A DNA stretch of 40,006 bases from positions 1 to 40,006 of IMG/VR virus record IMGVR_UViG_2568526473_000002, one strand, 5' to 3'. The stretch is from a virus (lineage: Duplodnaviria > Heunggongvirae > Uroviricota > Caudoviricetes). This document shows positions 1 through 40,006 of this stretch, in pieces. How positions within the stretch are numbered: the stretch's first letter is position 1; each line of letters starts with the position of its first letter. The translations under genes and the position numbers were made by a program. The notes beneath the pieces are model-generated. The model did not search any database and had not been told where the DNA came from. It saw nothing but the letters and a program-made list of their open reading frames with translations.

Positions 1-1164
1 TTACGCCTTCTTTATATCCTCCATAATTCCAGAGTGGGACATATTTGGGACATTATCACCAAAAATGTCGTCTATTTTCCTCGCGTGCTCTGTCAAATGA
101 TTAGGCGCAAGGTGAGCATATCTACGAACCATTTCTATGGACTCCCATCCGCCCATTTCCTGAAGCACTGATAATGGGACGCCTGACTGAATCAGCCAGC
201 TTGCCCAGGTGTGTCTGAGGTCATGGAAACGGAAATCTTCAATTCCTGCACGACGACAAGCTGATAGCCATGATGTTTTGCTGTCGATGCGCATCTTCCT
301 GACCGCAGGCGTTGATGTTCCATCTGCTCGCTTAGCCGCCTTGGTATGTACAAACACCCATTTGTGATGCTTGCCTATTTGATCACGCAACACTTTACAG
401 GCGGTATCGTTCAGCGCCACACCAATAGCGCGGTTTGATTTGCTCTCTTCTGGATTCACCCAGGCAACTCGTCGCTGCATGTCGATTTGTTGCCATTCCA
501 GATTTATGATGTTCGACTTTCTCAGACCAGTTGCCAGCGCAAACTTGACGACAGATTTCAGTGGTTCGGGGCACTCATCAATAAGGCGTTTTGCTTCCTC
601 CTTTTCCAGCCATCTGACTCGCTTGTTTCTGACCGCTGGTATCTTGATGACAGGCGCTTTTTCCAGCCACTTCCAGTCGCGTTCTGCAGCACGGAGAATG
701 GCCTTTATCATGGCAAGATGCTTTGCCTTGGTCTGAGTTGATACTGGCTTTGGTTCATAAACAGGTGGTTCTTTACCTTTCCTTATGGCGGCCTGAACTT
801 TCTGTTTCCATATTTCTTTCGTCTTTCTGTTATGCATTCTGCTTACAGCAGAGTAAATCTTTGCCTCCGAGATATCTTTAAGCCTTATACCCTCAAAATG
901 TTCAAGCCAGAACTCAATCCGGCTTTTATCTGAATCGAGAGATTTTTTATCAGCTTTTTCCTCAAGCCATCTTAGGCAGGCCTCTTCAAAAGTGACATCA
1001 GGTAAATCCCCTAGCTTTTCTACTCGCCAGAGTTCTGCTTTTCGCTTGTCGTGCAACTCCTGAGCTTGCCGCTTGTCCTTTGTGCCAAGAGATTCCTTAA
1101 TTCGTTTCCCGCCCGGGAGCGAATACGAGGCATACCATATTTCATTTCTGCGGAAGAGTGACAT
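1..1164 (-). CDS. int: Tyrosine site-specific integrase (DLP12 IntD-like)
   Basis: 387-aa ORF; C-terminal catalytic signature [10 protein letters not shown] and MVRRYAHL (HxxR and Tyr nucleophile); first gene of the prophage. Confidence 0.93.
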
Positions 1165-1391
1165 TTTCTTTCCTCTGTTATGCCATCACCCGCGCTCACC
1201 TGGACAGTATGCAGCGGAGACTGAAGCGCCGCAATGCAGGCTTGCCGTGTTGTGAGGTAAGGAGATTTTGGCTTGGTTGGATCTTTACGTGTTGCCTGTA
1301 GGCGGCCTGTTCGTATCCAGTTGGTGGCGGTTGGTCTGGATATCTTAAGAAACTGACAGGCCTCATCGAGTGTGAGGCTGTATGATTCCAT
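1020..1391 (-). CDS. xis: Excisionase-like DNA-binding protein; start taken at internal Met (MESYSL), overlaps int
   Basis: Directly upstream of int on the same strand; text '[25 protein letters not shown]' looks like a winged-helix/HTH. Start codon is ambiguous. Confidence 0.55.
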
Positions 1392-1641
1392 GGTTACCTC
1401 TGCTTTTTGAACGCATGTCACGTAACTTCTTAATGTGTTCTGCCGTTTCGATCTCTTCTGCTATCCGATCTGCATCAGCTTTATTCACAGGTTCAAAGTC
1501 ATGATTAAAGCGGAACATGCTGGCGATACATGTTCTGCCTTTTCGGATGTAGTGAACTTTGTTGTGGGTAGAACGCAGGATTTTGCAGGGAGTGCCGTGG
1601 TGGTCGACGTACCAGGTGTTAGGAAAAATGATTCTGAACAT
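1363..1641 (-). CDS. Hypothetical early-left protein (92 aa)
   Basis: ORF in the int-exo accessory block, co-oriented with neighbours; no recognised motif. Confidence 0.4.
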   Translation of the reverse strand: MFRIIFPNTWYVDHHGTPCKILRSTHNKVHYIRKGRTCIASMFRFNHDFEPVNKADADRIAEEIETAEHIKKLRDMRSKSRGNHGIIQPHTR

Positions 1642-1688
1642 TTTTACACCTCAGTTGGACGATGTTGAAATTTGCTGCTTTGAGGCCA

Positions 1689-1907
1689 TCACAGTCCCCA
1701 TTGTTTGTTCTTAAGTTCGATCTCCTCCTGGCAACTTGCACAAGTCCGACAACCCTGAACAGCCAGGCGTCTTCGCTCATCTATCGGATCGCCACACTCA
1801 CAACAATGAGTTGCGGATACAGTCTGGTAGTTCAGACGACGCATTTTTATTGCTGTATTGCGCTGTAATTCTTCGATTTCTGATGCTGAATCAATGATGT
1901 CTGCCAT
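1689..1907 (-). CDS. TraR/DksA-family C4 zinc-finger protein (lambda Orf73-like)
   Basis: 72 aa with CCECGDPI...CRTCASC four-cysteine motif typical of TraR-like RNAP-binding proteins; position matches the lambda b-region. Confidence 0.7.
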   Translation of the reverse strand: MADIIDSASEIEELQRNTAIKMRRLNYQTVSATHCCECGDPIDERRRLAVQGCRTCASCQEEIELKNKQWGL

Positions 1908-2005
1908 CTTTCATTAATCCCTGAATTGTTGGTTAATACGCTTGAGGGTAAATGCGAATAATAAAAAAGGAGCCTGTAGCTCCCTGATGATTTTGCTTTT
2001 CATGT

Positions 2006-2287
2006 TCACCGTTCCTTAAAGACGCCGTTCAACATGCCGATCGCCAGGCTTAAATGAGTCGGTGTGAATCCCATCAGCGTTACCGTTTCGCGGTGCTTCT
2101 TTAGTACGCTACGGCAAATGTCATCGACGTTTTTATCCGGAAACTGCTGTCTGGCTTTTTTGATTTCAGAATTAGCCTGACGGGCAATGCTGCGAAGGGC
2201 GTTTTCTTGCTGAGGTGTCACTGAACAAGCCCCATGTCGGCAAGCATAAGCACACAGAATATGAAGCCCGCTGCCAGAAAAATGCAT
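2006..2287 (-). CDS. Hypothetical protein (93 aa; true start may be internal)
   Basis: ORF co-oriented in the early-left operon; no motif recognised. Confidence 0.35.
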   Translation of the reverse strand: MHFSGSGLHILCAYACRHGACSVTPQQENALRSIARQANSEIKKARQQFPDKNVDDICRSVLKKHRETVTLMGFTPTHLSLAIGMLNGVFKER

Positions 2288-2297
2288 TCAGTGGTTG

Positions 2298-2489
2298 TCA
2301 TACCTGGTCTCTCTCATCTGCTTCTGCTTTCGCCACCATCATTTCCAGCTTTTGTGAAAGGGATGTGGCTAACGTATGAAATTCTTCGTCTGTTTCTACT
2401 GGTATTGGCACAAACCTGACTCCAATTTGAGCAAGGCTATGTGCCATCTCAATACTCGTTCTTAACTCAACAGGAGATGCTTTGTGCAT
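2298..2489 (-). CDS. Small early protein, lambda Orf63-like (63 aa)
   Basis: 63-aa ORF immediately upstream of exo in the lambda-like order; sequence recalled as similar to lambda orf63. Confidence 0.5.
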   Translation of the reverse strand: MHKASPVELRTSIEMAHSLAQIGVRFVPIPVETDEEFHTLATSLSQKLEMMVAKAEADERDQV

Positions 2490-2650
2490 ACCGCCTCCCG
2501 TTTATTATTTATCTTCTCAGCCAGCCGCTGTGCTTTCAGTGGATTTCTGATAACAGAAAGGCCGGGAAATACCCAGCCTCGCTTTGTAACGGAGTAGACG
2601 AAAGTGATCGCGCCTACGCGGATATTATCGTGAGGATGCGTCATCGCCAT
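2462..2650 (-). CDS. Small hypothetical protein (62 aa, lambda orf60a position)
   Basis: Short ORF abutting the exo start; position only. Confidence 0.3.
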
Positions 2651-3321
2651 TGCTCCCCAAATACAAAACCAATTTCAGCCAGTGCCTCGTCCATTTTTTC
2701 GATGAACTCCGGCACCATCTCGTCAAAACTCGCCATGTACTTTTCATTCCGCTCAATCACGACATAATGCAGGCCTTCACGCTTCATGCGCGGGTCATAG
2801 TTGGCAAAGTACCAGGCATCTTTTCGCGTCACCCACATGCTGTACTGCACCTGGGCCATGTAAGCCGATTTTATTGCCTCGAAACCACCGAGCCGGAACT
2901 TCATGAAATCCCGGGAGGTAAACGGGCATTTCAGTTCAAGGCCGTTGCCGTCACTGCATAAACCATCGGGAGAGCAGGCGGTGCGCATACTTTCGTCGCG
3001 ATAGATGATCGGGGATTCAGTAACATTCACGCCGGAAGTGAATTCAAACAGGGTTCTGGCGTCATTCTCGTACTGTTTTCCCCAGGCCAGCGCCTTAGCA
3101 TTAACTTCCGGAGCCACACCGGTGCAAACCTCAGCCAGCAGGGTGTGGAAGTAGGACATTTTCATGTCAGGCCACTTCTTTCCTGAGCGGAGCTTTGCTA
3201 TCACGTTGTGAACTTCTGAAGCGGTGATGACGCCGAGCCGTAATTTGTGCCATGCATCATCCCCCTGTTCGACAGCTCTCACGTCGATCCCGGTACGCTG
3301 CAGGATAATGTCCGGTGTCAT
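2641..3321 (-). CDS. exo: Lambda exonuclease (Red-alpha), 226 aa
   Basis: Near-identical over full length to lambda Exo as recalled ([43 protein letters not shown]...). Confidence 0.95.
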
Positions 3322-4103
3322 GCTGCCACCTTCTGCTCAGTGGCTTTCTGTTTCAGGAATCCAAGAACTTTCACTGCTTCGTCCTGTGTCAGTTCTGACG
3401 ATGCGCGAATGTCGCGGCGAAATATCTGGGAACAGAGCGGCAATAAGTCGTCATCCCATGTTTTATCCAGGGCGATCAGCAGAGTGTTAATCTCCTGCAT
3501 GGTTTCATCGTTAACCGGAGTGATGTCGCGTTCTGGCTGACGTTCTGCAGTGTATGCGGTATTTTCGACAATGCGCTCGGCTTCATCCTTGTCATAGATA
3601 CCAGCAAATCCGAAGGCCAGACGGGCACACTGAATCATGGCTTTATGCCGCAACATTCGTTTGGGATGCGACTGCCACGGTCCGGTGATTTCTCTGCCTT
3701 CGCGGGTTTTGAATGGTTCGCGGCGGCATTCATCCATCCATTCGGTAACGCAGATCGGATGATTACGGTCCTTGCGGTAAATCCGGCATGTACAGGATTC
3801 ATTGTCCTGCTCAAAGTCCATGCCATCAAACTGCTGGTTTTCATTGATGATGCGGGACCAGCCATCAACGCCCACCACCGGAACGATGCCGTTCTGCTTA
3901 TCAGGGAAGGCGTAAATTTCTTTCGTCCACGGATTAAGGCCGTATTGGTTGGCGACGATCAGCAATGCGATGAACTGCGCATCGCTGGCATCGCCTTTAA
4001 ATGCTGTCTGGCGAAGAGTGGTGATCAGTTCCTGTGGGTCGACAGAATCCATGCCGACACGTTCAGCCAGCTTCCCTGCCAGCGTTGCGAGTGCTGTACT
4101 CAT
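3318..4103 (-). CDS. bet: Lambda Bet (Red-beta) single-strand annealing protein, 261 aa
   Basis: Near-identical to lambda Bet as recalled ([66 protein letters not shown]...). Confidence 0.95.
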
Positions 4104-4108
4104 CCGTT

Positions 4109-4405
4109 TTATACCTCTGAATCAATATCAACCTGGTGGTGAGCAATGATTTCAACCATGTACCGGATGTGTTCTGCCATGCGCTCCTGAAACTCAACAT
4201 TGTCATCAAACGCACGGGTAATGGCTTTTTTGCTGGCCCCGTGGCGTTGCAAATGATCGATGCATAGCGATTCAAACAGGTGCTGGGGCAGGCCTTTTTC
4301 CATGTCGTCTGCCAGTTCTGCCTCTTTCTCTTCACGGGCGATCTGCTGGTAGTGACGCGCCCAGCTCTGAGCCTCAAGACGATCCTGAATGTAATAAGCG
4401 TTCAT
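4109..4405 (-). CDS. gam: Gam (RecBCD inhibitor), short 98-aa form
   Basis: Matches the C-terminal 98 aa of lambda Gam ([21 protein letters not shown]...[10 protein letters not shown]); the upstream in-frame extension diverges from lambda. Confidence 0.88.
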
Positions 4406-4481
4406 GGCTGAACTCCTGAAAATGGCTGTGAAAATATCGCCCGCGAAATGCCAGGCTGATTAGGAAAACAGGAAAGGGGGG

Positions 4482-4772
4482 TTAGTGATTCAGGCCGTTA
4501 CCGCGTCCGTCGAGAAAAACTTCTACGAGCAAATCACGGGTATAAGTGCACTCGATGCCGCGATGCAGATAAAGCCGTCCGCGTAAATTAGCTGATGCAG
4601 TCCAGGTACCATCTTTGTGTTTGACCAGCATTCCTGGCATGACCGCGCCGCGATTAACGGTCTGCGTTCCGTAATGTTGATGAACCATAAAAACTCCTGC
4701 CCGTAAGCTGGGCTGCTGAACATATAGAGACTTCTGCGCGTATTCAGGCGGTGGATGGCCGCCGGTTGTCAT
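4482..4772 (-). CDS. Hypothetical protein (96 aa) in the N position downstream of PL
   Basis: Only sizeable ORF between OL and gam on the leftward strand; no arginine-rich N-like motif, no recognised domain. Confidence 0.3.
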   Translation of the reverse strand: MTTGGHPPPEYAQKSLYVQQPSLRAGVFMVHQHYGTQTVNRGAVMPGMLVKHKDGTWTASANLRGRLYLHRGIECTYTRDLLVEVFLDGRGNGLNH

Positions 4773-4975
4773 AACTAAGCCGCCTCGTTGAAGCGACTAA
4801 GGTATGAAATGTTGAGTTAATTTCAGCTGGTCACACCGACGTTCACGCGTCCGTTTCACCCCTCGCACTCCCCGAAGCCTGCTGAAATTCAAACTGCGGA
4901 TCTAAGCGGTCATCGCAACGGTGAAGCGGGTGAACTGGTGGTTGCCCCATCGCTGTGTCGTTGCGATGGAATGAT

Positions 4976-5053
4976 AATAGCTATTGCTATTGGGTATATC
5001 AATACGTATTGTTATTGCTTGATGCGATTGGTTATTAAATCATTGATAGCAAA
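4976..5053. promoter_or_regulatory. Putative OL/PL operator-promoter cluster
   Basis: Repeated TTGCTAT/ATAGCAA-containing motifs (tagctattgctattggg, attgttattgctt, tgatagcaaa) mirroring the cI-cro intergenic operators; located where lambda has OL. Confidence 0.45.
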
Positions 5054-5140
5054 AAGAATTTATTTTGTGGTTTGCATCGCGTAGCGATAGCTGAAGTGAG
5101 ATTGTGGTTGTTTTTTAGACGTTGAGTGTGTTGGGGAAGG

Positions 5141-5170
5141 GGGGAAGAAAACCCGGCGCGGTGGCCGGGT
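5141..5170 (-). terminator. Rho-independent terminator ending the cI operon
   Basis: 7-bp GC stem acccggc/gccgggt (5151-5157 / 5164-5170) with 6-nt loop, followed on the minus strand by a U-rich tract (complement of ggggaagaaaa); abuts the stop of ORF 5170..5562. Confidence 0.55.
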
Positions 5171-5562
5171 TATGGTTTTTTCATGTATAAATTTACGAGC
5201 AAAGTTATGACTGGCATTGCAACGGATAAGAGAAGAATTCCGAGCATCCAAGCCTTTAAATTACCTGTTTTTACTTCGACAAAATCCTTACTTGCTTTAT
5301 GAGATAACTTTTCGTCAATATCTACAAGTTTTTGAAGTATCGTAGAAACATCAGTTTTTATAGAAGAGGTAATTTTTGTCAGCTCTCTCACATCCGCGCG
5401 AGTTTCCGCTAAGTTTATCTTGATGTTTTCAACGTCGGCTTCAAGTTTTGCAACTCTGACCTCGAGCATGCCATTCCCTCCACCATCACTACCACCGTTT
5501 TTATGGTTATTTCTATCATCCCCCTCAGGGAAAAGAGGTGCAATATTATCAAAAGGATTCAT
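5170..5562 (-). CDS. Coiled-coil protein with single C-terminal transmembrane helix (130 aa); RexB-position gene
   Basis: Hydrophobic C-terminus AWMLGILLLSVAMPVITLLVNLY; heptad-like central region; AT-rich codon usage; last gene of the cI operon. Confidence 0.6.
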   Translation of the reverse strand: MNPFDNIAPLFPEGDDRNNHKNGGSDGGGNGMLEVRVAKLEADVENIKINLAETRADVRELTKITSSIKTDVSTILQKLVDIDEKLSHKASKDFVEVKTGNLKAWMLGILLLSVAMPVITLLVNLYMKKP

Positions 5563-5582
5563 TTATTCTGGCCCGGATGTCA

Positions 5583-5981
5583 TTATTGGTCAACTTCGTT
5601 ATTCTTTAGCCAGTAGAAAACAAGCCATGCCAAATAACTTGTAACGAATCCGCAATGTTTGCATATCACTCTAAACTCATAATCCATTAAGTTTTCTTTT
5701 GTCATATTCCATTGCTCATTACTATGTGGAGCATCAACCTTGTAAAGCCTTAAAACAGTATATTTTTCAATATTATTAAGATCTGTTTTCCCTTCCTTGC
5801 TGTTGAATTTATCCCAATGCCAGTCTTGCACTGCTATAAGTTCAGCCTTACCGCAAGATAAGCAGTTATGATTTGCCCCAACATGCTTTAAATATGCAGA
5901 AAATTGAGCGGTTGTAATATTTTTCACTTTATTATGAAAATCAGATACTTCATCACTTACAGATTTGTCATCATTACTCAT
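5583..5981 (-). CDS. Zinc-ribbon protein with two CxxC pairs (132 aa); RexA-position gene
   Basis: CLSCGK and CKHCGF motifs; 20-nt gap to the downstream gene and 75-nt gap after cI, consistent with an operon; AT-rich. Confidence 0.6.
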   Translation of the reverse strand: MSNDDKSVSDEVSDFHNKVKNITTAQFSAYLKHVGANHNCLSCGKAELIAVQDWHWDKFNSKEGKTDLNNIEKYTVLRLYKVDAPHSNEQWNMTKENLMDYEFRVICKHCGFVTSYLAWLVFYWLKNNEVDQ

Positions 5982-6056
5982 TTTTGGTGCCTTATATCAA
6001 GTGATGCGTGGAGTTAATCAGGGTGCAGGTATTCATGAATATAAATAGCAAGATTT

Positions 6057-6749
6057 TTATCCATGCTTCCTGTACGTCTGCGGCATGCTCCCGATGACTT
6101 TCCCGAAGATGAACACTCGGTTCATCTCGTCTTTCTCGATCGGGTCCCACGGTGAGTAGCTCTTGTTATCAGAGATAACCAGCAGCTTATCCTTCATCAT
6201 TTGCAGACGTTTTACATGAGCGGTTTCGTCGTAGAGGAACGCATAAATCCCATCGCCGTCGAACGATTTGACGCTGATATCGACGAACAGCAGGTCACCT
6301 GGTTCGATCGTTCCTGACATGCTGTCGCCACGCACGTTAATGATGCGGATGTTTTCTGCTTTGCGGCCATCAAACATGTGACGCGCATCATCATGGGAGT
6401 ACTCAACCGATCGCAAAACTTCAACGAACTCACGGTTAATGACGCCTGGCCCTGCACTTACTTCCATATCAAGAACGTCAATCTTGAAGTATTTGGAAGA
6501 GCAGGTCGCCGGTTTTCCTGGCTGAACGCCATTATCCCTCATAGGGCCTATGCCTGAGGAAAGCCATTCAGTGCGAACCCCAAGTGCATTAGCGATTTCG
6601 ACAATTCTTGTAGATCCGCGTGCATTGCCGCTTGTCAGTCTCCAGATTGTGGGTTGAGCTACACCAGACGCCTTTGCAAGAGCGCCTTGAGACATTCCAG
6701 ATTGTTCCATCGCTAGGTTTAAGCGATCAGCAAGAGTTTCTTTTTTCAT
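6057..6749 (-). CDS. cI: CI-type prophage repressor (HTH plus LexA-like S24 autopeptidase domain)
   Basis: N-terminal HTH (MSQGALAKASGVAQPTIWRL); C-terminal GDSMSG Ser nucleophile and VKRL Lys of the S24 family; start taken at ATG 6749 (MKKETL), not the TTG at 6785. Confidence 0.88.
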   Translation of the reverse strand: MKKETLADRLNLAMEQSGMSQGALAKASGVAQPTIWRLTSGNARGSTRIVEIANALGVRTEWLSSGIGPMRDNGVQPGKPATCSSKYFKIDVLDMEVSAGPGVINREFVEVLRSVEYSHDDARHMFDGRKAENIRIINVRGDSMSGTIEPGDLLFVDISVKSFDGDGIYAFLYDETAHVKRLQMMKDKLLVISDNKSYSPWDPIEKDEMNRVFIFGKVIGSMPQTYRKHG

Positions 6750-6789
6750 AAGTTTTAATTTATACGCTTGCGTATCGATGGTCAAAACA

Positions 6790-6850
6790 CGTTTTGCTAT
6801 TGCTATGGTTAATACGCATTGCTATTATTTGTTCGTTGCAATACCAATAG
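6790..6850. promoter_or_regulatory. Putative OR operators with PRM/PR between cI and cro
   Basis: Divergent cI/cro intergenic region with repeated TTGCTAT motifs (ttttgctattgctatgg, cattgctatta, cgttgcaatac). Confidence 0.5.
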
Positions 6851-6859
6851 GAATTGATA

Positions 6860-7087
6860 ATGACAAATCAAACCATTCAACTCGCAATCAGTATTACAGG
6901 TAGTCAAAAACGACTGGCAGATCTATGCGGTGTAGCCCAACCCACTGTTTGGCGTTGGCTACACGGTGGCGGAATTGATGCCCGCTATGTAATGAAAATT
7001 GTCTCAGCCACTGGTGGAAAGATTAAACCAGCAGATATTCGTCCCGACCTCGCACCATTGTTTAACGCGAGTAATTCTGCCGCCTAA
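6860..7087 (+). CDS. cro: Cro-like HTH regulator
   Basis: Small HTH protein (LADLCGVAQPTVWRWL) divergent from cI; start taken at ATG 6860. Confidence 0.7.
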   Translation: MTNQTIQLAISITGSQKRLADLCGVAQPTVWRWLHGGGIDARYVMKIVSATGGKIKPADIRPDLAPLFNASNSAA

Positions 7088-7111
7088 ACTGCGGCGTTAA
7101 CTGATAAGGCA

Positions 7112-7657
7112 ATGACTATGCAACCACTTACATACCAACAGACTAGCGGATTTAGCCCGACTGCGGTGATAAATCGTTCTCAAACAAAACAAGCTCCAGG
7201 CCACGAAAAAATCCGTGATGCCGTCCGCGCCTGGTCGGCTGCAGATAATCAGGATGTTGTTGCCGCACTCATTGTGAATGAGTATCGGGAGCAGGGCGGC
7301 GGCACCATCGATTTCCCTGATGATGTCAGCCGTGCACGCCAGAAGCTGTTCCGCTTCCTCGATAACAAATTCGATTCTGAAAAATACCGAAATAACGTGC
7401 GTGAACTGACCCCGGCAATTCTGGCGGTACTACCGCTGGAATATCGCGGTTACCTGGTTGAGCAGGATAGCTTTATGGCTAGGTTGGCTGAAATGGAAAA
7501 GGAACTCAGTGAGGCAAAACAGGCTGTCATTCTCAACGCACCACGCCACCAGAAACTTAAGGAAATTAGTGAAGGTATTGTGTCGATGTTTCGTGTGGAC
7601 CCGGATCTGGCTGGTCCACTGATGGCGATGGTCACCACCATGCTGGGGGCAATATGA
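7112..7657 (+). CDS. cII-position regulatory protein, possibly YdaT-like (181 aa)
   Basis: Occupies the cII slot between cro and O; larger than canonical cII; family assignment is tentative. Confidence 0.45.
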   Translation: MTMQPLTYQQTSGFSPTAVINRSQTKQAPGHEKIRDAVRAWSAADNQDVVAALIVNEYREQGGGTIDFPDDVSRARQKLFRFLDNKFDSEKYRNNVRELTPAILAVLPLEYRGYLVEQDSFMARLAEMEKELSEAKQAVILNAPRHQKLKEISEGIVSMFRVDPDLAGPLMAMVTTMLGAI

Positions 7658-8673
7658 CAGGTTCAGAAATGGCGAAAGCCGGTCTGCTGGAACAGAACCG
7701 ACTTTCAGGTGCAAATCGTAACACACTCATTGCGGGAGGAATTATGGCAAACACTGCTGAGATATTCAATTTTCCAGTGCCGGATGTGGCACAAAAGGAG
7801 CCGCGCGTGGCAGATCTCGATGATGGTTATACGCGCATTGCTAATGAGTTGCTGGAAGCTGTGATGCTGGCCGGATTAACACAGCACCAGCTTCTGGTCT
7901 TCCTGGCTGTCATGCGCAAAACATATGGCTTTAATAAAAAACTGGATTGGGTGAGCAACGAGCAACTTTCCGAGTTAACCGGGATATTGCCGCACAAGTG
8001 TTCTGCTGCAAAAAGCGTTCTGGTAAAGCGTGGGATTTTAATTCAGAGCGGGCGGAATATCGGCATCAATAATGTGGTCAGTGAATGGTCAACATTACCC
8101 GAATTGGGTAAGAAAAATAAAGTTTACCTGAAAGAGGTAAATTTACCTGAATCAGGTAAGAAAAGTTTACCTAAATCAGGTAAAGGCGTTTACCCGAATC
8201 AGGTAAACACAAAAGACAAACTAACAAAAGACAATATAAAACCTTTTTCGTCCGAGAATTCTGGCGAATCCTCTGACCAGCCAGAAAACGATCTTCCTGT
8301 GGAGAAACCGAATGCTGCAATTCAGAGCGGCAGCAAGTGGGGGACAGCAGAAGACCTGACCGCCGCAGAGTGGATGTTTGACATGGTGAAGACCATCGCG
8401 CCATCAGCCAGAAAACCGAATTTTGCAGGGTGGGCTAACGATATCCGCCTGATGCGCGAACGTGACGGACGTAACCACCGCGACATGTGCGTGCTGTTCC
8501 GCTGGGCATGCCAGGACAACTTCTGGTCCGGTAACGTGCTAAGTCCGGCCAAACTCCGCGATAAGTGGACCCAACTCGAAATCAACCGTAACAAGCAACA
8601 GGCTGGCGTGACAGCCGGCAAACCAAAATTCGACCTGACGAACACTGACTGGATTTACGGGGTGGAGCTATGA
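7654..8673 (+). CDS. O: Replication initiator O (lambda O-like, 339 aa)
   Basis: C-terminal about 100 aa near-identical to lambda O as recalled (LTAAEWMFDMV...PNFAGWANDIRLMRE...RDMCVLFRWACQD...NTDWIYGVEL); iterons embedded in the gene. Confidence 0.9.
   Translation: MTGSEMAKAGLLEQNRLSGANRNTLIAGGIMANTAEIFNFPVPDVAQKEPRVADLDDGYTRIANELLEAVMLAGLTQHQLLVFLAVMRKTYGFNKKLDWVSNEQLSELTGILPHKCSAAKSVLVKRGILIQSGRNIGINNVVSEWSTLPELGKKNKVYLKEVNLPESGKKSLPKSGKGVYPNQVNTKDKLTKDNIKPFSSENSGESSDQPENDLPVEKPNAAIQSGSKWGTAEDLTAAEWMFDMVKTIAPSARKPNFAGWANDIRLMRERDGRNHRDMCVLFRWACQDNFWSGNVLSPAKLRDKWTQLEINRNKQQAGVTAGKPKFDLTNTDWIYGVEL
8123..8207. repeat. Origin of replication iterons (four about 19-bp repeats TTTACCNGAAYNAGGTAAA)
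   Basis: Direct tandem repeats at 8123-8141, 8142-8160, 8166-8184 and 8189-8207, each internally palindromic, inside the O gene as in lambda ori. Confidence 0.75.
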
Positions 8674-18260: not shown

Positions 18261-18414
18261 AACCCCTCAGCCTGATTTACCTGATCATTTTACGTGGGGC
18301 TCGAGCTTAGATCTGAATGTCGCCTTGTTGTCTGCATTGGCGCAGTGTAATACCGATAAAGCTGACATCAGAAGGATTGAAGTTGAGCGTGGTCACATCA
18401 TGCAAAAAAAATGA
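18145..18414 (+). CDS. Rz1: Rz1-like outer-membrane lipoprotein spanin (o-spanin), overlapping Rz
   Basis: Lipobox LLTGC after a short signal (MMIVLHVLCLLPLLTGCGS), proline-rich mature region; starts inside Rz in the +1 frame and extends past the Rz stop. Confidence 0.65.
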   Translation: MMIVLHVLCLLPLLTGCGSTRTVYVQVPVVPLPASLTAETPQPDLPDHFTWGSSLDLNVALLSALAQCNTDKADIRRIEVERGHIMQKK

Positions 18415-18506
18415 TGTTAACTTTGTTTTGTTCCTTGATTTGATATGTGATGGCCCAATAGATACAAAGCACCTGATTTTGGTGACTCTTTTAAAGGGCT
18501 TTACAC

Positions 18507-18827
18507 ATGAAAGATGGTATCTATTTTGTTGTTTTCAGAAGCAATCAACGTGATTTTGGTAATGGTACCGTAGTTGTCAAAAACAATGCAGTAAACGGCG
18601 GAGATTTTGGTTTTACGTATCAGGGAAAAATTGACGGTAGCCAACTTATTCTGCGCGTATCGCAGCATGATTTAAATGTCACCTCGGTTTTCCCTGGGGT
18701 AAAGAACTTTGAATTGAGTCTTTCTTTGCAGGAACGAGGACGTGATTACCTGTTAAATGGATCTGTGGTCGGAATGCCTCAGATGCAAATTTCAATTAGT
18801 GCAAAATACATTGGTGATCTGATTTAG
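18507..18827 (+). CDS. Hypothetical moron protein (106 aa), no signal peptide
   Basis: Preceded by an AT-rich putative promoter region and followed by a strong terminator; inserted between lysis cassette and HNH/terminase. Confidence 0.5.
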   Translation: MKDGIYFVVFRSNQRDFGNGTVVVKNNAVNGGDFGFTYQGKIDGSQLILRVSQHDLNVTSVFPGVKNFELSLSLQERGRDYLLNGSVVGMPQMQISISAKYIGDLI

Positions 18828-18847
18828 TTTATCGAGATGATAATTGA

Positions 18848-18868
18848 ACCGCCTCCGGGCGGTTTTTT
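18848..18868 (+). terminator. Rho-independent terminator after the moron gene
   Basis: GC stem ccgcc/ggcgg (18849-18853 / 18858-18862) with short loop followed by TTTTTT (18863-18868). Confidence 0.75.
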
Positions 18869-18919
18869 ATTGCCATTTCTATGGTCTGTTCCATCGTAAT
18901 AACTTAAAGGGAAGCATTA

Positions 18920-19270
18920 ATGCCGCCACGAACCCCGAAAGCCTGCCGTGTTCGCGGCTGCCGCCATACCACTACTGACCCTTCAGGCTACTGCGAAAGC
19001 CACAAAAGCGAAGGCTGGAAGCAATACAAACCTGGACAATCCCGTCATCAGCGCGGCTACGGTTCGAAGTGGGACAGTATCCGCGCGCGTGTTCTGAAGC
19101 GTGACAAAGGCCTGTGTCAGTTATGTCTGCGTGCTGGTGTGGTGCGTGAGGCGAAAACTGTTGACCACATCATCCCTAAAGCGCATGGCGGCACTGATGC
19201 TGACAGTAATCTGCAGAGTCTGTGCTGGCCGTGTCATAAGGCGAAGACGGCCCGTGAACGGTTAAAGTGA
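18920..19270 (+). CDS. HNH endonuclease (terminase-associated)
   Basis: HNH motif DHIIPKAHGGTDADSNLQSLCWPCHKAK and N-terminal Cys cluster; position just upstream of the terminase genes as in HK97-like phages. Confidence 0.85.
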   Translation: MPPRTPKACRVRGCRHTTTDPSGYCESHKSEGWKQYKPGQSRHQRGYGSKWDSIRARVLKRDKGLCQLCLRAGVVREAKTVDHIIPKAHGGTDADSNLQSLCWPCHKAKTARERLK

Positions 19271-19395
19271 TAATAATTCTCAACTGTCTGAGGGGAGGGG
19301 CGGGTCAAATCCCTGCAGCCTGACGTCTTCCGGACTGCCCGCCCCATCGTTTTTTTATACCCGCGAAAAATGAAATTTAACCAGGAGTGCCGCAT

Positions 19396-19890
19396 ATGGC
19401 TGGAACGGCGGGGCGTTCCGGGCGTCGCCCCAAGCCAACGGCGCGCAAGGCGCTGGCCGGAAACCCCGGCAAGCGAGCCCTGAACAAAGATGAACCTGTT
19501 TTTACGCCCATCAAAGGCGTTGAGCCACCGGAGTGGTTCGCAGAAGAAAATCTCCCTCTCGCCACGATCATGTGGCAACTGACAACCAAAGAACTCTGCG
19601 GTCAGGGCCTGCTGTGCGTGACTGACCTCGCGGTGCTTGAGCGGTGGTGCGTAGCCTATGAGTTCTGGCGACGTGCCGTGAAAAATATTGCCAGCCAGGG
19701 CAACACCATCACCGGTGCAATGGGCGGTATGGTCAAAAATCCGGAGCTGACCGCCAAGAAAGAACAGGAGTCCGAGATGAGCAGCACGGGGGCAATGCTC
19801 GGACTCGACCCCAGCAGCCGCCAGCGTCTGATTGGCCTGGCGGGGCAGAAGAAAGCCACTAACCCGTTTCTGAAAATTATCGAATCATGA
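19396..19890 (+). CDS. Terminase small subunit
   Basis: Position immediately upstream of and overlapping the large terminase; basic N-terminus; AGGAG RBS before ATG 19396. Confidence 0.7.
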
Positions 19891-21620
19891 GCCGGAAATC
19901 TTACCCCAACGTAAATGCAGCCAATCAGTATGCCCGTGATGTCGTGCGCGGAAAGATTGTGGCCTGCCAGTTTGTGATTCAGGCCTGCCAGCGCCATCTT
20001 GATGACCTGATGGCGGAAAAAAGTAAGTCGTTTCGTTACCGCTTCGACAAGGACCAGGCTGAACGGGCCGCGAAATTTATTCAGCTGTTGCCGCACACCA
20101 AGGGTGAGTGGGCATTCAAACGGATGCCCATCACGCTGGAGCCGTGGCAGCTCTTTGTGATCTGCTGCGCGTTTGGCTGGGTCAATAAAGGCTCCCGGCT
20201 GCGCCGCTTCCGGGAGGTGTATACCGAAATCCCCCGTAAGAACGGTAAATCGGCAATCTCTGCCGGTGTTGCCCTGTATTGTTTTGCCTGTGATAACGAG
20301 TTCGGCGCGGAAGTGTATTCCGGTGCCACGACGGAGAAACAGGCATGGGAAGTCTTTCGTCCGGCACGACTGATGTGTAAACGCACACCCATGCTGACGG
20401 AAGCGTTCGGGATTGAGGTTAACGCCTCAAACATGAACCGTCCGGAGGATGGGGCGCGGTTTGAACCGCTGATCGGTAACCCCGGTGATGGTTCATCACC
20501 CCACTGTGCGGTGGTGGATGAATATCACGAGCACGCCACAGATGCGCTTTACACCACGATGCTTACCGGGATGGGGGCGCGACGTCAGCCACTGATGTGG
20601 GCTATCACTACCGCCGGGTACAACATTGAGGGGCCGTGCTACGACAAACGGCGGGAAGTTATCGAGATGCTCAACGGTTCGGTACCCAACGATGAACTGT
20701 TCGGGATCATCTATACCGTTGACGAAGGTGACGACTGGACCGACCCGCAGGTGCTGGAAAAAGCCAACCCGAATATCGGGGTGTCGGTTTACCGTGAGTT
20801 TTTGTTAAGTCAGCAACAACGTGCGAAAAATAACGCCCGTCTGGCAAACGTCTTTAAAACAAAACACCTCAATATCTGGGTGTCGGCGCGTTCGGCGTAT
20901 TTCAACCTGGTGAGCTGGCAGAGCTGCGAGGATAAGTCACTGACTCTTGAGCAATTCGAGGGGCAGCCGTGCATTCTGGCCTTTGACCTGGCGCGTAAAC
21001 TGGATATGAACAGCATGGCGCGACTTTATACCCGTGAGATTGACGGTAAAGCGCATTACTACAGTGTGGCCCCGCGTTTCTGGGTACCGTATGACACGGT
21101 GTACAGCGTCGAGAAAAATGAAGATCGCCGGACAGCCGAACGCTTTCAGAAATGGGTGGAAATGGGCGTCCTGACAGTTACCGATGGTGCAGAGGTGGAT
21201 TATCGCTACATCCTCGAAGAGGCCAAAGCGGCGAACAAAATCAGCCCGGTCAGCGAGTCACCCATCGACCCCTTCGGGGCGACCGGGCTGTCACATGACC
21301 TTGCTGATGAAGACCTGAACCCCGTCACCATTATTCAGAACTACACCAACATGTCCGATCCGATGAAAGAGCTGGAAGCGGCAATTGAATCGGGGCGCTT
21401 TCATCATGATGGCAATCCCATCATGACCTGGTGTATCGGCAACGTGGTCGGCAAAACTATTCCGGGTAACGATGATGTGGTGAAGCCCGTCAAAGAGCAG
21501 GTGGAAAACAAAATCGATGGTGCAGTTGCGCTGATTATGGCGGTTGGCAGAGCCATGCTGTACGAGAAAGAAGACACGCTGTCTGACCACATTGAGTCCT
21601 ATGGGATCCGCTCGCTTTAA
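19887..21620 (+). CDS. Terminase large subunit (577 aa)
   Basis: Walker A-like PRKNGKS, size and position; ATGA overlap with the small subunit. Confidence 0.88.
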
Positions 21621-21631
21621 CTGAGGTAATT

Positions 21632-21814
21632 ATGATCATGCTGATTCTCGCGCCTCTGGTGGGCGTGCTGGGTGCGCTTTTGCTGGCGTATGGTGCCTGG
21701 CTGATTTATCCCCCGGCGGGGTTTGTTGTTGCCGGGGCGTTGTGTCTGTTCTGGTCGTGGCTGGTGGCGCGATATCTCGACCGTACACAGCTGTCTGATG
21801 GTGGAGGTAAATAG
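21632..21814 (+). CDS. Small hydrophobic membrane protein (60 aa) between terminase and portal
   Basis: Two predicted TM helices ([37 protein letters not shown]); tightly packed between neighbours. Confidence 0.4.
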
Positions 21815-23055
21815 TGTTCTTTTCGGGATTATTTCAACGAAAAAGTGACGCACCGGTGACCACGCCAGCAGAGCTGGCGGATGCTATCGGGTTGTCCTAC
21901 GACACCTATACCGGAAAGCAGATCAGCAGTCAGCGGGCCATGCGACTGACGGCGGTTTTTTCCTGTGTTAGGGTGCTGGCGGAGTCGGTCGGGATGTTGC
22001 CCTGCAACCTGTATCACCTGAATGGCAGTCTGAAGCAGAGAGCCACTGGCGAACGTCTGCATAAGCTGATCTCCTCGCATCCTAATGGCTATATGACGCC
22101 GCAGGAGTTATGGGAGCTGGTGGTCACCTGTCTGTGCCTGCGGGGCAACTTTTACGCCTACAAAGTGAAAGCATTTGGCGAAGTGGCTGAACTGCTGCCC
22201 GTCGATCCCGGCTGTGTGGTACCGAAGCTTAACAGTAGCTGGGAGCCGGTCTATCAGGTCACATTCCCGGACGGCTCCACGGATGTACTGAGCCAGGAAG
22301 ATATCTGGCATGTGCGCACGCTGACGCTGGACGGTCTGGTGGGACTGAATCCCATCGCCTATGCCCGCGAGGCAATATCGCTGGCAGCTGCGACCGAAGA
22401 GCACGGGGCCAGACTGTTCAGCAATGGTGCGGTGACGTCCGGTGTGTTGCGTACAGAGCAGACGCTGTCGGATCAGGCTTATGAGCGTCTGAAGAAAGAT
22501 TTTGAGGAGCGTCACACCGGGCTTGGTAATGCTCACCGCCCGATGATCCTTGAGATGGGGCTGGACTGGAAGTCGATGGCGCTGAACGCCGAGGACAGCC
22601 AGTTCCTGGAAACCCGCAAGTTTCAGCTTGAAGAAATCTGTCGTCTGTTCCGTGTGCCATTGCACATGGTGCAGAACACCGATCGCGCCACCTTCAACAA
22701 TATCGAAGAGCTGGGGCTGGGATTTATCAACTATTCACTGGTGCCGTATCTGACCCGCATTGAGCAGCGGATCAACACCGGACTGGTACGAAAAAGTAAG
22801 CAGGGCGTTTATTACGCCAAATTTAACGCCGGGGCGTTACTGCGCGGGGATATGAAGTCCCGTTTTGAAGCCTACGCCACCGGGATTAACTGGGGAATTT
22901 ACTCTCCCAATGACTGCCGCGACCTGGAAGATATGAATCCGCGTCCCGGTGGGGATGTCTATCTCACACCGATGAACATGACCACGAAACCCTCCGATGG
23001 CAGTAAAGCCGGTAAGCAGAAGGATAACGCCAATGCAGACGAAACAACGTCTTGA
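21814..23055 (+). CDS. Portal protein (HK97-like family)
   Basis: 413 aa, GTG start with GGAGG RBS, follows terminase and precedes protease and capsid. Confidence 0.82.
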   Translation: MFFSGLFQRKSDAPVTTPAELADAIGLSYDTYTGKQISSQRAMRLTAVFSCVRVLAESVGMLPCNLYHLNGSLKQRATGERLHKLISSHPNGYMTPQELWELVVTCLCLRGNFYAYKVKAFGEVAELLPVDPGCVVPKLNSSWEPVYQVTFPDGSTDVLSQEDIWHVRTLTLDGLVGLNPIAYAREAISLAAATEEHGARLFSNGAVTSGVLRTEQTLSDQAYERLKKDFEERHTGLGNAHRPMILEMGLDWKSMALNAEDSQFLETRKFQLEEICRLFRVPLHMVQNTDRATFNNIEELGLGFINYSLVPYLTRIEQRINTGLVRKSKQGVYYAKFNAGALLRGDMKSRFEAYATGINWGIYSPNDCRDLEDMNPRPGGDVYLTPMNMTTKPSDGSKAGKQKDNANADETTS

Positions 23056-23683
23056 TGTACCGCTGAGTCTGAAATCTGTCAGTGACTCCGGTGAGTTTGA
23101 AGGGTATGGCTCCGTCTTTGGTGTAAAGGACAGCCACGATGATGTGGTGATGTCCGGGGCATTTGCTGCTTCCCTGCGGGCGTGGAGTGACAGAAAAGCG
23201 TTACCTGCGCTGCTCTGGCAGCACCGCATGGATGAACCCATCGGTGTTTACACCGAAATGAAGGAAGACGATGTCGGGCTTTACGTCAGGGGACGGTTGC
23301 TTATTGATGATGATCCCCTCGCAAAACGCGCACATGCACACATGAAGGCCGGTTCGTTAACCGGCCTTTCTATTGGGTACGTCCTGAAAGACTGGGAATA
23401 CGACCGGAGCAAAGAAGCCTTTCTGTTGAAAGAAATCGACCTCTGGGAAGTCAGTCTGGTGACGTTTCCGTCTAACGACGAGGCGCGGATCAGCGACGTC
23501 AAGAACGCGCTGGCCCGCGGGGAAATCCCCGAACAGAAAAAAATCGAAAGAGTCCTGCGTGATGTCGGACTCTCCCGTACCCAGGCCAAAGCATTCATGG
23601 CCGGGGGCTATGGCGCACTGTCCCTGCGCGACGCTGAGGATGTGGGCTCTGCACTGAATGCACTGAAAAATCTGAACTTCTAA
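23033..23683 (+). CDS. Prohead maturation protease (HK97 family)
   Basis: Position between portal and capsid; start at ATG 23033 with AGGA RBS, overlapping the portal end. Confidence 0.75.
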   Translation: MQTKQRLDVPLSLKSVSDSGEFEGYGSVFGVKDSHDDVVMSGAFAASLRAWSDRKALPALLWQHRMDEPIGVYTEMKEDDVGLYVRGRLLIDDDPLAKRAHAHMKAGSLTGLSIGYVLKDWEYDRSKEAFLLKEIDLWEVSLVTFPSNDEARISDVKNALARGEIPEQKKIERVLRDVGLSRTQAKAFMAGGYGALSLRDAEDVGSALNALKNLNF

Positions 23684-23697
23684 TCAGGAGAAATACG

Positions 23698-24903
23698 ATG
23701 GCGGTTGATATTAAAGATGTCGAACAGGTCGCGCAGGAGCTGCAGCAGAAGTTTGACGACTTCAAAGCAAAGAACGACAAGCGCGTGGATGCGATTGAGC
23801 AGGAAAAAGGCAAGCTTGCCGGGCAGGTGGAAACCCTGAACGGGAAACTCAGCGAGCTGGAAAATCTCAAAAGCGACCTTGAAAAAGAGCTGCTTGAGCT
23901 GAAACGTCCGGCAGGTGGAGCGCAAAATAAACTGGCCACCGAGCATAAAGAGGCGTTTGTGGGCTTTCTACGTAAAGGCCGTGAAGACGGTCTGCGCGAT
24001 CTGGAGCGTAAGGCATTGCAGGTGGGTACCGATGAAGACGGTGGCTACGCCGTGCCGGAAGAACTGGATCGCAACATTCTTAACCTGCTGAAAGATGAAG
24101 TGGTGATGCGTCAGGAAGCCACGGTGATCACCGTTGGCGGTTCCGACTACAAAAAACTGGTGAATCTGGGCGGTACGGCTTCCGGATGGGTGGGGGAAAC
24201 GGATACGCGATCCCAGACTGCCACCTCCAGACTGGAGCTGATTGAACCTCTCATGGGGGAAATCTACGGCAACCCGCAGGCTACCCAGAAAATGCTGGAC
24301 GATGCCTTCTTCAACGTGGAGGCCTGGATCAACAGCGAGCTGGCAACCGAATTTGCCGAACAGGAAGAAATTGCCTTTACCTCAGGCGATGGCACCAAGA
24401 AGCCGAAAGGGTTCCTGGCGTATGAATCCACTGATGAAACCGACAAGGTCCGGGCGTTCGGCAAACTTCAGCATATTGTATCCGGCGAAGCGACCGCGGT
24501 GACCGCAGACGCCATTATCAAACTGATTTACACGCTGCGTAAGGCACACCGCACTGGCGCGAAGTTCATGATGAACAACAACAGCCTGTTTGCCATCCGT
24601 CTGCTTAAAGACAGCGAGGGTAACTATCTGTGGCGTCCGGGGCTGGAACTGGGGCAGCCGTCCTCTCTGGCGGGTTACGGTATCGCTGAAAACGAACAGA
24701 TGCCGGATATCGCCGCTGATGCGAAAGCCATTGCATTTGGTAACTTCAAACGGGGTTACACCATCGTTGACCGTATCGGCACCCGCATTCTGCGTGACCC
24801 GTACACCAATAAACCGTTTGTCGGTTTTTATACCACCAAGCGCACCGGCGGGATGCTGGTCGATTCGCAGGCCATCAAACTGCTGAAGATTGCAGCGGCG
24901 TAA
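23698..24903 (+). CDS. Major capsid protein (HK97 fold) with N-terminal coiled-coil delta domain
   Basis: 401 aa; coiled-coil-rich first about 100 aa then capsid body; canonical position. Confidence 0.82.
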   Translation: MAVDIKDVEQVAQELQQKFDDFKAKNDKRVDAIEQEKGKLAGQVETLNGKLSELENLKSDLEKELLELKRPAGGAQNKLATEHKEAFVGFLRKGREDGLRDLERKALQVGTDEDGGYAVPEELDRNILNLLKDEVVMRQEATVITVGGSDYKKLVNLGGTASGWVGETDTRSQTATSRLELIEPLMGEIYGNPQATQKMLDDAFFNVEAWINSELATEFAEQEEIAFTSGDGTKKPKGFLAYESTDETDKVRAFGKLQHIVSGEATAVTADAIIKLIYTLRKAHRTGAKFMMNNNSLFAIRLLKDSEGNYLWRPGLELGQPSSLAGYGIAENEQMPDIAADAKAIAFGNFKRGYTIVDRIGTRILRDPYTNKPFVGFYTTKRTGGMLVDSQAIKLLKIAAA

Positions 24904-24952
24904 TCACTCAGGGGCGCGGAACCGCGCCCCCTGTTCTGACGGGTGAAGAATC

Positions 24953-25153
24953 ATGATCCTGAAACAAGATCTGAAATGGTCACCGGACGGTATGCGTGTT
25001 GAGGTCATTCGGGCCGGTGAGTATGACGATGGGGCGCTTCCTGCCCGGGTGCAGGAGATTGCACTTCAGGCCGGGTTAGCAGAGCGCGGAACCAGTGCAA
25101 AAAGCAGTAAAGCGGCAAAAGAGAAAAAAGCCACGACCAGTAAAGAGGGCTGA
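24953..25153 (+). CDS. Small hypothetical head-module protein (66 aa)
   Basis: ORF between capsid and connector genes; Lys/Ala-rich C-terminus. Confidence 0.3.
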   Translation: MILKQDLKWSPDGMRVEVIRAGEYDDGALPARVQEIALQAGLAERGTSAKSSKAAKEKKATTSKEG

Positions 25154-25155
25154 GT

Positions 25156-25479
25156 ATGCTTCTGACAATGGAAGAGATTAAAGCCCAACTCCGGCTGGAT
25201 GAGGATTTCGATGCTGATGACCGCCATCTGCAACTGCTGGCCTGTGCGGCGCAAAAGCGGACGGAAACGTATCTGAACCGGAAGCTCTATGCACCGGATG
25301 AAACCATTCCGGAGAGCGATCCGGACGGGCTGCACCTGCCGGATGATATTCGTCTGGGGATGCTGATGCTTATCAGCCATTTTTACGAAAACCGCTCGTC
25401 GGTTACGGAAGTGGAGAAACTCGACATGCCGCAGAGTTTTGGCTGGCTTGTCGGCCCGTACAGGTACTTTCCGCAATGA
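25156..25479 (+). CDS. Head-tail connector (gp6-like) protein
   Basis: Size and N-terminal text MEEIKAQLRLDEDFDADD typical of gp6-like connectors; position. Confidence 0.65.
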   Translation: MLLTMEEIKAQLRLDEDFDADDRHLQLLACAAQKRTETYLNRKLYAPDETIPESDPDGLHLPDDIRLGMLMLISHFYENRSSVTEVEKLDMPQSFGWLVGPYRYFPQ

Positions 25480-25886
25480 AAATTCGTCAGGCGCAGACCA
25501 GCGCAACCTACATTCTGCCGGACCCCGGTGAACTGAATAAACGCGTCCTGATCCGCCTGCGGGTGGATATGCCCGCGGATAACTTTGGCGTGGAGCCTCA
25601 ATACCCGGTTACGTTCCGGACATGGGCGAAGGTTATCCAGACCAGTGCCACCACCTGGCAGGAAACCGCGCAGACAGGGGACGCCATCACCCATTACATC
25701 ACCATTCGTTACCGCCGGGGGATCACCGCTGATTATGAGGTGGTCTGCGGTGACAGTGTGTACCGGGTGAAACGTCAGCGCGATCTGAACGGGGCGCGGC
25801 GCTTTCTGCTGCTGGAGTGTACGGAGCTGGGCGAATGTAGGCAGAGTCACGGAGGCAGCAATGGCGACTCCCTTTTTTCACGTTGA
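25476..25886 (+). CDS. Head-tail joining / head closure protein
   Basis: Position and size; overlapping start with the previous gene. Confidence 0.5.
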   Translation: MKIRQAQTSATYILPDPGELNKRVLIRLRVDMPADNFGVEPQYPVTFRTWAKVIQTSATTWQETAQTGDAITHYITIRYRRGITADYEVVCGDSVYRVKRQRDLNGARRFLLLECTELGECRQSHGGSNGDSLFSR

Positions 25887-26367
25887 TGTTCAGCAGCCCG
25901 CCGAGATGCGCTTTAACCGCGCCCGTGTCCGGCGGGCGTTTGTCACGATTGGGCAGCGTCATATGCGTGATGCCCGTCGGCTGGTGATGCGCCGTGCGCG
26001 GTCGGCACCGGGTGAAAACCCCGGTTATCAGACCGGACGCCTGGCTCGTTCGATTGGTTATATGGTGCCGAGAGCCAGTAAAAAGCGAGCCGGTTTTATG
26101 ACACGCATTGCCCCTAACCAGCGCAACGGGAAGGGGAACCGGATGATCTCTGGTGACTTCTATCCGGCGTTTCTGTTTTTTGGTGTCCGGGGAGGAGCAA
26201 AACGTCGTCGTAGTCATCATCGTGGTGCATCCGGTGGCAGCGGCTGGCGACTGGCTCCACGTAATAACTTCATGGTGGAAGCGCTTGAAAAGAACCGCAG
26301 CTGGACACGCTATTTTCTGGCGCGGGAATTGCGTAAATCACTGAAGCCGGAGCGACGACACAGATGA
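25861..26367 (+). CDS. Neck/tail-completion protein (HK97 gp10-like)
   Basis: Position in the head-tail joining block; basic protein. Confidence 0.45.
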   Translation: MATPFFHVDVQQPAEMRFNRARVRRAFVTIGQRHMRDARRLVMRRARSAPGENPGYQTGRLARSIGYMVPRASKKRAGFMTRIAPNQRNGKGNRMISGDFYPAFLFFGVRGGAKRRRSHHRGASGGSGWRLAPRNNFMVEALEKNRSWTRYFLARELRKSLKPERRHR

Positions 26368-26924
26368 AACTGACGCCTGTTATTGCTGCGCTGCGTGCCC
26401 GCTGCCCGTATTTTGAAAACCGGGTGGCAGGCGCGGCACAGTTCAAAAATCTGCCGGAGGTCGGAAAGCTGAGACTCCCGGCGGCGTATGTGGTACCGGG
26501 TGATGATTCTCCGGGAGAAAACAAAAGCCAGACCGACTACTGGCAGGAGCTGAAAGAGGGCTTCTCCGTGGTTGTCATACTGAGTAACGGGCGTGATGAG
26601 CGCGGTCAGTTTGCTTCGTATGATGTGGTGGACGATGTCCGGCAGATGCTCTTTAAGGCCCTGCTGGGCTGGAACCCGGAAGAGTGCGGTAACCCGATTA
26701 ACTATGACGGCGGCACGCTGCTGGATCTGAATCGTCATGAGCTGATTTATCAGTTCGATTTTTCGATCATCAGCGAGCTGACTGAAGACGATACCCGCCA
26801 GCAGGATGACCTGAACAGTCTGGATGAACTGCGAACGCTGGCGATTGATGTTGATTATCTCGATCCCGGTAACGGGCCTGACGGCGATATCGAACATCAC
26901 ACCGAAATAACCCTTCCTTCCTGA
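26364..26924 (+). CDS. Virion neck/tail terminator-like protein (186 aa)
   Basis: Position immediately upstream of the sheath gene; no motif. Confidence 0.45.
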   Translation: MKLTPVIAALRARCPYFENRVAGAAQFKNLPEVGKLRLPAAYVVPGDDSPGENKSQTDYWQELKEGFSVVVILSNGRDERGQFASYDVVDDVRQMLFKALLGWNPEECGNPINYDGGTLLDLNRHELIYQFDFSIISELTEDDTRQQDDLNSLDELRTLAIDVDYLDPGNGPDGDIEHHTEITLPS

Positions 26925-26932
26925 GAATCTTC

Positions 26933-27103
26933 ATGTTTGTGAAACCTGTTAAAGGGCGGTCAGTGCCTGACCCTGCCCGCGGTGACCTTTTGCCCGCCGA
27001 AGGGCGAAATGTTGACGAGAACAACTACTGGCTGCGCCGTGAAGCAGCGGGTGATATCCGGCGCGTGAATAAAAAGGTGAACACCGATGACGATAAGCTT
27101 TAA
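26933..27103 (+). CDS. Small hypothetical ORF (56 aa) overlapping the sheath start
   Basis: ATG 26933 to TAA 27101-27103, traced by hand; below the ORF-track size threshold. Confidence 0.3.
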   Translation: MFVKPVKGRSVPDPARGDLLPAEGRNVDENNYWLRREAAGDIRRVNKKVNTDDDKL

Positions 27104-28583
27104 CACCATTCCGTCGAATACGCTGGTTCCGCTGTTTTATGCGGAAATGGATAACCAGGCGGCGAATACTGCACAGGACAGCGGAGCATCGCTGCTGATT
27201 GGTCATGCCAATAACGGCGCAGAGATTGTTGCCAACAGTCTGGTACTGATGCCGTCGGCAGACTATGCACGCCAGATTTGTGGTGCGGGAAGTCAGCTGG
27301 CGCGTATGGTCAAGGCTTATCGCCAGACCGACCCGTTTGGTGAACTGTATGTAATTGCCGTTCCTGAATCCACGGGCGCGGCGGCAACAGTTACGCTGAC
27401 GGTGACCGGGGCGGCAACCGAAACCGGCACGGTGAATGTTTATGTGGGACGTACCCGCGTGCAGGCACCGGTGACTAACGGCGATAACGTCACGACGATT
27501 GCCAGCAGTATCCAGGATGCCATCAATGCCGTTCCGGCCCTGCCGTTTACGGCCTCATCTTCGGCTGGCGTGGTCACACTGACCGCGCGTCATAAGGGGC
27601 TTTGCGGGAATGAAATTCCTGTCAGCCTCAATTACTACGGCTTTGGTGGGGGCGAAGTGCTGCCTGCGGGCGTACAGATTGCCGTGGCGACGGGGACCGC
27701 CGGAACGGGCTCTCCTGTTCTCACCGGCGCGGTGGCTGCAATGGCGGATGAGCCGTTTGATTATATCGGCCTGCCGTTCAACGACACGGCCTCCGTTAAC
27801 ACACTGGTGACCGAGATGAACGATACCAGCGGTCGCTGGAGCTATGCGCGTCAGCTGTATGGTCATGTGTATACGGCAAAGATCGGCACGCTGTCAGAAC
27901 TGGTGACCGCAGGTGACCAGTTCAACCAGCAGCACATTACCCTGGCGGGGTACGAAAAAGAGACCCAGACGCCTGCCGACGAGCTGGCGGCAAGCCGTAC
28001 CGCCCGCGCAGCGGTGTTTATCCGCAACGATCCGGCACGTCCCACGCAGACCGGTGAGCTGGTGGGTATGCTGCCTGCGCCGAAGGGGAAACGGTTCACG
28101 ATGACCGAGCAGCAGACCCTGCTGTCTCATGGCGTGGCAACGGCGTATGTCGAAAGCGGGGTGCTGCGCATTCAGCGTGATGTCACCACGTACAGGAAAA
28201 ACGCTTACGGGGTTGCGGATAACAGCTACCTCGACAGCGAGACGCTGCATACCAGTGCGTATGTACTGCGCAAACTGAAATCCGTCATTACCAGTAAGTA
28301 CGGGCGTCACAAGCTTGCCAGCGACGGTACCCGCTTTGGTCCCGGTCAGGCGATTGTCACCCCGGCGGTAATCAAAGGGGAACTGCTGGCAACCTACCGT
28401 CAGCTTGAGCGTGCGGGGATCGTGGAAAACTACGAACTGTTTAAGCAGTACCTGGTTGTGGAGCGTGATGCCAGCGATCCGAACCGCCTGAACACGCTGT
28501 TCCCGCCTGACTATGTTAACCAGTTGCGTGTTTTTGCCGTGGTTAACCAGTTCCGTCTTCAGTATTCAGAGGAGTCTGCATAA
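27087..28583 (+). CDS. Contractile tail sheath protein (498 aa)
   Basis: Size and order (sheath, tube, chaperone with frameshift, tape measure) typical of Mu/SfV-like myovirus tails. Confidence 0.8.
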   Translation: MTISFNTIPSNTLVPLFYAEMDNQAANTAQDSGASLLIGHANNGAEIVANSLVLMPSADYARQICGAGSQLARMVKAYRQTDPFGELYVIAVPESTGAAATVTLTVTGAATETGTVNVYVGRTRVQAPVTNGDNVTTIASSIQDAINAVPALPFTASSSAGVVTLTARHKGLCGNEIPVSLNYYGFGGGEVLPAGVQIAVATGTAGTGSPVLTGAVAAMADEPFDYIGLPFNDTASVNTLVTEMNDTSGRWSYARQLYGHVYTAKIGTLSELVTAGDQFNQQHITLAGYEKETQTPADELAASRTARAAVFIRNDPARPTQTGELVGMLPAPKGKRFTMTEQQTLLSHGVATAYVESGVLRIQRDVTTYRKNAYGVADNSYLDSETLHTSAYVLRKLKSVITSKYGRHKLASDGTRFGPGQAIVTPAVIKGELLATYRQLERAGIVENYELFKQYLVVERDASDPNRLNTLFPPDYVNQLRVFAVVNQFRLQYSEESA

Positions 28584-28939
28584 TGGCCCGTATCGGGGGA
28601 ACCTGTTATTTCAAAATTGACGGTCAGCAGCTATCGCTGACCGGCGGCATTGAGGTGCCCATGAACAGGACGGTCAATGATGACATCATCGGCCTGGACG
28701 GTTCAGTGGACCGCAAGGAAACTCACCGTGCGCCTTATGTCAAAGGGACCTTCAAGGTGTCGAAGAATTTTCCGGTGAGCAAAATCACCTCGTCTGATGA
28801 GATGACCATCACTGCCGAGCTGGCAAACGGTCAGGTCTATGTACTGTCGTCTGCCTGGCTGCACGGCGAAGCGAACCATAATGCCGAAGAAGGCACGGTC
28901 GATCTTGAGTTCCACGGTGAAGAAGGGGATTACCAGTAA
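28583..28939 (+). CDS. Tail tube protein (118 aa)
   Basis: Small protein immediately after the sheath, ATGG overlap. Confidence 0.72.
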   Translation: MARIGGTCYFKIDGQQLSLTGGIEVPMNRTVNDDIIGLDGSVDRKETHRAPYVKGTFKVSKNFPVSKITSSDEMTITAELANGQVYVLSSAWLHGEANHNAEEGTVDLEFHGEEGDYQ

Positions 28940-29208
28940 TGAAAGAGCTTGAGTTAAAGAAACCGATTACCGCTCATGGCGAGACACTCTCCGTACTGGA
29001 GTTTGATGAGCCCACCGGGAAAGATGTCCGCGAGCTGGGGTATCCCTACCAGATGAATCAGGATGAGTCCGTCAGACTTCTGGCGCATGTGGTATCGAAA
29101 TACATTGTGCGGCTGGCGAAAGTGCCGCAAAGCTCTGTCGACCAGATGTCTCCGGCAGACCTGAATGCAGCGGCGTGGCTTGTGGCTGGTTTTTTCCTCC
29201 AGGCCTGA
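28939..29208 (+). CDS. Tail assembly chaperone, frame-0 product; a -1 frameshift fusion product would extend to 29357
   Basis: Two overlapping ORFs (28939..29208 and 29175..29357) between tube and tape measure, with slippery T TTT TTC at 29190-29196. Confidence 0.6.
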   Translation: MKELELKKPITAHGETLSVLEFDEPTGKDVRELGYPYQMNQDESVRLLAHVVSKYIVRLAKVPQSSVDQMSPADLNAAAWLVAGFFLQA

Positions 29209-29349
29209 CGGCTGAATACCTTACTGATCGCTTCTTTGACTGCGCCAGCTACTGGCGCATTAATCCTTTCGAATTGCTGAATATGCCGATCAGTGAAATT
29301 CCCTTACTGGTCAGTCAGGCAAACAGGATAGAGCAGGAGAAACGCACAC

Positions 29350-31185
29350 ATGGCTGAATTTGAGCTTAAGGCGTTGATCACCGGTGTCGACAGGCTTTCT
29401 CCCGCGCTGTCGAAAATGCAAAAGAAAATCCGGGGATTTAAACGCCAGGCGGAAGAAGCGTCACAGGGTGGGCTGGCGCTTGGTGGCGGACTGGCAGCGG
29501 GTCTGACGCTTTCCCTGAAATCTTATGCCGATCAGGAAAACGCCGCCACCGGGCTGAAAGTCGCCATGATGGATGCGAACGGCGAGGTTGGAAAGCGCTT
29601 TCAGGACATCAATAAACTGGCTATTGGCCTGGGTAACCAGCTACCCGGTACAACGGCTGATTTCCAGAACATGATGCAGATGCTGGTGCGTCAGGGGATC
29701 CCGGCAGAAAACATTCTGGGTGGTGTGGGTAAAGCGACAGCTTATCTTGCGGTACAACTGAAAAAAACACCGGAAGCGGCTGCTGAGTTTGCTGCAAAGA
29801 TGCAGGATGCTACCGGAACGGCGTCAGAAGACATGATGGGGCTGTTCGACACTATCCAGAAGGCGTTTTATCTGGGCGTTGACGATACCAACATGTTGTC
29901 CTTCTTCACTAAAACCAGTTCTGTTCTGAAGATGGTGAACAAGGACGGTCTTCAGGCTGCACAGAGCCTTGCCCCCATCAGCGTCATGATGGATCAGATG
30001 GGGATGAACGGGGAGTCGGCAGGTAATGCCCTGCGAAAAGTTATCCAGTCCGGATTAAGCGTTAAGAAAATCAGGGACGTTAATAAAGTTATGGCCCGCC
30101 AGAAACTCGGGGTACAGCTCGATTTTACTGACGGCAAAGGAAGTTTTGGCGGTCTTGATAACATGTTCAGGCAACTGGCAAAGCTGCGAAAACTGACCGA
30201 CGTTAAGCGAACAGGTGTACTTAAGGCAATATTTGGTGATGATGCTGAAACCCTTCAGGTGGTCAATGCTCTGATCGATAAAGGAAAGGATGGTTACGAT
30301 CAGATCCAGCAGAAGATGAATAAACAGGCCAGCCTGAATAAACGTGTTCAGGCCCAGCTTGGTACGCTGTCCAACCTGTGGGAGGCAATGACGGGGACCG
30401 CAACTAACGGCCTTGCGGCTATTGGCGGCGCATTTTCTGGTGACGCCAAAAATATCACGCAATGGCTGGGAGAGTTAGGGGAAAAATTCACGAAGTTTGC
30501 GGATGAAAATCCCCGGGTTATTCGCGGCGTCTTCGGGCTTGCTGCCGGTCTTGCGATTCTGAAACTGGGATTGATGGGCGTTGGCGGTGCCATCAGTATT
30601 GTCAGCAGGATCATGTCGATGACGCCGATTGGAATGATTGCGACGGCGATAGCCCTGGCTGCGGGATTAATTATCACTAACTGGGATGTTGTCGGACCTT
30701 ATTTCAAGAAGCTCTGGGAAACCATTGGTCCTTATTTTGAGGCTGGCTGGGAACTTCTGAAGAAGGTTTTTGCCTGGTCGCCGCTGGGGATGGTAATCAA
30801 TAACTGGGGACCGGTTGTTAAGTGGTTTCAGGATATGTGGGATAAGCTGAAGCCGATTATTGAATGGTTTACCGACAGTTCCGGTGACACGGTCGATGCC
30901 ATTAACTCTGCGCAGTGGGGCGCGGGTGCTTATGATGCTTATGGGACGGGAATACCGGCACGGGGATACACACCTTATCCGGCGGTGGATCTGGCTCAGT
31001 CAAACAACGCCTCCGATGCCACAGGCCTGAATCCCTTCATGATTAATAAAGCTACTGCGCCAAAAGTTGATGGTGAGATCAAGGTCTCTTTTGTGAATTC
31101 GCCTCCGGGTATGCGGGTTATGGAAACGCGTTCCAGCGGTTTTGATGTCAGCCATGATGTTGGCTATACGCGCTTTGGCAGGTAA
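29350..31185 (+). CDS. Tail tape measure protein (611 aa)
   Basis: Long Ala/Gly-rich protein with internal hydrophobic segments, directly after the chaperone pair. Confidence 0.85.
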   Translation: MAEFELKALITGVDRLSPALSKMQKKIRGFKRQAEEASQGGLALGGGLAAGLTLSLKSYADQENAATGLKVAMMDANGEVGKRFQDINKLAIGLGNQLPGTTADFQNMMQMLVRQGIPAENILGGVGKATAYLAVQLKKTPEAAAEFAAKMQDATGTASEDMMGLFDTIQKAFYLGVDDTNMLSFFTKTSSVLKMVNKDGLQAAQSLAPISVMMDQMGMNGESAGNALRKVIQSGLSVKKIRDVNKVMARQKLGVQLDFTDGKGSFGGLDNMFRQLAKLRKLTDVKRTGVLKAIFGDDAETLQVVNALIDKGKDGYDQIQQKMNKQASLNKRVQAQLGTLSNLWEAMTGTATNGLAAIGGAFSGDAKNITQWLGELGEKFTKFADENPRVIRGVFGLAAGLAILKLGLMGVGGAISIVSRIMSMTPIGMIATAIALAAGLIITNWDVVGPYFKKLWETIGPYFEAGWELLKKVFAWSPLGMVINNWGPVVKWFQDMWDKLKPIIEWFTDSSGDTVDAINSAQWGAGAYDAYGTGIPARGYTPYPAVDLAQSNNASDATGLNPFMINKATAPKVDGEIKVSFVNSPPGMRVMETRSSGFDVSHDVGYTRFGR

Positions 31186-31245
31186 TGAAAAATTAATCTG
31201 TTAATGAGTCCCACTCCGGTGGGATTTTTTATGTACGGAGTTTAT

Positions 31246-32574
31246 ATGACGTGGAAAGACAGACTTCAGGACGCGTCATTTCGCGGTGTGCCGTTTAAGG
31301 TTGAAGAAGAAAGTGCGGGAACCGGTCGTCGTGTGGAAACGCACGAATACCCGAACCGCGACAAACCCTATACCGAAGACCTGGGGAAAATTACTTTCCG
31401 CCCGTCCATCACAGCTTATGTGGTGGGAGATGACTGCTTTGACCAGCGCGATCGCCTGATTGACGCGCTGAATAAACCCGGTTCCGGCACGCTTGTCCAT
31501 CCGACTTACGGTGAGCTGAAAGTCTGTGTTGACGGAGAGGTTCGGGTCAGCACATCGAAGAGTGAAGGGCGTATTGTCCGCTTTGACCTGAAGTTTGTCG
31601 AAGCGGGAGAACTCTCTTACCCCACTTCAGGTGCGGCGACGGCGCAGACGCTGATGTCATCCTGTTCTGCACTGGATGACTGCATCAGTGACAGCTTCAG
31701 TGGTTTCAGTATCGATGGCGTGGCAGATTTTGTGCAGAACGACGTCGTCGGTAATGCCAGCACAATGCTTAGGTATGTTTCTGATGCGATGAAAGTGGTG
31801 GATTCTGCCGTATCGGATGCCGCCAGGCTGTTGCAGGGGGATATCTCGGTACTTCTGCCGCCGCCATCGTCAGGCAAAAATTTCGTTGAGCAGGTGCAGA
31901 AAATGTGGCGTACCGGGAAACGCCTTTATGGTAACGCCAGCGACCTGGTCACCATGATCAAAACGCTTTCCGGTGTCAGCCTCGGCAGCGATCTGCAACC
32001 GCGCGGCGTCTGGAAAACGGACAGTAAAACCACCGCCACGGCGACGCAGCAGCGTAACGTGGTTGCCAGCACCCTTCGTACGACCGCAATCAGCGAAGCG
32101 GCGTATGCCGTCACCCGATTGCCTGCGCCAACAACTTCCGCGGTGATGCAGAATGCCGCAGTGGGGCAGGCAACAACACCCGCGCAGAGCACTGGCTGGC
32201 CTTCCGTCACGCATCCGGCACTGAACAATGCACCGGCGGTGAAAAGCACGGTTGACCTGCCGACGTGGGAAGAACTGACTGACATTCGCGACACACTGAA
32301 TACGGCAATTGATAAGGAGTTGTCCCGAACAACCAGTGATGCGCTGTTTCTGGCGCTGCGCCGGGTGAAAGCAGATCTGAATGCGGATATCAACACGCGC
32401 CTTGAACAGTCTGCACGGATCATTCAGCGCACGCCGGATGAGGTTTTACCCGCGCTGGTGCTGGCGGCGACCTGGTTTGATAACGCGGCGCGTGACGCGG
32501 ACATTATCCGGCGTAATGCCATTACGCATCCCGGCTTTGTGCCGGTGATCCCTCTGAAGGTGCCAGTGCAATGA
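31246..32574 (+). CDS. DNA circularization protein (Mu gpN-like)
   Basis: Position after the tape measure; start at ATG 31246 with GGAG RBS. Confidence 0.65.
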   Translation: MTWKDRLQDASFRGVPFKVEEESAGTGRRVETHEYPNRDKPYTEDLGKITFRPSITAYVVGDDCFDQRDRLIDALNKPGSGTLVHPTYGELKVCVDGEVRVSTSKSEGRIVRFDLKFVEAGELSYPTSGAATAQTLMSSCSALDDCISDSFSGFSIDGVADFVQNDVVGNASTMLRYVSDAMKVVDSAVSDAARLLQGDISVLLPPPSSGKNFVEQVQKMWRTGKRLYGNASDLVTMIKTLSGVSLGSDLQPRGVWKTDSKTTATATQQRNVVASTLRTTAISEAAYAVTRLPAPTTSAVMQNAAVGQATTPAQSTGWPSVTHPALNNAPAVKSTVDLPTWEELTDIRDTLNTAIDKELSRTTSDALFLALRRVKADLNADINTRLEQSARIIQRTPDEVLPALVLAATWFDNAARDADIIRRNAITHPGFVPVIPLKVPVQ

Positions 32575-33650
32575 ACGATAACGTCACGCTACGGGTAAAT
32601 GGCCGGGAGTGGAATGGCTGGACATCGGTGCGCATCGGTGCCGGTGTTGAACGACTGGCGCGGGATTTCAGTGTGGAGATCACCCGCCAGTGGCCGGGAG
32701 ATGAGGGTATTACCATGCTTCAGTCGCGCATTAAAAACGGTTCAAAAGTGGAGGTGCTGATTGGTGATGAGCTGGTGATCACCGGCTGGGTGGAGGCGAC
32801 GCCCGTTCGTTACGATGCCCGTTCGGTCAGCACCGGTATTGCCGGACGTAGTCTGACCGCTGACCTGATTGACTGTGCAGCCGAACCGACACAGTTTAAC
32901 GGACGATCGCTGGTACAGATTGCGCAGGCGCTTGCTGCGCCTTTCGGCATTGAGGTGGTGAACAGCGGTGCGCCGTCGGGTGTTATTCCTGATGTCCAGC
33001 CTGATCACGGTGAAACGGTGATTGAGGTGATCAACAAAATACTCGGTCAGCAGCAGGCGCTGGCTTACGACGACCCGCACGGCAGGCTGGTGATTGGTGG
33101 TATTGGCTCAACGCGGGCACATACCGCGCTGGTACTTGGGGAAAACATCCTTTCCTGCGATACGGAGAAGAGTATCCGGGAGCGGTTTTCTGTTTACCAG
33201 GTGGCGGGGCAGCGTGCCGGAAACGACGATGATTTCGGTGAGGCCACCACCACCGCGCTGCGGGCCCGCACAGAGGACGCATTTATTGCCCGTTACCGTC
33301 CGATGTATATCAGGCAGACAGGGCAGGCTACGGGGGCAGGCTGTATTGCGCGTGCTGACTTTGAAGCCCGGCAACGGGCGGCGCGGACGGATGAAACCAC
33401 CTATGTGGTGCAGGGCTGGCGACAGGGTAACGGTACGCTGTGGCAACCCAACCAGCGGGTGATTGTCTTTGATCCGGTCTGTGGTTTTGACAATACCGAA
33501 CTGCTTGTTTCGGAAGTCACGTTTACTCAGGACCAGAACGGCACCCTGACGGAAATCCGTGTCGGCCCGCCTGATGCTTATCTGCCTGAACCTGAAGACC
33601 CCGGCGCGCGGAAAAAGAAAAAAGCCAGAGTACAGGAGGACCCGTTCTGA
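32571..33650 (+). CDS. Baseplate hub protein (Mu gpP-like / late control D family)
   Basis: 359 aa, position in the Mu-like baseplate block. Confidence 0.7.
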   Translation: MNDNVTLRVNGREWNGWTSVRIGAGVERLARDFSVEITRQWPGDEGITMLQSRIKNGSKVEVLIGDELVITGWVEATPVRYDARSVSTGIAGRSLTADLIDCAAEPTQFNGRSLVQIAQALAAPFGIEVVNSGAPSGVIPDVQPDHGETVIEVINKILGQQQALAYDDPHGRLVIGGIGSTRAHTALVLGENILSCDTEKSIRERFSVYQVAGQRAGNDDDFGEATTTALRARTEDAFIARYRPMYIRQTGQATGAGCIARADFEARQRAARTDETTYVVQGWRQGNGTLWQPNQRVIVFDPVCGFDNTELLVSEVTFTQDQNGTLTEIRVGPPDAYLPEPEDPGARKKKKARVQEDPF

Positions 33651-34198
33651 TGAGGACGATTGAAGCCATGCAGCGACAACTTCTCGGCCTGATTGGGCGG
33701 GCAGTGGTGAAAAGCATCAGTGCCGCCACGAAATGTCAGACCGTGGATGTGTCCCTGATTGCCGGTGAACCCAAAGCCGGGGTTGAACATCTTGAACCCT
33801 ACGGTTTTACCGCAAGGGCAAACAGCGGTGCGGAAGCGGTGGTGTTGTTTCCGGATGGCGACCGTTCTCATGCGGTGGTTGTTACGGTGTCGGACCGGCG
33901 CTACCGCCTGAAAGGGCTGCAGACGGGGGAGGTGGCTGTCTATGACGATCAGGGGCAGTCTGTGACGCTGACCCGGGAGGGGATCGTGGTGGACGGTGCA
34001 GGTAAAACGATCACGTTTCGCAATGCGCCCAGAGCACGTTTTGAAATGGACCTAGAAGTGACCGGACAGGTGAAAGACCTGTGCGACTCCGGCGGCACCA
34101 CCATGTCAGCGATGCGGCTTGCCTATAACGGCCATCGTCACAGAGAGAACGGTCAGGGCAGTAACACCGACAAACCGGATAAAGCGATGGAGGCATGA
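33650..34198 (+). CDS. Baseplate spike/assembly protein (Mu gp45-like)
   Basis: Position and size in the conserved Mu-like order. Confidence 0.6.
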   Translation: MRTIEAMQRQLLGLIGRAVVKSISAATKCQTVDVSLIAGEPKAGVEHLEPYGFTARANSGAEAVVLFPDGDRSHAVVVTVSDRRYRLKGLQTGEVAVYDDQGQSVTLTREGIVVDGAGKTITFRNAPRARFEMDLEVTGQVKDLCDSGGTTMSAMRLAYNGHRHRENGQGSNTDKPDKAMEA

Positions 34199-34623
34199 TG
34201 GAACTGTGGCTGACGGTGAACGGTAAACGCACCTGCGCCAGCGCACCGCTGGATCCGCTGACCCGCGCCGTGGTGATTTCCCTGTTCACCTGGCGGCGGG
34301 CGGAGCCTGATGACAATGCCGACGTCCCGATGGGATGGTGGGGGGATACCTGGCCTGCGGTACAGAATGACCGTTACGGCTCCCGGCTGTGGCTGCTTCA
34401 GCGCGGCAAACTGACCAATCAGCTGGTGCAGACGGTAAGGGGGTATATCCGCGAATGCCTGCAATGGATGATTGATGACGGTGTGGTGTCCCGTATTGAT
34501 CTGGATATCCGCCGCACCGGGATTAATGAACTGGGTAACAGTATCACTCTCTGGCGTCGTGACGGACCGGTAATGATTTCTTTTGATGATCTGTGGAGTG
34601 CGATAACGCATGGCGGACAGTGA
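34195..34623 (+). CDS. Baseplate protein (Mu gp46-like)
   Basis: Position and size in the conserved Mu-like order. Confidence 0.55.
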   Translation: MMELWLTVNGKRTCASAPLDPLTRAVVISLFTWRRAEPDDNADVPMGWWGDTWPAVQNDRYGSRLWLLQRGKLTNQLVQTVRGYIRECLQWMIDDGVVSRIDLDIRRTGINELGNSITLWRRDGPVMISFDDLWSAITHGGQ

Positions 34624-35668
34624 ATTTCAGCGCCCGACGCTGGCAGAAAATATCAGTATGCTCCGTAACGATTTATTCGCCAGGCTGGACGTCAGCGACA
34701 CGCTCCGGCGCATGGATGAAGACGTGCGGGCAAAGGTGTATGCGGCGGCGCTGCATACGGTTTACGGTTACATCGATTATCTGGCAATGAACATGCTGCC
34801 TGACCTGTGCGATGAGTCCTGGCTGGCGCGACATGCTGCGATGAAACGGTGTCCGCGCAAGGGGGCCACGGCTGCCAGCGGGTATATGCGCTGGGAAGGT
34901 GTCAGCGATGGCCTGAAGGTGACCGCCGGGAGTGTTATTCAGCGCGATGACCTGGTTCAGTACACGGCAACTGCCGATGCAACCAGCTCCGGTGGTGTCC
35001 TGCGCGTGCCGATCGCCTGCTCAAGTGCAGGCGCGGTCGGTAACGCTGACGACGGTACGTCATTAATCCTGGTCACGCCGGTGAATGGTCTGCCGTCTTC
35101 CGGCGTGGCAGATACCCTGACAGGTGGATTTGATACTGAAGAGCTGGAAACGTGGCGCGCCCGCGTCATTGAGCGGTATTACTGGACGCCTCAGGGCGGG
35201 GCTGACGGGGACTATGTTGTCTGGGCTAAAGAAGTGCCAGGCATTACCCGTGCATGGACATACCGCCACTGGATGGGAACGGGGACTGTCGGTGTGATGA
35301 TTGCCAGCAGTGACCTGATTAATCCCATTCCGGAAGAATCAACGGAAACGGCGGCAAGACAACACATTGAGCCACTGGCCCCGGTGGCAGGCTCTGATTT
35401 GTATGTATTCAGGCCGGTGGCGCATAAAGTGGATTTTCATATCCGCGTGACGCCGGACACACCAGAAATACGGGCTGCCATTACCGCGGAGTTGCGTTCG
35501 TTCCTGCTGCGTGATGGTTATCCGCAGGGAGAGCTGAAGGTGTCGCGTATCAGTGAAGCGATTTCCGGTGCGAACGGGGAATACAGCCATCAGTTGCTTG
35601 CACCGGCAGACAATATCTCCATTGCGAAAAACGAACTGGCGGTTCTGGGGACGATTTCATGGACGTGA
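34610..35668 (+). CDS. Baseplate J-like protein (Mu gp47-like)
   Basis: 352 aa, position and size typical of baseplate J. Confidence 0.75.
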
Positions 35669-36243
35669 CAAACGATGATTACATCCGTCTGTTGTCAGCA
35701 CTGTTGCCGCCCGGTCCGGCGTGGTCAGCCAGCGATCCGGCGATTGCCGGTGCAGCACCGTCATTAACCCGTGTTCATCAGCGTGCGGATGCCCTGATGC
35801 GGGAGCTGGATCCGCGCACCACCACCGAACTGATAAACCGCTGGGAGCGTCTGTGCGGCCTGCCGGATGAATGTATTCCCGCAGGGACACAGACCCTTCG
35901 CCAGCGTCAGCAACGGCTGGATGCGAAGGTTAACCTGGCGGGCGGCATCAACGAGGATTTTTATCTTGCACAGCTTGCTGCCCTGGGCAGACCAGATGCC
36001 ACCATCACGCGATACGACAAAAGCACCTTCACCTGCTCATCGGCCTGTACTGACGCGGTGAATGCGCCGGAATGGCGGTATTACTGGCAGGTCAACATGC
36101 CAGCTGCCACCAACACCACCTGGATGACATGTGGTGATCCCTGTGATTCCGCACTGCGTATCTGGGGCGACACCGTTGTCGAGTGTGTGCTTAACAAACT
36201 CTGCCCTTCGCATACCTACGTAATTTTTAAATATCCGGAGTAA
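35659..36243 (+). CDS. Tail protein (Mu gp48-like, DUF2313-like)
   Basis: Position directly upstream of the tail fibre gene. Confidence 0.6.
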
Positions 36244-36246
36244 TCC

Positions 36247-36885
36247 ATGCATCGTATAGACACGAAAACCGCGCAGAAGGATAAGTTCGGCGCGGGTAAG
36301 AACGGTTTTACCCGTGGTAACCCCCAGACCGGCACACCTGCCACCGATCTGGATGATGACTACTTTGACATGTTGCAGGAAGAACTCTGCAGCGTGGTGG
36401 AGGCATCCGGTGCCAGCCTGGAGAAGGGGCGGCATGACCAGCTGCTTACCGCGCTTCGTGCGCTGCTGTTAAGCCGCAAAAATCCGTTTGGCGATATCAA
36501 ATCGGACGGCACGGTGAAAACGGCTCTCGAAAACCTTGGTTTGGGAGAAGCGGCAAAACGGAATGTGGGAACAGGGGAAAATCAGATACCAGATATGTCT
36601 GCATTTCCATCTGGCAAAAACTGGTTTCAGTTACCAAGTGGTCATATTGTCCAAATGTTTTCGATGAATGTTTATGGGGCGGACACTAACGGAACTACAG
36701 GTAATTTCCCTATTGCATTTCCTTCAGGCGCACTGGCTGTTAGTGCCTTATGGTCAGATGGCACATTAACGGCTGCTCCGACCTTTAAACTTATGGGGTA
36801 CACGACAACAAGGACATCAGTAACCTTAAAAGTATCAACCGGAAATGGTTTGTATGGAACTATGATTATCGCAATAGGAAGATAA
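36247..36885 (+). CDS. Tail fibre protein, expressed orientation (conserved N-terminus, variable C-terminus)
   Basis: Contains the crossover motif LGLGE encoded at 36536-36549; followed by a tail fibre assembly gene. Confidence 0.75.
36536..36549. other. Left inversion crossover site (gix/pix-like), ttggtttgggagaa
   Basis: 14-bp perfect inverted repeat of 38372-38385, embedded in an AAACC..GGTTT-type pseudo-palindrome (tcgaaaaccttggtttgggagaa). Confidence 0.7.
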
Positions 36886-36886
36886 T

Positions 36887-37330
36887 ATGAATCAATATAT
36901 TTATTCCCCTTCGGAAAATGCTTTTTATGCTGTTAATTTAAAAAACACTTATGAAGTAAATGGAACATGGCCTGCTAATGCATTAGATATTCCTGATGAT
37001 ATTTCTGTAAAATATATGGCGGAACCGCCACAAGGGAAAATCCGAGTTGCAGGGGAAAATGGTTTTCCCACATGGGCTGAAATACCTCCACCATCACATG
37101 AGGAACTTATTGAACAGGCCGAATCAGAGAGGCAATTATTGATTAACCAGGCCAACGAATACATGAACAGTAAACAATGGCCCGGTAAAGCCGCTATTGG
37201 TCGTCTGAAAGGTGAGGAACTGGCGCAATATAATTTGTGGCTGGATTATCTGGATGCACTGGAGCTGGTTGATACCTCCAGTGCGCCAGATATTGAATGG
37301 CCTACGCCTCCGGCAGTTCAGGCCAGATGA
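36887..37330 (+). CDS. Tail fibre assembly protein (expressed orientation)
   Basis: Directly downstream of the tail fibre gene; conserved C-terminal text ...LDYLDALELVDTSSAPDIEWPTPP typical of Tfa proteins. Confidence 0.75.
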   Translation: MNQYIYSPSENAFYAVNLKNTYEVNGTWPANALDIPDDISVKYMAEPPQGKIRVAGENGFPTWAEIPPPSHEELIEQAESERQLLINQANEYMNSKQWPGKAAIGRLKGEELAQYNLWLDYLDALELVDTSSAPDIEWPTPPAVQAR

Positions 37331-37904
37331 CATCCGGCGCGGTGCTGGTATCTGTTGCCGTCACCGCGTCAATGTAATCCAGCACAGCGTTAAGTCTGGT
37401 TGTTTCTGCCTGCGTCGGTTTACGTCCGGCCTGCAATTTCAGTTGAATCAGACTGATGGAAGCCATTGCTGCATCAATCAGTGACTGGCGCTGTGCTTCT
37501 GCCGCTTCTACTGCGGCACCGTGTTGTGCCTCAGTATCTGTCACCCATTTTTCACCATCCCATTTATCGTATGGAGTTAACGGGGCGATAGTGGTTGTAT
37601 TTTCGGGATAGTCGCCTAGTGCTGTGATTTCTTTGGCATCTCCCGTTTCGGTGTTATAGACGATTTCACCGCGATGGTCTGACACATATTCCCATGATTT
37701 TAAATCCACAGAACGGCAAATTGTATAACCAGCCTTAGATGTACCAGGAGCGTCTAAACAGGAATATGCTGGAATACCGACACCCACTGCAAGATATTCA
37801 GTTGATGCAGAAATATATTCCCGCGTCTCACCATCATAGTTATAGACGGTAATATTCCCCGCCTTCGTGGTAATAAGCTCGCTATTTAATACGGCGTTAT
37901 CCAT
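37302..37904 (-). CDS. Alternative tail fibre assembly protein (inverted cassette)
   Basis: Opposite strand; C-terminal text ...VLDYIDAVTATDTSTAPDVIWPELPEA parallels the plus-strand Tfa C-terminus. Confidence 0.75.
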   Translation of the reverse strand: MDNAVLNSELITTKAGNITVYNYDGETREYISASTEYLAVGVGIPAYSCLDAPGTSKAGYTICRSVDLKSWEYVSDHRGEIVYNTETGDAKEITALGDYPENTTTIAPLTPYDKWDGEKWVTDTEAQHGAAVEAAEAQRQSLIDAAMASISLIQLKLQAGRKPTQAETTRLNAVLDYIDAVTATDTSTAPDVIWPELPEA

Positions 37905-38440
37905 TATGCAGCCCTCACGATATAGTTAAATGCAATATTTCGTGGACGGGTTTCACTCCCGCCAGTATTACCGATACTCCCTCGTGAATGAAGTGTCGGT
38001 GATGGGATCAGACTCCCTCCGGCAGCGGCAGCATCAAGCCCCCTGCCTTGCTTATATGCTCTTCTGAAGATTGTCGCTAGTTCCCATTCCTCTTTTGAGT
38101 CATACCCATCGTTGGCGACAACAGGATGACGGTGCTTTTCCAGCATTCCGGCCTGAATACTCAATAAAACACGTCCTGCATCAATACCGCGCCCGTCATC
38201 CCAGCCACGAATAAACTCACCGCGTAAATCAGGTAATTTATTTGTTGGATAAGCCTTTGCCAGTTCCGGGTATTCTTCAGCAGAAAATGCCGCACCGTTG
38301 CATTTCAGCCAGCCTGTTGGCGGTGTGGCTGAAGGCCATGGAACAGGCACACCAACAGGTAATGCAGAGCCTTCTCCCAAACCAACGTTTATGAAAATGA
38401 AGAAATAACAAGCAAATGGCATCATTCCTGCTTTTACCAA
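37904..38440 (-). CDS. Alternative tail fibre C-terminal (receptor-binding) cassette, promoterless in the current orientation
   Basis: Reading frame passes through the right crossover site, encoding the same LGLGE junction; no plausible own N-terminus. Confidence 0.7.
   Translation of the reverse strand: MVKAGMMPFACYFFIFINVGLGEGSALPVGVPVPWPSATPPTGWLKCNGAAFSAEEYPELAKAYPTNKLPDLRGEFIRGWDDGRGIDAGRVLLSIQAGMLEKHRHPVVANDGYDSKEEWELATIFRRAYKQGRGLDAAAAGGSLIPSPTLHSRGSIGNTGGSETRPRNIAFNYIVRAA
38372..38397. other. Right inversion crossover site (gix/pix-like), ttctcccaaaccaacgtttatgaaaa
   Basis: Pseudo-palindromic site of Gin/Hin/Pin type (AAACC..GTTT core); inverted repeat of the left site; immediately upstream of the invertase remnant. 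Confidence 0.7.
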
Positions 38441-38451
38441 GGGGATTTAAC

Positions 38452-40006: not shown

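Follow-up and report, generated by a model that had tools for sequence, protein, structure and literature searches.

The PL leader of an N-less, put-less lambdoid prophage lineage and its predicted 5′-terminal stem-loop

Introduction

In the textbook account of lambdoid phages, early gene regulation relies on N and nut or, rarely, on put RNA. The leader of the lambda PL transcript extends for ~220 nt before the first gene, a length similar to that of the leader described here, and lambda requires N to pass terminators of the kind found ahead of xis and int. The put RNA acts in cis on downstream terminators and needs the zinc-binding domain of β′. Stem-loops of the ompA 5′ UTR type represent a separate class of leader structure, in which a helix at the 5′ end blocks 5′-end-dependent decay.

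The window (the whole stretch of DNA that was analysed, 40,006 nucleotides) is a lambdoid prophage by its gene content, and its PL leader occupies the same genome position as the N/nutL leader of lambda. A preliminary description, made from the sequence alone, noted a perfect 10-bp inverted repeat in this leader and proposed that it is a nut-like or put-like RNA element or a protein-binding site. The leader may well be an ordinary structured 5′ UTR (~280 nt) of the PL operon in an N-less, put-less lambdoid lineage, a reading in which our confidence is evenly balanced; the repeat most likely forms an ordinary stem-loop at the 5′ terminus of the PL mRNA. Of the new observations, three are the most solid: the identity of the 96-aa ORF as kil, a covariation-supported hairpin followed by a proline-rich upstream ORF, and the absence of a T-run terminator that related phages carry.

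The prophage and its relatives

The genes and signals that frame the leader are as follows.

1–1164, minus strand: int
2641–3321, minus strand: exo
3318–4103, minus strand: bet
4109–4405, minus strand: gam
5150–5171: GC-rich hairpin that closes the cI-cargo operon upstream of PL and separates PRM-driven transcription from PL
5170–5562 and 5583–5981: two cargo genes in the rex position
6057–6785: cI-like repressor gene
6854–7087, plus strand: cro
7112–7657, plus strand: cII/YdaT-like gene, followed on the plus strand by O- and P-like genes

Both gam and the ORF at 4482–4772 are present as originally described. Among sequenced phages, the Bievrevirus members 4A7 and Perceval are the closest, together with the PhiR series, with 88–92% identity over 4406–5160. 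The leader (4773–4968) was found in 2222 of 5426 complete Escherichia coli genomes (~41%), in 2045 of them with at least 80% coverage, and phage isolates, among them 4A7, Perceval and the PhiR series, have the same leader type. Since the leader is so common and occurs in isolated phages, the N-less design evidently works. A second scan of viral contigs with a different anchor returned nearly the same set of loci, and a 15-nt pattern scan of genome contigs across species gave chance matches only. A literature search on Bievrevirus, phi80 nutL and N-less lambdoids returned no relevant match.

The kil gene and the upstream ORF

Two features make up the 96-aa ORF.

4482–4688, minus strand: kil, KilR-type FtsZ/cell-division inhibitor of 68 aa (ATG at 4688; AGGAG at 4694–4698, 5 nt upstream)
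4689–4772, minus strand: upstream ORF MTTGGHPPP..., with a GGCGG/CCGCC hairpin at 4747–4763

The ORF had been reported as unrecognised, in a region said to hold no kil equivalent. Profile searches overturn this: the ORF matches PHROG 294, 'Kil protein for bacterial septation inhibition', with an E-value of 7.6e-38, its residues 20–96 aligning with profile positions 4–80 of 83. A local Pfam scan of the ORF returned no Kil match, and PF27398 is the precomputed Pfam assignment of its homologues. The 68-aa core matches NCBIfam NF008465, 'FtsZ inhibitor protein', over residues 1–68 with an E-value of 1.1e-16. On these matches, the 96-aa ORF is Kil, a cell-division inhibitor of the KilR type. Like KilR of the Rac prophage, the core is covered over its full length by both PHROG 294 and NF008465, but its score of 60.5 bits lies below the NCBIfam cut-off of 92, hence it is a relative of KilR rather than the same protein. 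The window kil also differs from KilR of Rac in being preceded by an in-frame upstream ORF.

The start of kil at 4688 agrees with the RefSeq annotation in E. coli LR-50, where the 68-aa form is given, and with the Kil homologues of other lineages, all of which open with M(V/I)HQHYGTQTV, whereas the sequence ahead of it is unrelated. Codons 1–28 of the 96-aa ORF make up an upstream ORF that lies in the kil frame by coincidence; as it reads in frame into kil in this lineage, the two appear as one ORF of 96 aa. The first nine codons of the upstream ORF are conserved while the tail varies from 10 to 110 aa, with stop codons at codon 11 in some relatives.

Hairpin III and the promoter-proximal terminator

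A further element lies immediately ahead of the upstream ORF, ending 5 nt before its AUG.

4775–4801, minus strand: hairpin III (9-bp core, 3-nt loop, invariant GAG on the 3′ side)

Hairpin III is homologous to part of the phi80 tL1 region. The portion of the window from 4747 to 4809 corresponds to the region directly following the phi80 intrinsic terminator tL1A, with equivalents at the same place in HK639, HK225, KO-TP1 and CobraSix. A comparative set of 207 loci containing ATGACAACCGGCGGCCATCCACCG was assembled, and the covariation test of the hairpin used 38 distinct sequences, 500 shuffles and slid controls. At least seven different stem sequences are represented. Paired cells amount to 87.5% as opposed to 73.5% in shuffles, both-side changes occur at 7 of 11 pairs, and 50 cells are changed on both sides as opposed to 19.3 ± 3.0 in shuffles. 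None of the 500 shuffles matched the observed pairing, two-sided cells or covariation score, and the slid controls were far lower. Hairpin III is a real conserved RNA structure. Neither hairpin III nor the MTTGGHPPP upstream ORF has a match in Rfam or an annotation in any of the phage records examined.

The 207 loci were divided according to their upstream content into 122 with the leader type of the window, 24 with put, 25 with a phi80-type boxA, and 36 with other or too little sequence. A run of at least 5 T directly upstream of hairpin III served as the marker of a tL1A-type terminator. Outside the leader type of the window, 76 of 85 loci show this marker (put, 22 of 24; phi80-type boxA, 24 of 25; the remainder, 30 of 36), whereas none of the 122 loci with that leader type does. 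The put-bearing relatives keep a terminator upstream of hairpin III that is absent in this lineage. Antiterminator and promoter-proximal terminator occur together, and this lineage is without both; it seems to have lost the antiterminator together with the nearby terminator. On the plus strand, no terminator is predicted between PR and 12 kb.

The PL promoter and the 5′-terminal stem-loop

Upstream of these elements, the leader begins with the following features.

4974–5002, minus strand: PL promoter (−35 TTGATA at 5002–4997, 17-nt spacer, −10 TATTAT at 4979–4974; predicted start at about A4967)
4911–4968, minus strand: predicted 5′-terminal stem-loop, Domain I (the 10-bp repeat as basal stem, 38-nt interior with two short helices)
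4871–4900, minus strand: predicted local hairpin H2 (UCCG.AGUUUG / CAGGCU.CGGG, 8-nt loop)

A sigma-70-type promoter with 10 of 12 consensus matches lies on the minus strand at the site previously proposed for PL, and the repeat is likewise as described, catcgcaacg at 4911–4920 and cgttgcgatg at 4959–4968 being fully complementary with 38-nt spacing. We infer that PL transcription starts at about A4967; homology among relatives carrying four promoter/operator types begins within ~2 nt of this predicted +1. Given the −10 element at 4979–4974 and a start at ~4967, the PL transcript would open with the 5′ arm of the repeat. Taken simply as a repeat, the element is statistically unexceptional, since perfect 10-bp inverted repeats within 70 nt are found five times over the 40 kb of the window, once as an overlapping palindrome. 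What is notable is its location at +1 and its stability.

The description of the leader as structured RNA is supported by folding: a single extended hairpin is predicted for the first 58 nt of the PL transcript, at −23.2 kcal/mol (z −4.77), a stability reached by none of 200 shuffles. By prediction, the stable helix sits at the 5′ end, with the stem starting from 4968/4967, the predicted start, and it is much weaker in the majority variant. The perfect 10-bp form of the window is a minority variant among the unique leader sequences collected. The majority variant has a 9-bp stem and an 8-nt shorter, A/C-rich interior, and folds at −9 to −11 kcal/mol with a z-score of about −2. The form shared by the window and the LR-50 prophage, whose 5′ hairpins are identical, and the independent variant L094 (−21.1 kcal/mol, z −4.4) carry different 8-nt insertions, each of which lengthens the hairpin. 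In the O157:H7-type variant only AUUGCA/UGCGAU remains, a stem of 6 bp with a z-score near 0. Across the four promoter types, AU(C/U)GCA pairs with UGCGAU located 40–50 nt downstream, and the frequent polymorphisms within the predicted stems all keep pairing (C/U opposite G, A/G opposite U). The collected relatives, which are at least 88% identical, contain no two-sided compensatory changes in the 5′ stem, and no relatives of Domains I and II were found outside E. coli phages.

A role of the repeat as a protein-binding site on DNA fits less well than the RNA reading, because the distance between the arms varies between 50 and 58 nt, and a change of 8 nt would be tolerable for a stem but not for half-sites on the same face of the helix.

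Beyond Domain I, the U4893C change converts a U.G pair of H2 to C-G in 49 of 75 unique sequences, and H2 is kept in the LR-50 type through a G-C to G.U change. A 12-nt long-range pairing of 4819–4830 with 4878–4889 was considered as a second domain and rejected, being broken in the LR-50 type without compensation; the alifold consensus favours the local hairpin over it.

Under the preferred reading, the repeat probably folds the first 58 bases of the early leftward mRNA into a hairpin, the first 9–10 transcribed bases pairing with +48 to +57 as a 58-nt 5′-terminal stem-loop. Such a paired 5′ end probably protects the long mRNA against 5′-end-dependent decay involving RppH and RNase E, a generic role, and the stem-loop would also lock up moderately C-rich untranslated RNA. 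H2, a CG-rich mini-hairpin and hairpin III would then follow, the last standing directly before the short proline-rich upstream ORF, which leads on to kil and probably gates the expression of this toxic gene. This explanation leaves the expression of xis and int after induction, past a terminator-like hairpin identical to that of lambda, unaccounted for.

Among the alternatives, taken here in descending order of probability, the first holds that the repeat has no function of its own and is there by chance or by hitch-hiking, at a site where recombination joined the immunity region to the conserved kil module. The number of comparable repeats in the window, the minority status of the perfect form, a majority form barely more stable than shuffled sequence, the absence of two-sided compensatory changes and a conservation of the leader that does not exceed that of the flanking genes are all consistent with this view. 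It is nonetheless judged rather unlikely, as the stem begins at the predicted +1 in four promoter types, the frequent stem polymorphisms are all compatible with pairing, two independent 8-nt insertions both make the hairpin longer, and the PL RNA of related phages also opens with a hairpin.

Antitermination signals and the distal terminators

The reported absence of an N gene withstood PHROG and Pfam scans of the early ORFs and tblastn with five N/Nun proteins, those of lambda, P22, phi21 and phi80 together with HK022 Nun (best E-value 0.55). The proposal that the repeat is a nut-like or put-like element was not upheld by searches for boxA/boxB, put, Rfam families and ops. No boxA (CGCTCTTA / TGCTCTTTA) was present on the minus strand of 4690–4970 with up to 1 mismatch allowed against CGCTCTTA, up to 2 against YGCTCTTTA and up to 3 against the 13-nt rrn form. 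A boxB-like hairpin with a GNRNA pentaloop was equally absent from this interval, and neither boxA nor boxB was found downstream of cro. On the PR side, the sole pentaloop hairpin is an AU-rich 4-bp stem inside the cII-like gene, and the gap between cro and the cII-like gene is 24 nt, which leaves no room for a nutR/tR1 region.

For put, a covariance model (R1) was built from 8 put RNAs, namely HK022 putL and putR and those of HK639, CobraSix, UPF_BP1, phiEt88, S9-5 and PdC23. With filters off it gave no match in 4689–4968; its best match in the window scored 13.8 bits at 32903–32954, within tail genes, and lacks the core. Membership of the put family was rejected on the negative results of blastn and the covariance model, and a resemblance seen by eye between GAAACGGACGCG...CGUCGG and put GAACGGCGCG...GCGUCGG was not significant. 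Even with up to 2 mismatches allowed, the ops element GGCGGTAGnnTG was absent from the minus strand of 4689–4968, and its window-wide count is at chance level. Rfam gave no match up to E = 1 on either strand of 4300–5300. No second copy of the leader, for example near PR, exists in the window.

Two hairpins further downstream bear on antitermination.

2558–2580, minus strand: another terminator-like hairpin, within the orf60a homologue; same sequence as in lambda at 31287
1967–1985, minus strand: strong intrinsic-terminator-like hairpin (8-bp stem, then TTTTTTATTATT); identical to lambda 30691–30669

The hairpin at 1985–1967, which may be the rho-independent tL3 of lambda, separates orf61 from xis and int ~2.9 kb beyond the leader, and 67 of the 71 loci of this leader type retain it. 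From 1985 to int, no promoter is predicted on the minus strand. The presence of this hairpin ahead of xis and int is all that speaks positively for an antiterminator hidden in the leader.

Such an antiterminator would be a new cis-acting processive RNA comprising Domain I and 4800–4910, put-like in function and unrelated in sequence, and it would allow transcription from PL to run past the distal terminators into xis and int with no phage protein involved. If true, the PL leader in ~41% of complete E. coli genomes would be a new class of antiterminator RNA unrelated to put. The reading draws on the retention of the terminator-like hairpin in loci without N, nut, put or ops, on the lack of a predicted promoter between it and int in the window, on a structure that begins at +1 as putL does, and on the placement of 4800–4910 where phi80 has nutL and HK639 has putL. 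It is improbable all the same: there is neither resemblance to put nor a second copy in the window, and the promoter-proximal terminator is missing in 122 of 122 loci, as expected if there is no antiterminator. The structures themselves also vary in ways that argue against it, the long stem 4878–4889/4819–4830 being broken and uncompensated in the LR-50 type, Domain I being reduced to 6 bp in the O157 type, and covariation being absent.

Attenuation and translational coupling

Another possibility is that the leader is a Rho-dependent attenuator or a translation-coupled switch controlling kil and the red genes. The C-rich 5′ part would be a Rho loading site that is masked or exposed by alternative 5′ pairings, and the polyproline upstream ORF would tie transcription to the stalling of ribosomes. 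For the 5′ arm of the window repeat there are two pairings that exclude each other, a local 7-bp hairpin or the 10-bp long-range stem, and the majority variant exposes a 32-nt A/C-rich loop. The C/G ratio is ~1.6 in the first 60 nt, HPPP is conserved in the upstream ORF, and the homologous phi80 block lies within the annotated tL1 region, which includes the rho-dependent tL1B. However, tL1B falls outside the portion of phi80 that is homologous to the window, and the C/G bias is modest where that of classical Rho loading sites is stronger. The chance of this reading is regarded as slim.

The arginine-rich frame upstream of kil

The statement that the region has no arginine-rich motif holds within the 96-aa ORF, but the same frame further upstream carries GVKRTRERRCDQLK (4797–4892).

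4797–4892, minus strand: arginine-rich frame of 31 codons, MNFSRLRGVRGVKRTRERRCDQLKLTQHFIP then stop; in frame with kil and separated from it by a single TAG at 4797–4799

An N-like protein in a non-ATG or split frame, as raised in the preliminary description, was apparently present at first sight, and population data argue against it. It would be a minimal N-like antiterminator, either MKRTRERRCDQLK... read from GUG 4859 or a fusion to Kil where the TAG is CAG. Its KRTRERR resembles the arginine-rich motif TRRRERR of lambda N; GGGGAG lies 8 nt upstream of the GUG, which is AUG in 7 unique relatives, and in Perceval, with CAG in place of the TAG, the frame is open into kil as one 136-aa ORF.

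The coding test drew on IMG/VR and GenBank phages, 121–131 related loci in all. The TAG stop and its CAG counterpart each occur often (~45:55), a 5-nt insertion shifts the frame in a few loci, and variants present in at least 2 unique sequences are 6 synonymous to 8 non-synonymous as opposed to 14:2 in kil. The LR-50 prophage carries four substitutions within the motif (R→C, Q→H, K→E and L→S), a protein search found the arginine-rich part in one called protein only (P0010), and no boxB-like target accompanies it. The arginine codons coincide with a CG-rich near-palindromic mini-hairpin at 4835–4854, which read in frame gives the arginine-rich look, and 72 of 60,842 six-frame 7-aa windows are equally basic. 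The frame is judged not to be a gene and to be without coding selection, and with the stop-codon polymorphism, the indel, the neutral ratio and the LR-50 variant against it the split-frame N-like protein was rejected as scarcely credible.

Comparison with known systems

The commonest leader form found here has neither N/nut nor put nor a promoter-proximal terminator, which raises the question of the route to xis and int expression beyond a terminator-like hairpin identical to that of lambda. Hairpin III and the MTTGGHPPP upstream ORF before kil are two elements common to the N-type, put-type and N-less left operons.

The red-xis-int module of lambda has terminator-like hairpins identical to those of the window. 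Unlike lambda, the window lacks an N gene, boxA and boxB, and its cro and cII-like genes have no nutR/tR1 region between them. The putL RNAs of HK022 and HK639 are likewise structured RNAs of ~60–70 nt located right after PL in lambdoid phages without N, but the put core GAACGGCGCG...GGCGGGTTCAGGATGAACGGCAAT is absent from the window leader, in agreement with the negative blastn and covariance model results.

The PL leader group of phi80 (KO-TP1, HK639 and HK225) shares hairpin III, ATGACAACCGGCGGCCATCCACCG and the KilR-type kil block with the window. The first ~20 bases of the PL RNA of phi80, HK639 and KO-TP1, CCATCG[A/C]AACGA[A/C]ACA, are also common to the window. Between these shared pieces, phi80 has an annotated boxA, a nutL core, a gene called N and the intrinsic terminator tL1A, whereas the window has ~160 nt found only in E. 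coli phages. In phi80, HK639 and KO-TP1 the first ~20 nt fold as a local 5′ hairpin, and further downstream are the annotated boxA and nutL core of phi80, their unannotated equivalents in KO-TP1 and the annotated putL of HK639. Since the nut and put elements of these relatives sit downstream of it, the 5′ hairpin appears to be a general feature of PL transcripts that is separate from antitermination. As in stem-loops of the ompA type, the stem predicted for the window would start at or within 1–2 nt of the predicted 5′ end; it is much longer in range, enclosing a 38-nt interior.

A module shared across left operons

Hairpin III, a conserved RNA hairpin in the leader of the early leftward operon, and the upstream ORF directly downstream of it are common to the left operons of phi80 (N-type), HK639 and CobraSix (put-type), and N-less lambdoid phages, with a KilR-type kil downstream in every case.

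4746-4801, minus strand: hairpin III (4775-4801, covariation-supported) and the upstream ORF MTTGGHPPP

The ORF is conserved, includes a polyproline stretch and ends in a variable tail. No Rfam family matched the region at 4746-4801. Positions 4406-4488 share 98.8% identity with lambda and Stx phages, in which this segment is annotated as Kil, and the homology breaks off where the 3' end of KilR-type kil is reached. This point is the junction at which the KilR-type module replaces the lambda-type kil-cIII-...-N-nutL segment.

Operators and cargo

In related phages, the same leader is paired with at least four different operator/promoter versions.

4996-5015: operator-like palindrome ATATCAATACGTA/TACGTATTGTTAT, within the OL/PL region
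4976-5053 (OL/PL region): CAATAGC...GCTATTG motifs, operator-like palindromes overlapping the -10
5170-5981, minus strand: two genes (PHROG 3556 and 4293) between cI and PL, the rex position

Neither rex-position gene matched Pfam or NCBIfam, and relatives carry different cargo at this site, namely HipA/HipD, GevT/GevA, a SIR2-family protein, or an ASCH-domain protein. The early rightward operon also contains cargo, inserted 3' of the P-like replication gene, that may interrupt PR transcription toward Q.

9622-13176, plus strand: inverse-autotransporter (intimin/invasin-like) adhesin gene, 1184 aa (Pfam IAT_beta, E 4e-101; Big_1; Invasin_D3)
13185-13211: perfect 13-bp palindrome following the adhesin gene
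13213-14256, minus strand: BD-FAE/esterase gene, oriented opposite to the adhesin gene

Comparison with phi80

phi80 (L005) 3079-3375: protein annotated as N, 98 aa
KO-TP1 (L014) 2620-2817: small gene at the phi80-N position

The label N on the phi80 gene may be a positional annotation only. The N-terminus of its product is devoid of an arginine-rich stretch and the KO-TP1 gene is unrelated to it, while the ∼400-nt leader, with boxA and a boxB-like hairpin, is conserved between phi80 and KO-TP1.

Follow-up and report, generated by a model that had tools for sequence, protein, structure and literature searches.

Two small genes, here called A and B, occupy the end of the immunity operon in the window, by which we mean the whole 40,006-nt stretch of phage DNA that was analysed, and the locus raises the question of what such a pair is for. 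The genes are co-oriented and AT-rich and take up the whole interval from the stop codon of cI to the terminator of the operon; OL/PL lies further downstream. Both open reading frames of the initial annotation exist on the minus strand, gene A (5583..5981) encoding 132 aa with the motifs CLSCGK and CKHCGF and gene B (5170..5562) encoding 130 aa, and the low GC content that had been remarked on (0.34-0.39 against about 0.47-0.53 in the flanks) was found again. Comparison with homologues gave a pN of 0.195 and a pS of 0.70 for A (against a 67%-identical protein) and a pN of 0.14 and a pS of 0.90 for the C-terminal part of B (against L014); to judge from this purifying selection, both are real coding genes.

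The upstream gene of the presumed operon is that of the cI-type repressor (6057..6749, minus strand; HTH_3 and Peptidase_S24 with Pfam at 1e-17 and 1e-6), for which the RefSeq CDS uses the ATG at 6749 and not the TTG at 6785. Divergent to it lie a cro of the YdaS type and a cII of the YdaT type. The OR region (6757..6866), delimited by a promoter scan and by the repeats D1, D6, I3 and I7, contains a PRM-like promoter (6785..6757, minus strand) whose end lies 8 nt short of the cI start codon, a PR-like promoter (6800..6828, plus strand), both from the promoter scan, and operator-like repeats at 6794-6866 identified by repeat search. The latter match (families D1 and I3) the operator-like repeats at 4975-5021 in OL/PL (4974..5021, minus strand; promoter scan and repeat search), where a PL-like promoter (5002..4974, minus strand; 10/12 match) reads towards kil-gam-bet-exo. 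PL leads straight to these genes, and the phage has no N gene. The fold of the PL leader (z -2.0) was unremarkable, and an Rfam search of the window returned no family.

A spacer of 75 nt (5982..6056, minus strand), with an AAGG Shine-Dalgarno-like sequence before the start of A, separates cI from A. Because a terminator scan of this spacer revealed no terminator-like site, cI, A and B are probably co-transcribed from PRM. A promoter internal to the operon and serving B, in analogy to PLIT, was considered at 5593..5565 (9/12 match) and rejected, as such sites do not exceed the shuffled expectation; across the region 4 promoter-like sites were found where 5.6 are expected by chance. The hairpin and U-run of the intrinsic terminator of cI-A-B (5144..5171, minus strand; dG -14.5 kcal/mol, z -3.2) lie directly 3' of B, with a stem (AACCCGGC-cacc..-GCCGGGUU, then UUCUU) that starts within the B stop codon, and the VT1-Sakai record labels the equivalent site 'terminator for pRM transcript'. 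The proposed gene order, with the cassette between cI and the terminator, is borne out by the OL/OR repeats, the promoters and this hairpin, and the cassette is indeed the positional equivalent of rexA-rexB: it has the orientation of cI, is flanked by cI and OL/PL, and ends at the terminator of the operon. The gap of 20 nt between A and B, where homologous pairs overlap instead, counts against the reading that we favour below. Lysis does not require B, since the phage encodes a Q-dependent holin, an endolysin and Rz of its own at 17104-18260; the possibility that B is the holin of the phage was rejected in view of this separate lysis cassette and of the position of B in the immunity operon. 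The prophage also carries an inverse-autotransporter adhesin and an esterase, both host-directed cargo.

In alignments with four sister phages, homology breaks off at the stop codon of cI (6056-6059) on one side and at the B stop/terminator (5169-5180) on the other. In the slot the sister phages carry different two-gene cargo, namely HipA_2 (HipA-like) with DUF3037, GevT with ASCH, or a 340-aa soluble protein with a multi-TM protein. The breakpoints, with other cargo lying between them, support the separate acquisition of the cassette suspected in the initial annotation, and the alignments indicate that the cassette is foreign, swappable cargo and that the terminator is part of the conserved flank, not of the cargo. 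Sister pairs have been annotated as toxin and antitoxin under the names HipA/HipD and GevT/GevA (PhiR phages). Of 5,426 E. coli genomes, about 2,210 have the flanks and 10 have the cassette, whose two CDSs RefSeq labels 'hypothetical protein' in these 10. When the cassette was compared with 50,697 phage records by megablast and blastn, the conserved flank was matched and nothing else. A prophage backbone with this slot is very common in E. coli (about 40% of complete genomes), and the interval from cI to the terminator is a precisely bounded cargo slot that is open to systematic mining. The literature portrays the cI-N interval as a hotspot of mosaicism in which rexAB and bstA are also found (PMC8585504). 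Genes in the slot are not always defence genes, which again counts against our preferred reading.

Gene A is predicted to encode a small, soluble zinc-binding protein, in which N-terminal helices are combined with a zinc-ribbon-like core of four cysteines (C40, C43, C107 and C110). In the AF2 model (pLDDT 66, moderate confidence) strands follow each CxxC knuckle, and the insert between the two knuckles is poorly predicted. Invariant residues among 12 homologues are F27, A36, C40, C43, C107, C110, G111 and W124, and A matches PHROG 4293 at 6e-35, for which the function label reads 'unknown'. A fold search with the model returned no significant neighbour, the non-significant ones being only TFIIS- and NrdR-type ribbons. 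A PDB profile search with the A alignment returned nothing, PADLOC-DB v2.0 gave no hit, and neither a recognisable sensor or enzymatic domain nor a nuclease or other catalytic signature was found in A. The missing sensor or enzymatic domain and the moderate confidence of the model count against the reading favoured below.

B is predicted to be a tail-anchored membrane protein. Its 130 residues start with a variable N-peptide and a Gly-run, continue with the nearly invariant motif MLE.RVAKLEADVENIK and a long coiled-coil helix, and lead to a C-terminal TM segment. AF2 predicts disorder for residues 1-29 and a single helix for residues 30-127, with the last ~23 residues hydrophobic, which fits the coiled-coil protein with a single C-terminal TM described initially. 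From the translation, the TM segment covers about residues 104-126 (codons at 5185..5253, minus strand); it belongs to the continuous helix of the model, and W105 and the pattern 'AMPVI...NLY(L/M)KKP' are conserved in this region. Beyond it only 'KKP' remains, with ~3 residues predicted to be exposed to the periplasm. This near lack of a periplasmic portion and the lack of any demonstrated pore-forming feature count against the preferred reading. Homologues of B form 87 clusters in Enterobacterales and are conserved only from residue ~28 on; the matching PHROGs 3556 and 12602 both bear the function label 'unknown'. Coiled-coil noise was all that B produced against PADLOC-DB v2.0 (PbeC 0.0026, LmuB 0.021), the comparison of 19 B-type proteins with Pfam yielded mostly generic coiled-coil noise, and a PDB profile search with the B alignment returned nothing. 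B resembles the XhlA, holin and hemolysin families only weakly, which is likewise counted against that reading.

A candidate internal translation start of B (5467..5481, minus strand) consists of GGAGG (5481-5477), built from Gly codons, a 7-nt spacer and an ATG (5469-5467) that encodes the invariant Met32. In 12 of 14 diverged genes a GGAGG precedes the equivalent ATG by 5-10 nt, where permuting each gene's own Gly codons leads one to expect 6.2; this statistic is optimistic, since the sequences are related. Among the 87 database clusters, 12 are annotated from the equivalent of Met32. This suggests a second B isoform of 99 aa, which would start at Met32 and lack the N-peptide.

In 10/10 lineages, down to 21-30% identity, an A-type gene was followed by a B-type gene as the next gene, the two usually overlapping by 4-11 nt. 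The pairs were found behind the repressor gene in prophages of the Rac-like and lambdoid kinds, downstream of the C-repressor and int in P2/186-like elements, and as inserts between the major tail and tape-measure genes; in a P22-like phage, the sieA slot downstream of mnt contains a B-type pair. By gene order, homologous pairs appear to occupy lysogen-expressed or moron-typical positions. A tblastn search of the phage records with A (E<0.01) gave nothing useful, and the A-type gene of Salmonella phage 29485 was detected via its B neighbour only.

Across genera the coiled-coil/TM core of B is 70-90% identical, and the N-peptide is hypervariable. Other, unrelated proteins also serve as upstream partners of this core, namely an X-type of 138-146 aa and a 93-aa type; B pairs with no fewer than three unrelated upstream families. 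In the alignments the N-peptide changes with the partner. The L006 partner has only this peptide in common with the B of the window, and shares the A gene too. Residues L10-F11-P12-E13 of the N-peptide (codons at 5524..5535, minus strand) represent a motif, '(L/P/D)-F-P-x', that 8 of the 10 A-associated partners possess and that is otherwise rare among the 87 B homologues. A blind prediction made from this motif held, in that P0081 (GDFPRH) is preceded by an A-type gene. The pair and the slot of the initial annotation were real; what had escaped it is the wider B family with its interchangeable partners, the conservation of the A-B pairing far outside lambdoid phages, and the probable internal start of B.

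We propose, with a probability of roughly 0.45, that A and B form a horizontally acquired module that is read through from PRM in the lysogen and most likely acts against superinfection. Context and architecture are what suggest a role in defence, with A as a 'sensor' and B as an 'effector'. The anti-phage reading follows from the position of the slot between cI and the terminator, held by rexAB in lambda and by bstA in BTP1; from the swappable nature of the cargo together with a conserved A-B pairing in lysogenic or moron positions; from the modularity of B, with its conserved core and exchangeable partners; from the internal SD with ATG; and from the separate lysis cassette of the phage. The module would best be read as an exclusion or abortive-infection device in which a swappable cytosolic subunit works on a common membrane effector. 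B would insert into the inner membrane via its C-terminal helix, leaving the coiled coil and the N-peptide in the cytoplasm, and A would dock on the 'LFPE' peptide at the N-terminus of B as its specificity or sensor subunit; a physical binding of A to B and an oligomeric state of B are supposed here. Upon meeting a phage-derived cue, A could bring about a change of state in the coiled coil and TM of B by which the membrane is compromised, as in a Rex-like abortive infection. The short isoform starting at Met32, devoid of the docking peptide, may enter a common assembly with the full-length protein and adjust or limit its activity. Rather doubtful is the wider proposal of an undescribed, widespread and modular class of prophage immunity, which would be characterised by a tail-anchored, probably oligomeric coiled-coil membrane core in two isoforms, interchangeable cytosolic partners, docking through the N-peptide and location at the ends of lysogenic operons. 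Partners in such modules would be of the zinc-ribbon A-type, the beta-rich X-type and others, and the carriers would be lambdoid, P22-like and P2/186-like phages.

Superinfection exclusion might instead be exerted at entry, with B tethering A at the cytoplasmic face of the inner membrane to intercept incoming DNA or ejected proteins or to block the injection conduit, a mode of action that would resemble P22 SieA, HK97 gp15, T4 Imm or the membrane-bound SNIPE nuclease. In a P22-like phage the sieA slot is indeed taken by B-type pairs, and the pair is also inserted in tail modules, which is where HK97 gp15-like exclusion genes lie, and a small membrane-tethered zinc-ribbon protein that could bind nucleic acid would fit. 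Membrane-localised defence at the injection site has a precedent in the SNIPE nuclease (bioRxiv 10.1101/2025.11.03.685801). With only about 3 residues of B exposed to the periplasm, no similarity to SieA and no nuclease or other catalytic signature in A, this mechanism is nevertheless considered unlikely. We attach an equally low probability to the idea that the prophage is stabilised by a toxin-antitoxin or addiction pair, in which B would be a membrane toxin, A a coupled antitoxin sequestering the N-peptide of B, and any anti-phage effect secondary. In gene order and in the overlap of homologous pairs there is a resemblance to TA operons, the sister slot carries the pairs annotated as HipA/HipD and GevT/GevA, and B-type proteins are reminiscent of small membrane-active proteins by their weak holin, XhlA and hemolysin matches. 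Membership in the type II toxin-antitoxin systems was, however, rejected, as no such family was matched in Pfam, NCBIfam or PADLOC and a promoter of its own was not above chance. Moreover, the upstream proteins belong to at least three unrelated families and the variable part of B is the putative docking peptide, not a toxin core; the reading is disfavoured because such partner exchange resembles specificity subunits more than cognate antitoxins.

The presence of an adhesin and an esterase on the same prophage would also accord with lysogenic conversion unrelated to phages, the module being a membrane-associated factor that alters envelope physiology, stress tolerance or host interaction. One relative of B passes the Pfam threshold for CCDC90-like/DUF1640, a membrane scaffold family with no known defence role (PMC4786415). 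An N-peptide that is hypervariable and specific to its partner, together with partner exchange, points to an arms-race-type interaction more than to a housekeeping role at the membrane, and the positions are those known for exclusion genes, which makes conversion quite improbable. Dual-start architecture is typical of holin/antiholin genes, and the candidate internal-start layout of B resembles it; taken with the weak XhlA, holin and anti-holin similarities (XhlA-like proteins assist lysis) and with the bias that lambda RexA exerts on the lysogeny-lysis switch, this could speak for a phage-intrinsic regulator of that switch, of lysis timing or of induction, and not for defence. RexA/RexB are reported to take part in the lysogenic-to-lytic transition (bioRxiv 10.1101/2021.04.19.439022). 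We regard such a regulator as the least probable explanation, given that the pair is dispensable and rare (10 of about 2,200 genomes with this phage backbone), is substituted by unrelated cargo in sister phages and moves between unrelated phage types, and that a complete lysis cassette is found elsewhere in the phage.

If exclusion is the true function, a defence family would be added that PADLOC, Pfam and NCBIfam all miss, designed as a conserved membrane effector with exchangeable specificity subunits, in which a short docking peptide predicts the partner and a nested second start may give self-control. Questions posed by RexAB, such as sensor-effector signalling and prophage self-protection, would then become testable in a much smaller system.

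The likeness to lambda RexA/RexB consists in the slot between cI and OL/PL, the same orientation, the operon terminator closing the transcript, the succession of a soluble and a membrane protein, and the nature of lysogen-expressed accessory cargo. It is best taken as an analogy of position and layout only, not as homology. RexAB excludes T4 rII and other phages through a loss of membrane potential. RexA has 279 aa against the 132 aa of A with its predicted zinc ribbon; RexB is a 144-aa polytopic protein with a multi-TM topology, whereas B combines a single C-terminal TM with a long coiled coil (~70-residue helix before the TM). Homology of A to RexA was rejected (BLASTP E 0.12 over 37 residues; hhalign probability 0.6%; no PADLOC hit), as were homology of B to RexB (BLASTP E 0.34 over 21 residues; single C-terminal TM) and any homology to SieA (hhalign probability 0.7%). 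Searches of Pfam, NCBIfam and PADLOC with A and B gave nothing significant, and comparison with solved folds gave no match. The earlier statement that neither protein resembles Rex or a named defence family agrees with the negative PADLOC, Pfam, NCBIfam, RexA/RexB and SieA comparisons. That defence database models give no match also counts against the anti-phage reading.

P22 SieA/SieB and lambda SieB with Esc are lysogen-expressed prophage membrane proteins that exclude other phages. sieB yields a second product (Esc) from an in-frame internal start, the same arrangement as proposed for B, and in the P22-like phage it is sieA that the B-type pair downstream of mnt replaces. Sie proteins act as single genes, whereas A and B are a conserved pair and lack similarity to SieA. 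BstA of BTP1 is alike in lying downstream of a prophage repressor, with a presumably shared promoter and a Rho-independent terminator (PMC8585504), but is a single large DNA-associated protein with no homology to A or B.

The cytoplasmic coiled-coil stalk and C-terminal TM predicted for B are also features of CCDC90-like/DUF1640 (PF07798) and XhlA (PF10779). Two of 19 B-type proteins hit PF07798 and one of them, the A-associated partner L026, passes its gathering score (34.5 vs 33.5); the L022 partner matches XhlA at 3.6e-5, and the best XhlA score among relatives of B is 24.3 bits against a cut-off of 34.7. The B of the window itself hit neither PF07798 (at E<=0.1) nor XhlA. To our knowledge, no role in phage exclusion has been assigned to either family. 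The DUF1640 beta-layer motif is [aliphatic]-A-T-K-[polar]-[D/E] (PMC4786415). This 'ATKxD' motif is clear in the short-type partners L026 (FATKSD), L027 (LATKSE) and L023 (FPTKSD), and the corresponding region of the B in the window, HKASKDF, is an approximate fit to the consensus only.

A literature search on GevA/GevT, HipD, the PhiR phages and ECs2991/2992 retrieved nothing relevant, and nothing on the cassette either. In the uncharacterised pairs HK544 gp41/gp40 and VT1-Sakai ECs2991/ECs2992 (H0053) of the cI-N interval, the upstream partner has 93 aa and is unrelated to A, and the B-type protein, at 183 aa, is longer, having an enlarged N-terminal region but no Gly-run. The second gene of these pairs nevertheless has the coiled-coil/TM module in common with B (41% identity over residues 33-129, E 2e-17). 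It occupies the true rexAB slot, being followed by an annotated pRM terminator, OL/PL and N.

The window is a lambdoid prophage. An integrase gene (1-1164) is followed by exo, bet, gam and kil (2641-4772, minus strand), beyond kil by the immunity region and the O/P replication genes, then by Q (16105-16794) and, after Q, by holin, endolysin and Rz (17104-18260), with the structural genes next. The cI-type repressor gene (HTH and S24 domains; 6749..6057, minus strand) is divergent from the genes for a YdaS-type Cro and a YdaT-type CII; a CII-equivalent role of YdaT is described in PMC9986795. Two genes, exactly as first annotated, lie downstream of the repressor gene on the same strand: A at 5981..5583 (132 aa, with the motifs CLSCGK and CKHCGF) and B at 5562..5170 (130 aa). 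Operator-like repeats at 6794-6866 recur at 4975-5021, where they adjoin a PL-like promoter directed towards kil. A hairpin with a U-run encloses the stop codon of B (dG −14.5 kcal/mol, z −3.2), and a terminator scan found no terminator-like site in the cI-A interval. Together these confirm the order OL/PL - terminator - B - A - cI - OR - cro. As lambda has OL - rexB - rexA - cI - OR, the A-B pair is the positional equivalent of rexA-rexB, and the positional argument of the initial annotation holds.

The N gene of lambda has no counterpart in this phage: between 4772 and 5170 there is no N ORF, and a PL leader of ~200 nt (4773-4972, minus strand) leads straight into kil. The leader contains two inverted repeats (4819-4830/4878-4889 and 4911-4920/4959-4968); its fold is unexceptional (z −2.0) and no Rfam family was found there. 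In the PRM-like site (6749-6785, minus strand) the −10 hexamer ends only 8 nt short of the cI ATG at 6749, so that the repressor transcript may have no leader, or almost none, as in lambda. A sigma-70-like site (TTGACC-17-CAGAAT, 9/12 match; 5565-5593, minus strand) within the final codons of A, shortly before B, recalls the position of the lambda PLIT promoter inside rexA. It was discarded as promoter evidence because such sites are no commoner in the region than in shuffled sequences (4 vs 5.6).

The pair shows a GC content of 0.34-0.39, against about 0.5 in the flanks. Alignment to four sister phages (PhiR5_1, PhiR47_2, PhiR68_2 and Perceval) is unbroken on both flanks, and homology breaks at the cassette ends, at 6056-6059 (cI stop) and 5169-5180 (B stop and terminator stem), which bears out the earlier suggestion of an AT-rich, separately acquired segment. 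Between both breakpoints the sister phages carry other two-gene cassettes, namely a HipA_2 kinase with a DUF3037 protein, 'GevT' with an ASCH protein, or a soluble protein of ~340 aa with a multi-TM protein of 149-168 aa (PhiR68_2, locus L004 2261-3716; Perceval, locus L005 2267-3817). The last of these, without match in Pfam or PADLOC, has several hydrophobic segments in its second protein, a Rex-like layout, and is a further unannotated candidate pair. Of 5,426 complete E. coli genomes, about 2,210-2,220 have the OL-side flank and the cI family, and 10 have the A-B cassette, which was absent from the 50,697 phage records searched. The cI-N interval is a mosaic hotspot housing rexAB and bstA according to PMC8585504, which cites Degnan 2007.

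In one of the ten cases the cassette, accompanied by cI and the OL flank, lies at 41187-43197 of NZ_AP023208.1 (E. coli TUM18781), a 70,209-bp record classed as plasmid, not chromosome. Candidate explanations are a phage-plasmid, a prophage in excised or replicating form, and an artefact of assembly. The window has another AT-rich cargo block downstream of replication gene P, at the ren/nin position, which encodes a 1184-aa inverse autotransporter (9622-13176, plus strand; IAT_beta 4e-101 and Big_1/invasin repeats), an intimin/invasin-like adhesin, and, convergently, a 347-aa BD-FAE/alpha-beta-hydrolase esterase (13213-14256, minus strand). The otherwise near-identical prophage of E. coli LR-50 carries different genes in this position.

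A is a rare protein. Among 1.84 billion representatives, scanned exhaustively with HMMER, 13 relatives were found at E<=0.001; a profile search gave 19 clusters, all 'hypothetical'. The residues common to 12 homologues (F27, A36, C40, C43, C107, C110, G111, W124) suggest a four-cysteine, zinc-ribbon-like core preceded by helices and interrupted by an insert that varies. An AF2 model of moderate confidence (pLDDT 66) had no significant structural neighbour in PDB or BFVD. For B, 87 homologue clusters were found, in Enterobacter, Klebsiella, Citrobacter, Serratia, Yersinia, Salmonella and Rahnella. Conservation begins only at a Gly-run (invariant G28, G29, M32, E34, R36-A42), the first ~27 residues (N-peptide) being almost wholly different between homologues; AF2 predicts disorder for 1-29 and a single helix, 30-127, ending in a hydrophobic anchor. 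Purifying selection acts on both genes, whose synonymous sites are close to saturation. PHROGs places A in family 4293 and B in families 3556/12602, all of unknown function. Neither protein matched Pfam, NCBIfam, PADLOC, RexA, RexB or SieA, in line with the initial annotation, which recognised neither as Rex or as a named defence family. The feature itself is genuine, its limits are precise, and it is uncharacterised.

The A-B pairing is conserved. Every A-type gene (A homologue) with readable context directly precedes, usually with an overlap of 4-11 nt, a partner of one architecture: variable N-peptide, Gly-run, 'LE.R(V/I)..LE', coiled coil and C-terminal TM. Identity of some of these A proteins to window A is only 21-30%. 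Besides the window, such pairs are found behind the repressor gene of lambdoid or Rac-like prophages (loci L006-9, L022, L030/31), downstream of integrase (L023-25, L026, L029), at a prophage edge (L027/28), and inserted between major tail and tape-measure genes (Salmonella phage 29485; Serratia L033). L023 and L029 have a C-type repressor gene before int, and L024 and L029 P2/186-like replication genes. In L030 (5377-5931) and L031 (5377-5907) the TM of the partner is followed by a tail of 16-20 Pro-Ala repeats, differing in copy number between the two strains; this partner is predicted to reach into the periplasm, whereas window B does not.

The B module, for its part, is promiscuous, as unrelated proteins precede close relatives of its coiled-coil/TM core. 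In Enterobacter, Citrobacter and Yersinia the partner is a beta-rich protein of 138-146 aa (X-type) without Pfam or PADLOC match. X-type genes lie directly downstream of four different repressors, and upstream of N in Yersinia, where the same X-B cassette stands behind three different repressor alleles; at L010 (4578-4994), L014 (3567-4004), L015 (3564-4001) and L034 (3559-3999) they are always directly between the prophage repressor and the B homologue. In HK544 a 93-aa protein precedes the B-type gene, which there and in VT1-Sakai occupies the true rexAB slot, with annotated pRM terminator, OL/PL and N. In a P22-like phage the B-type gene follows a gene for a 94-aa protein, and the two lie behind mnt, at the site of sieA in P22.

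The N-peptide changes with the partner. In L006, where the A gene is 67% identical to window A, the partner of 100 aa differs from window B in coiled coil and TM and shares with it only the N-peptide (NPFDNI.PLFP...GG.GDGG). A '(L/P/D)-F-P-x' motif (L10-F11-P12-E13, LFPE, in window B) occurs a few residues before the Gly-run in 8/10 A-associated partners, while only 6 of the 87 B homologues have 'FP' in the N-peptide. This rule predicted an A-type neighbour for the homologue P0081 (…GDFPRHRGGGG), and one was found; in P0074, where FP is far from the Gly-run, the neighbour is X-type. The simplest reading is that the N-peptide is a docking site for the upstream protein. On that reading the window cassette would be a recombinant, an A-type gene and its cognate peptide joined to the common B core.

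B also contains a probable second start. A GGAGG made of Gly codons (5481-5477) stands before the invariant Met32, at a spacing of 7 nt. GGAGG stands 5-10 nt upstream of the equivalent ATG in 12/14 diverged B-type genes, against an average of 6.2 when each gene's own Gly codons were permuted; 12 was reached in 0.02% of trials, a figure that is optimistic as the sequences are related, although synonymous sites are saturated between most. Moreover, 12 of the 87 database clusters are annotated from the Met32-equivalent. At the full-length start a Shine-Dalgarno sequence is weak or absent, and translation from it probably depends on coupling to A. From this we infer two products, of 130 aa with the docking peptide and of 99 aa without it. 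Nested starts give regulator/effector pairs in lambda S107/S105 and sieB/esc.

With a probability of roughly 0.45, the favoured reading is a lysogen-expressed exclusion or abortive-infection module. The module would be transcribed from PRM; B would be anchored in the inner membrane, its coiled coil facing the cytoplasm, and A would bind the LFPE peptide and confer specificity. A trigger from an infecting phage would switch the putatively oligomeric B assembly to a membrane-compromising state, which the short isoform would tune or restrain. What the sequences show is the gene anatomy, the slot, the constancy of the pairing, the association of peptide with partner and the internal SD/ATG; PRM transcription, binding of A to B, oligomerisation and any phenotype are inferred. 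The functional label of the initial annotation is reasonable as a hypothesis, not as a result.

Other roles are conceivable for the same anatomy. A block at the entry step is unlikely, and a toxin-antitoxin or addiction pair equally so; host-directed conversion is less probable again. Least probable is a regulator of the phage's own switch or lysis, a reading weakened by the rarity of the cassette, its replaceability, its movement between phage types and the presence of a separate lysis cassette. Our working hypothesis is exclusion cargo of the repressor operon, made of proteins unrelated to any described system.

A literature search found no paper on the A-B pair, ECs2991/2992 or HK544 gp40/41. 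New here is the family-level picture of conserved pairing, exchangeable partners, docking peptide and nested start; with it, what looked like a single curiosity becomes a modular system that can be tested. The closest architecture to the B-type family is that of the CCDC90-like/DUF1640 and XhlA coiled-coil membrane proteins; the partner in L026 passes the PF07798 threshold, and the 'ATKxD' beta-layer motif of DUF1640 recurs in several partners. Window B matches neither model and was therefore not filed under either. The A-B pair failed both homology tests, for RexA and RexB, and hence is not a Rex system; its likeness to RexAB is one of position and layout.

Follow-up and report, generated by a model that had tools for sequence, protein, structure and literature searches.

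The DNA analysed here, a 40,006-nucleotide stretch that we refer to as the window, very likely carries a P2-type programmed -1 ribosomal frameshift site in its tail assembly chaperone gene, at positions 29190-29196. Judged from its sequence, the site is very probably an unannotated case of a well-known kind of tail-chaperone recoding. In the mechanism that we propose, most ribosomes would stay in the zero frame and stop at the TGA at 29206, giving an 89-residue product. A minority would slip with one tRNA-Phe on UUU (29191-93) in the P site and a second tRNA-Phe on UUC (29194-96) in the A site. Both tRNAs would move back by one base and re-pair with UUU UUU (29190-95). The -1 frame would then be read from CCU (29196) to the TGA at 29355-57, and the predicted product is a 139-residue fusion that joins the N-terminus common to the short product to a C-terminal extension of 53 residues.

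The window is an SfV/SfI-type prophage whose contractile tail is Mu-like, and it is 99% identical to SfI at the nucleotide level. Across 28500-29500 it shares 98-99% nucleotide identity with the Shigella flexneri serotype-converting phages SfI, SfV and SfII and with several E. coli phages. A contractile-tail operon occupies 27087-36243 and comprises sheath, tube, the 89-residue ORF, tape measure, DNA-circulation protein and baseplate genes. The remainder of the window belongs to the same prophage and includes an integrase gene (1-1164), a lambdoid early region and an HK97-type head. The tail genes flanking the site form a Mu-type set (Mup38-, Mup39/L-, Mup40/M-, Mup42- and Mup43-like), and the sheath gene is labelled as tail sheath, similar to Mu gpL, in the SfV, SfI and 689R6 records. 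The genes nearest to the site are these:

27087 to 28583, plus strand: tail sheath gene, 498 residues (PF04984, PF17482, PF17481, phrog_165).
28583 to 28939, plus strand: tail tube gene, 118 residues (PF10618 Tail_tube, E=7e-34; phrog_185).
28939 to 29208, plus strand: zero-frame tail assembly chaperone ORF, 'G' or gpE-like, 89 residues (PF10109, phrog_166).
29350 to 31185, plus strand: tape measure protein gene, 611 residues (PF10145, E=5e-27; phrog_28, phrog_17727).
31204 to 32574: DNA-circulation protein gene, a member of the tail operon.

The 89-residue protein matches PF10109 (Phage_TAC_7, titled 'Phage tail assembly chaperone proteins, E, or 41 or 14') at E=1.9e-16 and 60.3 bits, above the cut-off of 25, with residues 4-86 aligned on profile positions 2-78. 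PGAP names the product 'phage tail assembly protein'. Its gene is the sole one between tube and tape measure, and its ATG overlaps the tube TAA (TAATG). Together, the 60.3-bit match and the slot between the PF10618 tube and the PF10145 tape measure bear out the tail assembly chaperone assignment that an earlier note had made from the letters alone. Between the chaperone stop and the tape measure gene lies an apparent gap of 141 nt (29209-29349), which the -1 ORF fills exactly. The stop codon of this ORF overlaps the tape-measure ATG (ATGGCTGA), which has AGGAG 11 nt upstream. No promoter or terminator was found in 28800-29500, no Rfam family matches anywhere in the window, no NCBIfam model matches either the chaperone part or the -1 extension, and a PDB sequence search gave nothing relevant.

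The chaperone ORF encodes a C-terminus of ...AAWLVAGFFLQA before its stop and ends in the codons GCT GGT(29188) TTT(29191) TTC(29194) CTC CAG GCC TGA(29206). The elements of the predicted recoding site are laid out within and just beyond this stretch:

29190 to 29196, plus strand: slippery heptamer T_TTT_TTC, of the form X_XXY_YYZ in the zero-frame register (GGT TTT TTC), three codons before the stop.
29206 to 29208, plus strand: zero-frame TGA, the end of the short product, 9 nt past the heptamer.
29196 to 29357, plus strand: putative -1 frame extension, 'T' or E'-like, 53 codons (PPGLTAEY...EKRTHG) and a TGA (phrog_32181, E=4e-40).

The heptamer thus lies where the earlier note had placed it, near the end of ORF 28939..29208 and in the correct register. 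Its second claim, that a -1 slip after ...GFF would run into ORF 29175..29357, also agrees with the sequence: the codons reached after the slip are CCT CCA GGC CTG ACG GCT GAA TAC (PPGLTAEYLTDR...), and reading is open to the TGA at 29355-29357. The listed ORF 29175-29357, with its GTG start, is this same -1 frame, which is open from 29067 and so overlaps the zero frame across the heptamer. The predicted fusion can be written as join(28939..29196, 29196..29357), 139 residues (...VAGFF|PPGLTAEY...THG) with a junction peptide of ...LVAGFFPPGLTAEYLTDR. Base C29196 would serve in two codons, closing TTC in the zero frame and, once the slip has occurred, opening CCT. The +1/-2 frame continues for no more than two codons past the zero-frame stop.

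We place no significance on the motif alone. The plus strand of the window holds 179 XXXYYYZ heptamers, nine of them TTTTTTC, and a naive scan for an in-register heptamer with a -1 extension of at least 30 codons returned 16 matches over both strands. The other 15 mostly look like spurious open frames overlapping a real gene. What lifts the site at 29190-29196 above chance is its position, in the slot between tube and tape measure with 141 nt left unassigned after the stop, and above all its conservation.

We examined conservation first in 23 genome loci, which span 100% to 40% protein identity and come from Enterobacterales and the betaproteobacterium Derxia. The wider set adds four further phages (AH07, F1055, YeP1 and SfIV) and 156 IMG/VR contigs, for totals of 183 loci and 128 distinct sequences; the IMG/VR part was taken from among the matches listed, with 421 more relatives outside the set. 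All 27 genome and phage relatives have T_TTT_TTY in register. In the wider set, T_TTT_TTN is in register in 123 of the 128 distinct relatives among the matches listed, down to about 36-40% identity, and it is present in P2 as well. To be counted, a sequence also had to keep the -1 frame open for 20 codons or more beyond the zero-frame stop where that was measurable, three sequences being cut by the contig end. Three versions of the heptamer occur in the family, namely T6C, T7 and T6G.

The pattern of codon use at the site is equally strict. Among 22 distinct gene sequences, Gly84 is always GGT (22/22) and Phe85 always TTT (22/22), while all 25 other conserved degenerate codons are each written with two to five synonymous codons. 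The codon before the T run is GGT, AAT, CGT or AGT, for Gly, Asn, Arg or Ser, and it ends in T throughout. A T-ending codon for four different amino acids implies that the constraint acts on the nucleotide and not on the amino acid. The zero-frame stop moves among relatives from 3 to 63 nt past the heptamer, while the heptamer itself stays fixed.

Among 80 near-identical IMG/VR contigs the site is intact in 75. In two of the others (L034 and L035) an extra G (GGGTTTTTTCC) joins both parts in one frame, two more carry GGT>GGG, and one has a compound indel. These five altered sites may be sequencing errors or belong to decaying prophages, and they leave the overall conclusion unaffected. We also considered six database proteins in which the two parts are fused in frame (P0001-P0006) as natural fusions and rejected them. 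Their frames are joined at differing places and they contain other errors, so we regard them as assembly artefacts.

The -1 frame beyond the heptamer varies among relatives as a protein-coding sequence does. In the genome loci its ORF consistently runs on for 156-183 nt beyond the heptamer. Of 24 sequences, nearly all have its stop overlapping or directly adjoining the tape-measure ATG, one having GTG instead. The encoded protein has the motif F-D-C-A-x-Y-W-R-I-N-P ... Q-A-N-R-I, in which A103, W106, P110, R130 and I131 are invariant. Past the stop of the G-like frame, the variable columns number 28, 18 and 40 at the first, second and third codon positions, and this third-position excess is a signature of translation in the -1 frame. 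The only family matched by the extension is PHROG 32181, a family of unknown function that consists of the same ORF called separately.

Such calls raise the possibility that the second ORF is a small gene in its own right, encoding a 60-residue protein from GTG 29175, as the vB_EcoM-689R6 record annotates it under the name 'hypothetical protein'. An in-frame GTG is indeed present 15 nt before the heptamer, and PHROG 32181 gathers annotations of this kind. Against this, the 18 nt upstream of GTG 29175 (AGACCTGAATGCAGCGGC) hold no Shine-Dalgarno sequence, and the GTG is not conserved among relatives. No ATG, GTG or TTG precedes the heptamer in the -1 frame in 72 of the 123 distinct relatives among the matches listed. 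The same is true of 13 of the 23 genome loci and of AH07, F1055, YeP1 and SfIV, and three of the 23 loci lack a start codon anywhere in the -1 ORF. The conserved part of the protein, moreover, begins right at the heptamer. Since starts are missing or not conserved, independent initiation is not the conserved expression route for the -1 frame, and the outcome that the earlier note had named as fatal to a frameshift, independent initiation of the second ORF, fails as a conserved mechanism. We consider a separate gene extremely improbable.

A different objection is that no recoding takes place: the heptamer would reflect a need for Gly-Phe-Phe, the -1 frame would be fortuitous or a decayed remnant, and 29209-29349 would be an untranslated spacer. 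Chance alone often produces heptamers and long alternative open frames, G-F-F is conserved at the amino-acid level, public annotations leave the region empty, and a bare heptamer of this type is weak in reporters. An amino-acid requirement, however, would not account for codons restricted to GGT and TTT or for the T-ending codons of four residues. Nor would a spacer be expected to keep the length of the -1 frame, its end at the tape measure gene and its protein motif down to about 36% identity, with variation biased to third positions, or to align with P2 E' in the profile comparison given below. Taken with these observations, the absence of recoding seems highly improbable.

The identical fusion protein could also arise by transcriptional slippage, with RNA polymerase adding one U in the T6 run. 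The run is homopolymeric, with six T here and seven in 33 of the 123 distinct relatives among the matches listed, and its conservation would suit both models equally. Also in its favour, long runs of U or A are a known source of slippage by RNA polymerase, and E. coli genes avoid them (PMC4066793, PMC5009743). None of the 123 sequences exceeds seven T, and runs of six or seven T are short for efficient slippage by bacterial RNA polymerase, which counts against this explanation. The homologous site in P2, moreover, is annotated and cited as a translational -1 frameshift (PMC3091744). Slippage at the level of transcription is thus very unlikely, and a shift by the ribosome remains our preferred reading.

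The closest parallel to that ribosomal shift is found in P2. In the RefSeq P2 record (NC_001895), gene E encodes 91 residues and a joined E+E' CDS 142 residues, with a 'site of -1 translational frameshift' at GTC GGT TTT TTG TCG. P2 E+E' matches PF10109 at 47.5 bits, with residues 7-85 on profile positions 2-78. Profile position 78 corresponds to F86 in the window protein and to L85 in P2, so GGT TTT TTC aligns with GGT TTT TTG, and P2 G83-F84-L85 and window G84-F85-F86 occupy the same columns. Comparison of a profile of 16 fusion proteins with P2 E+E' by hhalign gave an alignment of 118 columns that runs across the junction (E=7e-5, probability 62%). It pairs VAGF with VVGF, and D-C-A-x-Y-W-R-I-N-P-x-E-L with D-V-A-V-I-F-H-W-P-P-S-E-L. 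A direct BLASTP comparison of the window protein with P2 was insignificant (E=0.63), and the -1 extension gave no match to PF06528 (Phage_P2_GpE, the P2 E' model) even at E up to 10. On these comparisons the -1 extension is not placed in PF06528 but is likely to be remotely homologous to P2 E', and the window chaperone is placed as a distant, not a close, relative of P2 E/E+E'.

Other features of the two systems correspond. Both chaperones have an N-terminal part in PF10109, with product sizes of 89 and 139 residues here and 91 and 142 in P2, and both genes sit in a contractile-tail gene set with the tube gene on one side and the tape measure gene on the other. The run GG-TTTTTT occupies the homologous position (...VAGFF here, ...VVGFL in P2), and the end of the -1 ORF overlaps the tape-measure start in both. 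The site described here has no conserved adjacent RNA structure, and that of P2 is likewise described as lacking a stimulatory structure (PMC5009743, PMC3091744). The systems differ in the last base of the heptamer, which is C here (T in relatives) and G in P2, in the position of the zero-frame stop (9 nt past the heptamer here, 21 nt in P2), and in the neighbouring tail genes, which are Mu-like here and not P2-like.

The G/GT-type class of programmed frameshifts in tail assembly chaperones of tailed phages is reportedly the subject of a 2004 study by Xu, Hendrix & Duda. The locus in the window has the hallmarks of the class: two overlapping frames, the slot between tube and tape measure, an in-register heptamer, conservation, and no initiation signals of the second frame's own. 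The earlier note had proposed a G/GT-type fusion. The type stands, with both the site and the -1 frame conserved, but the closest relative is P2 E/E+E' and not lambda G/GT. Shifts of this type are widely conserved in long-tailed phages (PMC5009743, PMC3091744). The two lambda products are made at a ratio of about 30:1 and are both absent from the virion; the part that they share binds the tape measure protein, and the T part binds the tube subunit (PMC5009743, PMC3091744).

The arrangement here resembles lambda gpG/gpGT in its gene order, with a chaperone and its -1 extension placed between major tail protein and tape measure, and in the N-terminus shared by both products. By analogy, the products would be expected to bind the tape measure and to recruit the tube subunit, and to be made in a fixed ratio (PMC5009743). 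If the analogy is extended to P2 E/E+E', the N-terminal part common to both products would coat the tape measure protein and the extension would recruit the tube subunit; neither protein would stay in the virion, and slippage would hold the long product at a constant, low proportion to the short one. The lambda system differs in its heptamer (G_GGA_AAG), which is read by other tRNAs, and in its non-contractile tail, and the ratio of about 30:1 is lambda's own. There is no detectable sequence relationship to lambda, and the window protein matches no lambda-type chaperone family.

The likeness to Mu is one of setting. The flanking tail genes are of Mu type and the chaperone sits in the same slot as Mu gp41. 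In contrast, gp41 has 144 residues and belongs to PF23746, reaching only 24.7 bits against PF10109, for which the cut-off is 25. The window protein has no PF23746 match, and hhalign gave a probability of 0.1% for its comparison with gp41. A -2 frameshift has been reported for gp41 (PMC5009743, PMC2628397), whereas the +1/-2 frame at the site described here closes almost at once. A Mu-like tail module can therefore carry a P2-type chaperone with a -1 site, even though Mu itself reportedly shifts by -2, which suggests that the recoding device travels with the chaperone gene and not with the type of tail.

Canonical stimulated -1 frameshift sites combine a heptamer with a spacer of 5-9 nt and a hairpin or pseudoknot, or with an upstream Shine-Dalgarno sequence. 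The earlier note had suggested a search for a downstream stimulatory RNA structure, and no conserved one borders the site. The first 45 nt beyond the heptamer form only a weak fold (-4.6 kcal/mol, z=+0.86), and RNAalifold on 20 relatives gave -3.9 kcal/mol with a covariation term of 0.09, which amounts to essentially no conserved structure. Single-sequence folds and folds made per lineage (+1 to +45) likewise revealed no conserved structure adjoining the heptamer, and a few distant lineages (L020, L027, L157 and L185) have hairpins of their own. Across lineages no flanking nucleotides are conserved beyond GG-TTTTTT, which argues that there is no upstream Shine-Dalgarno-like element. The site thus has neither a conserved stimulatory RNA structure nor a conserved Shine-Dalgarno-like element at a functional spacing.

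The only strong hairpin downstream of the heptamer lies further away:

29241 to 29259, plus strand: perfect 8-bp hairpin or palindrome, TGCGCCAG-cta-CTGGCGCA, found by folding, 44 nt past the heptamer.

In 11 sequences of the close (SfV) clade the four degenerate codons of this hairpin never vary, whereas of 18 other codons for invariant residues in the -1 ORF, 16 vary. A Fisher test on these counts, in which phylogeny is ignored, gives about 0.002. Synonymous resampling of C-A-x-Y-W-R with common codons produced the full hairpin in about 7% of draws, with a mean of -7 kcal/mol. The hairpin is lost in L017, L019, L022, L116, L124 and the SfIV group. Several lineages without it retain the heptamer, and no covariation or compensatory changes were found in it among relatives. 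These points speak against a role as the stimulator: the hairpin is largely dictated by C-A-x-Y-W-R, is lost in several lineages, shows no covariation and lies too far from the heptamer for a canonical stimulator. That it forms part of the frameshift signal is doubtful.

Published reporter measurements give a sense of what the heptamer might achieve. In E. coli, bare UUUUUUC, UUUUUUU and UUUUUUG gave 0.12%, 0.33% and 0.12% frameshifting over a background of about 0.055%, and the same heptamers followed by a pseudoknot gave 7.6%, 10.2% and 0.8% (PMC4066793, supplementary Table S3). Among tetramers, U_UU.Y ranks second for shift-proneness in E. coli, and U_UU.U_UU.C is classed as frameshift-prone (PMC4066793). 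With only 0.12% for bare UUUUUUC, efficiency at the site in the window could be very low unless context helps. Shifts in P2-type chaperones are, by report, more efficient than that of lambda (PMC4066793, PMC5009743). Should the long product here naturally reach the per-cent range relative to the short one, something besides the heptamer must drive the shift. Candidates may include the nascent peptide or tRNA context of ...A-G-F-F or the nearby zero-frame stop, and the hairpin at 29241-29259 could conceivably exert a remote effect, for instance by pausing a leading ribosome. Overall, we think it unlikely that the site carries a stimulator that has escaped recognition. The relatives offer a natural series in which the efficiency of bare U-rich heptamers could be studied, with T6C, T7 and T6G sites, stops from +3 to +63 nt and hairpins confined to particular lineages.

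The main value of these results is a correction to annotation. Nine SfV-group phage and E. coli RefSeq records were inspected: SfI, SfV, SfIV, 689R6, AH07, F1055, YeP1, a RefSeq/PGAP E. coli chromosome, and SfII, the last of which was judged only from feature names in the match table. None of the nine has a joined CDS. In the 689R6 record the -1 ORF is a CDS of its own that starts at GTG 29175, and in the others nothing is annotated across 29209-29349. The long form of the chaperone is thus either missing or split off as a spurious 'hypothetical protein' that has seeded a PHROG of its own. The cluster is absent from the five prophage clusters of the E. coli-wide conserved-heptamer screen of Sharma et al. 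2014, and a literature search that did not extend to the 2004 Xu survey found no paper on a chaperone shift or fusion product in SfV-type phages. Prophages of this type are widespread. Of 5426 complete E. coli genomes, 1063 (1071 records) contain at least part of a 501-nt query, and in 895 of them the match covers 80% of the query or more. Roughly a fifth of these genomes thus carry this type of prophage, which also includes the Shigella serotype-converting phages SfI, SfII, SfIV and SfV.

The proposed −1 frameshift site in this prophage is the heptamer T_TTT_TTC (29190-29196), near the end of the PF10109 tail assembly chaperone gene (28939-29208, + strand). In two otherwise near-identical prophage contigs, one extra G, giving GGGTTTTTTCC, places the chaperone and its −1 extension in a single in-frame ORF of 139 amino acids, a reading from which the short product is absent. 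The two fused ORFs and the same extension called as an independent small gene are located as follows:

L034:1201-1617, fused ORF with one extra G, IMG/VR UViG_2585427747_000001
L035:1201-1617, fused ORF with one extra G, IMG/VR UViG_2585427730_000011
ON470584.1 9199-9381 (L001:2176-2358 in our locus set), −1 extension as a separate gene

The extra G is due to an error in sequencing or else marks a natural mutant of the "fusion-only" kind. PHROG 32181, whose database label is "unknown function", seems to consist of the −1 extension called in error as a small gene of its own, an annotation artefact that comes from ignoring the frameshift. The case reported in PMC5581363 apparently shares its PF10109-family domain with the chaperone.

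Four loci from distant relatives (L020, L157, L185, and L027 from Derxia) carry strong hairpins of their own within the first 45 nt past the heptamer, starting 2-5 nt after it. That of L157 is GGTCGGA-cgagcc-TCCGACC, and that of Derxia has a folding energy of −22 kcal/mol (z=−2.4). No such strong hairpin was found over the same 45 nt in the SfV clade, and the hairpins, if they are stimulators of frameshifting, would therefore be lineage-specific. Within the −1 ORF there is a further element:

29241-29259, perfect 8-bp hairpin or palindrome

It occurs only once in the window, and none of its four degenerate codons shows a synonymous change within the SfV-like clade. The element is no terminator and no promoter.

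Further downstream lies a segment with the following features:

36247-38440, two facing pairs, each a tail-fibre C-terminus plus a Caudo_TAP chaperone
36531-36550 and 38371-38390, 20-nt inverted repeats flanking the facing pairs
39257, AraC-family gene, outside the segment

The repeats (AAACCTTGGTTTGGGAGAAG) are 95% complementary and resemble Gin/Cin/Pin-type crossover sites. The arrangement would be an invertible host-range cassette like the Mu G segment. No ORF of at least 60 amino acids was found between 38453 and the AraC-family gene, and thus no invertase gene lies there.

Two adjoining genes were also seen, the first lying inside the lambdoid early region of the prophage:

9622-13176, + strand, inverse autotransporter of intimin/invasin type, 1184 amino acids (PF11924 IAT_beta, E=4e-101)
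13213-14256, − strand, alpha/beta-hydrolase (BD-FAE)

The autotransporter carries Big_1 and Invasin_D3 repeats beside its IAT_beta domain. The two genes resemble moron (cargo) genes and may be relevant to adhesion or virulence.

Follow-up and report, generated by a model that had tools for sequence, protein, structure and literature searches.

Near the right end of the window (the whole 40,006-nt stretch of DNA analysed here) lie a tail-fibre gene, two fibre assembly genes, a second fibre C-terminal cassette, a pair of crossover sites and the remnant of an invertase gene, arranged as follows.

35659..36243, plus strand: ymfQ, a Mu Gp48-like baseplate gene (Pfam Phage_Mu_Gp48, E=9.4e-27), directly upstream of the fibre gene
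36247..36885, plus strand: tail-fibre gene of the StfP/YcfK type, 212 aa (Pfam Gp53-like_C, E=2.7e-08)
36524-36549: left crossover site, pix type, 26 bp, CTCTCGAAAACC TT GGTTTGGGAGAA, core 36536-36537
36887..37330, plus strand: fibre assembly chaperone of the TfaP type, 147 aa (Pfam Caudo_TAP, E=5.6e-34), cognate to the Gp53-like cassette
37302..37904, minus strand: fibre assembly gene of the TfaE type, 200 aa (Pfam Caudo_TAP, E=5.5e-32), cognate to the Collar cassette
37904..38383, minus strand: silent alternative C-terminal cassette of the StfE type (Pfam Collar, E=1.1e-15)
38372-38397: right crossover site, 26 bp, TTCTCCCAAACC AA CGTTTATGAAAA, core 38384-38385
38452..38556, plus strand: remnant of a pin invertase gene, about 32-35 codons (Pfam Resolvase, profile positions 2-37 of 145 only)
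38473..38536: homologue of the 65-bp Fis-dependent recombinational enhancer of hin, by alignment to hin
38559..38711, plus strand: C-terminal remnant of tfaX (DLP12), a tail-fibre assembly gene (PGAP, "missing N-terminus")

The prophage in the window, located at the argU/DLP12 site, appears to be whole: it runs from integrase to tail and contains few pseudogenes. With ymfQ just upstream, the fibre gene closes the late tail operon. Positions 36247-36535 encode the constant N-terminal part of the fibre (residues 1-96 and base 1 of codon 97), and the variable C-terminal part, the Gp53-like_C cassette, starts at 36538. Only residue 91 (K for Q) distinguishes the N-terminal 101 aa of the fibre from K-12 StfP, and beyond GLGE the two part; the protein is annotated in strain 2012C-4221 as WP_023307734.1. 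The TfaP-type chaperone shares 68 of 126 aligned residues with K-12 TfaP, its C-terminus being conserved, and the TfaE-type protein is identical to K-12 TfaE at 173 of 200 residues (86.5%). The two assembly genes, called divergent in the original prediction, are so only in that their sequences differ; in orientation they are convergent, their 3' ends overlapping by 29 bp. The Collar cassette lacks a constant N-terminus; the mechanical ORF 37904..38440 begins with 23 unrelated leader codons, the first of them a TTG at 38440, and stfE at the same position in K-12 is an annotated pseudogene. The "phage tail protein" ORF 37904-38440 is thus better annotated as a silent cassette than as a free-standing gene. 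A simple scan of the segment for sigma-70-like promoters returned 2 weak matches (5.1 expected), none of them upstream of this orphan ORF.

The two sites contain an inverted repeat with arms of 20 nt (36531-36550 and 38371-38390), 19 of 20 positions being complementary. Its perfect part (36536-36550 and 38371-38385) is real, as predicted, with a length of 15 nt rather than 14, and the single mismatch (36535 versus 38386) corresponds to an L/V codon difference between the two fibre cassettes. The left site lies, as had been proposed, inside the 212-aa ORF at codons L97-G-L-G-E101. The Collar cassette was thought to encode the same LGLGE junction; it shares GLGE but reads I-N-V-G-L-G-E at the right site, with V for L. 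The 15-mer TTGGTTTGGGAGAAG has just two occurrences in the 40-kb window, one on each strand; in 100 shuffled controls, with up to 2 mismatches allowed, it found 0.05 matches, and none of the 100 reached 2. Within the same window AAACSWWSGTTT is confined to the left and right sites, and a search with AAACSWWSGTTT and the 15-mer revealed no further crossover sites of the kind found in multi-site, shufflon-like systems. Both sites are pseudo-palindromes with a 12+2+12 layout and half-site symmetries of 9/12 and 8/12. Their cores match, TT on the left and AA on the right being TT on the opposite strand, so that the sites are inverted to each other. Each is identical at 28 of 28 positions to the corresponding crossover site of the K-12 e14 P segment and has the layout of hixL, and the placement of the repeat within pseudo-palindromes of the gix/hix/pix type is therefore borne out. 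A chance repeat is ruled out by the shuffling statistics together with the identity to the e14 sites.

When the segment is turned round in silico between its two core dinucleotides, the reading frame of the constant 96-97 residues runs on into the Collar C-terminus to give a protein of 256 aa, and the Caudo_TAP chaperone gene of the Collar cassette comes to lie directly downstream. With the constant N-terminus outside the segment and two opposed pairs of C-terminus and chaperone inside, the fusion is in frame either way. The predicted joining of the constant part to an alternative C-terminus with its cognate chaperone is also found in nature, since the 256-aa product corresponds, a few substitutions aside, to an annotated protein of strain MB06231. 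That strain carries the same segment (99.5% identity) the other way round, and the breakpoints coincide exactly with the repeat arms; the outer half-sites are exchanged, the one beside ymfQ having kept its place while its inner partner has moved. Isolates ET979 and ET670 differ over 7,626 bp by the inversion alone, with 0 mismatches once the segment is inverted in silico between the cores. In a set of 5,426 complete E. coli genomes, the segment has the orientation of the window in 56 and is flipped in 62 (matches to the as-is or the inverted query at a coverage of at least 80%, a genome in the wrong orientation being limited to about 70%). Both orientations, the existence of which followed from the original prediction, are about equally common in this collection, and MB06231, the ET979/ET670 pair and the genome counts all document them, with exchange at the core, for the allele in other strains. 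The expressed fibre of the prophage can accordingly take two forms in related strains, and where assemblies of this locus disagree in orientation, the cause is biological and not a misassembly.

In relatives, an intact 184-aa PinE occupies the position of the pin stub. The stub keeps the catalytic-serine motif YVRVSTNDQ and the remainder is deleted; PGAP labels it "recombinase family protein, incomplete, missing C-terminus". Its homology ends at 38546 against intact pinE and at 38558 against the invertase of phage pro483, and from 38559 on the DNA is 95.7% identical to tfaX-appY of K-12 DLP12. The junction of the pin stub with the tfaX remnant marks the deletion that took out the invertase. 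A full-length serine recombinase (~180-200 aa, with a catalytic domain and a C-terminal HTH) is absent beside the right site. Elsewhere in the window, ybcK (10720-12246) encodes a large serine recombinase, which was considered as the flipping enzyme and set aside as improbable: at 508 aa, the protein is of the integrase type, not of the Hin family, and it also occurs in K-12 DLP12, which is without such a segment. Within the stub, 38473-38536 is a putative Fis enhancer, suggested by homology to hin and by a simple G-N13-C pattern. Two such cores (38473-38487 and 38522-38536) are separated by a stretch containing TAATG. When aligned with the hin gene of S. enterica subsp. diarizonae, 73 of 95 nt agree; there the cores fall at hin nt 25-39 and 74-88, and ATTTA/TAATG stands between them. 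The homologue lies 88 bp from the site core and corresponds to hin nt 25-88; the size, position and AT-rich elements of the enhancer are described in PMC3798978.

The P segment of e14 and its Pin system go back to Plasterk and van de Putte (1985, as cited in PMC4272514). Inversion by PinE has been detected by whole-genome sequencing and PCR (PMC4272514). Repeats of the sequence TTGGTTTGGGAGAAGG flank the segment, PinE flips it, as does PinQ in trans, and a strain deleted for pinE keeps it locked in non-inverted form (PMC12529663). The gene order and orientation of e14 and the window are the same (ymfQ, stfP, tfaP, tfaE on the minus strand, stfE on the minus strand, pin). DNA identity to e14 amounts to 96.2% over 35600-36565, which includes the constant region, 87.8% over 37163-37954 and 92.9% over 38152-38546. 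The N-part and the C-terminal end of StfE are identical in the two, and the middle of StfE differs. Over 36565-37163 blastn gives no match, and the StfP-type C-terminus and the N-half of TfaP represent an allele other than that of e14. The segment of the window is in the "non-inverted" state, as in the MG1655 reference, and measures 1,846-1,860 bp compared with the 1,797 bp reported for K-12. Unlike e14, which sits at icd and is defective, the prophage at argU/DLP12 looks complete, and of its pin about 32-35 codons are left, joined to tfaX'. The system as such is already known from work on Pin and the P segment in the 1980s and on PinQ in 2025, and the window is an ordinary example of it. The comparison with the Mu G and P1 C segments made in the original prediction holds as to kind; more exactly, this is an allele of the described e14 P segment.

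The stretch 36524-38397 is thus very probably an e14-type P-segment allele that Pin can flip, that has lost its invertase and that is most likely frozen unless an invertase is provided in trans. A Pin-family serine invertase would cut at the central dinucleotides 36536/37 and 38384/85 and flip the roughly 1.85-kb segment between them, as the literature on Hin, Gin and Pin leads one to expect. The promoter, the start codon and the first 96-97 codons of the fibre gene are located outside the segment, downstream of ymfQ. The opposed cassettes inside, Gp53-like_C with a TfaP-type and Collar with a TfaE-type chaperone, would each supply a C-terminus followed by its chaperone. The present orientation is predicted to express the 212-aa Gp53-like fibre, and a flip would yield the 256-aa Collar-tipped fibre. 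The two tips may confer different adsorption specificity or host range, judging from their distinct Gp53-like_C and Collar domains and from the analogy with Mu and P1. Deletion of pin leaves the copy in the window unable to flip itself; the adjacent invertase being truncated, inversion would need an enzyme in trans, as the assay suggested with the original prediction had hinted, and this copy is otherwise probably locked in its present orientation.

Several other readings of the locus were weighed. One holds that the repeat is a by-product of the shared GLGE-coding motif, that there is no recombination site and that the opposed cassette is a decayed duplicate. The perfect repeat is indeed short (15 nt) and coding on both sides, and the neighbouring invertase is non-functional, but this reading is almost certainly wrong: identity runs into the non-homologous outer half-sites, the 12+2+12 pseudo-palindromes are those of e14, natural inversions break exactly at the sites, and the population is split 56/62 in orientation. 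Inversion of e14 itself has been demonstrated experimentally (PMC4272514; PMC12529663). The natural breakpoints, the identity to the e14 sites, the 56/62 split and the ET979/ET670 pair refute it. According to another proposal, the host has co-opted the orphan or chimeric ORFs, whose products (StfE/StfE2-like) would block adsorption of other phages and not determine host range. In its support, StfE2, an inhibitor of T2 adsorption, is reported to arise when the P segment of e14 inverts (PMC12529663); the leader MPFACYFFIFINVGLGE stands equally ahead of the orphan cassette here, and inversion would create a 134-aa StfE2-like ORF. The apparent completeness of the prophage and its few pseudogenes make the classical fibre-switch role the simpler reading, and the StfP-type C-terminus is so unlike that of K-12 that the T2 effect is not transferable. 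With the simple promoter scan giving no match for the orphan ORF, and with the copy in the window non-inverted and devoid of an invertase, such a co-option appears quite improbable.

It is also conceivable, if somewhat unlikely, that the segment is still an active switch, flipped in trans by a Pin-family invertase from another prophage or a plasmid. In its favour are the ability of Hin, Gin, Cin and Pin to stand in for each other, the intact sites and the intact enhancer homologue. The chromosome of the closest strain, 2012C-4221, has a putative further locus of the pinE type and one of the pinQ type, suggested by match counts: a distant blastn search with chimeric queries matched 2 places for the segment by itself, 3 with the 3' 460 nt of pinE added and 4 with pinQ added as well, these being counts only. 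Moreover, overproduced PinQ inverts the P segment of e14 (PMC12529663). However, the K-12 segment is locked by deletion of pinE despite chromosomal pinQ and pinR (PMC12529663). The window and the sole matching genome also share one orientation, although the configuration with a truncated invertase is known from that one database genome only and n=1 says nothing on locking. A stronger variant, in which a segment that keeps its sites and enhancer is controlled wholly by the invertase of a different prophage (a "slave" switch), is unlikely. Were it true, the host range of one resident phage, or its superinfection-blocking product, would be dictated by a second one, in a cross-prophage circuit like the PinQ-e14 defence against T2 but on an apparently complete, inducible prophage. 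Under the preferred reading of a P segment bereft of its own invertase, the deletion of the enzyme with retention of the cis elements offers a natural test of flipping in trans by the Pin-family enzymes of other prophages at native expression, a matter relevant to the recent claim of a phage defence by cross-prophage inversion.

The architecture of the sites is that of other members of the family: as in Hin/hix, they comprise 26 bp, with 12-bp imperfectly symmetric half-sites and a 2-bp core, hixL of Salmonella being TTCTTGAAAACC AA GGTTTTTGATAA. As in Hin, Gin and Cin, the invertase gene begins about 70 bp from one site, and the first ~90 nt of that gene contain an enhancer-like sequence, which in the window matches hin at 73/95 nt. 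The split fibre gene, with the constant part outside and alternative C-termini and chaperones inside, is shared with Mu and P1. In contrast to Hin, which switches a promoter, the segment described here switches a coding fusion, and the S/U fibres of Mu and those of P1 are much longer than a fibre of 212 or 256 aa with a constant part of about 97 aa. Unlike the Hin, Gin and Cin systems, the window has no functional invertase in cis.

A homologous module is found in the P2-like phage pro483 (NC_028943.1), where tfa, tfa on the minus strand, Collar on the minus strand and a DNA invertase gene follow one another with 84-90% DNA identity. Its right site, CTTCTCCCAAACCAACGTTTATGAAAAT, is identical to that of the window, and the motif at its fibre junction is common to both fibres. 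The constant part of pro483, in contrast, forms the N-terminus of a 399-aa fibre of the P2 H type and has no relation to the N-terminus of e14 StfP, homology to the window starting only at 36525, at the edge of the left site; its invertase (197 aa) is intact, whereas that of the window is not. No phage in the phage collection covers at least 80% of the region. The matches to phages are instead modular, with the constant part found in SfIV, SKA5 and 720R4 and the invertible module in P2-like phages.

The tail-fibre locus of the window, including its two crossover sites, is laid out as follows:

35659-36243, + strand: ymfQ, Mu Gp48-like
36247-36885, + strand: 212-aa fibre with a Gp53-like_C domain at its C-terminus
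36887-37330, + strand: chaperone (Caudo_TAP)
37302-37904, - strand: second chaperone (Caudo_TAP)
37904-38383 (ORF to 38440), - strand: alternative fibre C-terminus with a Collar domain, without a proper N-terminus
from 38452, + strand: invertase stub, reading MLIGYVRVSTNDQNTDLQRNALNCAECDRIFEG..., matching positions 2-37 of 145 only of the Resolvase profile
36524-36549: left site, CTCTCGAAAACC TT GGTTTGGGAGAA
38372-38397: right site, TTCTCCCAAACC AA CGTTTATGAAAA

This order matches the ymfQ-stfP-tfaP-tfaE(-)-stfE(-)-pinE order of the cryptic K-12 prophage e14, and the two loci share both 28-bp site contexts without a difference. Identity at the DNA level reaches 96.2% in the constant region, 87.8% in the tfaE region (173/200 residues in the TfaE protein) and 92.9% from the stfE 5' to the pin 5' region. 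These shared features make the segment an e14 P-segment allele, which differs from the K-12 one in its StfP-type C-terminus, the N-terminal half of TfaP and the middle of the StfE cassette. In e14, the P segment is about 1.8 kb long, carries TTGGTTTGGGAGAAGG repeats on both flanks, and is flipped by PinE and also by PinQ when this is overproduced (PMC12529663); whole-genome sequencing and PCR also revealed it to be phase-variable (PMC4272514). By homology, the system belongs to the e14 P-segment/Pin family and is expected to work like it, but because a functional invertase, a defining part, is missing, the window copy is a degenerate member. It is nothing new in kind, this allele being annotated in more than 100 genomes. 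The two assembly genes had been described as divergent; they converge instead, sharing 29 bp at their 3' ends (37302-37330). A conserved motif that codes for the C-terminus of tail-fibre assembly proteins is also present twice in direct orientation, in tfaP (37268-37304) and in the tfaX remnant (38664-38700), the two copies being 76% identical.

The repeat finder returned arms of 20 nt in the window (36531-36550 and 38371-38390) that are complementary at 19/20 positions, the sole mismatch being 36535 (C) against 38386 (C). The perfect inverted repeat of the original prediction does exist, but it is one base longer than the 14 bp proposed: read directly, it spans 15 nt (36536-36550 / 38371-38385). 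Within the 40-kb window this 15-mer, TTGGTTTGGGAGAAG, is found at both sites only, once per strand, and the motif AAACSWWSGTTT is likewise restricted to them; shuffled sequence gave 0.05 matches with up to two mismatches allowed, and none of 100 shuffles reached two. Both arms are embedded in 26-bp pseudo-palindromes of 12+2+12 layout, whose cores are one dinucleotide in inverted orientation. The left site covers fibre codons L97-G-L-G-E101 and the right site codons V-G-L-G-E of the opposed cassette, so the junction common to both is GLGE rather than the LGLGE first proposed, with the preceding L or V codon split by the core.

This allele inverts at the two sites, as three independent comparisons demonstrate. 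In E. coli MB06231, window 36531-38390 lies on one strand (99.5% identity) and the flanks 35600-36550 and 38371-38546 on the other, so that the two sets of matches overlap precisely at the repeat arms. The recombinant sites read ATTTTCATAAACG TT GGTTTGGGAGAAG beside pinE and CTTCTCCCAAACC AA GGTTTTCGAGAGC beside ymfQ; the inner half-sites have been relocated and the outer ones have not moved, as expected from exchange at the core. Here the constant N-terminus and the Collar cassette are fused and annotated as a 256-aa protein, which equals the in-silico fusion bar a few substitutions, bearing out the proposal that inversion joins the constant N-terminus to the alternative C-terminus. A survey of 5,426 complete E. 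coli genomes was made with window 35900-38546 as native and in-silico inverted queries, requiring at least 80% coverage in one place; 56 genomes matched the native query and 62 the inverted one, and since a wrongly oriented genome reaches about 70% at most, the two sets are distinct. Inverted P segments have been reported in 33% of 562 genomes (PMC12529663). Strains ET979 and ET670, which come from one shared source and each carry an intact pinE, show 0 mismatches over 7,626 bp when the core-to-core stretch of ET979 is turned round in silico. These frog-gut isolates from one site differ over 7.6 kb in P-segment orientation only, which makes them a clean natural pair in which to test how the switch affects phenotype.

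As established for the Hin/Gin/Cin/Pin systems (PMC3798978 and general background), invertase dimers bind both sites, the complexes join a Fis-bound enhancer on supercoiled DNA, the 2-bp cores are cleaved via serine-phosphodiester links, and one subunit pair turns 180 degrees before religation. For the window locus, direct observation covers the sites with their points of exchange, the reading frames, both natural orientations and the loss of the invertase; each fibre tip, with its own chaperone, would confer a different adsorption specificity. A homologous tfa/tfa/Collar/invertase module (window 36525-38558) is found in the P2-like Escherichia phage pro483 (NC_028943.1, 2501-5077), where, unlike in the window, it sits behind an unrelated P2-type fibre N-terminus (399-aa fibre gene). 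Homology starts exactly at the left-site edge, 36525, and the whole invertible module appears to have been swapped between different tail-fibre N-termini, illustrating the already known modular exchange of such segments.

Homology to intact pinE ends at 38546, and that to the pro483 invertase allele at 38558, while homology to K-12 DLP12 tfaX-appY begins at 38559. These limits indicate that a deletion fused pin to tfaX, joining about 32-35 pin codons to the last approximately 50 tfaX codons. Both pieces are incomplete according to PGAP, and the junction occurs in 1/5,426 complete E. coli genomes. The deletion joint between stub and remnant (38547-38558) reads GGGTAAAATGAGA up to the junction and GTGAGC after it, which hints at AGTGAG as a short microhomology with tfaX. 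The Hin enhancer is a 65-bp element about 100 bp from hix, with a Fis site at either end and ATTTA and TAATG between them (PMC3798978). In hin of Salmonella enterica subsp. diarizonae, from which hin and hixL were taken for comparison, it occupies nt 25-88; the homologous window positions, 38473-38536, have G-N13-C cores at 38473-38487 and 38522-38536. This stretch falls wholly within the retained pin stub (73/95 nt identical to hin) and may act as an enhancer; the cis elements of the segment, both sites and this enhancer-like sequence, survive in the window copy despite the loss of the invertase.

The window copy is unable to flip by itself. In the chromosome of the nearest sequenced strain, E. 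coli 2012C-4221 (NZ_CP027437.1; 99.9% identical to the window), counts with chimeric queries gave two places for the segment only, three once 460 nt from the 3' part of pinE were appended to it and four when pinQ was also added, which points to one pinE-like and one pinQ-like locus elsewhere in that chromosome. Active inversion of the window segment in trans is nevertheless rather unlikely, because deletion of pinE in K-12 locked the P segment though chromosomal pinQ and pinR were present (PMC12529663); the segment is probably frozen in the Gp53-like orientation. The sole mildly interesting angle is that the copy could serve to test, in a natural setting, whether the invertase of one prophage flips the segment of another in trans.

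In 2012C-4221, a lambdoid prophage that appears complete is inserted at tRNA-Arg/intD, the DLP12 site, and the region is its right end; its head is of the HK97 type, its tail is contractile and Mu/e14-like, and it terminates in tfaX'-appY-ompT. The window (1-40006) corresponds approximately to a whole lambdoid prophage at this site, notably at 1-918 and 38559-40006, with lambda-like early genes and a right end, tfaX'-appY, as in K-12 DLP12. It has the appearance of a complete prophage related to two cryptic ones, DLP12 and e14, and would otherwise be functional. As in K-12 DLP12, it contains the multidrug efflux gene emrE (10133-10465) and ybcK (10720-12246), which encodes a 508-aa large serine recombinase without obvious link to the invertible segment. 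The spacer of about 550 bp between the tfaX remnant and appY (38712-39256) is very AT-rich, 95.7% identical to K-12 and typical of DNA that was acquired horizontally and is probably bound by H-NS.
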